Positions 1-64,000 of a stretch of DNA of 64,000 nt are shown here, piece after piece. Source of the stretch: Selaginella moellendorffii. Its lineage: Eukaryota > Plantae > Lycopodiophyta. Both the position numbers and the translations under genes were made by a program. Location of the stretch: assembly GCF_000143415.4 (NCBI RefSeq), contig NW_003314330.1, positions 496,001-560,000 on the forward strand. The letters run 5' to 3'. The stretch's first letter is position 1. Each line of letters starts with the position of its first letter. The notes beneath the pieces are model-generated. The model had not been told where the DNA came from. It saw only the letters and a program-made list of their open reading frames with translations, and searched no databases.

Positions 1-3000
1 GCAGCAGTTGGTACAATTGCTTGATGCTATGTGCTTACAATTGAATAATCAAACTCAATTGATGGCAATGTTCACAGCACGTGGTACAACTCTTCTTACT
101 CTTGGTGATAATCCTCGTGTTCGGCCAGAGTTCTTTCGCAGAAATCCTAGGGATGATGTGTACCATTGGTTCAATCACTTCACCATGATTGCCACATATT
201 ATTCTTGGGATGATGCTCAACGTTTGCGTGAGTTTCCCACGTGTCTCCAAGGGATGGCATTGCAATAGTACAATGGTCTGAGCACAGCCACTCGTGGGGA
301 TTGGAGTGTTCTCCCAGACATCTTCAAACGTGCCTTCGGACATGTCAACAATGGTGATGATGCCTTCCAACAATTGCATCATCTTCACCAAGGGCCATAT
401 GAGTCAGTGATGCAATTTGGCATTTGTTTCCGAAGTCTTTTGCTTCGTGCGGAGTCAAATATGTCGAAGCAGATCAAGCTAGGAATGTTGTGGCCAGCAT
501 TTCGTCAAAATCTTGTCAGACTTGTGCATGCACTTGCTCCTGCCACCCTTGACGATGCTCTTCACTTGGCACAATGTTATGAAACGTCACCTCTTCCACT
601 TCTTGCTGCCTGTCCTTCAGCTCCCCTTCCTATGGGTGATGGTCCTATTCCAATGGAGGTTGATGCTATTGTTGCTCGACCAAGGACAAGGGCGAGGATG
701 TGGTTGTGGCCATGATGTTCGCTGCTGGGCCTGTGATGAAGTTGGTCATACTTATCGGCGCTATCGGCGTTTTCCGGATTGGTGACCTCCATTTCCTGGG
801 TGGAGACCTTAGCGTCAGCAATGTCATATTGGTGTTGCTGCAGTGGAAGGTTTGGACATTGAGATGCATCCAGGAAACGAGGAGTTGCACGAGTAATGGA
901 GGGACCTTGCGCGAATAAGTCAGTGACCCTTCCATCTTTCTTTTGGGAGTATCATCAAGGGTTCATTCGGTACCGGTTCATCCAGTGTTTACTTTCCAAG
1001 CTTGTTTTTATAACAAGAGGTCTCCTATTATTCTCTCTGTGTTGGTTGATACAGGTTCGAGTTTATTTTCTATTGCTTGACCTGTTGCCACATGTTGCCG
1101 TCTACACTTGCGTCGTGCAGCAGAACCAGTTTTCATTCTTTATAGCAACAGCCGTACACATGCATGTGCACGGGATGAGGCAAACCTAGTTGTGCGTGTG
1201 GGCGATCTCGAGCTTGAGTTGCAGTCATTACGGGTGGTGCCGAGTCAAGCTTTTGACCTCATTCTTGGTATAGATTTGTTGTAGCGCAATCATGCCAAAT
1301 GTGACTTTGAGGCTTCTCCCCCTTGTCTCATACTTCCTTATGTTACATCCATTCCTCTCACTTCCATACCACTTTGTCCCTATACTTCTACCTCTGCTTC
1401 CATTACTTTTGTTCCCCCACTATTTCCTCCTATGTTTTCATCTTGTTCTGCTCTTCCCTTTTCCGATCCCTCCGATAGTCTTTGTGTTGCAGCGGTTGAC
1501 TAGCTCATGAAAGAGTATTCTAATCTCTTTGAATTTGATCTATCGTCTGGGGCCAAAATTGCCACACATCATCCCATTCCAACCGAGGATGCTCGTCCAA
1601 TCAAGGTTCCTATTTGTTATGGGTCACCCAAGGAGATCAAGATTTTACATGCAAATGTCAAGGAGATGTTGGAGAAGGGTGTTATTTAGAAGTCGCAGGG
1701 TCCTTGGGCATGTGAACCTCATCTTGTGACGAAACCTGATGGGAGTATTCGTTTCTGCATCGACTATCATCCGTTAAACGAAGTGACGATCCCAGATGTG
1801 TACCCTCTTCCTCACACTGCTGATCTCTTGGATCGTTTGGGGCGAAGTCGTTGGTTCACCAAGCTAGATCTTGCTTCTGGGTACTAGCAAGTACTGATGG
1901 CCGAAGAAGATATTCCTAAGATTTCTTTTCATACCCTGTTTGGTTTGTATGAGTTCTTGGTGATGCCGTTTGGTTTGAACAATGCTCCAGCAACTTTCCA
2001 ACAGATGATGGACGAGGTTCTTTGTGATATGCCAGAGGTGACTGCTGACTTCATTGATGATATCTTGATTCACTTGGAAGGGACGTGGGAGGAGAATATT
2101 TGTGATGTGTGTAAAGTGTTGAATCGGCTACGGGACGTTGGTTTAAAGTTGAAGCGATCAAAATGCGTGTTTGGGTCCAAGGACACGACTTATCTTGGGT
2201 ACCTATTTCTCGTGAAGGTTTGCAAGTTGATCCTGACAAACTTGTGGCTGTTCTAAAGTTCCCTACTCCGAAGTGTGTGAATGATCTGTAGCACTTCCTG
2301 GGAAATATGCAGTATCTTGGTCGTTTTGTGGATCATCTTTCTGATCACCCTGCACCGTTGCTAAAGTCATCAACATCATCTTTCATTTGGTCTTCAGATT
2401 GTGAGCAGGCGTTTGTGGATCTCAAAAAGATGTTGACGACTCCTTTGGTTTTGGCATATCCTAACTACACTCGACCTTTTATTTTGCACGTAGATGCTTC
2501 TGATATTGGTCTTGGAGGTGTGTTACAAGAAAGCCCGAGTGTGCCTGGTCAGTGTCATCCCATTGCATATATAAGTCGTACGTTACAACCAATAGAGGTG
2601 AACTACTCCACGACAGAGAAGGAGTGTTTAGCGACAGTTTGGGGTTTCGAGAAACTTCATGCATATCTACATGGTTCTCGAACGTTACTTGAAGGTGACC
2701 ATACTGCCGTTACTTCATTATTGAAGCGGAAAAACCTAGTCAGTCGTACTGCTCTGTGGGCTTTGAAGCTTCAGATATATGATTTTAATGTTGTTCATCG
2801 CCCAGGGAGTTCTATGGCTGATGCTGATGCCCTTTCTCGAGCTCCTCTTCCTTCTCCACTCTCTTCTCATGTTTTTGACGAGCATGTTGTTCCAGTATCT
2901 GTGGATTTTCTAAACGAGGATTCTGTGCCGTCGGGGGTTGCTGTACTTGATATTCAGTGTCCACAAGGCGCAGAGCAAGATCTACCTTCTCTTGATGAGG

Positions 3001-4512
3001 TCCACGAGGCTCAAAAGATTGCATCACTTGCTGATGACTTGCTTTTCCGGCATTTACATTCTCAATATCACCTTGAAAATGGCCTTCTTTATTTTGTGGG
3101 GACGGATCTTGATGATCATTTACGGCTGGTGGTGCCTTTTGTCTTTATCCCATAGTTTCTCCATGCCTACCATGATTCTCTTGTTCTAGGTGGGCATATG
3201 GGACATCGTCATATGACCGAAAAGCTGCATAGGTCTTTCTATTAGTCGGAGATGCGACGTGATATTATCCAGTATGTGCGTAGCTGCGTTTGGTGCCAAG
3301 CTCGTAATACTCCCCCTCGTGCTGCAGAAAGACTATTGGAGTCAATTACAGTTTCCCGTCCGTTTGAGTTGGTGACGTTTGATCTTATGGGACCTTTTCC
3401 ATGGTCGACTGTTGGCAATGAGTATGTTATTATTGCTTTTGACTACTTAATTCGTTGGGTGGAAGTTGGTGCTCTTGCTAGCGCCTCTGCAACTGTTGTT
3501 AGATACTTCCTCCTCAATCGAGTGATGTTTCAGCATTCTTGTCTAGAGCGGATTCTTTCAGATAATGGTTCCGCATTTATGGCTGAGGCATTTCGTGTTT
3601 TGACGTCTCGGTTGGGAATACGCCACACTTTCACAAGTGCTTATCATCCACAATCAGACGGTCTAGTGGAACGGCTTGTTCGGACATGCAAAGGGATGAT
3701 TGCAAAGTATATGAACTTTCAACATTCGGATTGGGATGGTTATTTATTGTCTCTTCGGTATGTCTATGTCACAGGGGTGTAGAGTTTTATTGGTGCTTCA
3801 CCATATAAACTCCTATATGGTCATGATCCAATATTACCAACGGAGCTAGGTTTACCTTCGCAATTGCCATGAGCTCCCGATGCTAAGTCGTAGGATCAAT
3901 ATTTGACGAGCATTCTTCCACTTGTCCGAGTAGAGTCTATTGAACACTTAGGCCGCGTACAAATGGGACAACAACAGTGCTACAACTCCCATCATCATCC
4001 ACCTGTGGAGTACAAAGTGGATGATTTGGTGTTAGTCTGTTTTCCCCATTTTATGGTACGTGGTTTATTTAAAGGGCTCCTTGCGCAGTGAAAAGGACTG
4101 TATCGGGTGTTGCGGCAAGTTGAACCACAAGTTTATGAAGTTCGACATGACATCTAGCAGGCCGATCCTCCGGAGATTGTGCATATGCAACGGTTAAAAC
4201 GCTTCATACAAATGGATCATGAACAATTAATACCACCTACAGATCCACCGATGCCTTCTCTTGACGTTCCTCTAAATCTTGGCTTGTCTACAAAAGAACC
4301 CTAACAGCCTTCCATTATTCCGAGAGGAGGGGATGATGTGAGGGCTAAGTGTACAGCTACGATGCCGTATATTAATATTAGCGTAATAGGATTTTAATAG
4401 CCGTTGGATTGGTTTCAATCCGAACCTCTCACTCCTGTATATAAGTTAGGGTTTTTGAGTTAATTAATATGCATATTTTCTATATTCCCTTTCCATATTC
4501 TAAACACTCACA
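1..4512 (+). mobile_element. Degenerate Ty3/Gypsy LTR retrotransposon, 5' part outside the window (gag, protease region, RT, RNase H, integrase, PPT, 3' LTR)
   Basis: Gag-like ORFs with the PIPMEVDA motif and a decayed Zn knuckle CWACDEVGH. RT motifs KLDLASGY*Q, YEFLVMPFGLNNAPATFQ and FIDD. RNase H FILHVDASDIGLGGVL and NYSTTEKECLA. Integrase CVWCQ, PFELVTFDLMGP, ILSDNGSAF and SAYHPQSDGLVER. Order RT-RH-INT indicates Gypsy. Many in-frame stops and frameshifts. Confidence 0.95.
4337..4512 (+). repeat. 3' LTR (176 bp) of the Gypsy element, preceded by a polypurine tract
   Basis: PPT GAGAGGAGGGGATGA at 4322-4336, then TGTGAG...CTCACA inverted termini. Internal TATATAAG near 4438. Homologous to 59930-60028. 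Confidence 0.8.
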
Positions 4513-4620
4513 TTTTCATATTATTTATTATTATTTTATTTGTATTAAATTAATGAGAAAACCTTTATTTCTTACCTTTATCTTTGTTTTTTCTTAGCGA
4601 GTCAAGTTCGATTCACTCTC

Positions 4621-4725
4621 GCGGTCGACCACAAGATAAGCTGGAATTTGTAAGCCGTCGGATCGCTATCCCGCTCTGGTCTTGACGGTCAGGATCTCTC
4701 GAGCCAGGATACTCCAATCAAATCC
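4621..4725 (+). promoter_or_regulatory. Putative light-responsive promoter of LHCB4 (I-box, CCAAT)
   Basis: GATAAG at 4635-4640 and CCAAT near 4714, upstream of the LHCB4 ATG. Motif match only. Confidence 0.35.
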
Positions 4726-4768
4726 CCTGTTTGTAGAGAAAGAGCGCACGCCCAGGAGGAGCATAGCT

Positions 4769-5740
4769 ATGGCGTCGGCTCTTGCTGCCTCGTCCTTCAC
4801 GGGCTGTGGCGTCCGCGATCTCGTGGGCTATGCCGCCGCCTCGTCGACATCACAGGTCGCGTCACGGAGCAGCGGCATTGTAGCGCGATTTGGACTCGGG
4901 AAGAAGAAGGGCACCAAGAAGGTGACCAAGAAATCCTCCTCGTCGGGCGGTGCAAATCGCCCGCTGTGGTTTCCGGGGGCGAAATGCCCAGACTACCTCG
5001 ACGGATCGCTGGTGGGCGACTATGGATTCGATCCACTTGGACTTGGTAAGCCCCCAACCTATCTCCAATTCGATGTGGATTCGCTGGATTCGAGCCTCGC
5101 CAAGAACATGCCTGGCGAGCTCCTGGGCGAGCGTGTCGAGGATCTGTCGACAATCCGGGCCACTCCCCTCCAGCCTTACACGGAGATCTTTGGACTCCAG
5201 AGGTTCCGCGAGTGCGAGCTCATCCATGGCCGCTGGGCAATGCTTGCGACCCTTGGCGCGATCGCGGTGGAGACTTTCACTGGCGTTACTTGGCAAGATG
5301 CTGGCAAGGTAAGCTCCTAGTCTCTATCCTCTTTCGTCATCGGATGATCATCTAATTGCTCCTGGACGGATGAAATGCAGGTGGAATTGGACCAAGGGCC
5401 CAGCTACTTTGGATTCTCTCTGCCATTCACCATCACCGCGCTGGTGTGGATCGAAGTCCTGGTGATTGGATTCATTGAATTCCAAAGAAACACGGAGCTC
5501 GATCCAGAGAAGCGGCTGTACCCTGGCGGGAGCTACTTTGATCCGCTTGGGCTGGCGGCGGATCCCGAGAGGAAGGAGGTGCTAAAGCTGGCGGAGATCA
5601 AGCACGCGAGGCTGGCGATGGTGGCGGCGTTTGGATTCGCTGTGCAGGCGGCAGCCACGGGCAAGGGGCCACTCGACAATTGGGTCACCCACTTGAGCGA
5701 TCCCCTTCACACCACCATCATCGACACCTTCTCCAAGTAG
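4769..5740 (+). CDS. LHCB4: Chlorophyll a/b-binding protein CP29 (exons 4769-5308, 5381-5740)
   Basis: Transit peptide, [23 protein letters not shown], the CP29-specific insert [36 protein letters not shown] and [17 protein letters not shown] intron 5309-5380. Confidence 0.96.
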
Positions 5741-5894
5741 AAATCTTTCAATAAAGAGTGAGAAAGAAGACTGGTATAGCTCGCTCTTCCTTTGGCTAAT
5801 CGAATCGACCAAGACCAATCAATCGAAAGGAAGATAAAAGAACGTTTGTGAAAAAGTTAACAATTATTAAACTTAATGCTTATATAATTAAATG

Positions 5895-7994
5895 CTAAGA
5901 AGATTTGAAATTATTTGTCAGGAAGAGCTTAGCAATTAGATCATGCCCGGCAGTGTCCCGGTGATCCAGCTTCATGAGAGATTGGAATGCATCGCGGGCG
6001 ATTTCTCGATTCCTCCACTTCCCACACGCACTCAGCAGTGTTCTCCACGTCACTGCATTGGGCTCGAATGGCATCGACCGGATCATCGCCACGGCCTCAC
6101 TGATGCGATTGGAGCGGCCCAGGAGATCGATCACGCAGTGGTAGTGCTCAATCCCAACCCGAATTCCACTACCAGCCAAGATCATTGCCTCGAAAATCTT
6201 CTTCCCTTGATCAACCAGCCCCATATGGTTGCACAGCGTGAGAATCGAAAGGAGGGTCACACTATCCGGCGCCAATCCCTCATCGTGCATCTGGAAGAAG
6301 AGCTCAAACGCGCGAATCACGTCGCCGTGGCGCGCATAGCCACCAATGAGTGCGTTCCACGTCACTGGATTCCTTTTGCACGAGTCAAAGATTCTCCTGG
6401 CATCTTTCAAGTCGCCGGCCTTTGCATAGCAGTCAACCAGGGCCGTCTCGAGCGCGTCGGCCCATTGACCACATTGACCGTGGATCATTCCTTGCCGGCA
6501 AGCTTCGCCATGGATCGATCGCAAAGGGCTTCTGGCAATGCTGCCACAGGCCTTGATCGCCGCGAGAAATATTGATTCGCGGAAGGTCTCTCCTCCTTGA
6601 TCCCCAAGTTCTTGGAGCTTCCAAAAGAGTTCCACTGCGATCTCTCCCTCGCTACTCTCAGCGTAACCCAGCAAGAGCGAGGTCCACAGCACAGCAGCGT
6701 CGTCGATGGAGCTTCCATGGATTGGAATTCGATCGAAGACACTCCGTGCATCGATCATACTCCCGCATTTGGAGTACATGTCGATCAAGCTGCTAGCTAG
6801 AAGCGAATCTATAAGTTCCACCCCTCCGCCACTCCTGCGGACGATCAGGGAGTGAACTGCGAGTCCTCGCTTGAGGCTATCGATCTTGACGTTCTTGGCT
6901 GAGATTTCCTGGTCGGCTTCTTTCACAGCAAGGCTCGAGCAGGCTCTTACGGCAGCAGCGAATGTGAGTCGATCCGGCGAGCACGTCATAAGCTCGAGTA
7001 GATCGAGAGCGCATTTTTCTTCGTGGTTTTGAGCGTAGGCCATAAGTAGCGCGTTCCAGGAGACGACATCGTGGCTGTGCATTCGATCGAAGATCCGGCG
7101 AGCGTCGATCAAGCTCCCACAGCTGGAGTACATGTCGATCAGTGTGCTAGCCAGGAAGAGATTGGAGCAGCAGTCCAAGCCGAAGTTGAGTGCTTTAGCA
7201 TGCAAAGCCATGCCAGTTTCCAAAAACTTACAAGTGCTCCGTCCTTCCTCATGAGACTCTCGTGCTACTCGAGCACAAGCCTTGAAACCAACCACAAAAG
7301 TTCGATCGTCAACCATGGACGATCTCTCTTGAGTGATTTTTGAGAAGAGATCCAGAGCAACTTGACTTTGAGAGCCCATGATGTAACCCAGAAGCAATAT
7401 GTTCCATGGATAAATCCCATGCGCTGGCATTTTTTCGAAAGCTCTCTTAGCATCCACTATAGAGCAAGAACTCTCGCGAGTAAGTGCATTGAGAAATGCA
7501 GTCCAAGTGACAAAATCTCGCTGAGGCATCTCGTCAAAAAGATTTTGTACCTGTTGTATACAATGCCCGGGCGCGGCAACTGCATTCATTATTGACCCCC
7601 ACGAAACTACACTCCTTTCCGGAATTTTCTCGAAAACAAGCAGCGCATTTTCAACGCTTCCATATTTTGCGCAAGCATTTAGAAGTTTGTTCCACGAGGA
7701 TACGTCTTTCTGTCCCATTCTAGTGAAAAAGTTCCAAACATCACACAAACACCCGTTCTGGGCATAAGCTTTGAGCATTATGTTCCACGAGAAGAGGTCG
7801 GGGTTTATGATCCCGTGGAAAACTTGGGCTGCATTTTGGATGCTCCCGCAGTTCCCGTACATTTCTATGAGCTTGTTAGCTAGGAACCTACTGTATTGGT
7901 ACTCTGTTTGCAGAATTTGCATGTGAATTCTTTTGCCAGTTTTTAGACTGTGGCATTGTTTGAGAGATTGAGCAAAATCACCTATAGATGGCAT
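5895..7994 (-). CDS. PLS-class pentatricopeptide repeat protein with C-terminal E-type motif and no DYW domain; intronless
   Basis: Repeated LIDMYSKCGS..DARxVFDRM..DVVSWNALL motifs. C-terminal HYHCVIDLLGRSNRISEA..MPFEPNAVTWRTLLSAC. Likely ATG at 7994 (the ORF track starts at a TTG, 8072). Confidence 0.92.
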   Translation of the reverse strand: MPSIGDFAQSLKQCHSLKTGKRIHMQILQTEYQYSRFLANKLIEMYGNCGSIQNAAQVFHGIINPDLFSWNIMLKAYAQNGCLCDVWNFFTRMGQKDVSSWNKLLNACAKYGSVENALLVFEKIPERSVVSWGSIMNAVAAPGHCIQQVQNLFDEMPQRDFVTWTAFLNALTRESSCSIVDAKRAFEKMPAHGIYPWNILLLGYIMGSQSQVALDLFSKITQERSSMVDDRTFVVGFKACARVARESHEEGRSTCKFLETGMALHAKALNFGLDCCSNLFLASTLIDMYSSCGSLIDARRIFDRMHSHDVVSWNALLMAYAQNHEEKCALDLLELMTCSPDRLTFAAAVRACSSLAVKEADQEISAKNVKIDSLKRGLAVHSLIVRRSGGGVELIDSLLASSLIDMYSKCGSMIDARSVFDRIPIHGSSIDDAAVLWTSLLLGYAESSEGEIAVELFWKLQELGDQGGETFRESIFLAAIKACGSIARSPLRSIHGEACRQGMIHGQCGQWADALETALVDCYAKAGDLKDARRIFDSCKRNPVTWNALIGGYARHGDVIRAFELFFQMHDEGLAPDSVTLLSILTLCNHMGLVDQGKKIFEAMILAGSGIRVGIEHYHCVIDLLGRSNRISEAVAMIRSMPFEPNAVTWRTLLSACGKWRNREIARDAFQSLMKLDHRDTAGHDLIAKLFLTNNFKSS

Positions 7995-9930
7995 TAGTGA
8001 GCTGACATGAAAGAATAATGAGGATTCACCATCATAAACAGCCTTGGTTAAAGTTTGGAGAGAAAAGATCAATCCCAGTAAGGCACAATCAAGAGTGTAA
8101 ATATAATCATAAAGAAAAAAATATTCAACATGTTTATTATTTTTTATGAATGTTTAAAAAATGTTAATATATTTATTATTTTCATATAAAATATAAAAAA
8201 AAACAGTTATTTAAATACATTGCACTTCATGGATAAAAACAAATGACTATAAAAATTTCAAAAAATGATTATGGACAATGAGTATTCATTTAATGATGAA
8301 AAGTAGATCTCAATTATAAAAAAATTCCAAATATCTAGCCTCACTGTTCATTTATATATTTAACATTTTGGAAATACTAATTTCATTTTATTTCAAATTT
8401 ATTTCCAAAATATATATATTTTAAAAAATTAAATTATAAATATAATTGAGAAAAAATATTATAAAGATTGAAAGCTTATCTAATATATTATCTTTAATGC
8501 ACTTTCTACTATTTCTAATTTTTGGCATTATAACAATATTCATTTCCTCTTCAATATAAAAACTTTCAATTTAAAATGTCATATATATCATTATGTTAAA
8601 CAAATAAAATTTATAAATCATGTAAAAAATTTAAACTTAAAATTATTTAACTCCTTCAATAAGTACAAATTTATTTTCCGAATGGATCTTTAACCACTCT
8701 ACTCAAACCATTCAAGTAATTTGCATGAAAATCTTTTCACATGAGATGCTATCATCTAAAAGACTAATGTATTCACCTCATATATAATACTAAATCATTA
8801 AATTATCATCTAGAATTTTACAAATGCTAAAACAAAAAATTATTTAATCATTTTGAAAAGAGAGTATAAAATTAAATTTTATAAAAAAATTATGGCTATG
8901 GATTTATATTGACTTAAATATAGTGAAAAGGTGAAATGCATTATTCAAAAGACTTGTTAAATTTAAAGTATTAAATTAATATGTTATTTTAAGGATAATA
9001 CAGATTTATTTTCAAAACTATTGGCATATAAATACTTTTTTTCCATTTTTTTCATATTTAAAGTCATACAAAAGCATTCATTATAGCTAAGTAATTTAAA
9101 TAAATGAATTATTTTTATACTTTAATCAATTTAATATGTTAATAAAATAGAATTTTAAATTTTTATGATATTAAATCTCAAAATATAATTTCCAAAAAAA
9201 TTATAAAAATGTTTTTAAAATGTTTTTCAAATATTACATGATTGTTAATCATAATTTAGCCATAGCAATAATTTCTTCGAATAAAATTATTGCATTAATA
9301 AGGTATCTGTGATGGTGATAACTATATTGTCAATAAATAAAGAAAAACAAAAAGTTTTAATTAATCTGTCAAAATTATAATAACTACTTAATTAATATTT
9401 TTGGTATTAAATATTCCTTTTGCCTGAGAAGATTGAATCACTTTTTTCTCTAAACTTTTTAAAATATATTGCATAGTTAACCTTTGTATATTAGTGAACA
9501 AAGTTTTTTGTCCTTGTGAGTGTACTTATCATTAAAATATAACCTTGTTTTATATTTGAAACTTATTCTTCTCCAATTAAATTGCATTATCGTACTCAAT
9601 TATTTGGTATAAGTTTTTAGAATATAAACACACTATAATAGTACTTTGAATTTTATGATAATTATTTTTTTCTACTTATTTAAAATTGTGGTTTTCATGA
9701 CAAAGCAGACAATGGTTGCTAGGCTTTAAAAGTTTAATGTTTATATGTAATAGCAATCCACACATACAGTTCCAAGAGGCTTAGTTTAGATTGTATTTAC
9801 TTAATGATTTTAAATTTGATACACTTATAGTAGCTAATTATAGTTCTTATCATATTTTTTAATTTATATTTTAATATAAAACTTAAAATTAAAATGTTCT
9901 TTTGATTAAATATATTTGATTTAGTTATTA

Positions 9931-10217
9931 TCTATAATAATAAGAACAAAGGGGCCAAACCCCTGCATCCGTCCGATCCCGGGCCCAGGGCAACCTCGGA
10001 AGCCATGGTTCTCTGGAAGGGGAGTCCACCCCAAGCGTGGGCCAGGGTTGGTGGCCATGGTTAGCCAAAATATTGGCTCAATGTTGTGGCAGCTAATGGG
10101 CGGGATGCATGTGTGGTCGGGAAGAGAAGAGGGCATGGTGACAACACCATGCACTCCTAAGGCTCCATAGTTGCTCTACTTACTTGCGGTGCATAGCATT
10201 TGCTAGGTAAGTACTTG
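9931..10217 (+). mobile_element. Non-autonomous mini-Helitron (287 bp)
   Basis: GC-rich island in AT-rich DNA. Begins A|TCTATAATAAT and ends CTTG|T. Subterminal hairpin TAGCA-TT-TGCTA. The terminal 23 nt closely match the 3' end of the RepHel Helitron at 60029-60051. Confidence 0.75.
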
Positions 10218-12090
10218 TAATATAATAAACTGCAAACTTGATTTTCTAATGCATGAGTGTCTTACTTTATAATTCAATATTGCAAAACCTATTTAACACT
10301 GGAAATGAAACAATGTTTGCCTTAATATATTTAAGTTTTATATTTCTGACATTCAATTATGTTGAGTAATATTAAAGTAAAAGTAATTATAAATGTAATT
10401 TTACATTAATATATAAAAGTATTTATCAATTTGAATTATAAAATAAATTTATTTTTGTAAATAAAATTGAATCTCATTTATAAGATCTTGTTAGTGTAAA
10501 CCACTCTTAATAATTACTAATAACATGTATTTAAAAATTAATATACTAAACGACATGATTCAACTTGACCAAGCATTAGATCTTTATATTTATATGAAGT
10601 AAATGAGATTTACTTCATCATTTTTTTCACCTATTATTTTAACATCATACCAAAATTCAGTTTTTCCTCTCCAATGTCTTTCAAATTCAATCCATAATTA
10701 TTTTCTATCTTTGATATTAATAACTTTTATTATAGTATCTTTATATTGACAATGTAGTTTTGAATTAAAACCCACTAAATTGTAAATATAAGCTTTATGA
10801 GTATTGGAAATAGAAAAACTTAAAAATACAGCTAAAAATAGATAAACCATTTTACAATTTTGTAATATTATATAATATTTAACAAGAAAAAACTTATTTT
10901 TTATATTTAGTAGAATATTTAACAAGACAAGTGTTTTTATTAAGAAATTCTGTATTTAAAAATAAGAAAATTAGCTTTAAGTTCTTGTTTCTTTTGAGAA
11001 TATTTTAAAAGAGTAGGATGTTTTAATGAGTGAAAATATTTTTTTATTTTCTCGAGGTATAGTCGATATCCCTAATATGTCTTGATATTCTGATATATTT
11101 TACCATCTAACGGATTTAGATTTTTTTTAAAATAAATTCTAAAACATGTTTACTTTCTTAAATAAGAGTTACATCCTTACAATTTATATTTTGCCTTGGT
11201 CTTACAATTTATATTTTGGTTTTGATGGCTTTGTTCATCTCTTACAGGATCAAATATGAAACACCATGGATCCAGTTCTAAATTGCTACATAGTGTACTT
11301 TTAGAGCTTTAAATTATCAAAAGACCACCATCTCCACTTTTTATATGCCCACTGTTTGGTTTTCTATTTTTTAATTTAGTTTTGTGTTAAGTGTTGCTCT
11401 ATTCTTTTGAATTATAATATATATTCCTTCCATTTCAATTTCAAAATGCATTTAATAATGTCAAGAATGGTGCACCAAAAATAGTCCTATTAGCCTAATC
11501 CCACATTAAAGCCTCCTCTTGCCTCCATGAAATAAAGTGCCACCATGGAAGAGATAGAGAGGGTGGGGACAGGGAGTATCTCAAACATTAAGAGTTGAAG
11601 GTAAAGATTACCCTCAAGGGGAAAAGGAATATCCTGTTTTACCAACTTATATTCCCTGCAACATTGTTGATTATCTCACACAATGGCAGAAAACGTCTCC
11701 CATATCCGGCTGCTGGATTTAATGGACAAATCTGATCATAGCCCCCTGGCCTTTCGACTACAAACTACAGAGGCTTACCTTTGTATGACTGAGGACAGCC
11801 GCAAGGGACGAGGCAGGACAACACTGATGCCAACGAGATTGGACGAAATGGTTATGGCAATTGTCATAGCTACATATTTTAACGGGCTACAGCAATTATC
11901 ACATATACATATTTCATCGGACTTTTGTAAATAATATATGAATGAATGAATTAAACAATGTATAAATGAAGGCAGCAAATTTAGTCCAATATACAGCCAA
12001 ACGAAATGAATGAATGAATGAATTGTCTCTAAAAATTCCTACAAAAAAATTCTACACAAAACAATCAACCGGTAGATCCAGTCGTCCAGA

Positions 12091-12471
12091 TCAAGGAATC
12101 CCAAAGAGAACCAGCACTCCAGCGAGCATCAGCCACACAAGATGGACGAGAAGCAAAGCCTGCCCGGCCATGGCGCCCTTTCCCAAACCTCCTCCATTTC
12201 CAGGGCTACAGTAGCCGGTGTGCGAGATCTCCACGCCGTCGCAAGCGGCATCGCGAGAGCCACACCAATACGTCACGCCGTTCGCCCCACACACTGGATC
12301 CGCGCGCAGGCAGCTCACCGGGCACTCGATCTTGGCGGCATCTCCCCCGTCTAGAACCCTAGAACCTGAATCGATGATCGACAAGCGCTGGTCGTCCTGA
12401 TCGCCGGAGACGAGCGCCAGAAATGCAAGGAGCTGGAGCGCCCACAAGAGCGAATTCTTCTTCCTTCCCAT
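12091..12471 (-). CDS. Kazal-type serine protease inhibitor with signal peptide and C-terminal membrane anchor
   Basis: Hydrophobic N-terminus, CPVSCLRADPVCGANGVTYWCGSRDAAC..C Kazal cysteine pattern, hydrophobic C-terminus QALLLVHLVWLMLAGVLVLFG. Confidence 0.88.
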   Translation of the reverse strand: MGRKKNSLLWALQLLAFLALVSGDQDDQRLSIIDSGSRVLDGGDAAKIECPVSCLRADPVCGANGVTYWCGSRDAACDGVEISHTGYCSPGNGGGLGKGAMAGQALLLVHLVWLMLAGVLVLFGIP

Positions 12472-12637
12472 CGATTCATACCCTAACACGCGTTCTTTCT
12501 TTCGCAACGTTTATTTGTAAGAACGGAGGTTATTAACAATGCATATCCCAGAGAATCAACTTGTACTTAAATCAAAAGAAACACATCAAAAATTCATTTT
12601 AAAGGCCAAAAAAGAAGGAAAAAAATCTCGCTCACGC

Positions 12638-15647
<3,010 letters not shown>

Positions 15648-17184
15648 ATGGCAGAGAATGCGCAGCGGATGCTCACTCGCGCCGCTGCTAGGAAGTCGCA
15701 AGCTGAATCCAAGCGCGCCGCCGTCTCCTCCGATGCCGTTCCTCCAGCGAAGAAGCGTCGGCCGCTAGGGATCTTGCCAAACAGCGCTCCAGGCGTCTCT
15801 GCGAAATCCCGGAGCGCGGTTGCCGGGAAGAAAAAAGCCGCCTCAAATGCTCCGGAGGAAGGTACGTCTTTTGGGCTTGCTTGTATCGACCCTTTGCTTA
15901 GATCGATGGCTCATGGAAAAGTTTTTCTCCACAGTCGTGCTCAAGGGCGTGAAAGACATCGACGATTCACATGACAATCCTCAAATGTGTAGCGTGTATG
16001 CTCCGGATATCTTCGACTACATTCGCAGGAGTGAGGTCAGTGTGCCATTCATCTCTCGGAGCTTTTTCTTTCTGTTCTTACGTTCTATACAGGTCAGACA
16101 AAGATATAATCCAGACTACATGCAAGTGATCCAGACTGACATCAACGCTAATATGCGAGCGATCCTTGTAGACTGGCTAGTTGAGGTGAGAAGTTCTTTT
16201 CTTTCCGCGAGGTAACATAGTCTATGATTGTACAGGTAGCGGAGGAATACAAACTCGTCCCAGATACGCTCTATCTCACAGTTTCTTACGTCGATCAATA
16301 CCTGTCGGCAAATCATGTCACCCGTCAAACGCTGCAATTGCTTGGAGTTTCCTGTATGCTAATAGCCTCGTAAGTTCGTCGCAACGCAATGTGAAAGCTT
16401 ATTCTCTAACGTGGTTTTTCCAGCAAGTATGAGGAGATCTGTGCACCGCAAGTAGAAGATTTTTGCTACATCACGGACAATACCTACACGAGAGAGGAAG
16501 TGTTAGACATGGAAAGGAAAGTCTTGCGGCATCTGCGTTTTGACCTCGCTGTCCCTACGACAAAAACTTTTTTAAGGTGCGCGCGATATTGGCAAGCGTT
16601 TGATGAGGTTTATATTGGTCTTGTTTTTCAGGAGATTTATCAGAGCTGCTCAAAGTTCTTACCAGGTCGGAATCTCTAGTCTATAATCGCTGTTCGAGTT
16701 CTTCTGACGGAGATTTGTCCATGTTTCAGGTCCCGTCACTGCAACTGGAATTCTTGGGGAACTACCTGGCAGAACTTACGCTGTTGGAATATAACTTTCT
16801 GAAATTTTCTTCTTCACTTGTAGCGGCGTCAATTGTTTTTCTGGCCAGGATCACGATAGACTCTTCTGCAAGGCCTTGGGTATGCAATCCTGTATCGCTG
16901 TATGCATCACTGACTTGTTTCTGTTCAGAGCACTACATTGCAGCATTACAGTGGATATCGACCGTCACAACTTGAGGCGTGCGTTCTGGCAATTCACGGC
17001 CTCCAAACAAAGAGTAGTACACTACCTGGCGTTCGGGAAAAGTACAAGCAGCACAAGGTATAATCGATTCTGTGCAGTGCAATTCAATCGCTTGACATTC
17101 CTGAACGCTTGCAGTTCAAGTGCGTGGCTACTCTACAGCCGCCTCCCGTGCTGTTCTTCCAATACTTCGACGATAGCACGCTAG
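15648..17184 (+). CDS. CYCA: A-type cyclin, multi-exon
   Basis: D-box RRPLGILPN. Cyclin box [62 protein letters not shown] and [13 protein letters not shown]. Confidence 0.95.
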
Positions 17185-17489
17185 AGAGCTAGCTATATGT
17201 GACCGGACTGTCACTACTTCGTCGACTGTGGGCTTAGAAGGCGAGCCGAGCGGCATATTTAACTTCTACTTGCGAGCTGGAGAAACTTTCTGCCAGTTTC
17301 CGCTGAAACTAATCATCGCGTTGCGCGATAAATGCTGTAAATTCGTTTTTTGGAAGGCTGCTCCAGCGAGCCTCTGGAATCAACTTTCATATAGCTATGT
17401 TTTTTCCAGCAACTTTTGATAGATGCAGAGAAACAAGACAGGCTCACTCACTCACCAATTTTGAGCTTTCTGGGCTCACTCTTAAGCAG

Positions 17490-17849
17490 CTATCCCTTTA
17501 TTGGTGAGCCACAGGAAGGACAATACCTGAAGCTTGGGCTCAAGGGAGTGGAGCAAGACCAGCATTTGAGTGGGGCTTTGCTTTCTTCCATGAACTTAGA
17601 ACTTAGATCAGCTCCAGGTGAGCGCGGCTGGATCGTTGCTACATCTGCAGGAACTAGGAGGCCACAATCATTACAGGAAATTCCAGGCCCTTTGGCCGGC
17701 CACCTCCACACGGGCACAAAGAACGCCTTCAACACCTTGTCATAATCCACTAGGTCTGCAGGCCCTCCACAACGAAGACACCGTGCGGCATTTCTTTCAA
17801 GTACCTTTCGGACCTCGGCTGAGACTCCACCCAGGAAGAAGAAGAACAT
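17490..17849 (-). CDS. Small zinc-ribbon protein (plant zinc_ribbon_15-type)
   Basis: MFFFFLGGV start. CxxC pairs CLRC, CNDC, CWSC and CPSC. FFVPVWRWP motif. Single exon. Confidence 0.8.
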   Translation of the reverse strand: MFFFFLGGVSAEVRKVLERNAARCLRCGGPADLVDYDKVLKAFFVPVWRWPAKGPGISCNDCGLLVPADVATIQPRSPGADLSSKFMEESKAPLKCWSCSTPLSPSFRYCPSCGSPIKG

Positions 17850-18263
17850 GACAAAGAGTTAACCAAAACCCCAGTATGTGAATCTGTGTAAAGTTTTTGG
17901 CCTTCTTCATGAGGTGGCAGTGGAGTTTCATTTTGATTGCATTGCATTTATGGGAGTGTTATTGAAGTTGTCAATGTCCTTTTTCATCTAGTTTGTAGAT
18001 TGTGCAAAATTGTGGGTTGTTAATTCGTGCAGATGTCGTAACAATCTACCTCATCTCATTTTAAGATCATGGAAAAAATTAAAGCTCCACTCGAATGCTA
18101 GTTTTGCTCATCTCCCTTGATAGTAAAGTTTCAGATATTGTCTTTTAAGAATAGAGTCCATAATATGTCCCATCGCAACGAGTACGTATCTGCAAGTAAG
18201 TTCAAGCGGTGGAATTCCAAGTTTTGTGTAACGTTTTGCTCAAATGGTATTTTTTTCACAACT

Positions 18264-19543
18264 TCACACAGATGGGACTTGCAAAGTTTCCTCCACTCGA
18301 ACTGGATCTCCAACACGAACTAACTCGTTCTTCATCATCACGGACTCCACGCAAACAGCGTTTTGGCCGAAGAAAACCTGCACTTGTAAACAAAGGTCAG
18401 GCAAGTTATGTTAACGTTTTAAAGAACTTACCTTGTTTTTCACAGATTGAACAGCGCATAGCATCTCTCCCTTGCGGAACTCCATGAGTGTCAAGGTCGG
18501 CTCGGCTCCCATCTCGGTTGTCTCTTGGTTGATTGTAGGTATCTACAAGTAAGTTCAAACAGTGGGAATTCCAAGTTTTCTAAGCTCAGGCGAACCTTGC
18601 ATCTGGCACAAAGCTTGACTCCATGAAAGGTCAGGTTTTTGATCTTAAACGTCCGCCAGGTATCCTCTGCGAAGGGCTCGCAGCCTTGGACGATTATACT
18701 GCACCGAGGTAAATGCAAACAAAACCAGACAGCAAAATCTTCTTACTTTGGCCTGAACCGATTCATTGGAAGTTGATTCCGCAAGCGCTTGTTCACAGCG
18801 TCAAGAGAAGCCTGCGGAAGATCAAAGAGAGAACTTTAACGATAGAGACGAACCTGGGAAGCAACGAGAAATGGAAAACCATCGGTGAAGGAGGCTTTGT
18901 ATCCGTCAGCATACTCGGTATCAGTCGGTCGCTCCATCGCAGCTATCACCACGTACTTGTCTGCGTTTAAATTTCTGTCAAACATTTCTTACCAGGATCT
19001 AGACGCACAAGGTGGCAAGTTCTTCCAAGATAAGCGGAGAACCACTTGTGTGCTGCTGTTCCTTCGTCCAGTGCTCCGCCAGACCACTCCCACACCGAAG
19101 CATGGACTTTCTCTTTGCTGCCAAACAAAGGGACTTGAAGCGTGGTCTCCATTCCCGGGGCTTGGAATGCTACGAAGAAGAAAGAGTAAGTTCTTTCTTT
19201 CTTGTGCTTCTTCTGCTTACACACTGAAGAATTCGCTGGTAGAGACTGTAGAGGAGCAGTGAAAAGCTCGGGAGGCATAATTGGCTGGATCAAAGCAAGC
19301 TTTGGCTCCACTCTTTGGGTGAGCATCCTTCCTCTGTCATTGACAACAAGCCAGTGCCTATCCCATCGAAATCCTGTTCTTCAAGGATAAGTTTTCTTCG
19401 TTTTTTCGCAGGCAATGCGAGCTCTAAGAAATTCATTCAATCTTACCAGTCGGGCAGATCGCGGCGGCGTCAATCTCGATCCCTTTGCACGACTTGACTG
19501 GGTAGACAAAGAGCGACTTGACGACCATGGGCGAGTCCTCCAT
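18264..19543 (-). CDS. MOSC-domain protein (amidoxime-reducing component ARC/mARC-like), multi-exon
   Basis: VKSLFVYPVKSCKGI, GFRWDRHWLV, MLTQRVEPKLALI, WFSAYLG, FTDGFPFL, PMNRFRP, GVKLCARCKVPT and VFFGQN. Stop at 18264-18266. Confidence 0.9.
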
Positions 19544-19647
19544 AGCCACCGCTAGAGAAGCTTCTATCGAAGGTTCGATCCAAACTCTATTATCTGGTGT
19601 CGTTTAAATGGGCGAGAGGGCTCTAGGGCTTTGCAGAGGAGACGACA

Positions 19648-19932
19648 ATGGCGGAGGATCAAGCGCAAGCGCGAGCTCGCGAGAGGATGGAGGCGACCAA
19701 CCAAGCGACGATAGCGGGCGCCAAGGGCGCGCTTCTGTCGACGGCGATCACTGCTCCAATTGTGCTCTTGTCGGCGCGGAAATTCGAGTGGGTGAGGAAG
19801 AATATCAAGCCCACCGGGCGGGCGATCCTGGTTTGCTTCCCAGCGGTGGGGACGTTCTTCGTTGTGGCGGATAAATCGATCCTTAAGAGCGCCCGCGATA
19901 CATCGCTCGCCAGGATCCAGAACAAAACCTAG
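19648..19932 (+). CDS. ENOD93: Early nodulin 93-like small membrane protein
   Basis: AGAKGAL..LLSARKFEWVRKNIKPTGRAILV..FFVVADKSILKSAR matches the ENOD93 family pattern. Divergent from the MOSC gene. Confidence 0.8.
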   Translation: MAEDQAQARARERMEATNQATIAGAKGALLSTAITAPIVLLSARKFEWVRKNIKPTGRAILVCFPAVGTFFVVADKSILKSARDTSLARIQNKT

Positions 19933-20711
19933 ATAGAAATGAAATTGTTTTTAACCCTTTGGGTTTGAAATGCCACATTTAGGTATGGGTTTTTGGAAAA
20001 ATTCTTTCTAGCAAAATTTGAGTTTCGCACTTAGACTTTTTTTTTTTTTTTTCTGATGCAGTGCTCACACTTCAGGCACCGGGCATGGTTTGCGTTCCTT
20101 GTGTGTTGTATTTTCATGTTATGATTTAACAATGGCTTGTTTGTTTGGTGAAAAATTCTTGTGTGGTTTTCTCACGCAGGACCTGCCGAAACTGGTGAGT
20201 TTCGAGGCCATTTTATTATTGGATCCTAGCTTGTTTCTGCAGACCTCTCTCAGGGATGAGCTTTGTAAGTCTCTGAGGGCTCTGCCGGATCTGGATGGTT
20301 TGTTGGACTTCTATCATCAACCTTTCCCGAAACACTTGAGATTCCCTATGTTTTCAAGGTGCTGCCCAGCCGGGCGTGATGAACAGCTCTGCTATTCGTA
20401 TGCAGTTTTTTCTGCAGCATTCTCAACGGCGTGGACGCCCACGGTACAGAGCAAACATTCCATTACGCCTACGACAAGCTCGTAAAAGAACCCTTCTCTT
20501 ATGGCATTGACTGTGTTGACTTTTTATTGACTTTCATTGACTTTATGATCCGATTTTGAGCGGAGATCTCGATTGAACTCTGGCGCTCCTGAATATTTCT
20601 GGATTATTGACTTTCAATGGCACCGTTTCATTAGGGTTTACAACTCAAAAGACTTTGCATTGAATTAGTTTGACCTAAGAGTTTAATATATTTGCACCTG
20701 GAGCTGTCAGG

Positions 20712-23700
20712 ATGGATATGGCGCTGCGAGGCCTAGGCGATTCCATGGCGGCGCGTCTTGACCGTGGAAATGTAAGTATTCGTAGCTCGGGCTTGTGAAT
20801 CTGCCTGCTTGGCTCAAGAAATCTCTCTGATCGCATTGCATTGCGTGAAATTTCGGGTCTAGGTGTTACTCCCGCGGAGATGGGGGAGACCGACACTTGA
20901 TCGGAAGTGTCGAAGTGGCTGGAGTGGGAGGTGTCGAGCACAAGGGCAAAACTCTGGCGTTCCTACACAAGAAGAGGATAGAAAATCTCAGCAACGGAGG
21001 ACAGATGGGGCTCAGTATATGTTTCACGCGGAAAGTGGTGGCCAGGTCCGTGAATTTTCTTTCTTCCTTTTTTTCACGAGAACATCGTGTGATCGTGAAT
21101 TTCCACTGAAGGTCAGAGTTTCTGTCCAAGAGAACTCGTTAAAATACATGGTGAATGTTGAGGCAAACTTACCCGATATCTTTCCAGGCGAGTCTCATAT
21201 TCTTCTTCACTGGGTAACTTTTTGTTTTGTTTTGTTTTGTGTTTTTTTTTTTTTTTTCCATGAACGTCTAGACTCTGGTAACTTGACAGGGCCTCTTCAG
21301 GTCTGATTCCACTGACTGGGTACTTCTTGAGCCCAACGATGCTCCTGCGAGTACAAAATTTCTCGGTGGAAAGTAAGAAAAGTTCTCTCATATCAATTAT
21401 CTGCGTTAAACATAGATTTTATTTGATTTGTTCGCACAGGAACGAGGCAATGCAAACACCTATGCAGCAGCTCGCATCCTGTGTTCAAACTCTACAGCTC
21501 GAGCTTCCTTTAAACATGGCACCTTTTTACGTTAGCTTCGTTCTCTGCAAGCCAGCGTGCAAGGACAGCAAAGACATGTGGATCAAGTAGGCCTTTTCTC
21601 CCTGCATCGTGTTCTAACATTTCTTGCAAATTTTTTCAGAAGCAACTCCGGCTCAAACTTTTGCGTCCCTTTGGGACTGCGCACTGGACGCCCCGATCCT
21701 CTCGGCGTAACTCTAGAAGCGGATGGTTCCGCTAACTTTGCTCTGTATTCCAAAAATGCTGCAAACGTTACGCTCTGCCTCTATGGCCCGAATGACGTTG
21801 AGCCAGCGGTAAGTTCCTGTGCCTGTGTTTTCTAACCTCCTTTTTCCTGGTGTTTTAGATGGAAATTGATCTCGAGTCTGTCACACATAGAACTGGAGAC
21901 GTCTGGCACGTACAACTTCCAAGCATTGAAGGTTTTATCAGCTATGGTTACAGATGTAGAGTGAGTGGCAATCTCGTTTATCAGATCAAGTTACTAACAG
22001 GTATTCCAAACAGGGTGATGAAACCTGGGAAAATGGGAATCGTTTCCATAAGCGTCGCATTCTATTAGACCCTTACGCCAAGTTTGTTTCTCCATTCATC
22101 CCAGGCCAAGGTACTGAGCTTTTGTTCTTTTTGTCCCTGAAAATAGTGAAGTGTTATCGTGTAGAGGAACTACCATCGCCTGCTACTGCTCTAGGCTTAC
22201 TGCCAACAAATGTGCCAACGTTTGACTGGGAAGAGGAATCATCCCCTTGGTATTAGATTCCAAAACCATTGCTAGTTTCTAATGTATGAGCTTTTCAGTA
22301 TTCCCCTGGAACAAGTTGTTGCCTACAGACTGGATGTCGCAGGGTTTACAAGTCATTCCTCCTGTGGGCTGGACGAGCGATTGCGTGGTACATTTTTGGG
22401 ACTCGTTGAAAAGATATCACATTTTCAGTCTCTTGGTAAGAAGACAGGCTAAGTGTTCCTTTTGCTAATTCTGGTTGAACATGAAGGTGTTAATACGATT
22501 ATTGTACGTCCAATTTTCTCTTACGATAGATCTCAAGGTCCCTATTATCCTTTCAGGTATGAAATCTCAAACTGAAATAATTTGATTCGACTTTCCAATG
22601 CTTTTCATAGCTTTTTCTCTCCAATGGAAGACTACGGTTCTGGTAGTAGTAGCCTGGATGCAAGCATCTCCTTCAAGAAAATGGTGAAAGCGCTACACAA
22701 AAATGGCATTGAGGTGACGCTGCTCTTTGTTTTGTTTTCTCTAAAGGTTATTCTATGTAGTTGATCTTGGACGTGGTGTATACACACACTTCTGAGAAAG
22801 GAGATGAGGATCCGGAAACTGTATCCTTTCGTGGAATTGATAATCAGACTTACTACATTCTTGACAAACAAAAACGGTATGCATGTCATTTCATTCAAGG
22901 TGTTTATAGTTCCGTGTCGTTAAATGCTTAGGATTTTGCAATCAAAGTTCGGTGCTGCGAACGTTTTCAACTGTAACCATCCTGCGGTACACAAAGTGGT
23001 GAGTGTGGATTCCTTTTTGTATTACAGCTTCCTTGTTTTTCAGGTTGTGGATAGTTTACGTTATTGGGTCGAAGAATACCATGTAGACGGATTTTGTTTT
23101 GTCAATGCTCGTGATCTCACGAGAGGACCGCATGGAGAGGATCTCTCTCGGCCACTTCTTCTCGAAGCTATCACTTTTGATCCCGTCCTTGCATCTACGA
23201 AACTGATTGCGGATCCGTACTCACCATTGTCTTCTGTTCCCGAGGTAATTCATGTGTAAGTTTGTTTGTCACTCTGTTTCCTCTGTGTTTGATTCTTCCA
23301 GCCTCTCAAGTTTCCACACTGGAAACGGTGGTGCGAATGCAACATAAACTTTCAAATGGATATGACTAGTTTCTTTCGAGGTGAACAAGGAAAGCAGGGT
23401 GATCTCGCAACCAGAATTTGCGGAAGGTATGATTAATAGCTTTTCAGTAAGATTAAGAAAGTGCTTTCTTTCCAGTGCTGATATGTTTGCAGATGAGCGA
23501 GGGCCATCTTTTTCTCTAAACCACATAACGAATGCATATGGGTTCTCAACGCTATCAGATTCAACATCTAACAGGTTAGAAGAAACATGATATGCTTTCA
23601 GAGCATTGTTTTCGTTGTGTGTGTTTGAACTAACGTTCTTAGCAGCAAAACGGAGCCAAATGTCGAACTTCAGGTATTTTAGACCCCGAAAATTGATTGT

Positions 23701-24550
23701 GCCTCATTTCCTACTCCTTTGCAGCTCCACAATCTTCTTGTTACACAATTCTTGTCGCGAGGGACCCCCGTCTTAAATATGGGAGATGAATCTGGACTTT
23801 TAGACGACGGCAAGGCTATGTAAGACAGTTTGTTTTTAGAGCAGTTCTTTATCTAACACAAAATGTTAGACAATTTGACTGGCAGAAGCTAGCCTCCGCA
23901 ATGCACACAGTTAATCTTATTTCATCTCTTTCTTTATTGCGAAGTCAACACGAGAGCCTATTACAGGTTTTAACATATGGCACGCAATCTCAATATCTCA
24001 TCTGTGTTTTTACTTGTGGCAGAAGAACAAGTTCGTAAGTTCAGAAATGATCAAATGGCACGGAGCAACATATGAGGAAGAACCTCTATGGACTGATCCA
24101 AACAGGTACAGTTCGTCTATTTCGGAAAAATAACCTTGACAAATTTTCACTTGCAGTAAATTTCTCGCTGTCACTCTGAAAGACAATGATACTGGTGATC
24201 TCTGCATAGCTTTCAATGCAAGAGATGATGTCGTTGAATTGACTCTCACAGAAGAAGCAACATGGTATGCTAAGCTTGATCTTAGAATAAATCCCTCATT
24301 GTTTGTGTGTTTTGTTATTGCAGGCTTAGAATCATAGACACCACCTTACCTTACCCAGAAACTATTGTTCTTAATGGAGCAGAACTAAGGTTGCCAGTTT
24401 CTGTAGTTACTTTCTCAAAGCATCTCACATTTTGTTTTCTTCAGCTCCGAAGCCGGCACCTCCAACGCCGGTGCCTCCTACAGTGTACAGCCATTCAGTG
24501 TTGTGGTGCTACGAGCAGGAAAATGCCAAGAACTAAAAGACCAAGCTTGA
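20712..24550 (+). CDS. ISA2: Isoamylase 2 (non-catalytic starch-debranching subunit), about 24 short exons
   Basis: CBM48 [26 protein letters not shown] and [16 protein letters not shown] and [19 protein letters not shown] and KLIADPYSP in place of catalytic DGFRFDLA and KLIAEAWD. FPHWKRW is ISA2-typical. Confidence 0.9.
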
Positions 24551-24946
24551 GTGACTAGAAAGCTATGAATGGGATTTTTGGTTTGAGGCCTTTGCGACTT
24601 TAGAATCCTTTTGACAAACCATATGATTCCAATTCACAACATTAAGCCCATACCATATCTGTTTGAATTTACAGTCCACTTGGGCCGAACTTAAGAGCAT
24701 GCCCACTTGAATCTACTTTTCTCCCTTACACACTCTCACTCATCTTCAATCTTTTGGTAGTATTTACCTGCTAGAAGTGAAGGATAGAGGATGTGAGTCT
24801 CCGCCAACTTTTTCAGAATGACACTCATACACAGACGAAGAAAAGAAAGAAGACGAGAAGTATCAAACTTTTGCAAGCTTTTAATTTAATCAATAACTTC
24901 ATAATTATAAAATACGTTGAGATGGCATATAGTTATTCCATTGCTA

Positions 24947-25480
24947 TCACTCAAATGGAGGCCAGAAGACGTTCAAATCTACGCTGTAAGTCGTGTTGGT
25001 CGTCCTTATATCAACAGGAGTACTGCTCGCGAATCCCTGTGCAAAGAGAAAATCACCAGTTCCACCAGAGATTGGAGCAACATCCTTCTTGGTGGGATCA
25101 ATCTCGGAAGAAAACGTGAGCGTTCCCTTGTATTTCCCTTCGGTGAGCCGGATTGTGAACGCCCAGCAAGTGCTAAGCCCATCCAGCTTACACACACTGC
25201 CAGTCCCACGGATTGATCCAATTACCTTGGAGTTAAAGTCCGGGGTCACGGTAACGGGGTCGTCAAACACGATCATCGTGCCGTACGGGCCGCTGACCGG
25301 CGTGATCCCGGTCCCAATGTTTGTGAGGCCCAAGATGAGGATGAAATCGGTGACGTTGAGCCGGTCTTGCCAGAAGATTTGGAATTTGTCCGAAGTATAT
25401 CCCTTGGGAACCTTGCAAGCCACAACACAAAGAGCAATGCTAAGGAGGATTACGAAAGAAATGCTTGAGATCTTTGCCAT
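24947..25480 (-). CDS. Dirigent-like protein, secreted, single exon
   Basis: Signal peptide. YGTMIVFDDPVTVTPDFNSKVIGSIRG, YKGTLTF and PISGGTGDFLFAQGFA are dirigent motifs. Confidence 0.9.
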   Translation of the reverse strand: MAKISSISFVILLSIALCVVACKVPKGYTSDKFQIFWQDRLNVTDFILILGLTNIGTGITPVSGPYGTMIVFDDPVTVTPDFNSKVIGSIRGTGSVCKLDGLSTCWAFTIRLTEGKYKGTLTFSSEIDPTKKDVAPISGGTGDFLFAQGFASSTPVDIRTTNTTYSVDLNVFWPPFE

Positions 25481-26089
25481 CTCTTCCTTGTTTTTCTATG
25501 AGCCCTGGAATTTGAGAGATCAAAGCCTGGATTGGATTTCTAGCTTGGGACCTTGAGATATTAATATGCGGTAGAAATTCCTTTGACAAACATATGGTTC
25601 CAATTATCATAGGAACCAAACTATGATTCAAAGGTGGCCAGAGACATGGGACTAAAGAACAATTAGCAAGCTTCCAATCCCTTGTCAATGCTGTATTTCT
25701 CATGTAGATAAGAAGATGCCAAAAGCATATTTTCGAACGTGATATTTTTACCTTTTACCCTTGCCTCGCTGGCATCATCTGGATCGTTGGATCCCTGCGC
25801 TTTGGACATTAGGGATTGCGTTTAGTCTCTGTGGAGGGGGCGAGAGCTTCAAGCGGTCGGGCGCGCGCTCGCTCGCTCGCTCGCTCGGTCGAGCGGATCG
25901 GCTAGTCCTAGCTCGTCAGGTTTCTCTGTTGCCGATCCGGATTCTCGGCTCTGGGGTTTGATATTCTCCTCTTTGATCGCTCCGGCACCCCACGCATTGT
26001 ACTGTTTCTTCCTTATCGTCTCCTCCTCTCTCGCGTGCTGGCTTTGGCGAGGCCGCATTTTGATTTCTCCTCTGTGCTCGCCAGGAATC

Positions 26090-27536
26090 ATGGCATCGGC
26101 GATGCTTGGGAGCTGCTGCGCGACACTCCCGTGCAAAATTTCCGCCAGGCAGCAGCTCTTCCTCCACGAATTACGCGGCCGACGCAGCTGGAGTTCTCCC
26201 AGGCTCGGTCAGTTCTTGAATTTGTCGACGAACCAAAGGTGTGTAGCTCTTTTTTTTTTTTTCAAGTAAAGTTCTACTGGATTGTCTTCTTTCAGGATTT
26301 ACTGTGCGCTATCAAGTGAATCCACGACAACCAAAAAGGTGAATAGCTCGATCTTATCTTCTCGAGGCTTAAGCATGCTTTCCAGGAAGTTGAAGAGGAG
26401 GAAGTTCCATTGCCTATTGTTGTAATCGACCAGGATGCTGATCCTCACACCACTGTTGTCGAAGTTAGCTTTGGCGATCGGCTTGGGGCACTGCTTGACA
26501 CGGTGAGTGTCATCTCTTAATTTTTCTATAACAGAGAAGTAAGCTGTTTCTTCCTCTGTTCAGATGAAATCGCTGCGAGATCTTGGATTAACTGTGGTCA
26601 AGGGGAACGTTAAGATGGTTGGAAATACCAGGCGCAACAGGTTCTCCATCACACGCGCGTAAGCTACTTAAAGTCCCATTTTTCTTGAGTTGGATAATTA
26701 TTCCGTCTTAGATACGACGCTCTCTGCTGTTATAATAGAAAGCGAGCGGTGTTTTCAGGGATTATAGAGAGATTTGGATTTGGATGCTTCCAATTTGATC
26801 TCTCATCCTTGCTTTGGCAGGGATAATGGTCGGAAGGTTGAGGATCCTGAGCTGCTGGAGTCCATTCGCCTGACGATTATTGACAACCTCTTGAAGTACC
26901 ATCCAGTATGGCGATTTCGTTTTCTCTGTTCTTTGAGGATTTCATTTGATGTTTGTGCAGGAGTCGAGTGCTCGATTAGCCATGGGAGAAGCTTTCGGCA
27001 TTAAACCCCCGAAGAAGGTATAGTCTACTTGGATTTCCTGTATGCATTCGAAACTCTGGCTATCGGCTGCAGCAAGAGATTCAAACTTTTATCACCATCA
27101 AAGAAGATGGTTCAGATAAAAGGTGAGAAGATGAAGCTCATCTTGATTATTTTGTTTTACGTTTGCGTTTGTTCTCTTCTTTGTGCTGCAGCTTACTGAC
27201 AATTGAGACCGCAGATAAACCTGGTCTCATGATTGAGATTCTCAAAATCATCAATGATATTAGCGTGTCTGTCGAATCAGCTGAAATGGATACTGAGGTA
27301 CACTCTCTTATACAGATCTCATCATGCATCATACTTTTTCGTTCATCCAGGGTCTAATTGCAAAAGACAAGTTTCATGTTAGCTATGGAGGGAAAGCTCT
27401 GAGCAAATCGCTGTCCCAGGTATGGAAGTAGTTTCATTCTTTCTTTCTTCCTTTCCTTAATTCAACATCATCACAGGTTTTAACCAATTGCTTGAGGTAC
27501 TACCTCAGAAGGCCCGTGGAAGAGGAGAGCTACTAG
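26090..27536 (+). CDS. Plastid ACT-domain repeat protein, ACR11/ACR12 group (closer to ACR12), multi-exon
   Basis: Transit peptide, [78 protein letters not shown] and CLRYYLRRP. Confidence 0.9.
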
Positions 27537-27846
27537 AGTTACTATAAATCCTTCTCCACAACATAGCTATATATCAAAACCTCACTCCGTCCTAGTACGA
27601 GACATGCTTGCAAGCCGGGGGATTCTCTTCATAAACTCCGCAGCAAGTGTCCAAGATATCAAAGCTAATGGTATCAATGAAATTGCCAAAAACTAAAGCC
27701 TTGGCTTCATCCAGGTTCGAACTGGAGACCTTCAGTGTGTTAGACTGACGTGATGACCAACTACACCATGAAACCAATGTGCTCTTTGCTGGAAAGACAA
27801 TATCTAAATTTGAGTTTTGGCAGGTTTTTGTCATTCTCATGACTAA

Positions 27847-27927
27847 GTTGCTTTGGCCGAGTGGTTAAGGCGTGTGCCTGCTAAGTACATGGGATTTCCC
27901 GCGAGAGTTCGAATCTCTCAGGCAACG
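27847..27927 (+). tRNA. tRNA-Ser (anticodon GCT)
   Basis: Acceptor stem GTTGCTT/AGGCAAC, A-box TGGCCGAGTGG, anticodon loop CTGCTAA, long variable arm, T-loop GTTCGAATC, TTTT run about 13 nt downstream. Confidence 0.96.
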
Positions 27928-28059
27928 AAAGATTGCACATTTTCGAAATTAAAATATTCTACACTTGCTTTAATTCAAAGTAAAACCAACACGATCGTCG
28001 AAGCGACGCTCCATGATTCTTATATAGCGGTTTTGATGAAAGAAGATTTCACCACGATC

Positions 28060-30465
28060 ATGGGCAAGCTAAAGAATTTGATCCAAACGATCGCTAGATT
28101 ATGCGAGAAGGTAGGATAGGCTAGCATTTCTATCAACGCGTTGTCGAAAGATGGAAAGAAGCGTGTAGAAACGCTGTTGAACGTTTCAAAAGGCTATAGC
28201 TAGAAATGCTATAGCCTTTCTTAGGTCTTGCTCATTTCTTTCCTCGTTTCCTCCAGGAAGAACAAGGCGCGCGGAGGAGGAAGAAGCTCGAGGCGATCAA
28301 GCTGGCCGCGCACAGGATTCTCGATCGCCTCCTCCGCAAGCTCCACATCGATCCGTATTCTTCCACTGGCGAGGTGAGAGAAATCTAGAGCGATATTTCG
28401 ATCGGTATTTCACCAGGATTTCGCCCGGCAGACCGAGGAATCGATGATGTCGGCGATATTCGATCACCACCGCCACGCATCGGAGCTCTTCGCATCGGTC
28501 CCCAACACCGCGGCTGGAGATCCATCAAATTTCTGGAGCGAGGAGCTCAAGAAAGCCCCATTCCCGACCAACTCCTTCTGGCTCAACTACGTTCTCAAGG
28601 ATGGATCACAGCCAGAGTACATTCATCCATACCTTGTTCAGTCCAAGCCAGGCGCCTTCACGATCTGCTATCCAGCCAGGATCGTTTCTCCAGCCTTCAT
28701 CATCCAGGCATTCACGCAGGACATCACAATTTCTCATGGCCGAGGCAACGTCCCACACGTCATCTCACACTACGACGATCTTTCGGTAGCGCTGGAAGTT
28801 CCAGGCAAGCGCCTCAAGGTTCCTCTAGTTCGTGGAAGTCCATACGTGACGCTGGTTTTCAAGGGTGGCATCTCTAGCTCCAACTATGAACCAGTGACCA
28901 TCTCAACGATTCATGCCATCTTGGAGCTCACATCAAGCCCCGACAATACCAAGCATCGCCTAGTTCTCAACAACAGGCAGACTTGGTGCATCTACTCTAG
29001 CTCGGCTATGGAGATTGTCAAGGATGGAGTGTCGGCTGTGCGAAGCAAGAGACCTTTCTCGGGTGCTTTGCGGCTGGCGTTGGTTCCTCGTCCTGAAAGC
29101 GAAGGGGTCCTGGACACTTTCAGTGGAAGATATCCCGTGAGAGGGCATGCAACCTTTGACAGGCCTTTCAGCATGGGCTTCGAGTGGAAGAGCCGCGGAA
29201 GGGGAGAGCTTCTCATGCTGTGCTTACCGATGCACAAGGAGATAATGGCTTCTCCAAGCCTGTCGACCTGCCGGGTGTCGAATCTCGTCTACTCCAGCAT
29301 CGATGGAAGCTTGGAAGGCGTCGTGGGTGACAAGTGGTCGCTGGAGCCGAGGTCGGTTTCGTCTGCGTGGTACTCGGACTGTGGCATTTCGGACAGCTTC
29401 GCTCGCGACCAGATCAAGCACGCCTTGGACAGAGATGTACACGAGCTCTCGCAGATTTCTACCAACTCGAGCTACTTTTACGGCAAGGCCGCTGCTCGAG
29501 CTGCAAGGATGGCGCTCATAGCCGAGGAAGTTGGCCACTATGGAGTGATACCGAAGCTGAGAAGCTTTCTCGACGAGGCCGTCACGCCATGGCTCGACGG
29601 GAGCTTTGCGAGAAACGGGATAGTCTTTGATGCAAAGTGGGGGGGTCTGGTGAGCCGGGAGGGAGCCAGAGATCCGGGGGCCGACTTTGGAAATGGAGTC
29701 TACAACGATCATCACTACCACTGGGGTTACTTCGTCTACGCTGGAGCTGTTCTTGCCAAGATCGACAATGCCTGGGCCAGGAAGTACCGTGACCACCTCT
29801 ACACTCTGGTGGGAGACTACATGACTTTTAGGAAGGAAGGCTCGAGCTTTCCAAGGCTGCGGTGCTTCGACCTGTGGCTCATGCATTCCTGGGCTGGGGG
29901 TCTGACGGAATTCGCGGATGGTCGCAACCAGGAAAGCACCAGCGAGGCTGTGAATGCGTACTACTCGGCGGCGCTACTTGGCATGGCTTTTGGGGACGTG
30001 GGACTCATCAACCACGGTCTCACACTCGCAGCTCTGGAGATTCATGCAGCGAAATCACTCTGGTTCGTCCCTTCCAGCTCCGATTCTTCGATCTACGAGG
30101 AGGAGTTTGCGAGAGACAACCGGGTCATCGGAGTTTTATGGGCCAACAAGAGAGACACAGGACTGTGGTTTGCTCCAGCCGAGAGCAGGGAATGCAGGGT
30201 TGGGATCCAGGTTCTTCCTCTCACTCCCATCACCGAGAAGCTGTTCGACGACAAAGGTTTTGTCCGGGAAGTTGTGCAGTGGACATGGCCCAGAGTGGAG
30301 CTCGCAAATGTTGCAGATGGATGGAAGGGATTTGCCTACGCTCTCGAGGCAGTCTCTGGGGATTCAAAGGCGGCTCTCAAGAACACTTTGGCACTCAAAG
30401 GACATGACGATGGGAACTCGCTCTCAAATATGCTCTGGTGGATATCTACTCGCCCGCCGTGCTAG
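28060..30465 (+). CDS. Glycoside hydrolase family 81 endo-1,3-beta-glucanase (beta-glucan elicitor-binding protein-like); two short upstream exons plus a long exon
   Basis: PFPTNSFW, PLVRGSPY, SSYFYGK, DFGNGVYNDHHYHWGY, HSWAGGLTEFADGRNQESTSEAVNAYY and DDGNSLSN. Phase-0 exons 28060-28110 and ~28257-28373 splice in frame to the 28444 ORF. Confidence 0.93.
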
Positions 30466-30743
30466 ACACGACTTTAGTCAACGTTTATAATGCAAGTAAT
30501 ATTCTGTATTTTATGCTGGTTCAACATGTAGATTCAGTTTCATTCTACTATAGGACAGCTTCACTCTAACCACTTGAGGGATGAATAACAGTGGTAATTG
30601 ATTTTTGAACGTAACACACTTGAGGTGGATGATTATGGCAATATTTTTTAAGGTGTTGAGCTTGATGCTGTCAGAGTCGATGTTTTATGTCCATTCTAAA
30701 GTTATGAGTTTGAGAAGGTTTTCCATAGGCATCTATTGCATTC

Positions 30744-30797
30744 TATGGCGTGCAATTTGTAAAAGGGTGGATTTTACAACGGTGGATTTCACTCACA
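30744..30797 (+). repeat. Left terminal inverted repeat
   Basis: TATGGCGTGCAATTTGTAAAAGGGTG...GATTTCACTCACA is the reverse complement of 39182-39235 with 7 mismatches. Confidence 0.92.
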
Positions 30798-31634
30798 CCA
30801 CGTGTATGCTTGCTATTGGTCCATGTGTATTATGAGTGTGAAAAAAACACAGGCATAGAATATTTTATGAATATCCAATCCTTATGCCCCGGATGGGGCA
30901 TCATGCCCATAGCAATGACCCATGCTATGTATGGAATGGAGCCATTCATGGCCCATAGACCCATTCATCCCATGCATTCGAGCAAGTTCTTGGTGCTCAT
31001 GGCAAGAGTTTATCTTTTGTTGCAATGCATTTACAAATTGCACGCCTTTTTTAACATAGTGTCATAGCAAGCGTAAGTGAACTCCATCTAGAATTTGGGA
31101 GTATGGCAGCCTTGATCGTCATCAACAGCCATCGCCGTGTCCTCCCCACATTGCCGACCGCCGCTGTGCTGCTCGCAATCATCGATGCTCCCATTGTTAC
31201 CCGCCGCAGCGTCTAGGCAATCGTTGAATCCTCTTGCTTCCTCTGTCTTGCATTGTGATTCTTGAGGTGCATTCACCATGGATGCGAAGAACTCCTGGGC
31301 TCTCATAGCTGGAAAATGTTGGAAATTGAGTCACACCTGGGCACACCTCTTTTAACATAGTGTTCATAACAAACGTAAGTGAACTCCATCTAGCTCCATT
31401 GCAAAGCCATGGATATATACTATCTGGAGTCATGTCTTTAATGGATCTCATTGAGTTTATCTTTCGTTGCAATTGATTTCCAATGTAGCTCTCTCAACAC
31501 TTGAGTTTTGTACCATGATGCTTAGAAGATTTGCATATGACTCAAAAGTAGGTTGAAGTCTAACCAATTTGATGAATTGGTGGGGTTCATACTTCAATTG
31601 TGTACTATGCAAAGGTGCATAGTGTTGATGTTTA

Positions 31635-31904
31635 GACCTAGAGTTCTCTCAAGAGGAGCATGCTAAAGGAAATTTGAGAATGTGGAAGTTGCAATTGCAT
31701 GTAGTAACATTCAGGATAACAATAGGCACTTTCAACATTTTCCAATTATAATTGTTTCAAATTGGACCTAGAGTTCTCTCAAGAGGAGCATGCTGAAGGA
31801 GATTTGAGAATATGGAAGTTGCAATTGCATGTAGTAACATTTAGGTGAGAAGAGCAATGACAATGGACACTTACAATATTTTCCAATCATAACCGTTTCA
31901 AATT
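31635..31904. repeat. Tandem duplication (~130-140 bp units) inside the transposon
   Basis: GACCTAGAGTTCTCTCAAGAGGAGCATGCT...GAAGTTGCAATTGCATGTAGTAACATT occurs at 31635 and 31765. Confidence 0.9.
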
Positions 31905-32663
31905 TTGAAATTTGTAAAAAGGGTTTCCAAGCATGGGGCAAAACTATCCAATGTATGCCGTGTGCTGCGGCCGAAGAACTGAAGTTTTCAGGGATTGGAA
32001 GCTCGTGCTCACTTTGGTAAGAGTAGATTTGTAATAATTTCCTATATGGTGTAACCCTTTTGCAATGTTTGAGGTTTCTGGGTTTCCTCCTGGCATGGCA
32101 AACTGGAGACGATTTTATGACTTCTTTGAGGCACAACAATGGATCCAATAGGGGACAGGACCGAGGATTCTATATGATGCCTCCTCCTCTCAAGGCTCGA
32201 CAATCCCTTTGACAAGGCAGCCCAAGACTACTTCTAATCTTGTGTCAATCACCGAGGGGAAAGGTCCTGCTGAAGAAAGCGACAGCGAGGGATATGTTAC
32301 TACTCGAGATGCAAGCGAGGACGAGTTCACAGACCCAGAGGGTGATTTTGGTTCTACCAAACAAGTTGAGAGTTCCTCAAGCGAGGATGGGCATCATGTA
32401 GCACCCAAGCTCGATAGTTTTGACCCAGAACCTAAATTGGGAGCTGCTTTGGAAGCTATAGTGATTACCCTTGGTGAGACAAGCATAAGCCAAAAGGGTA
32501 CCAAGGGCCGCAAGTGCCTATAATGGGCATTTGTGGAATATTTTGAATATTCTTACCTTTAACTTTGCCAATGAACTGGAAAGAGTCTCTTTCAAAGTGT
32601 GAAACATATTTCAAGACAATTATCTATTTTTATTGTGAAAGTGTCTACATTACTTCCACAACA

Positions 32664-35600
32664 TTAGCCCAATCCATACAAGCTCTCTGGATTTTGGAGT
32701 GCCCAGTGGATCTTGTGTTTGGTCCACTCCTTTGACAGGTATGTTAAAGGGAAGAAAACTTCTCGTGTGCATGTGGAGAACCTGGGAAATCGAGTAGATG
32801 ATGTACTCTGTCTCTCAACTTGGATCCAAATAGGCTCTCCCGGTCGGAACTCTGGAGAATCAACCGCAAAGTGATGGAACTTGGATAACTCTTTCGGGCT
32901 CATATCTATAAAATGTTCAAACATACAAGAGTTTTAGTTGTTTGTGAAAGTAAATAGTTACCTTGAATGATGTCCACAATCCAGCTGCGGAAGTTCTCTC
33001 CAAAGTCCTGATCAAAGATCAGGCAGTTGATGAACTCCGCAGGAGGAATGATCGTCCTTACCCGGAAGACCTGTAACAAAGCATCTGTCCCAATGAGTGA
33101 AAGCCCACCTAGCAATGCTGGACTCTTGTAAGGCCTTTGACGAGCTTCCATGCGCATTGAGTGTTGGAAGCCATCTTGGAGTAAGTCTCCCACTACGTTT
33201 GGCTCGATGAATAGGTAATGCCAAACCACCGCAGCCACGCATGCCTCCACAGCTTGCTCATAACCTTCACCAAGTTCGGTGAGTCTAGACTCAAGCACTG
33301 CATTGTAGTCAGTAATTGCAGGGTTCTCTAGGATGGAATCCACAGACTTGCGCCGATTGCCCTCCTCCTTTAGGCTTGATGCACCTCACAATTGGTTGAG
33401 TGCATTCCAGATATGCGACGCGCATGCTTTGAGGTCCATCTCATATAGTCCTCCTCGGGCAAGTCGTCCATCCTCGTTTGGAACCTTTCCAGCTGCAATT
33501 GCCAATGTTGCAATTGTACACCCGCGAGAAACCTGTGCATTACATTCGAACGCTTGGAATAGCAACCATCCCACAAAGATAGCCTGTGCATATAAAAGTG
33601 AGGAGCATATAAAACTTGTGCTTTAAACTTAACTTACCACATCTCGCTTTTCTTGTCGCAACGTCCTAGAATGCACTGGCATCCTGGGATGCCAATATGT
33701 GGCTCCTTCCCTAAGCACAAACAGTCCACGCGTCTGTAACACAAAATTACTCTAGTGAGCCAAGTGAAAATTAGACTTACCGATCCTAGAATCTGGCAAA
33801 CAGCCTCCCTAATGGCTTTTGCATGTGGCCCACCCACATTTATTGTGGATTCCTCCCACACCAAAGCTCCTCCAATCTCAGACGTATAGACCACTTTGTA
33901 ATTCGGTGTGCGGAGATTAGTATTGAAGGCGAATTGGAAACAACTGAATTCATTGTTTGGTGCAATCTAGAAGGACAAGTGAGGTAACTCCAATTCATAG
34001 GCAATCCATTGCTTACCAGAATGCGAGACGGCCTCAAACGTGTACGAGCAAGTCTGTATGGCCGAAGCATGGCCTTCTCGATGCAAAAACGAGAGAACTT
34101 ACAATACAGTATTTCAACAGTGTCAAATAGTTCTCTCAATTGTTGTGCAGCCGCCCAATTCCTACGTAGGTCCCTGCACAAAACCATAAGATGGTATTAA
34201 GTGCTAAGAAATAGATACACGTACCTTTTCTCAATGAACCATGCTATTGTGGACTCAAGAATTGAAGGAGGCACATTAATACTTACTTCAGCAAGGAGCT
34301 GTTGGATTGTGTTGTCACAAAACACATCCTCGTACTGTGCTTCTGAAAGGCCAAGCTTAAGGAAAAGACTCTCCCAATCTTGCCAATGAGGCATGGCTTG
34401 GTTGAAAAGCACGTGCCGCAGAAATATTTCACCGCCAGCCCAATGGAATTCAGGGTGTTTAGCAATAGCGTCTAGCATCTCCTCGTCACTTGTGCTCTCC
34501 ACGGCAAAGCAACCAAGAAGCTTGTGTTTCAGCCATTGCACCTGTAAGAGAACTTCAGCATCCCCCTGTGCCCTCACGTCAAGGGTTGTGGTGGCATCCT
34601 GTAAGGCAGAAACCTCCTCAATCTGCAGCATGATAAAGTTGGCACTATCCTGAGTGGTTAACTGAACAGCTTCATTAAATGCATTGGTGGCATCAATCCA
34701 TCTTTATTGATGCTCCAACAATCTACATGCAAACATTAGTTCAATTTTCAATACCACAATTTTCAATTATCTTACTCTACTGTAGAAAAGTTGTCAAGCA
34801 ACTCCATAAGCGTAAACGGAGTGGAGCTACTTCCCTCTAGAAAGGGGGGTGGAGGCACACCATGGTCTTCAAGGCCTCCGCCATCACTGTCATACACTAC
34901 CATTGGCCTATCTGCACTCAGAAATTAGAAAATGAAGAAAATATTCATTTATGTTAATGCTTCTTACCAGCCGCATGGCCTGGAGCCACTATCTCTAGTG
35001 ACAAGGATGTCTTTGGAGATCCTTGGTGTGGTTCATCCCCACCATCACCTTGTTCTTCGACTCCGCTAATGTCCATGTTGTTTTGTGTGGGGAGAGTTTC
35101 TTCCGGTAATGGAAGAATGTCCTCTTCATCCGCAGAGTCTTCTTCTTCATTATTCTCGCAAGGGTTTGGTTCCTACGTGGCTGGCCTTGGATCATCATTT
35201 GCAGTCAAGGTATTTGTAGCAGCTACAACTGCAAAGACCACAACATATATTTGTGAGGAGGGAACTTAAAAAAAAAATGACTTACGTTCACGAACATCCT
35301 TTTTTTCGAGTGCTCGGGCCTGTTTTTGATAACTTAGCCAATGTTTGTCAGTAAGATGCTCCATAACATTGTATAAATATATAACTGTTGCCCGATTGCC
35401 ATTGGCCTTGTTTGCTATAGCTCCCCATGATGTTTGAGGAGGCCAGTAGCAAGGCCGGATAGAGCTGAGGCCAAATTTTGCAGACTCGGCATGGGCCTCA
35501 CCACCATTGGACTGCCTTGCACGCCGGACAAATGCTCCTGGGTTGGTCATGGATGAAGGTTGAATTCCTGAGGCTTGGAGTGATAGTAGAATCGCATGTT

Positions 35601-36793
35601 GGGCTGTGCCGGGCTGGAAAGGAATACTAGAGTATAAGCCACCCCATATGAGACACTCTGGGAGGTCCACTGCCAGCTCGTCAAGTTCCGTCACCTTCAC
35701 AGATGGCTCTCTTTTCCGCCCATATAAGTGTACATGCCAAGTCTTTGGGATTGCAATCCACTTGGTGACAAGAACTGTGGTGAACGGCCGGGGGACCAAG
35801 GGTGTTGTAGACGACATCCCACCAATGACTTTAGATTGACTGCCACGACGTCCACGACGACAACATAAGGACTGCCGATTGTTATCGGCATAGGTGTGCA
35901 CTGCAGCCACAAGCGGTGAGAGAGTCTAGCACAGTGAAACAAAAATGAGTTAAACAAATCCAAAGAAGAAAAAAAAGAAGAGTGCATGGGGTCATGTTAT
36001 ACCTGTGGCTCACATGGCAGCCTGCCTTGAGGGTCAGCTTGAACATATCTGGATGTCAAAGCTCCACTAGATGATGATGTCGATCCTTGGGAGTAGTTGT
36101 GGAATGCTGATGGGGAACTATAAGCTCGTTGGTGTGAGGCATTGTCAACTCACCCTACGCAGAAAAACACATGGAAAAAAAAACGGGTACAAATGAAAAA
36201 CTTACCGAGCTAGACCGCTTGTTGCTTCGGGAGGTAGATGGCCAGGTACTGGCACTTGTACCGGTAGATGGAGTTGCGAGAGTAGTAGCGGTTGGTGGAG
36301 TTGCGGGGCTGGTAGCAGTGGCACTATATGGGATTCCGTGAGCACGTCCTCTAGTTGGTGTTGGTGTTGGTGGCAACGTTCCAGATTGGACAACACCGTG
36401 GGCATGAGGTGTCCGGACTTGCTCATTTTGAATGCTCGGGCTGCTACTTTCCAAGGAAGGCGAGGAGAATGAAACATGTTGGAGGTTCCGCATATGTTGC
36501 AATGTATGCAATGTTAGGCGGTGCTCTGCTTGCTCAAATGCAGTCGGGAGCTGTGGATGGGATGCTGTTGGAGTTGATGTCCTTGCTACGGAGCTTGGAA
36601 AATCAAGTGGCTGGCATGTGTCTCGCGGGACTGTTGGCTGTACCGATTGCGGAACATCGAGTGCTTGGCTGCGTGCTCGCGAGGTGTTTCCATAGTGTCT
36701 ACTGCTGTTGAAGCGTGCGGCGTTCTTGCTTCGAGCCTAGAAACCACAAAGGATTGGTTATGCAAACCTGATTGAGGAGAAGCTACCCACCAT
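32664..36793 (-). pseudogene. Transposon-borne multi-exon gene: S/T/P-rich N-terminus, unknown middle region, C-terminal HECT E3 ubiquitin ligase domain; at least one premature stop
   Basis: HECT N-lobe-like YKVVY..WEESTINVGGPHAKAIREAVCQI. C-lobe ELSKFHHFAVDSP..RFPRFSTCTREVFFPLTYLSKEWTKHKIHWALQNPESLYGLG-stop. Clean GT-AG intron 32906-32961 joins IIQ/DMSPKE. In-frame TGA at 33386-33388. Confidence 0.75.
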
Positions 36794-37059
36794 CACAGCT
36801 GTGGCGCTCTCGCTTGGGCGGTGGTCTTGCGATCGGGGGAGTGTGCACTAGAAGCCTTGCCTCCGGTTAGATGACACGAATCGATTGGAAGAATGAACGA
36901 ACCATCGACAAAATCATGTCATAAAATGAAATTGCCCCGTATCCAAGGCACAATTAATATGGGTAGGACTTGGTGAAAACCCTAATCCCAAACGTGGGAA
37001 CCCTAAAATTGAACAAATCAAAAATTGAATTTAAATTTGAAATGTACACTAAAGAACAC

Positions 37060-38899
37060 TCAATTTTCTCCGAGTATGGCCAAGTATAATTTTTCCAAAG
37101 CTCGTCGCTTCACTGGTGTTGCTGTAGGCAAGGCACTCTCGATGTAAAGTGGAAGATCTACACCCGCAACATCAGCCATTGCACACTCCATTGTTAGATC
37201 CAAATGAAGTAGATATTGCTCGTCTAAGTTGAGTCCCTCCCGATGCATCAAAAATGCCTGGTTTCGAACAGTGCCAAGAGCGTATAAGGTAGCCAAGCAC
37301 AACAAAATAGATTTAAAGAAATTGTTGTATTCTTGCTCTAAAGATTACCTCTGACAAAGTTGCACCTTCGACATTAGAGAGAAATGGTCCGAGAAGGTCT
37401 TCAATATCTTTTCCACCAACAGCCGGCATAATCCTACAAAAGCACATTTTATTAGGAATTCTGTAACATTACCAAAATTGTTACCCAAGCTTGTGTTCCA
37501 TCGGTTGAAATAAGTTTGCAGGAACATGAGATAGTCTGAAGTAATCACCACATCGATACGGACGGACCTCATGGAGGTTCCAGGTTGCAACCCAGTGTGA
37601 AATATCCTTCTTGAGGTACGGAGCAAAGACACAACGTAGACTCTGGTTGTGCCATGGATTAGATACATCGAGAATTCCTATATCTTCTATGGACTCAAAA
37701 AGGTGCTTATAAAACCACACCACGCGCTCAAAGAGCTCTCTCCACAAATGCTCTATGTGCTGTAAAACAAATTTGATTTAGTCCTATGAGTCCTTATTTG
37801 GAAAAACTCTAACGCTGTGAGTACCTAGTTACGTGTTGATGTCCCACGTATGAAGCTCCTAGCTGCAGGACCCCAACAGCGGATCATGTCCCTCTCAACC
37901 TCATTGTGCTCTGGAGCATTGTCGCTCCGGATGCGCTTGGGCCTTCCAAATCAACGAACAGCCTGCGCATATGTGTTAAATATTGTATGGGATTCTTTGG
38001 AGGTAGCTAGCTCGCAAGCTACAATATAATGAGTTGCCCCGCAAATAATGGCATCTACATAGAAACCATAGCTTACAAGCTTGCAATATGCTACAATAAA
38101 CATGTTACCACATGTGTTGAAAAAAAAGTAGAAATGAAAGAATACTCACAATCCATATGGCAAAGTGCATAAGCCTCTTCATTCCTATAAATCCGTCGTC
38201 GAATCCTTGTCATGTGCCTCTGTTCCAGCCTACTTGGATCGTGAGTGGCTAAGGCCTCACGAATTTGGCGTCGGCTAAATCGGTATCCTCTAGTTCGACA
38301 GCTAGATCGGGAATTGATAATCCCCCAGTTTGTGCCACCTTGATTCATGGCATTGTTAGTTCGAACGTGATGAAGTACCTCTTCGGGTGGTACTCTATAA
38401 TATACACCTCTCCAATTTGGATCGACAAGCCGCATGTATTTGTATAGTGTTGGCTTGGAAATTCTAAGATAGCATGCGAGGTAAGCAGTAGTCTTAGTCT
38501 CGAGGATCTTCAGGTGCATCCAAGTGCCAAATGCAGCTAGACTACTGAATCCCCTCGATTGCAAAAAATTATAGAAGGCCTAGAAACGTGCAAATCATGA
38601 ATCTAGAAGGCTGGAAACTAAACAAACCTCTGGGAGAGCATCGTTGTCACTATCCATACTGGAACCATAGCTAAAATTGAATGGAAGGCCATCCACCTCA
38701 TCTTCCTCCACATCTTCTAGTAAACCTGGAAGAAAAAGTTTCAGTGACACAAATTTGAAGTAAACTAGGGAGGGAACTATACTCATGGTAGGAACTTGAA
38801 AGTCTATAGAGAACAATTGAGTAGTAAATCAAAGCCACTTCCAACACTGCCCACAAAAACATTTCAAACCACTCACTAACAAACCAAGTTACCTTCCAT
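37060..38899 (-). pseudogene. Integrase-core (RNase H-fold DDE) transposase with N-terminal HTH, multi-exon, two premature stops
   Basis: HTH-like LACYLRISKPTLYKYMR. RIRRRIYRN..ALCHMD (D1), KLVSYGFYV..ICG, AVR*FGRPKRIRSDNAPEH (D2), SFIRGTSTRN*HIEHLWRE (E) and WVATWNLHEVR. Stops at 37951-37953 and 37825-37827. Start exon uncertain. Confidence 0.85.
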
Positions 38900-39082
38900 A
38901 TCTGCTACCAAGAAACATGCCGAATAACAGAGCACTAAAGCAAGGCGCTAAGGCAAAGAAGCGTCTCCTAAACCCTATGACCTAATGAATCCCCATGTCA
39001 TGGGGTCAAACTTGATGATATGTGGCATCTATGTGTAACACGTTGTTCATATTATGGGGACATCATTGACCCATCGGCCAGA

Positions 39083-39131
39083 ATCCATGGGGCATCCATG
39101 GGGCATCCATGGGGCATCCATGAGGCATCCA
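39083..39131. repeat. Subterminal 11-bp tandem repeat (ATCCATGGGGC)x4
   Basis: atccatggggc atccatggggc atccatggggc atccatgaggc atcca lies about 50 bp inside the right TIR. Confidence 0.9.
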
Positions 39132-39181
39132 AATGACATTTAATGCCGAACCAATAGAAAACTGCCACATGGACACTGTAT

Positions 39182-39235
39182 TGTGAGTGAAATCTACCGC
39201 AGTAACACTCACCCTTTTACGAATTGCACGCCATA
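39182..39235 (-). repeat. Right terminal inverted repeat
   Basis: Reverse complement reads TATGGCGTGCAATTCGTAAAAGGGTG...GATTTCACTCACA. Confidence 0.92.
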
Positions 39236-40989
39236 CATTCTCTAGCTGGTCCAAAAAACATGTATTAGCATTGGTGAAAGGCATGTGTATTCAAGATTGA
39301 AGACTAAAGGGGACAAGAATTTGAAAGGTTTTCCATTGGCCAGCAGCTGCAAAAAGTGGCTTACTACCTTTGTGAAATGGAGTGGTTATAGTGGCTGTGA
39401 GGGTGTGATCAAGAAGACAACCAACATGAAGGACCAATGATAGCCCTTGAGTGTGTGAGGTAGGTTAGATCCCATGCTCCTCAGTTGGCAGAAGTGGACC
39501 TTGTATTGGCATCCATTACATTGTGGATACACATCTTTTCAAAAAGAAAAGAAACATTTAATGCAAATCTCACAAATTTCTACCTTGTATATGCATTTGG
39601 TTTGTTGGAGCATGATTCGCTGCTTGGACTTTGCTGAGCCTATGAGCGATCACAAGATTAGTTCTTCCCTGTGTAGTCGATCAAGGGAAGAACAAAGTTG
39701 ATTGAGAAAAGATAAAAGCATAGCTTTTATCCTTCATTAATCGGTTCACACCACCTGGTGAAACTGTGCCTAATATGTTCAATTGGGTTTGGCCAGTGTT
39801 ATATTTTGGCCAATCCTGAGGCATAACCACCTTAAATATTCGTCATCCAAGCCGTTTGATAAAAAGGAAGAAACTAAATTGAATCCTCAGCTCAAATGAA
39901 TCACGTCCTCACAGTAGTTCCTTCACACATGCTCTATCATTTGCAGAGAATACCACAAAAACATGCTTACTCGCAATTGAAAGGACTGCTAGAATTCCTT
40001 GTCAAGGTGTCGTTTTGCAGCTTTCCACTCTGTTTAGCTTATCAAAGAGGTATATAAGAATTCGTTGAAAATATAGCAATAGCAAAAGAGAAAGAAGTAC
40101 TTATGCTGATCGCGGCCTTACCTGTGATCCATCAACCATGTTCAAGTGGCATGTGTAGTGAAGAGTTGCTGACATTGGGATTCGTCATCGCTAAGGACTC
40201 TCCTGCTTCCCGGTTGTGAAAGTGAAAGGCCAGAGGATTTTGGGCTGGGATCGCGACGCGTTTGACATCTGCTACGCTGCCTCGAGGTAGCTCCATACCT
40301 GACCCATCGCTACTGTTATATCCGCCACTATACATTCTGGAGTGGCTGTCTAAGTGGACAGTGGATACTAGAATGTTGCATTGCAGCTTGTGGTAAATGG
40401 ATAGGGCTTGCAGAGATGCATCACAAAACCAGGATGGATGCGGAGATTTCATAAGTCTTTTACATAGTTTAGTATTAAACCCAAATACGCTCAAAGATTT
40501 TATCCTTGAAGACTGTCTGCTGTGACCATAGCATCTGCATGAGCATCTCCGATACCTTGCTCATACTCACGATGGCCCAAATGTTTGATTACTTGAGAGA
40601 ATAAGGTTTTAGCTATGGTCTTGATTGCATCGAGCTATTCAGAGAGCTTGCCTACCGGTAACAAGCCTTTGTGCTAAGGTCACACCATTTAGAACGTTCT
40701 TGGACATTGCTTCTTTATTGACTTTCTCCAAATGCCAAAGCATTGTCACATCCAGTTCCCTTTGGATGTTTGAAGAAACACCAGATCATTGGCTTATCCA
40801 TCTGGTTGTTGAGTTGGCTGATGATAGCATCATGATCATTTCAAAATCATCGAGGGTTTGTAAACAAAGGATTTTAAAATGTCTTACTGGAAGCTGCTCC
40901 ACATTGTCTACTCGCCAACCATGGCATGGGGATTTTACTGGCAGGATTGCATTGCTTCGATTGCATTGTTGGGAGGTCAAGGTCTTGGT

Positions 40990-41575
40990 GTCAGTTCCAT
41001 CTTGGACTCTATCTCAAACTCCATCTCGGGTCCATTTCGGACTCCATCTCAGGTCCATCTTGAACACTATCTCGGGTCCATCTCGGGTCCATCTCGGACT
41101 CCATCTCGAGTCCATCTCAGACTCCATCTCAAACTCCATCTTAGACTCCATTTTGGACTCCATATCGAGTTCATCTCGAACTCCATCTTGGGTCCATCTT
41201 GGACTCCATCTCGGGTCCATCTCAGACTCCATCTTGGGTCCATTTCGGACTCTATCTCGGGTCCATCTCGGACTCCATCTCAGGTCCATCTCAAACTCTA
41301 TCTCGGACTCCATCTCGAACTCCATCTCAGGTCCATCTCAAACTCCTCCACATATTATATGTTGGTCCTCGTGTTTCCCTTTTCTAAAGACTCACTTACT
41401 GCTTGCTTCGTGCTTGTTCCTCGAGCACTTTGTTGGGAGTTCCACTCTTACTCTCAACTATCCAAGTTGGAGTTTTTAGTCTAAACATGTTACTCTTGTT
41501 TGGCTTCCACTTCGGCCACTACCATGGGGCACCTTTTTAGCTCCACTTTTGGGGCTCTGGGATTTGTGTCTCATA
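40990..41575. repeat. LTR-like repeat copy 1 with an internal 11-12 bp (TCCATCTCRGRC-like) tandem array
   Basis: About 350 bp of degenerate tccatctcggg/tccatctcagac units, followed by a unique tail shared with 45670-45828 (ttttctaaagactcactta...ccacttttggggctctgggatttgt). Confidence 0.75.
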
Positions 41576-41857
41576 GTGTTGACACTTCAAGATTAGCTCC
41601 GAAGCAATGTGCAGTAGCTCAAATGCTGTTTAGGGCCCCACAAAAGCAAATGCCATTGCCGCCACCTATTGGGTTGAGTGCACTCTCGATTAGGCAAAGT
41701 GATTTTGTCCTCACACCACCGCCACAAGCTGTCATCTCCACCCTCGAAACACTGTTGATGCAAGATCTCACTTGGGCATCTCTATTGGCACCGCACTACA
41801 TTTCCCGGTTGCCTAATATTGAGTGTTTTGCCTACAAATCTCCACAAAGGGAAAAAA

Positions 41858-43524
41858 TGCCTAGGCAAAACAAGCATGTGGAAGAAATCTTATCCGGTGA
41901 CAAGGAGCTTGATTATGGCTAAGTAAAGTTGTCTAGGGAACTTGTGTTTTCTCCCTATAACAAGTTTTGGTTTAATGCTTTTAGGTTACTTGCCTATGTG
42001 TAACTACTTGAAGGAGAAATATCAATTGAGCAAGAGATCTAACTCATATAGAAGTAATACCTAATGGAGCATGTGTTTCTCTTTTGCGGATAAGTTTATC
42101 CCTTTGGACTCACCCAATTTGCTCAGATTTTTTGCCTAAACAATGAGGGCAAAATAATCATGATGAGTAAGAAGGATCACATGCCTGATTAATACATTCT
42201 TCCTAACTACATATCTGGATAAAGAGGCAACTTCACCTACTTGAAGCCTGACTATCATGCTAAGCTTAAGGTGTTTTGTGCCATCATCAACGAGAGGACG
42301 GTTGTGCAAAATGCCAACATTAATATAACTTGCCTATTGGAAGTTATCAAGACTAGATAGCAAATAAACATAACTCATTTTGCCTACAATGGATTTATGG
42401 CCGAAATGAAGAATGTTCCCTTACAGGAAGGCAAGTAAAGATGGGAGTCTTCATTTTTTTTACGGCACATCTACAAGCATTACACTACTCAGGAGAATCC
42501 CATGCCTCACCTTGTCATTGAGCCACCACCTTTAGTATCTCCTCTGAGGGAGATAGTGAGGGATGTGGATGCAGAGAAAAATCCCAATGATATAGATTCA
42601 AGTGAGGAAAATTCTCCCCTCAAAAAGAAACTCCGCCTAGATCCAAAAATTTAAGTTGTGAGACTTCCTGAATCAGAAACAGAGTCATGACTCATTTACG
42701 TCTACAGAAACAACTCCAATGTCGATACAAATCTCTCTGAGCATCAGAGAAGGGATGAATACACAAACGGACTGAAAGAAATTCCACAACTTAGGCCACA
42801 ATGTCTAACACATAATGCGCTTATAGATGTTATAAAACAATTAGCTGTAGATACATCCAATAAGGTGAGTTTAGGCCAAGAAGATCATAGTTAAGAAACT
42901 CAACGGGACAAAGAGGACAAAGCAGGGTCTAGGTGAATCGGAACTCCAATCCACTTATACATCTGATAGTGATGCACCTTCAGTGGATCAATCTAACAAG
43001 ATAAGACAGCTATGCAGCAGTAGATGCCACAAAAACACAAGGTCAAGGCTAGTTACACCTTCACTCACAAGAATATGAGTTAGCCAAGCAAGCCAATAAT
43101 CTGAAGCTTTATGGAGGAGCTCACTCAACACATCAAGGGAGGAGGCAAGCAGCCAATTGACGAACTGATGCAATCAGTAGAAGATGAAGAAACAACAAAA
43201 TACTGTATGCAAGTCTTGAGTTACCTCAAGATAATCACCAAAAAAGTGTCATGGAGTCATGGGCAAGCAAAATCATCAGCGTTACATAATCCAAGAATTC
43301 AAGAGTGCAATCCCTAGTTCCACATCCATAGATGCAAAGTGTATCAGCCACCAAGACTAGCACATCGCAATGCTCGACCAAGAAAATCAAATCATGCATC
43401 AAGAACTTGACGATCTATGGCAAAGCATTGAGCATGTCACTATGAAAACCAAGCTTAACAATCTAGAGTAGGATTTGGAAAATCCAATTGCCTAAGAACA
43501 AACAGTAGCTCTGTCATGGGGGAG
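41858..43524 (+). pseudogene. Heavily stop-interrupted long ORF ending at a PPT; probable accessory ORF of an LTR retrotransposon
   Basis: One frame stays protein-like for several hundred codons despite scattered stops. Followed by GGGGGAG then TGATGAAG at 43525 (PPT plus LTR-start pattern). No family recognised. Confidence 0.4.
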
Positions 43525-45409
43525 TGATGAAGAGGTAAATGTTTTATTTTGTGGATTATCCCAAGCAGAGCAAAATAAGAAAGATTAGGTGAAATGCAGT
43601 TATACTTAAGGTTAGGCATCCAAAGAAGACAAACCTAACTTAAGTAATACTCATTATAGACAAACGTGAAGCAATTAAAAATAGTTATAAAATCATGTAG
43701 TATATAAGTAACACTTCAACGTGCTAGAAAACAACCCCCACTCACTGTTGTATGCATTTGTATTGAATTAATTATTTTTTCTCCCACCTATTATTATTTG
43801 TGTAAAGTAGAGTTGAGAGAGTGACATATATCTATCCTTACTCACACCTTTAGGGTGAGTTCTCTTTTATTCTCTTTTTATTCTTTTTTATTCTTTCTTT
43901 TATTTTTCTATGTTCTTGTTTTTGTTTGTTGGTCACTATTTTGTAGACCAGGGTAAAAATGCGAGTATAAACAAAAAAAGCCTTACTAAAAGCTCAATAT
44001 TGTGGGGGTTCTTGTCAAACTAGTGCAAGACAAAGCAAAAGATAACTAAAAGTTATGTCAAATATGCTCAACAAAAAACATATAGGAGTTCTTACTTTAT
44101 ATTCATTTGGCTAAGTATAGATATTAAGCACAATTTACTAACACTTGAACAAAAGGGACTGAAAAGGGAACTATATTGATCTCGTATCGTTGTAGCAGTA
44201 AAGAAAGAATATCTAAAAAGACTTGTCGACAAATAACTTTCAATAGCCACAATCACATTCATGACAATGTTAGAGTTGCAAGTTCCTTATAGATTTGAGT
44301 TGGGATTATATCAATCTTGATGATTATTATTGCACTTGTTATGAAATGAGTTTCATCTTGATATGAATAGATGTATTTATAGAGGATCAGTTTGGTGATT
44401 ACTTGTTGAGTATAGTTTTGTCATATTTAGCTTTTAGATTAATGTAAATATGCTATTTATTAACAATTGCATTATAAGTTTGGCTTATAGATATATCAAA
44501 GAGAATGTTATGAGTTATACTAGGAATTCTTGTTTAGCATTGAAGTCAATTGATGCAAGACTCATGATAATTAATCATCACCAATGATTAGTAGATGTAA
44601 AAACTAACTTGAATATCAAAGCTAATAAGCTAAAATGCCTTCCTTGACAACTCTTAATAAATAAAATAATGAGCATTAGAACTGAAAGAATAAAAAACAT
44701 ATTAGTAAGATGTTATTGAAGTTTATTTTAGTAACTTTAGTTCTTTAGTATTATTTTATTCAGATTGGCTAATGTAATATCTAGCAGATAATAAATGTTT
44801 GTTGACTCTTATAACATTCATTCTGATATATTGATTATTGCTAAGGTTAATTTTGATAGATTAAGGTGATACATTAACATCTTGTTTGTTAGACAATAAT
44901 ACTTTATGTACTTTGAACTATCTTTTTAATACGTTATTTGGCATATTATCTCCAATATTTGGTAGTTAAGATTTATTATTGAGTTTTTTTTATGGTAGCT
45001 ATTGAATTATGTTGGATAGTTCATCCTATGTCTTTAAAATTTAATTATCTTAGTGGTTCCTATACTATATTATACTAGTTTATTAGATAATAACTTAGTT
45101 GGATAACTTTTGTATTTTAATCTAAGATTTATTCACTAATAATTCAATGTATCTAAGATATCTTTATCTATGACTTTGATATTATTCATCATCTAAACCT
45201 GGCAAATTGGCTTTAACACTTTGTATGCATAGTGAAATTTTTAGTCATAAGATGCTATTATCAATTAGTTACATTACTGTAAACAACTAAATTTTCCATT
45301 CTACTTTAATCATTTAACCACACCACTGACCACTTGGAGAAGTCTCACTCACAACCTCTATAAATCTTATTCCAAACTTAGGGCTTGCTAGCTCTAAGAA
45401 TGGCATCTA

Positions 45410-45828
45410 TTGAATTCCCTTTCAAACTCCATTTTAGATCCATTTTGGACTCTTTCTCAAGTCCATCTCAGACTCCATCTTAGATTCTATCTAGGACTCC
45501 ATTTCATACTCTATCTCAGGTCCATCTCAGACTCCATCTTAAACTCTATCTCAAGTCTATCTTAGGCTCATTTTGGACTTTATCTCGGACTCCATCTCAA
45601 ACTTCATCTCAGACTCTATTTCGAGTCCATTTCAGACTTCATCTCAGGTCCATCTTGACATTTCTACATGTCATGTGTTTGTCCTCTTGGGTTCCTTTTC
45701 TAAAGACTCACTTATTGCTCGCTTCAAGCTTGTTCAAACGTGTTATGCTTGTTTGGCTTCTACTTCGGCCACTACCACATGGCATCCTTTCGGCTCCACT
45801 TTTGGGGCTCTGGGATTTGTATCTCACA
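45410..45828. repeat. LTR-like repeat copy 2 (more AT-eroded), same tandem array
   Basis: Direct repeat of 40990-41575, ending TCTCACA. On the minus strand it is preceded by purine-rich GAAGTGGGTGA. Confidence 0.75.
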
Positions 45829-47548
45829 ATCACCCACTTCTGTTTTAATATTTTTAATTCTATTAAAAGGGCATGATTGTGTAAATAATTCCAACTGCCT
45901 ATTTATAATAGTCTATCTAAACCTTTGCAATAAATTTAGTTTATTATTCATGAGGGGCCTTTGGTTTTTTTTTCTATATCACTTGTAGATAGGGTATATC
46001 ATCTTTTGTAGTCCCAAAACAGATTTAAGTTGATCTATTTCTTACAAAGTGTGAACATTATAAAACTTTTCTAGAGTTATTTTTATGGCAATGATCCAGA
46101 CTAGAGTATTCATTGATGAGGATATTAATCTTTTCAAAGGGGGAAAGTGTGTCGTGAATGTGACTTTGAGTATTGAAAGTTATTTATTTGCAAGTCCTTT
46201 CAAATATTCCTCTTTTATTGCCACGATGATAGGAGATCGGTACTACTGGTTCCCTTTATTAGTTCCTCTTGTTCAATTGCTAATAAACTAGATAAAAATA
46301 ACATATAAACTCCTATGTATTTATTGTTGAGCATACTTAGTCTTGCATTAGCTTAATATGAACTTTTTGTGTACTATGCACTAGTCCCTTAATATTATTA
46401 TATAATAACGTACTATATTTGCCAAACACCCTTGCTATCACTCTCTATATATTAGTCCCATTTAGTCCCATGGGCTATTTATGGAAAGTATCTAGATCTA
46501 CTAATTAGGTATATCTATAGAATGTAAAGATTATTATGAACACAAAGAAGAAAAAATGAATTTATATTAAACACTCTAAATACAAAGTGAAATTGCAAAT
46601 TTAGACATGGGAATATCATATTTTAGTAGTTTATTTAGTTTTGTAGTCTCTCTTCCTTTCAACAATAAAATCTTAAAAATTAGTTCAATTTCTAACTTAA
46701 ATGAGTGATTAAAAAGAGTAAAGAATTATATAAAGGAATTGATTAAGATGTGAGAAGAGTCAAGGAGAGTATGATATTAAAAGTTAAATTGCAAAAAAAC
46801 AATATCAAAGTAAGAGTCTCAACTTTCTCATTCACTTTCCCTAAATGATGCATAATTAAAAATAGAAAACAAGATACTGATTATAACCATTGAGTTTGAT
46901 GTGGATTGAGGATGCATGCCAAAGACCAATATCATAAGTTTATGTGATCATTATAAATAGTGGTTACAAAAGAGAATTTTCAAAAAAACAACTAAGTTTC
47001 AAAAGAGTTTACATTTACAAGCAACTCTTTGATGAAGATGGTCTAATTTATTTTTGAAGATAGATACTTTTGAGAGTGGAAAGTAATTAAGTGAAGCTTA
47101 CTATTTGGTTCCTTCTATGACACGAGAGTACTCAATGCAAAATTTGAAACATTTACCTCCAAAACAATATAGCTTCATGTTATTTGAATGAAGTGAAATT
47201 AAATGTAAATTTCAAAAGATCAAAAACAGTCTGAGTAACAAAATACCACACAAAAAGGGCATCTTCCATAGTGAGTCATGTAACACAAAGAGTGATTTAA
47301 AGAAGCCATGTATGAAATAATAGAAACCTTAGTAATATTTGTAATGATGTTATATAAGAAAACAATATAGTCCTAAAACTATCAAATATAAATTAAAACA
47401 ACATTTTTCAAACTATACAAAAGGTTGTATTATCAAATTATTGAGTTTCAAAGAAGATAAAATGCCATGAACCAGAGCTGGAGATTTATGACCGAACCTG
47501 TGTAGCGTGCGCTGCCGTCGTGGGGGGGGGTTTTTGCAGACTCCTTTT

Positions 47549-47705
47549 NNNNNNNNNNNNNNNNNNNNNNNNNNNNNNNNNNNNNNNNNNNNNNNNNNNN
47601 NNNNNNNNNNNNNNNNNNNNNNNNNNNNNNNNNNNNNNNNNNNNNNNNNNNNNNNNNNNNNNNNNNNNNNNNNNNNNNNNNNNNNNNNNNNNNNNNNNNN
47701 NNNNN
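47549..47705. other. Assembly gap (N run)
   Basis: 157 consecutive n. Confidence 1.
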
Positions 47706-48034
47706 AAGTTTCAAAGCATAAAACTATAAACAAAAAGCATAGTGCCAAACTCTTGAACATGCAACTAAGAAGCTAAAGAACAAGAGCATGGAGCAATTCC
47801 TAAGTGTACAACCAAAGAATGAAGGAATAGGAGTAGGAAGCAACATTAAAATAATTCTAGATTATCTAGTATTCTTTAACACAAAGTCCAACATGCAAAA
47901 TGAAGCCAAACAAAATTTAGCATTATAAGTCATACCTAAACAATATCTTAGATTTCTTAGCCACACCTAATCTATCCATTATCCTTACTATACATTTGGA
48001 CCCTTCAAAATACACTATTAACTTCTATCCATTT

Positions 48035-48310
48035 TTATATTGATGGGCCATTGAAATGTACTATTCAAACTTTTGAGCAATATTTTTGATGCTTTATTTT
48101 CCATCAATAGTATGATTAGGTTGAATTTATTTTCTTTTGCTGAGTTTGCTTATAATAACTTTATCACTCTTCATTCTTCATACACTAATGTTTTCGTCCT
48201 TGTTGGTTATATTTATTCAATTGAGTTTGTAGTATTGATAAGTATTTTTCCACTTGTCTAACATAACTTCATCTATAAGCTATTTATGCTACAATGGGGG
48301 ACACACTATG
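48035..48310 (+). mobile_element. Eroded Ty3/Gypsy (Tf2/chromovirus-like) integrase remnant
   Basis: Reads DG..IQTFEQYF*CFIFHQ*YD*V..FAEFAYNN, matching the consensus DGQTERVNQxLEQYLRCF..QDDW..LAEFAYNN. Confidence 0.65.
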
Positions 48311-48437
48311 AAGTGGGTTGTATAATATTAATTTAATATTAAACTATTATACTTATATTAAATTTACTATAAATTTCGAATTTCTATTTTAATAAGATTT
48401 AAAAAATTACAGAAGTTTAAGCTATTTATTATAAGTA

Positions 48438-49313
48438 ATGTTTTACTTTTTAATAAGTACAATAATATTTTTAGATATGGGTTTTGTTCCAAAGGTAAAT
48501 TGGGGAATTAATTATACATTACTTCAACATGAAGTTCTCACTATTATTGATGGAATTCAAACCATTGAATCTCGAGTTAATAAATCTCGCCGTGATTATC
48601 TATCTAATTATGATGATTGGGAATCGGTAGATTTTGGCCGTGGAGCTGCTTTAATATTGTTTGAGCGCTTAGATGGAAATCCTCCAAATTGTATAGTGGG
48701 TAATGTTTTAAATACTGAAATTACAGGTACTGCAATTAGAACTGGTATTAATTTTTTAAAGAATAACTATAAATTAGAAATGATAAATGCATGCTCTAGC
48801 ATGTGTGATATTACAAATAAAAATTATAGACTTAGATATATTGTTGAAAAATGGTGGAATTATAGCTCTTCTATGAAACCTTTACCAATAACTTTCCCAA
48901 ATTCTGTAGATTATATAAATTGTGATAACTCTAAAAGCACATTATATGCTAGATTTCCTAAGTATCATTTACTAACTAATGAATTTTTAATATCACCAAA
49001 TGGTAAGAATATACTATATATATTATCAAATTGTACAATTGGATTATATTCTGGAAAAAAACTCTTATGGATTTCTGATAATAAATTTTTTTACTGGGGA
49101 TTATGCAGACTTGTCTTACAAGGAAATGGTAATGTTTTATTAAAAACAAATAAAGAAACAAAAATGTGGTCCATAAATAAATATTGTAATTGTAAAATTA
49201 TTACATTTATTACAGTTCAAAATGATTGTAATCTTGTAGTTTATTTATTTAGGCCATTAAAACAAGTTTGGTGGGCTACAAATACTCATACTCATCAAGA
49301 TTGTATCAGATAA
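48438..49313 (+). CDS. Secreted protein: unrecognised N-terminal domain plus GNA/bulb-type (B) lectin domain; intronless and very AT-rich
   Basis: Hydrophobic N-terminus. LISPNGKNIL..LLWISD..CRLVLQGNGNVLL..MWS..VQNDCNLVVY..VWWATNT, with QxDxNxVxY intact in the last repeat. Open 291-codon frame. Confidence 0.85.
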   Translation: MFYFLISTIIFLDMGFVPKVNWGINYTLLQHEVLTIIDGIQTIESRVNKSRRDYLSNYDDWESVDFGRGAALILFERLDGNPPNCIVGNVLNTEITGTAIRTGINFLKNNYKLEMINACSSMCDITNKNYRLRYIVEKWWNYSSSMKPLPITFPNSVDYINCDNSKSTLYARFPKYHLLTNEFLISPNGKNILYILSNCTIGLYSGKKLLWISDNKFFYWGLCRLVLQGNGNVLLKTNKETKMWSINKYCNCKIITFITVQNDCNLVVYLFRPLKQVWWATNTHTHQDCIR

Positions 49314-49523
49314 ATCCATACTATACTAATTTTTGAATCAATATAAATTGAGATTTATTTGAGTAAGTTCAATGTTTTATAATTAATTTAACCAAACTCA
49401 AGTTTCTTGAGCTTCTTTAACTTAATCACTTTTGATTCTTCAAGACAAATGCGCAACTAGCAAATTCTAAAATGGATTTAATGTTTTGCCCTACAGCTTT
49501 TGAAGCTAAGAAACGTTTTTTTA

Positions 49524-50561
49524 TCACTCTATTTCCACGTCCAGTATATCATCCAGCTCCTCAACCACGGTGTGAGTGTGAGTCTCACCACCATCGCCTC
49601 TCATCCTCAGCTCCGCGATTTCCATGTCCAGCGTTGCATCCCGGACAAGATTTTGGAGCGAAATGTTCTTCGGACATCCTGGAACGACACACAGTTGTCT
49701 TCAAGAGATTCGGAAGAAGCAAACCTGCAACGGCACAGCGCTTGCTCTGCAACCGGCTGCCGATGTAGCCTCTGGCAGCAGGAAGATCATATATATGCCG
49801 GCACTCGGAGCTGCGAAGCAGAAAACATGAATAAAAAAGGTGTGAGATGTTATTTCTTGCATACCATCGAACCGGATTCTCAAGCTCCGTGACGTGTTTT
49901 CCAGAGATCGGGCATGTCCGGTTCAAGATCCCGGCTTGAGTGGTGCACAGAATCTCCGCTTGCTCTTGTCCAGGCATTGGAACACCCGAGTTGTGAACGT
50001 TCTGATGAGATATAAAGACGTTTTTTCTGTAAAGAATAAAGAAATTTTATACCCAAATGGCTTCCTCGAATTGCTTGTAAATCGGGTGGTCCTTTGGATT
50101 CGTAGCTGGAAAGTTTTGCATCTCAGCCTTGCATGATTTGCTAAAATCTGTAGGCTATGACAAAACTCTCTTTTTAGTAGTTGAGAGAGTAGTATCCTAC
50201 CTGATTTGCTGTAAACTGATAGCTCGCTTTGAGAGCCTGCATTGCCTTTCGGTGGCGCTCAAGCTCATCCGTAGCGGTCAAGAGCTCAAGAACTGCCTCA
50301 TCCAGTTTTTTCACCTTGAAGGAAAAAAACAAGAGAAGAGAGTGAGATTCATAGAAACTCTTGGCAGAAAAAACCAAACCTCATCGCAGCCACGCGCTGC
50401 ACGCTCCACATCCTCGGCGATGAGCTTAATCAACACTAGATTCGATTGCATATCCTGCCAATCGCCTCCTCATTCCCCCCGCCAGACGAAGAATAGAAAG
50501 AATCGCTCACCGAGACCAGCGATCGGGTGGAATCGTCGACACTGTCGAAAGCTCTGTCCAT
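49524..50561 (-). CDS. MMS21: SUMO E3 ligase MMS21/NSE2 (SMC5/6 subunit), multi-exon
   Basis: KQFEEAIW/NVHNSGVPMPGQEQAEI and SP-RING ILNRTCPISGKHVTELENPVRSSECRHIYD...CAVAGCPK. Confidence 0.92.
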
Positions 50562-50768
50562 AGCGATCGCTGGCGCAGCGCCCACAAACCCTAGAATATT
50601 TCCACTAAATATCCCACGCAAAAGGAGGCTTCCATTCAGGAGCTTTCTTTCTTTCTCTCATTTAACCAAACCCTAATCTCATAACCGCCATTGTTGCGAT
50701 CGAGAAGGAACGATCGAGTTGGGGCTTTGCGGGGCGGCGGCGGCGCGGCGATCTTTCTCTCCCCGTCC

Positions 50769-52500
50769 ATGGCAGGCGTCGCGACTCCCAACCACGCCCT
50801 CCTCTTCATTGCCGGCGGCGCCTACCTCTCGAGTAAGCAATCCTCCACAGATCTCTTTCCCCGGCGCATCGATCAGAATTTCGCGGAGCCGAGAGGTTTT
50901 AGCAGGGTTTATGTGACAAGGAATCCACGCCGGCCGCTGGCGCTGTCGGCATCGATCCAGCGCGCCCCCATTCACGGGCTGAGCTTGAGCGTGGCGGTCA
51001 AGAAGCGGCGAGAATTGGGCCAAGCCCGAGCTTTCTGGAGCGATGCTTTTGAGGGCTACTTGGGCGAGGAGAACGAGCTCCCCCAGGACCCTTGGAACCG
51101 GCTCACGAGGTTCTTGCGGAGGAGCGTCTCGGGTGTTGGAAAGGGGCGGTCCGGGACTTTCTTGGAGCAAGTTTTTCTTTACGCTGTCTATGCCGCGGTG
51201 AGCTGCTTGGTCCAGCTTATAGGCCTGCGGTACATGGATCCACACAGGATCGACACGAAGAAGGCCACCGCCTGTAAGAAGGAGCTGTCCAAGCGCTTGG
51301 GACGTGATCTCAAGCAAACCAACATGTACGAGGTGCGTTACTTTGTGTTTGGGCTTTTTTTTTTCTTTGAGCTGGTTGACTGACGCATTTGTTCTTCTTT
51401 CTGAAACAGGATATTATTGCTGGGAACGTCGTGAATCCGCAGGGGATTGACGTGACTTTTTCGTCCATCGGTGGATTGGAAGATGTGAAAGACTCTTTGT
51501 ATGAGCTCGCGATTCTTCCTCTGCAGCGCCCGGAGCTCTTCTCGCAGGGAAAGCTGCTGAGACCCCAGAAAGGAGTGCTGCTTTATGGACCACCGGGAAC
51601 TGGGAAGACTCTTCTTGCGAAAGCACTCGCCAAGGAGGCGCGAGCGGTGTTTATAAACGTCCAGATCGCGAGTCTGATGAGCAAATGGTTGGGCGATGCA
51701 CAGAAGCTCGGTATGTTTTGCTCTTTCATTGGTAGCTGATCGAATTTCTTTTCTTCGTACAGTGACTGCTGTATTTACCTTGGCTCACAAGCTCCAGCCT
51801 TCTATCATCTTCATCGATGAAGTGGACAGCTTCTTGGGACGTCGAGGAGTTACCAGTCACGAAGTCATGACTCAAATGAAGACTGAGTTTATGGCTCTAT
51901 GGGATGGCTTGACCACTGATCGTAAGTTCCACTTCAAAATCCTTTTTTCTCGATGTTTGGGCTTTTGGCTGACAACGAGCTTAATCCAGAGAATGCAAGG
52001 GTGCTTGTCTTGGCTGCCACGAATAGGCCATGGGAGCTGGACGAAGCCATCCTCCGCCGTCTCCCTCGAGCTTTCGAGATTGGTATGCCGGACGTGAAGC
52101 AGCGAGCGAGCATTCTCCAAGTTTTGCTCAAGGAAGAGCGAGTGGAGGACGACCTCGACATCGACTACTTGGCGAGCTTGTGTGACGGCTGCAGTGGATC
52201 CGACTTGACCGAGCTTTGCAAGCAGGCTGCCTATCTTCCTATCCGGGATCTCCTCGAGCAGGAAAAGCACGGGTTGTCATCTGGAAAGGTAAGGGATCTT
52301 TGCTTTGTTTTGACGATCGATCAATCTCTCTTCAGGTTGCAAGAAAGCTCAAGCAGAGTGACTTCGAGTCCGTTCTCATGAACAATCGCTCGTCCAAAGC
52401 GGCGGCATTCGAGTACCAAAGCAAGAAGCATTACGATAAGAACAATCGAGACAACATCCCAGTCTTCACCACTAGCGATTTTCCGTTCGCTTGCAACTAA
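50769..52500 (+). CDS. Msp1/ATAD1-like membrane-anchored AAA+ ATPase with N-terminal extension, multi-exon
   Basis: TM segment [33 protein letters not shown], Walker [18 protein letters not shown], Walker [20 protein letters not shown] and [18 protein letters not shown]. Confidence 0.92.
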
Positions 52501-53165
52501 GAAAAAGAAAACGAGGAAGGTACTCTAGAATGGACGATTACGAAGGATTCTTTGCGTGTAATAGATGGTTGCTAGACAAGAACTATGGCTCCACAGGATT
52601 ATTTCTTCACAGGGAAACTCTAATAGATGCTTGAGTTTTAATCGAAAAGCTCTATTTTCTAGATGTAGTTAGTTACTATGGCCCGTTTATTTGGATTAGG
52701 GCTTCCATGGCACAGGGGAGCCATGGAAGAGGAAGCGCCTTCGCTGGAGCTCGGGCGCCTCGCGACAGGTAAGCGACGGATCGCGTGCTTTTCTTTCCGC
52801 TCCATAGATTGTGGCTGCCTGCATTGCATTCTCGCGTCGATCCAGCTCTTGCCGGTGGATTTCGTAGAGCCTCTAGCTTCTGGATGGATTTCCTGCGTCC
52901 TTTTGCTCTTTTGTTGCGGATCGATCCCTTTCTTGGTCGAAATATTCCGTTTTGAGCTGCTCTGGCTGTGGATTCTAAGCAAGGTTTTCGTGTTTTTGCT
53001 CTCTGGCAGGAATGCGGTACCGTGTTCATGTGTTATCCAACGAGAAAGGTCCGTTTGTTCCGTCTTTCAGTTTTTATAACGTCCCAGAACGCCCAGAACG
53101 GTGGCCGAGAGAAGGAACCAACTATCTTTGCCTACACCGCAGCGTTACCTAGAGGTTAGCAAGGG

Positions 53166-54104
53166 ATGGAGCAGCAGCGCTCGAGGCAGCACGTCGAAAA
53201 GCCGAGGCTGGAGATTCCAGACTCGAAGCTCTCGCCAGGAAATGCATCGTCTTCGTCCCCACGAAGCATGCATGGATTTCCAACGAGTCCCGAGTATGTC
53301 TCCTCGTCTAGCAGAGACGTCAAGAGCTTCGAGGATTGGTCTTCCCAGTCCGCGGCTTCTCTCGTCCCGGCTATCAGCTCCCAGGATGATGCCGCTGGTG
53401 TTGTTGAGGTGGTGGGAAGGAAGAGGCTACACTTCTACGTTGGGGAGTTCGTGCTGGTTAGATGCAACCATACCAAATGGCTGCTGGGACAAGTTCGTCG
53501 CTCGTCCAGGAATGGAGTCATAGTTTGGGTTGGAGCTGCGCAGACACTCGTCAATGTTCCCTATAATTTACTGGTTTCGCACTTCGTGAAGCTTGACAGC
53601 CCGTCGCTGCCGGCGTCTCCACCATCAAGTTTGTCTCCGGAGACTTTGGTCGAGGTTGGCCGGGATGGACAGATCTTGGCACCGTTCCAGTGTGTTCGTC
53701 CGGCGCATCTATCGCACAGGAAGCTCTTTCAGCCACTCAAGTTTTTCTCGACGGACGGGAACCAGGGAAACAGTGCTTTTGCTGCGGCTAGTTCGATGCA
53801 ACACAACGAAGTCAGTGAAGGGGGCAGCGATGGAGTCCGGAGGGAGATGCTCTTTCTTGCAGACCGTGGCTCGGCTTCACTTCCGGCTTATACTCCCGGG
53901 AAATTGGAGACTCTTGAAGTGTTCAAAGGCTTGAAAGACACACAAGAAGCTGGGCAGAGGACTTCGCAGCCTTCGTGCTCGCTTTGCAGATTTAGATTCT
54001 CGGAAGACGATACGTCGTCCATTGCGAGTAGAGATAGCGAATCTGTTTCGACAGGAAACACTCGTTTGATCAAGAAATGGGCAAATTCGACTGGATCACG
54101 GTGA
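53166..54104 (+). CDS. Hypothetical Ser-rich protein with a small Tudor/SH3-like beta-barrel segment
   Basis: 312-codon ORF in a genic context, with apparent UTR introns (GTAAG near 52769, GTGAG near 54152). FYVGEFVLVRCNHTKWLLGQVRR..VIVWVG resembles an SH3/Tudor-like barrel. Confidence 0.6.
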   Translation: MEQQRSRQHVEKPRLEIPDSKLSPGNASSSSPRSMHGFPTSPEYVSSSSRDVKSFEDWSSQSAASLVPAISSQDDAAGVVEVVGRKRLHFYVGEFVLVRCNHTKWLLGQVRRSSRNGVIVWVGAAQTLVNVPYNLLVSHFVKLDSPSLPASPPSSLSPETLVEVGRDGQILAPFQCVRPAHLSHRKLFQPLKFFSTDGNQGNSAFAAASSMQHNEVSEGGSDGVRREMLFLADRGSASLPAYTPGKLETLEVFKGLKDTQEAGQRTSQPSCSLCRFRFSEDDTSSIASRDSESVSTGNTRLIKKWANSTGSR

Positions 54105-54428
54105 TAGAAAACGGCTTGGACATCAGAAAGACGCAGTGTAATTACTAGGAGGTGAGCTCTCAAAAGTTTTCTTCTTCTTCTTTTTTTTTTTCCTCTGCGG
54201 CTTAGCTAACGCTTCTCTTTCTTTCTTGACAGGTTGTTTAAAAGTTTGTACTTTTGACTCACAGAGAAATAAAATTCTGGTGGCTGAATCACCTCAAAGG
54301 TAGGGTTTTCCTTAATTCACTTGCTGCTTAGGTCGAAGGCGTGTTCCTGGCGGAGCTTCGTCTTCGTCGCACGTAACTTCCAGAAAGTTCTTGATAGATT
54401 CTGAGGCGTGAGTATATGCAGGTTTTCA

Positions 54429-55324
54429 ATGGCCTATCCTCCGGATTTACCAGGTTGAAGGAGCAGCATTTTTATGCTTCTTTCTTTTATTTCTCTTGTC
54501 CTGATGAAAAACTGTTTGCAGCCAAGGAAGATCTGGCGAGTGCACACAGCACAGACTTATCGCCCTCGGCAATAACGATTGCATTTGAGCCGGTCCTTCC
54601 AGTGTTACGAGTACCAGTTCCTGCCGGAAGTGATGATGATCCTTCGAAAGGTCCATTCGTTTTGGCATTCAAGGACGAGGCAAGCTGGAGCCGTGCATGG
54701 CAGAACTGCGAGAAACAAATTACTTCACAGTGCGAGGTACGTAAGCCTTAGAAATTGAATGGGAGCACCTACTCACTTCGTTTTTCCTAGGCTGCTACTA
54801 TGAAGGGTTGTTCGATCACTGCCTCAAAGGCTTGCCGCTCCCCCTGGTGGAAAGCGTTCGTCCCAAATTTTAATACCAGCACGGAAGACCGAGAAGCTTG
54901 CGAGGAGAAGGCCATGATGGCTTGTCTCGCTGCGTCTAGACGAGACGGGATTAAGTTCGCGAGGGGAGTTTGCGAAGAGGTGTTCGGTGATGCAAGGATA
55001 GCGAACAAGCTCCAGTTTGCTGATCCACAAGGACACACAAACAGATCGACAGAGAACGCATCGACAAGCAACCACAACCAAGTCTTGATCGAGAATCCAG
55101 GCTCCACAAACTTTAGAGGGAGGTCTCTTACGGATGGAGCAGACGACAAGCATTACCAAAGCTCTCTGGGGAAGCGAATGCTCGAGAATGGATGGGAAGG
55201 TGGTCTGGTCTCTCCGAAAAAGAAGAGCGATGCAATAGCAGCAGGAGTAATGGATCGACTGAAACTGTGGCTCGAGTTTGTGAGCGAAGCTGTGACAAAG
55301 CTAAGGAAATCTTTCAAGGACTAA
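54429..55324 (+). CDS. Conserved plant Cys-rich protein of unknown function, probably 3 coding exons
   Basis: LRVPVPAG.DDDPSKGPFVLAFKD..SW..AW..CE..I..QCE/..GCSITASKAC..PWWK..REACEE..M..CL pattern. GT-AG junctions keep frame. Start inferred. Confidence 0.7.
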
Positions 55325-56066
55325 AGGAAAGAGGAGAAATAATTATGGGTTCGAACTCTCAGATTCAGTATTCCAAGTTCATCGAGCTCCCTGGCAAAAG
55401 TGAACCGGGTCAGGTACGTGTGGAACGCAGCCATGCTTGGACCCAGTGGCAGTGAGTTTGTGCAGCTAGGAGTTTTAAGACTGCATGGCTTCTCATGGTT
55501 TACAATGGCTTCTCATGGTTTACAAGTGACCAGACTACACGAAGAATTTGCTGCAAAAGCATTGGAAGTTGAATTCCTGGTGAGTTGTCTTGGTAATCTT
55601 GCAACATGCGAGAGGAGTACAGTGAAATTTTTCACTTGGCACTGCAGCTGAATAGACCAGTCTTGCAAAACACCTGTAGCCAACTCAAATCTGAAGCAAT
55701 CAATTGTTTTCGCTTTTGAGTACCTTTCAATTGTGCGTTTATCAAGAAGCTTTCTGGCTATTAAGGTGGAGACTATTACACCTTTTTTTCTTTAGTAAAG
55801 GTCAAAAGGTAAGGGAATATTCGCAGTAGAGTCTGATGGGCAGTACTTGGCATGATCAGGTATCTTGAGATATAGATCTGTGTGTCATGCATGACCTGGG
55901 TAATGTTGCTTGCATAAAAAATAGTCAATATTAAATTTAACATAGTACATACAATGTGTCTACAAATGTATACACAACTTTAAACAGAGCGATACTATAC
56001 TAATCTACTAGATAAAAGGAAATAATTAAAACCACTATAAAATGATTTTATTTAGAAATCTAAAAT

Positions 56067-56956
56067 ATGTTATTTTTAGCATTTATAATCCTATTTTTTT
56101 GTAGATATGGTTTCAAGTGCAATAGTTTGGGGAGATAATTACACATTAATTCAAGATGAAGTTGCTATAATTATTGAACATGGATTTAGAGTACTTGAAG
56201 CACAAATTAATAATTCATTTCCTGATTATTCTTCTACTTATGACAATTGGATGTCTGTTAATTTTGGTAGAGGAGCTGCTCTTTTAATGATAAAGTGTAT
56301 GGAAGCAAATCCTCCAAATTGTTTAATTGGTAAGGATAAATTTGAATATACAGTTAATGGTCGTGCACTTAGAAGTAGATTTCGGACATTAAGAAAAATT
56401 TATACTGATGCAATGCTAAAAGCACGCTCTAATATGTGTGATATTAAATATTTAAACTATAGAATTGCATATGCTATATATTATTGGTGGAATATTACTG
56501 ATGATATTTACAGTTTAAAATCTTTGCATACCATTTCTTATAAAGATCGTAAAACTTGTGATACTATAGAAAGTACATTATTTTCAGGTTTTTATAAGCA
56601 TAACTTAAGAACTTATGAATATTTAATATCTCAAAATGGGAAAAATATTCTTTTTATATCAACAAACTGTAAACTTGTATTATATTCTGGTAGAAAACTT
56701 GTGTGGATGTCTAGAGTTATAGAAACATATATTGGATTTTGTGAACTTACCTTACAAAAAGATGGTAATCTTGTATTAAAGACAAAATTAAAAAAAGTAA
56801 TTTATTGATAAATATTGCATTAATCAACCTTACTGTTTATTTCTTACATTCATGACAATACAAAATGATTGTAATCTTATAGTTTATTCACTAAAATCAC
56901 CAAATCATATTTGGTGGTCTACAAGAACACAAAATCATCCTAATTGTATAAAATGA
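56067..56956 (+). pseudogene. Paralogue of the 48438 B-lectin fusion gene with two frameshifts
   Basis: Shared motifs WG.NYTL.Q.EV, YD.W.SV.FGRGAAL, NPPNC, MCDI..NYR and LIS.NGKNIL. Signal peptide out of frame by one base at the T7 run 56094-56100. Last lectin repeat IQNDCNLIVY..IWWSTRT is in another frame after ~56800. Confidence 0.85.
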
Positions 56957-57049
56957 TAAATATTTCATTAATTTAACAAGTTTAAATTAATAATAACTAA
57001 TGATAAAGAAATATTTTAAAATAAATTATGAAAAATATAGTTTACATAT

Positions 57050-57600
57050 TTAAGATAGTTCACTAAAGACTTTCATTTCAACTTTAGTATATATAATTTA
57101 ATTAATTTACTAATATTTCTTGTTATGAGCGTTAAATACTATACTACAAAAACTTAGTGCCATATACATATATATATTGAAAGACCCTACACTATCCTTC
57201 CCTCTGGAAAATTAAAAGGTGATAATGAGGATTCATGGTGACAGTATATCCAAATCTCATCCCATAATCACATGTGTTACAAAGGTGAATATATTAATTA
57301 TATTTTTCTTGAGTTTCAGATAAGATAAAAATATCATCAAGATAGATGATAATAAAGAGATTAATAAAATCATAAAAGATGTCATTTGTCATATTTTGGA
57401 AAACTACAAGAGCATTAGTCAAACCAAAAGGCATCACAATATATTTAAATTGGCTATAACAAATATGAAAAAGTGCTTTTCACTCATCACCTTTCTGAAT
57501 ATGGGTGAATTTATAAATGCCAAGCAAGTTAATCTTATTAAACAACTAGGTCTTGGAGAGCCATTCCAACATCTCAAAGATCAATAAAAATGGATATTAA
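57050..57600 (-). mobile_element. Internally deleted Gypsy remnant: RT fragment, PPT and LTR start
   Basis: Minus strand reads IQKGDE*KALF..FKYIVMPFGLTNALVVFQNMTNDIF..IIYLDDIFILS, followed by purine tract GAGGGAAGGATAG and TGTAGGG near 57192. Confidence 0.7.
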
Positions 57601-57624
57601 TTGGGAACTATGATTTTGTGATTT

Positions 57625-60028
57625 AAAGTTTATTTCTAAAACTCCAAAGTCTATGAATAATGTACAATACTTCATAGGCAACATGTAATATCTTAGTTAT
57701 TTTGTTGATCATCTTTTTAATTGCATTGCATTATTACAAGCATTACTAAAGTTATCAATGTCATCTTTCATTTTGTCTACGGACTGTGAGTAAATGTTTA
57801 CGGATTTCAAAGAGTTATTTGATGACTCCTCCAATTTTGGTATATCCTGATTACACTTGACCTTTCATTTTTAGTGTCAATGTTTTTGATATTGGTCTTG
57901 AAGATGTGTTGATGCAAGAAAATCCGAGTGTGCCTAATTAGCGCTATCCTATTGCATATATCAGCCATACATTACAATCAACGGAGGTGAACTACTCCAT
58001 GATAGAGAAGGAGTATTTAGCAATAGTTTGGGGTTTCAAGAAATTTCATGCATATTTACATAATTCTCAGATGTTTTTAAAAAATAATCATGCTGCATTT
58101 ACTTCATTATTGAAGTGGAAGAACTTGGTTGGTCATATTGTTCGGTGGGTTATGAAGTTTCAAATATATGATTTTGATGTTGTTCATCACTTAGGGAATT
58201 CTATGGTTAATACTAATGCCCTTTCTCAAGTTCTTTTTCATTCTTCACTCTTTCTCATGTTTTTAATGAGTTTGTTGTTCTCACATCTATGGATTTTTTG
58301 GATAAGGATTCCATACCATTAGCGGTTGCTGTATTTAACGTTTGGTGTCCATAAAGTGCAAAACAAGATTTACTTTCTCTTGATGAGGTTCACGAGGCTA
58401 AAAAAATTGAGTTAGAGTTCGTGATAGGTTTGAGAATCCTACATCATTTGCTAATGACTTGCCATTTCAGCATTTACATTCTCAATATCACCTTAAGGAC
58501 AGTCTTCTTTATTTGTAGGGACAGATCATAATGATCATTTATATCTGGTAGTGACTTCAATTTTTATTCCATGCTTTTTATATGCCTACCATGATTCTCT
58601 TATTTTAGGTGGGTATATAGGACATTATTGTGTGACCAAGAAGTTATATAGGTTTTTTTATTCACTAAAGATGCAACATGACGTTATCTAGTATGTATGT
58701 AACTATATGTAGTGCCAAACTTGTAATACTCCCCTCATGCTACAGAAGGACGGTAAAGTCAAATTTAGTTTCTTGGTTGTTTGAGTTGGGCATTTTTCCA
58801 CAATTGACTATTGACAATGAGTATGTCATTATTACTTTTGATTATTTGACTTGATAGGTGGAAATTTGTGCTCTTACTAGTGCATCTATCACTACTATTA
58901 GCTACTTCCTTCTCAATTAAGTGGTGTTTCAGCATTTCTGTTCGAAGTGAATTCTTTCGGACAATGGTCCCATATTTATGGCTAAGGCATTTTATATTTT
59001 CATATCTCGGTTGGGGATATGTTACATTTTTACAAGTGTTTATCATCCACAATCAAATGGTTTAGCTGAATGGTTTATTCAGATCTTCAAAGGGATGATC
59101 ACAAAGTATATAAACTTTCTGTAAGCTCTTAAGTTTGGACTTCTTGGAAGGTCACCCAGCTTAATATTATTCAAACCTAAGAACACTTAACTTCAAATAT
59201 CCCAAAACCTTTAACCGATTGGAAAAAAAAGGTGTATTTTTGTTTATGGACCTTTTCCCTTTATATTTGAACTCCATGGATCGTCTCTTAAATCATTCCT
59301 TTTGGTTGCTTACACTTTCAGCATTTGGATTGAAATGTTATTTGCCATCTCTTCAGTATGCATATGTTACAAGGGTACAAAGTTTTGTTGATGCTTCACC
59401 ATATAAACTCTTATATAGCTATGAGCCAATACTACTAACAGAGTTGAGTTTACCTTCGTGATTGCTATAATCTACTGATGCTATATCTTGGGATTAATAT
59501 TTAACAAGCATTCTTCCACTTATCCGAGTAAAGTCTATTGAATATCTAAGTTGCATACAAGTGGGATGACAACGATGCTACAACTCTCATCATCATCCAC
59601 CTTCGGAGTATAAAGTGGATGATTTAGTGTTAGTCTATTTTCCCAATTTTATGGTATATAATTTGTCTAAAAGGCTCCTTGTTCAATGGAAGGGACTATA
59701 TCACATGTTGCGGCAAGTTAGATTGCAAGTTTATAAAATTTGGTATGACATTTAACAAGCTGATCCTCTAGAAATTATGCATATACAATGGCTGAAACAC
59801 TTCATACAAAAAGATTAAGAACAATTGACACCACTTATAGATCTATCGATGCCACCTTCTAATGTTCCTTTAGATCTTGTCTATAAGAGAATTTTGACTA
59901 TTTTCCATCATTCCAAGAGAAGGGGATAATGTAAGGTCCAAGTATATGGTTATGATGTTATATACAAATATTAATATAATAGGATTTTGGATTGGTTTCA
60001 ATTTGAACCATTCACTCTTATATGTAAA
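57625..60028 (+). mobile_element. Second, more degraded copy of the Gypsy family at 1-4512 (RNase H, integrase, PPT, truncated 3' LTR from 59930)
   Basis: Collinear with ~2250-4444 (e.g. NYSMIEKEYLAIVWGF, catttacattctcaatatcacctt, PPT GAGAAGGGGATAA, LTR TGTAAGG..ggattggtttcaat). Confidence 0.92.
59120..59314. mobile_element. Solo LTR (195 bp) with 5-bp TSD CTTTC nested in the Gypsy integrase
   Basis: TGTAAGC...GCTTACA termini. CTTTC at 59115-59119 and 59315-59319. Absent from copy 1 (aactttcaacattcgg near 3713). Confidence 0.9.
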
Positions 60029-63000
60029 CTAGCACTTGCCTAGCATATGCTGTTCTATTAGCAAAATAGTGTTTTAAATGTTAAGTCTAATAAATAAATA
60101 AAATAGCTTTGAAAAGCTTGTATTTATATATCAAGAATTTCTTTCAGTGCTATAAACAATATATGGAGCATCTAGTATAAAACCTCTTTATAAACTATGC
60201 TGATAGTGAAAGTAGAAGGACTCAAAAAGAATAACTGTCCTTGGAGTGATGTGTTTTGTACTTTAATACCTAATCCTGCTAGTGATGTGCATCTTGATAA
60301 AGCCACATAAAGTTGCCCGTGGGTGAAAACTGGATGTGGCAAGTGTATTCCAACTCGGTCAAATGTCTGGCCTTGACACTTAGAGATTGTAAGGCAATAC
60401 CCCAAACGTACTGGAAATTGTCTTCTAGACATTTTAAATGGAATTTCTATGTCTGAACGTGTGAGTGTGATTCGAGGGATGAAAGTGCGTGTACCTTTAA
60501 ATTGGCCTAATACAATTTCACAGTCTAGAATTGTTGGTAAAGCATGTTTAAGGATGAGGCGTGTACCATTACATAGTCCAATTGATGAACATATATTCCT
60601 TAATAGAATAAGGATAACACCTTCTTTAAGTAAGAGTTTATGTGGTGGAAGACCAGAAGGAGTAATGGAATTTAAGAATTCAATTGGAAAATCTTTTGGG
60701 TGTTCAGTATCAACAAAGTCAATACTTTCATAAATATGTATATCACCAGGTAAGGAAGAGACTATAGCATTATTAATAGGAAAAGTATCATCATTAAGTG
60801 GGGTAAGTATGACTCTATTAGCTGCAATATAGGGGTTTGAAATATCCTGTAGAGATGGAAAAACGAAATCAACAACAAAGGACATTATTACTTGTGTGTA
60901 AGGCAATATAATAGATTCTGAAGGTAAATTTGGTAAATTCACGTAATTATTACTATTTCCAATTTGAAGAAGCCAATCAGCCCATAAAGAGTTGTTTTCA
61001 AGTAGTCTCATATTCTTTTTTAGTGGAAGTGTTCTAAAAAATTTCCATAACCTATTCATTTTTATTGAATTTGAAACAATTTGTGCTCGATGACCATGTG
61101 GAATAACTGGTAGTATTTGTCTAAAGTCACCACTTGTAATAATAACAATGCCTCCAAAAGGTTATTTATTTATTTTTATATCTTGTAAAGCTAAGTTAAT
61201 GGCAGAAAATGCATGTGTGTGAACCATACTGATTTCATCCCATATTAACATATGTGCATTCTTAATTTTTTGACCTGCTTCACTATTAGCTATAATAGCA
61301 GAAGTAGAAGTTTCATTTATTAGAACAGGAAGTTTAAAAGTCATATGTGATGTTTGGCCATTATGTAGTAAAGTGCTTGCAATACCTGTCCAGGCCATAC
61401 TAATTACATTTTTGTTTAGAAGCTGAAATGTATATATAAGAGTGTTAAGGAGAAAAGTTTTACCAGTACCACCAGGACCATCGATAAAAACATATTGATT
61501 TTGTTCATTTTGGTTGTTAATCGTGTTTAGGATGTCATAATAAATAATCTTTTGTTCATTATTAAATTGAAGTAAATTTTGTTCTACAGAATCAATGAAC
61601 AATGTTAAATTAATATGATTATTTGTATCGAAATTTGTATAAGATGAAGGCAATTTATAATCTTGATTGGATTTTCCATATAGATTGAATCTGCTATTTA
61701 TATCATGTAAAGCATGTTCATAACAATGTAATGGATCTGTTAGTACAAAATCTTCAGAGAAAGAGGTTTTGAATTTTTCCCATAAGGAATAAGGATTTTT
61801 TGGATTACAAAAGACACATAAAAAAACAAATAATTGTTTTAATTGTGGTGGCATTTTGAAAGAGCAAGCATCTTCTAAACATTTTTCCCATTCTGTATCA
61901 TCTACTAGAAGTCCCATAGCAGATGCAGCAAGTTGAAATGTTTCAAAATAAGTATTATGAACTATTTTTAGATCATTAAAGGAAGTAGCCCTCTTTTATA
62001 AAGCAATATAAGGCGTAAATGATAAAGTTCAGTATTAGATGGGGAAACAAAATACATTTGTGAAATAATACTTCATTGATGTCTAATTTGCCAATGATGA
62101 GTGCGTTTATTAAATGTATAATGTAGAGGAATTTCAAGATATGTATATTGCCTTGCATTTGGATCATGTCTATTTAATTCAAACCATTTTGTTAACATAG
62201 TACCATTTTGAGTAGCTCTTTGAAGTTCAATTAGCTCATTACCTTCGATGAAATAAACATTTTAGAAATTTTCTAGATGAATAGGAAGACGAATTATAGG
62301 TGTTGAATGGCCATGCATTTTAAATTGAAAAAGTCTCCATATAGCTTCTGGAGCAAAAACATAACGGGTATTTAAAAAACTTGAAATTTCATCCCAGTTT
62401 AAGTTATTATCATGTTGTTGAGTTGCTAAATGGATTTCAATAGTGGCACAGTCATAACCTTTGTAAACATATTGAAATAGATATTTAATACTTTTATAGT
62501 TGCACATATTTCAATATTTATATGAGCTTTATATTTTTTACAAAGGTATTTGTTATAAGGTACAACCCAACAGTTATCCATATGACAACCATTTTTAAAA
62601 ACTGTACGTCTGTTGTCTGGTCTATAATAATCTAGATATCCATTAACAGAAAATGTTGTTTCATTATTAAATGTTTTTGGAAAACCCTTCGAGCAAGAAT
62701 CATTTTCCATGCAAGGACTATTAGGATAAAAAAAGTCCACATGGTCCATGTATCATATATGATGTAACTATTTCAAAGAGTTCAGGCTTGTCATGAGGAT
62801 CGGGTAATCCAGCCATGATATATTGATTAATTGCATCACGGTCTCTAATTTTATTTTCATGGGCTAGAATTCCTAGAAAATGACAATGTGGGAGACCTCG
62901 TTTTTGGAACTCAATTACATATATATATGCTATACATTTTCCAAATTTATGTCTTTTTGTTATATCTTTCAAAAATTCTTTAAGCTTAATATGGAAAACT

Positions 63001-64000
63001 CTAAAAACCAAATCAGGACGGTCTTTAGGGCTTTCATTTGGATGTAGATTTCCTATAATTTCTGGCCATTTAGGGTTGCAAGTGAAAGTAATGAAAATAT
63101 CTGGTTTTGAGTAATGAGCAACAATTGCCATTGCATCTTGATAATTTTGTTGCATTGCTCTGGGGCCACCACCAAAACTTGAAGGTAGTATAACAATTTT
63201 ACCAAGGTTCATATTTTCATTGAAAGCACGATTTGCAATATAATCCATAAGACCAGTATACATTTCTACTCGTAATTGTTTTTGGTGGGTACGATAATAA
63301 TACAGGTTATTACTCTCAACTTTGACATAAGCATCAACAATGTATTGTTGAGTAAGCTTGCCAGCATGTAAGATTTGGTCAAAACCTAATTGTAGTGTGT
63401 CTCTTTTAGATAAACGGTATGCATAATATAGAAGTAATGTAATTCGACGTCTTTGTGTATTCAAAATATTAGTATGCCATCCTTTATCACCAAAAGGAAA
63501 TATCAAAGGATAAACCATAGGATCACAATTAATATCAAGTGTTGAAATCGTTCTAGAAAGATTTGCCGTAGGATGTATACAAATTTCACGTCCATGTGGG
63601 GGTTCTCCATTCTCACTAACAAAAACAACAGCAACTTCATTTGTTTGTGGTATATTATAATGTCGAAGATCAGTTTCTTCATTCCTTAGTAACATATAAA
63701 CACCACGTAAAGGCCGGCCTGTAACTACTACTTCATGAAGTTCTTTTTGTTCCATTTCATACATCATTCTATAAGCCTGTGCATATGGATTAATATGACG
63801 AAGGAGTGTATCAAGATGTAATAATAAATCTCACTCGCAACTTGTATTAAATGGGTTTTGATGCCTTATATCTGTGGCTTCTTGTGTATCTAGCATATAA
63901 AGTTGACCATAAGATGGACTTTGATCGCTAGAAGAATGTGATGACATGACACTATGATAAATCTGTCCATGAATTCTAAAGCAATAAGGACCGTTACCCC
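60029..64000 (-). mobile_element. Helitron (Rep/Helicase), 3' end at 60029, 5' part beyond the window
   Basis: Ends CTAG|T on the minus strand with palindrome AGCATATGCT upstream, and contains RepHel coding remnants. Confidence 0.93.
60172..64000 (-). pseudogene. Helitron RepHel (HUH Rep + PIF1 helicase) broken by frameshifts and stops
   Basis: Rep motifs PDIFITFTCNPKWPEI, YVIEFQKRGLPHCHFL and SIKYLFQYVYKG. Helicase motifs FIDGPGGTGKTF, LIWDEISM, GDFRQILPVI, RRQFPVRLGYCLTISKCQGQT and FTHGQLYVALSR. Split over several ORFs. Confidence 0.95.

What the first reader, a model, noticed from the sequence alone, without database searches (positions are those of the whole stretch)
30744..39235. Complete-boundary DNA transposon coupling an IS3/IS481-like transposase to a HECT ubiquitin ligase in a plant
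Seen: 54-bp TIRs, a flanking direct repeat (CATTC) and two co-oriented intron-containing genes filling the interior, one a DDE integrase-core transposase and one ending in a HECT domain. Established: the common plant TIR superfamilies (hAT, CACTA, Mutator, PIF/Harbinger, Tc1/mariner) use other transposase types. The RRRxY..HxD..KL..G/RxRSD/STxNQxIExLWR signature belongs to integrase-core transposases I associate with animal and fungal elements. From memory, TAY..RTA ends are those listed for IS3EU. Inference: this is a two-gene mobile system in which the E3 ligase is an integral accessory protein, possibly degrading host silencing factors or controlling transposase turnover. It may be an undescribed plant lineage or a horizontal acquisition.
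Basis: partly seen in the sequence, partly recalled or inferred. Interest (0 to 1): 0.92.

Follow-up and report, generated by a model that had tools for sequence, protein, structure and literature searches.

The report
Clubmoss transposon carrying a ubiquitin-ligase gene
This is a dead copy of a known kind of jumping gene (IS3EU/GingerRoot) in the clubmoss Selaginella moellendorffii, and it carries, besides its transposase, a HECT-type ubiquitin-ligase-like gene that turns out to sit next to this kind of transposase in many unrelated organisms, a pairing I could not find described in the literature I could search.

Summary
Window 30744-39235 is an 8,492-bp element with 54-bp inverted ends (TATGG..CCATA) and a 5-bp duplication (CATTC). 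On the minus strand it carries an intron-containing DD35E transposase (Pfam rva_4) and a HECT-like gene.

The host is Selaginella moellendorffii. The superfamily, IS3EU/GingerRoot, was described in lycophytes in 2019, so no new plant lineage or horizontal transfer is needed.

This copy is dead: two stops and a broken splice acceptor in the transposase, three stops in the HECT-like gene.

Nine further loci hold copies 89-97% identical. Every near-full-length copy has both genes. Three independent insertions have perfect 5-bp duplications, not the usual 6 bp. No stand-alone host copy of the HECT-like gene was found.

New result: among 80 metagenomic loci with related transposases, 38 have a HECT-like reading frame within 5 kb downstream on the opposite strand (p about 1e-17). 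Four complete elements with TATGGAA ends and 6-bp duplications enclose both genes. A predicted structure of one such protein matches only HECT domains.

The ligase is therefore a recurrent accessory gene of this superfamily. Its function is untested, and the Selaginella protein itself is only weakly HECT-like (C-lobe only).

The parts
30739..30743 (.). Left target-site duplication, CATTC
   Evidence: A 5-bp TSD is confirmed by other copies: L003 GCTCA and L007 TTTTT.
30744..30797 (+). Terminal inverted repeat. This is the 3' end relative to the genes. It starts TATGGCGTGCAATT.
   Evidence: 54 nt, 87% complementary to 39182-39235.
30798..32663 (.). Non-coding 3' part of the element with internal direct repeats: a 130-141-bp unit present twice at 31625-31904, and repeats at 31006-31091 and 31341-31483. 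It also holds an antisense reading frame, 31933-32523 (+), that is annotated as a 151-aa gene.
32664..35364 (-). HECT-like gene: 9 exons and 759 codons in the intact relative L003. Exons: 35364-35286, 35228-34968, 34911-34776, 34722-34225, 34173-34017, 33966-33781, 33733-33638, 33583-32962, 32905-32664. In this copy there are in-frame stops at 35175-35173, 34706-34704 and 33388-33386, plus a 3-nt deletion. The reading frame stays open upstream to 35925, so the true start may lie further 5'.
32664..32905 (-). Last exon, the HECT C-lobe-like part. The candidate catalytic Cys codon is at 32771-32769 (motif FSTC), the 35th residue from the C-terminus. A Tyr sits 4 residues from the end.
   Evidence: Pfam PF00632, profile positions 213-301 of 306: 19.9-24.7 bits. 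hhalign against the transposon-HECT profile: E 5.8e-4. The motif is kept in 8 of 9 copies.
36158..36736 (-). Pro/Ser/Thr-rich open frame of 193 codons between the two genes. It is open in the majority consensus and in 3 of the 5 copies that cover it (WIN, L003, L004). Public models use it as the linker exon of a fused gene. Its status is unresolved.
   Evidence: no Pfam hit.
37063..38899 (-). Transposase gene, about 460 codons and 7 exons: 38899-38893 (start uncertain), 38725-38628, 38579-38150, 38090-37825, 37759-37485, 37433-37349, 37281-37063. It has an N-terminal helix-turn-helix and an rva_4 integrase core. Catalytic residues: D179 (38153-38151), D236 (37923-37921), E271 (37753-37751). 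Defects in this copy: TGA at 37953-37951, TAG at 37827-37825, and the acceptor before 37281 changed from AG to AC.
39083..39137 (+). Subterminal tandem array, four to five copies of the 11-bp unit ATCCATGGGGC, about 45 bp inside the right TIR.
39182..39235 (-). Terminal inverted repeat at the 5' end relative to the genes.
39236..39240 (.). Right target-site duplication, CATTC

Best explanation
The element is a mutated, no longer autonomous copy of an IS3EU/GingerRoot-superfamily DNA transposon family of Selaginella moellendorffii.

Shown:
- Its ancestor encoded a helix-turn-helix plus DD35E integrase-core transposase and a roughly 760-900-aa protein ending in a HECT-like C-lobe.
- The family transposed to several unrelated loci, making 5-bp target duplications.
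- Both coding regions travel together between the TIRs.
- In other eukaryotes, related transposases are also paired with bona fide HECT genes inside TATGG-ended elements with 6-bp duplications.

Inferred:
- The transposase binds the TIRs and subterminal repeats and cuts and joins the ends, as IS3/IS481/retroviral-type DDE enzymes do.
- The HECT protein is a transposon-encoded E3 ligase. It takes ubiquitin from a host E2 onto its Cys and passes it to a substrate that helps the element. The likeliest substrates are a host factor that restrains transposition or chromatin access, or the transposase itself, to clear the stable post-integration complex.

The window's copy can do none of this today.
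For: Element and mobility:
- TIRs and TSD.
- Nine further loci hold copies 89-97% identical, at different genomic sites, with 5-bp TSDs.

Transposase:
- rva_4 hits.
- Alignment to the canonical P0030, with D-57-D-35-E spacing conserved.
- Termini match the published IS3EU TAYGG..CCRTA (PMC12730594) and TA..TA (PMC10045372, PMC6839031).

HECT gene is integral to the element:
- All 9 loci reached through HECT-like protein hits lie inside element copies.
- Searches found only S. moellendorffii copies.
- The 9-exon frame is open in L003 and in the majority consensus, while the other copies carry 3-35 stops in it, largely downstream of frameshifts.

Association across the superfamily:
- 38 of 80 loci have a HECT-like reading frame within 5 kb downstream on the opposite strand, 0 on the same strand, 3 upstream; p = 1.5e-17.
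- 29 of 54 loci with at least 1.5 kb of downstream flank have it.
- 9 of 10 reading frames tested pass Pfam's HECT cut-off.
- Four complete elements enclose both genes.
- Two further contigs show the order HECT then transposase on one strand.
- An AlphaFold model (pLDDT 74.8) matches only HECT domains, E 2e-9 to 5e-7.
Against: - The Selaginella protein is only marginally HECT-like. Pfam aligns the C-lobe alone, at 19.9-24.7 bits around the 23.9 cut-off. No N-lobe match was found. There were no PDB sequence hits, and its structure prediction failed (pLDDT 33.5).
- It is no closer to the transposon-linked HECT profile than to HECT in general: 5-11 bits, hhalign probability 29%. Common descent of the cargo is therefore not shown.
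- Gene order and orientation differ between lineages.
- Differences among copies show no excess at third codon positions in either gene. Nothing here demonstrates selection.
- No expression or activity data exist.
- The TSD is 5 bp, not the 6 bp typical of the superfamily.
Confidence: 0.8

Rival explanations
1. The HECT-like region is captured host DNA with no role for the element. This would be a 'Pack'-type acquisition of the kind GingerRoot elements are known to make. Its presence in all copies would then only reflect amplification of one founder.
For: 28.6% of S. lepidophylla GingerRoots carry gene fragments with introns (PMC6839031). No purifying selection is visible among copies. Orientation differs from that in other IS3EU elements. 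The similarity to transposon-linked HECTs is weak.
Against: - No host paralogue or donor gene was found among 1.84 billion representative proteins or 5.8 billion clustered proteins.
- It is a whole 9-exon gene whose frame is open in the consensus and in L003, not a fragment.
- Captured fragments in GingerRoot usually replace the transposase (PMC6839031), whereas here both are kept.
- HECT genes recur beside related transposases in other lineages.
Confidence: 0.1
2. There is one gene, not two: a single long transposase-linker-HECT fusion protein, as the public annotation has it (1,299 and 1,200 aa models).
For: The two coding regions are co-oriented. Public models P0016 and P0005 join them through the Pro/Ser/Thr-rich frame. 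That frame is open in the consensus and in several copies.
Against: - The joins need introns of about 365 and 590 nt, whereas every other intron is 47-67 nt.
- The transposase frame runs to its own stop at 37063.
- About 104 codons that the fused model treats as intron stay open in frame with the HECT gene in several copies.
- L003 and L007 are annotated as two genes.
- In other IS3EU elements the two genes are separate, often on opposite strands.
Confidence: 0.15
3. The second gene is not a HECT ligase at all. The Pfam hit would be a chance match to about 85 residues, and the protein would do something else.
For: Scores straddle the Pfam cut-off. There is no N-lobe match, no PDB hit and no usable model.
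Against: - Three separate profiles put the same Cys on the catalytic column: Pfam HECT, my C-lobe profile, and the hhalign comparison of the two alignments.
- The Cys is the 35th residue from the C-terminus and an aromatic residue sits at -4, as I recall for canonical HECTs.
- UniRef already names P0004 a HECT domain-containing protein.
- Related transposases elsewhere are paired with proven HECT folds.
Confidence: 0.12

Closest known systems
GingerRoot / IS3EU superfamily of eukaryotic DNA transposons (Cerbin et al. 2019, PMC6839031; Kojima 2023, PMC10045372)
   Same: - IS3/IS481-like DDE transposase without an HHCC zinc motif.
- TA..TA termini, here TATGG..CCATA, which equals TAYGG..CCRTA.
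- TIRs of tens of bp.
- Element size 8.5 kb, against a mean of 8.6-8.9 kb in S. lepidophylla.
- Host group: a lycophyte.
   Different: - TSD of 5 bp instead of the usual 6.
- TIR of 54 bp instead of 100-150 bp.
- The published descriptions I could read do not mention a HECT or ubiquitin gene.
- S. moellendorffii is not named in the main text of the GingerRoot paper.
Fungal IS3EU families carrying TET/JBP dioxygenase and alpha-kinase genes (Kojima 2025, PMC12730594)
   Same: Same superfamily and the same terminal motif. They too are multi-gene elements, with a second gene opposite to the transposase, as in the metagenomic HECT-bearing elements found here.
   Different: The accessory genes are a kinase and a dioxygenase, not a ubiquitin ligase. 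The hosts are rust fungi and truffles.
Other DNA transposons with ubiquitin-system or protease accessory domains: ULP1 proteases in plant Mutator-like and CACTA elements, and OTU/ULP1 in Ginger1 (from my own knowledge, not checked here)
   Same: The idea is the same: a transposon carries an enzyme of the host's ubiquitin/SUMO system alongside its transposase.
   Different: Those enzymes are deconjugating cysteine proteases. Here the accessory protein is a conjugating HECT-type E3.
Cellular HECT E3 ligases (NEDD4, Rsp5, HUWE1, E6AP; plant UPL proteins)
   Same: The C-lobe motif has its Cys 35 residues from the end and an aromatic residue at -4. The metagenomic transposon-linked proteins fold like NEDD4, Rsp5, Smurf2 and AREL1.
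   Different: They lack the usual substrate-binding N-terminal domains, and the HECT domain is short (about 270-310 aa in L073). The Selaginella version is too diverged for its N-lobe to be recognised.

Membership tests
IS3EU / GingerRoot superfamily | Transposase with an IS3/IS481-like DDE (DD35E) integrase core and no HHCC zinc motif | tested here: met
   Pfam rva_4, E 2.4e-13 on one exon, with rva_4/rve hits on other copies. D179, D236 and E271 align to the D, D and E of canonical P0030 with identical 57/35 spacing. The N-terminus is a helix-turn-helix. No HHCC was seen in the sequence.
IS3EU / GingerRoot superfamily | Termini 5'-TA..TA-3' (TAYGG..CCRTA) with terminal inverted repeats | tested here: met
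   TATGGCG..CGCCATA with 54-bp TIRs. All other copies have the same ends.
IS3EU / GingerRoot superfamily | 6-bp target-site duplication. The papers describe it as 'usually' or 'mostly' 6 bp. | tested here: not met
   5 bp at the window copy (CATTC), L003 (GCTCA) and L007 (TTTTT). L006 and L008 have 5 bp with one mismatch. No flanking 6-mers match. The related metagenomic elements do make 6 bp. I file this as a 5-bp variant lineage, not a typical member.
IS3EU / GingerRoot superfamily | Transposase groups with reference IS3EU/GingerRoot sequences in a phylogeny | not testable with these tools
Indirect evidence only: the nearest relatives outside Selaginella (the P0030 group, 35% identity) sit in elements with TATGGAA termini and 6-bp TSDs.
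HECT-type E3 ubiquitin ligase (the Selaginella protein) | C-lobe with the catalytic Cys about 32-35 residues from the C-terminus | tested here: inconclusive
   Pfam PF00632, profile positions 213-301 of 306: 24.7 bits on P0004:560-747 (cut-off 23.9), but 19.9-22.9 bits on other forms of the query. The Cys in FSTC is the 35th residue from the end and Tyr is at -4. hhalign E 5.8e-4, probability 29%.
HECT-type E3 ubiquitin ligase (the Selaginella protein) | N-lobe with the E2-binding subdomain; overall two-lobed HECT fold | tested here: inconclusive
   No Pfam alignment to profile positions 1-212. AlphaFold pLDDT was 33.5. No PDB sequence hits. The only support is a motif-level resemblance seen by eye (YKVVY.SE.GG..).
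HECT-type E3 ubiquitin ligase (the metagenomic transposon-linked proteins) | HECT domain by profile and by fold | tested here: met
   9 of 10 reading frames score 26.6-39.1 bits against the 23.9 cut-off. The L073 model (pLDDT 74.8) has HECT domains as all of its top 50 PDB matches, E 2e-9 to 5e-7.
HECT-type E3 ubiquitin ligase | Forms a ubiquitin thioester and transfers ubiquitin | not testable with these tools
   This needs biochemistry.
Ginger2/TDD | 4-5-bp TSD with a retroviral-type integrase | tested here: inconclusive
   The 5-bp TSD fits the 4-5 bp listed for Ginger2 (PMC10045372). However, the best profile is rva_4 rather than rve, the ends are of the IS3EU type, and the nearest relatives are IS3EU-like elements. 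No Ginger2 reference sequence was compared.
Gene-fragment-carrying ('Pack') GingerRoot | Cargo is a fragment of an identifiable host gene, usually with loss of the transposase | tested here: not met
   No host donor was found. The cargo is a complete 9-exon frame, and the transposase is retained in the same copies.

The most novel reading that the evidence does not exclude
A HECT-type ubiquitin ligase is an old, conserved accessory gene of the IS3EU/GingerRoot superfamily, found from lycophytes to the marine and soil eukaryotes behind the metagenomic contigs. This would make it the first DNA-transposon superfamily known to bring its own E3 ligase, which it would use to ubiquitylate a host restriction or chromatin factor, or its own transposase. 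The Selaginella gene would be a fast-evolving, re-oriented descendant of that ancestral gene.
Probability: 0.4. Interest if true: 0.8.

Novelty: new variant of a known kind. Interest (0 to 1): 0.6.

Why it matters
Transposons that carry enzymes of host regulatory systems show how selfish DNA fights or exploits its host. Examples are SUMO/ubiquitin proteases and TET dioxygenases.

A ligase gene that keeps turning up inside one superfamily's elements, in at least three gene arrangements and in samples from more than ten sequencing projects, points to a functional link between ubiquitylation and this integrase-type transposition. It gives a concrete experiment: does the ligase mark a host defence factor, chromatin at the target, or the transposase?

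It also matters for annotation. In S. moellendorffii these loci are filed as 'HECT domain-containing' or 'integrase core domain' host proteins, including fused models that skip stop-bearing exons. Such entries inflate counts of plant E3 ligases.

The 5-bp duplication shows that target-cut spacing can shift within the superfamily.

Tried and rejected
1. Structure prediction of the Selaginella HECT-like region, using a 9-sequence alignment of near-identical copies. pLDDT was 33.5, so the model was not usable and not searched.

2. PDB sequence searches with P0004, with its C-terminal 188 residues, and with the family profile. No HECT hit.

3. phmmer of the Selaginella HECT region against all six-frame reading frames of the 80 metagenomic loci. 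Nothing at E <= 10.

4. Codon-position test for purifying selection among six copies. Variable sites are spread evenly over positions 1-3 in both genes, and coding and non-coding parts vary about equally. This is the usual pattern of neutral decay after insertion. It says nothing either way about function in the active ancestor.

5. Empty-site test on the other haplotype (L002, scaffold GL377589.1). Synteny holds up to window 30652, 92 bp before the TIR, and is then replaced by at least 9.8 kb of unrelated AT-rich DNA. Unresolved.

6. Horizontal-transfer reading. Rejected as unnecessary, because the superfamily is native to lycophytes and bryophytes (PMC6839031), the copies have host-type short introns, and they have decayed in place.

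7. TIR search in L091, the contig with HECT and transposase in tandem. No enclosing pair was found.

8. A majority consensus of the copies was used only to see whether reading frames are open. Two stops remain in the transposase consensus, at C-to-T sites (CGA to TGA, CAG to TAG) where at least one copy keeps the sense codon.


Full report
**1. The observation**

The two arms at 30744-30797 and 39182-39235 are 54 nt long and 87% complementary. Their terminal 26-mer occurs nowhere else in the 64-kb window, against zero expected by chance. The junctions read CATTC|TATGGCG...CGCCATA|CATTC. The flanking 6-mers (GCATTC and CATTCT) do not match, so the duplication is 5 bp. The interior codes on the minus strand.

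**2. Host and public annotation**

The neighbouring single-exon GH81 glucanase is found exactly on scaffold GL377634.1 of assembly GCA_000143415.2. Its cluster mates are named Selaginella moellendorffii. The host is therefore a lycophyte.

The public annotation covers window 32664-38899 with one 1,299-aa model, P0016 or SELMODRAFT_424697. That model joins the two coding regions and skips the stop-bearing catalytic exon.

**3. The transposase**

One exon hits Pfam rva_4 (PF24764) at E 2.4e-13. Other copies hit both rva_4 and rve. A canonical 362-aa helix-turn-helix plus rva_4 protein, P0030, aligns across three exons. From that alignment and the GT-AG sites I derive a seven-exon gene of about 460 codons spanning 38899-37063.

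The catalytic residues D179, D236 and E271 have the same 57/35 spacing as in P0030. This is the DD35E pattern of IS3/IS481 and retroviral integrases.

In this copy the gene is broken. There is a TGA at 37953-37951 and a TAG at 37827-37825, which read CGA and CAG in copy L003. The acceptor before 37281 has changed from AG to AC.

**4. Which superfamily**

Three papers set the reference points:
- IS3EU families always end TA..TA, usually make 6-bp duplications, and are the same group as GingerRoot (PMC10045372).
- GingerRoot was described in 2019 in S. lepidophylla and detected in bryophytes. Its elements are 3.9-12.9 kb long, with a mean of 8.6-8.9 kb (PMC6839031).
- Fungal IS3EU elements end TAYGG..CCRTA (PMC12730594).

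The ends here, TATGG..CCATA, match. The size, the host group and the transposase type also fit. A new plant lineage or a horizontal transfer is not needed.

**5. The second gene in Selaginella**

The last exon hits Pfam HECT (PF00632) over profile positions 213-301 of 306, which is the C-lobe. Scores are 19.9 bits on the window exon, 21.4-22.9 bits on P0004 (whole protein and residues 330-747), and 24.7 bits (cut-off 23.9, E 2.2e-5) on its last 188 residues. UniRef names P0004 a HECT domain-containing protein.

The Cys of FSTC (codon 32771-32769) is the 35th residue from the C-terminus, and a Tyr lies at -4. As I recall, canonical HECTs show the same layout. The motif survives in 8 of 9 copies.

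The N-lobe could not be confirmed. There is no Pfam alignment to it, no PDB sequence hit, and the structure prediction failed at pLDDT 33.5.

I call this protein HECT-like, with the C-lobe supported and the rest open.

**6. Other copies in S. moellendorffii**

A search of 1.84 billion representative proteins with a 159-residue exon gave 12 hits, all 80-96% identical. A word-based search with P0004 gave six proteins, all from S. moellendorffii. I fetched nine such loci. Every one lies inside a copy of this element:
- L003, L004, L006, L007, L008 and L010 are full-length or nearly so.
- L005 and L009 are truncated or internally deleted.

For the six copies aligned (WIN and L003-L007), pairwise identity is 89-97%. 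All near-full-length copies hold both coding regions.

The target duplications are GCTCA (L003) and TTTTT (L007). L006 and L008 have CAAGC/CAAAC and CAAAT/CAAAC. L006, L008 and a third partial copy share their flanks, so they arose by segmental duplication or are allelic.

The family therefore makes 5-bp duplications. That departs from the 6 bp usual for the superfamily.

**7. State of the genes across copies**

All five copies that cover the transposase have stops or frameshifts in it.

For the second gene, a nine-exon model of 759 codons is fully open in L003 and in a majority consensus. The window copy has three stops (35175-35173, 34706-34704, 33388-33386). The other copies show 6-35 stops in the projected frame, in some cases inflated by frameshifts. 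The master element therefore had an intact gene.

The frame stays open about 187 codons further upstream in several copies, so the start probably lies 5' of the annotated Met. A Pro/Ser/Thr-rich 193-codon frame between the genes is also kept open. Whether there are two genes or one fused gene cannot be settled without transcripts. I favour two genes for these reasons:
- The fusing introns would be 365 and 590 nt, against 47-67 nt for all the others.
- The transposase frame has its own stop.
- Two loci are annotated as two genes.

Variable sites among copies show no third-position excess in either gene. That is what neutral decay after insertion gives.

**8. The association beyond Selaginella**

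The only non-Selaginella hit of the transposase, P0030 (35% identity), sits on a metagenomic contig. The reading frame immediately upstream of it, on the same strand, has a weak HECT hit. P0030 has 1,977 relatives at E <= 1e-10.

An alignment of 25 of them (A2) retrieved 80 loci from JGI metagenome contigs.
- A motif scan and then profile searches found HECT-like reading frames in 45 loci.
- 38 loci have one within 5 kb downstream on the opposite strand, none downstream on the same strand, and 3 upstream. The binomial p against random placement is 1.5e-17.
- Of 54 loci with at least 1.5 kb of downstream flank, 29 are positive with the C-lobe profile alone.
- Nine of ten reading frames tested pass Pfam's HECT cut-off at 26.6-39.1 bits.
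- The positive loci come from more than ten sequencing projects.

Four complete elements enclose both genes between TIRs that start TATGGAA, each flanked by a perfect 6-bp duplication:
- L022: TACTAC
- L086: AAGAGA
- L087: GATGGC
- L014: GATAGA

These are textbook IS3EU features.

An AlphaFold model of the HECT region of L073, built from a 22-sequence alignment, reached pLDDT 74.8. All of its top 50 PDB matches are HECT domains, including NEDD4, Rsp5, Smurf2, AREL1, HUWE1 and E6AP, at E 2e-9 to 5e-7.

A further contig, L091 (1.9 Mb, ENA), has a HECT reading frame 356 bp upstream of its transposase on the same strand.

Three arrangements therefore exist: convergent, HECT then transposase, and transposase then HECT. 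The last is the Selaginella arrangement.

**9. How the Selaginella gene relates to those HECT genes**

The link is weak. My C-lobe profile gives 10.9 bits and the full-domain profile about 5 bits. hhalign between the two alignments gives E 5.8e-4 and probability 29% over 106 columns. All three put the same Cys on the catalytic column.

The Selaginella protein is not closer to the transposon-linked HECTs than to HECT in general. Descent from one ancestral cargo gene is the simpler reading, but it is not shown. Independent capture remains possible.

**10. Literature**

No paper in the searchable library contains both IS3EU and HECT. The GingerRoot, IS481EU, TET/JBP, Hydractinia and broad-scale DDE papers do not mention HECT or ubiquitin.

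Fungal IS3EU elements are reported to carry an alpha-kinase gene opposite the transposase, plus a TET/JBP gene. Multi-gene IS3EU elements are thus known, but a ligase cargo is not described there. Repbase and Dfam entries could not be read.

**11. Mechanism**

Shown:
- a TIR/TSD-bounded element family that inserted at several loci;
- a DD35E transposase;
- a linked HECT-like gene that was intact in the master copy;
- a statistically strong pairing of this transposase type with true HECT genes elsewhere.

Inferred:
- The transposase binds the ends and makes cuts staggered by 5 bp (6 bp in relatives).
- The HECT protein accepts ubiquitin from a host E2 on its Cys and modifies a substrate that favours the element.

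My order of preference for the substrate is a host silencing or chromatin factor first, then the transposase itself to dismantle the post-integration complex. Neither was tested.

**12. Verdict**

The window's element is an ordinary dead member of a known superfamily, in a 5-bp-TSD variant lineage, and the plant-lineage and transfer ideas fall away. That recurrent pairing is the part worth following up.

Noticed in passing
window 30652, compared with L002:12209 (scaffold GL377589.1): The other haplotype is collinear with the window (95-97% identity) up to 92 bp before the element. It then carries at least 9.8 kb of unrelated AT-rich sequence instead. The two haplotypes differ structurally here, and no empty site could be read.
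   Followed up: partly
window 30709-30735 and 39318-39345: A direct repeat of about 25 bp (TTTGAGAAGGTTTTCCATAGGC-like) lies on both sides of the element, at unequal distances from the TIRs. The element probably inserted into another repeated sequence.
   Followed up: no
window 31933-32523 (+), inside the element, antisense to the two genes: This is annotated as a 151-aa gene here and in copy L007. An acidic, Ser-rich frame stays open for 123-162 codons in 3 of 6 copies. It has no Pfam hit. It could be a third small gene or an annotation artefact.
   Followed up: partly
L006:8967-19133, L008:5295-13408 and L008:16292-18122: Three copies share nearly identical left flanks, and two share the right flank as well. 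A solo right end with the same flank lies at L006:5950-6004. The element and its surroundings were duplicated segmentally, so copy counts overstate the number of transposition events.
   Followed up: partly
window 40625-41484 and 45573-45848; L006:12623-14490: These are low-complexity repeated frames (..SISDSISNSI.. on one strand, ..RWSPRWTRDGVRD..MESEMD.. on the other). A similar sequence forms the 1.9-kb insertion that interrupts the L006 copy of the element. It looks like another repeat family of this genome.
   Followed up: no
window 47549-47705: A run of N, which is an assembly gap.
   Followed up: no
metagenomic contig of P0030 (ERZ25069412), locus coordinates 4640-5787: Protein-kinase reading frames lie about 4 kb from the HECT-transposase pair. 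Fungal IS3EU elements are reported to carry an alpha-kinase gene (PMC12730594). No DNA was available for this contig, so I could not tell whether the kinase lies inside the element.
   Followed up: no
L015, L016, L017, L021, L029, L082: These long metagenomic loci hold a related transposase but show no HECT-like reading frame nearby. The elements may be degraded or HECT-less, or may carry another cargo.
   Followed up: no
relatives of P0030: Several related transposases carry an extra Pfam domain, PF27079, in addition to rve and rva_4. I did not look up what it is.
   Followed up: no
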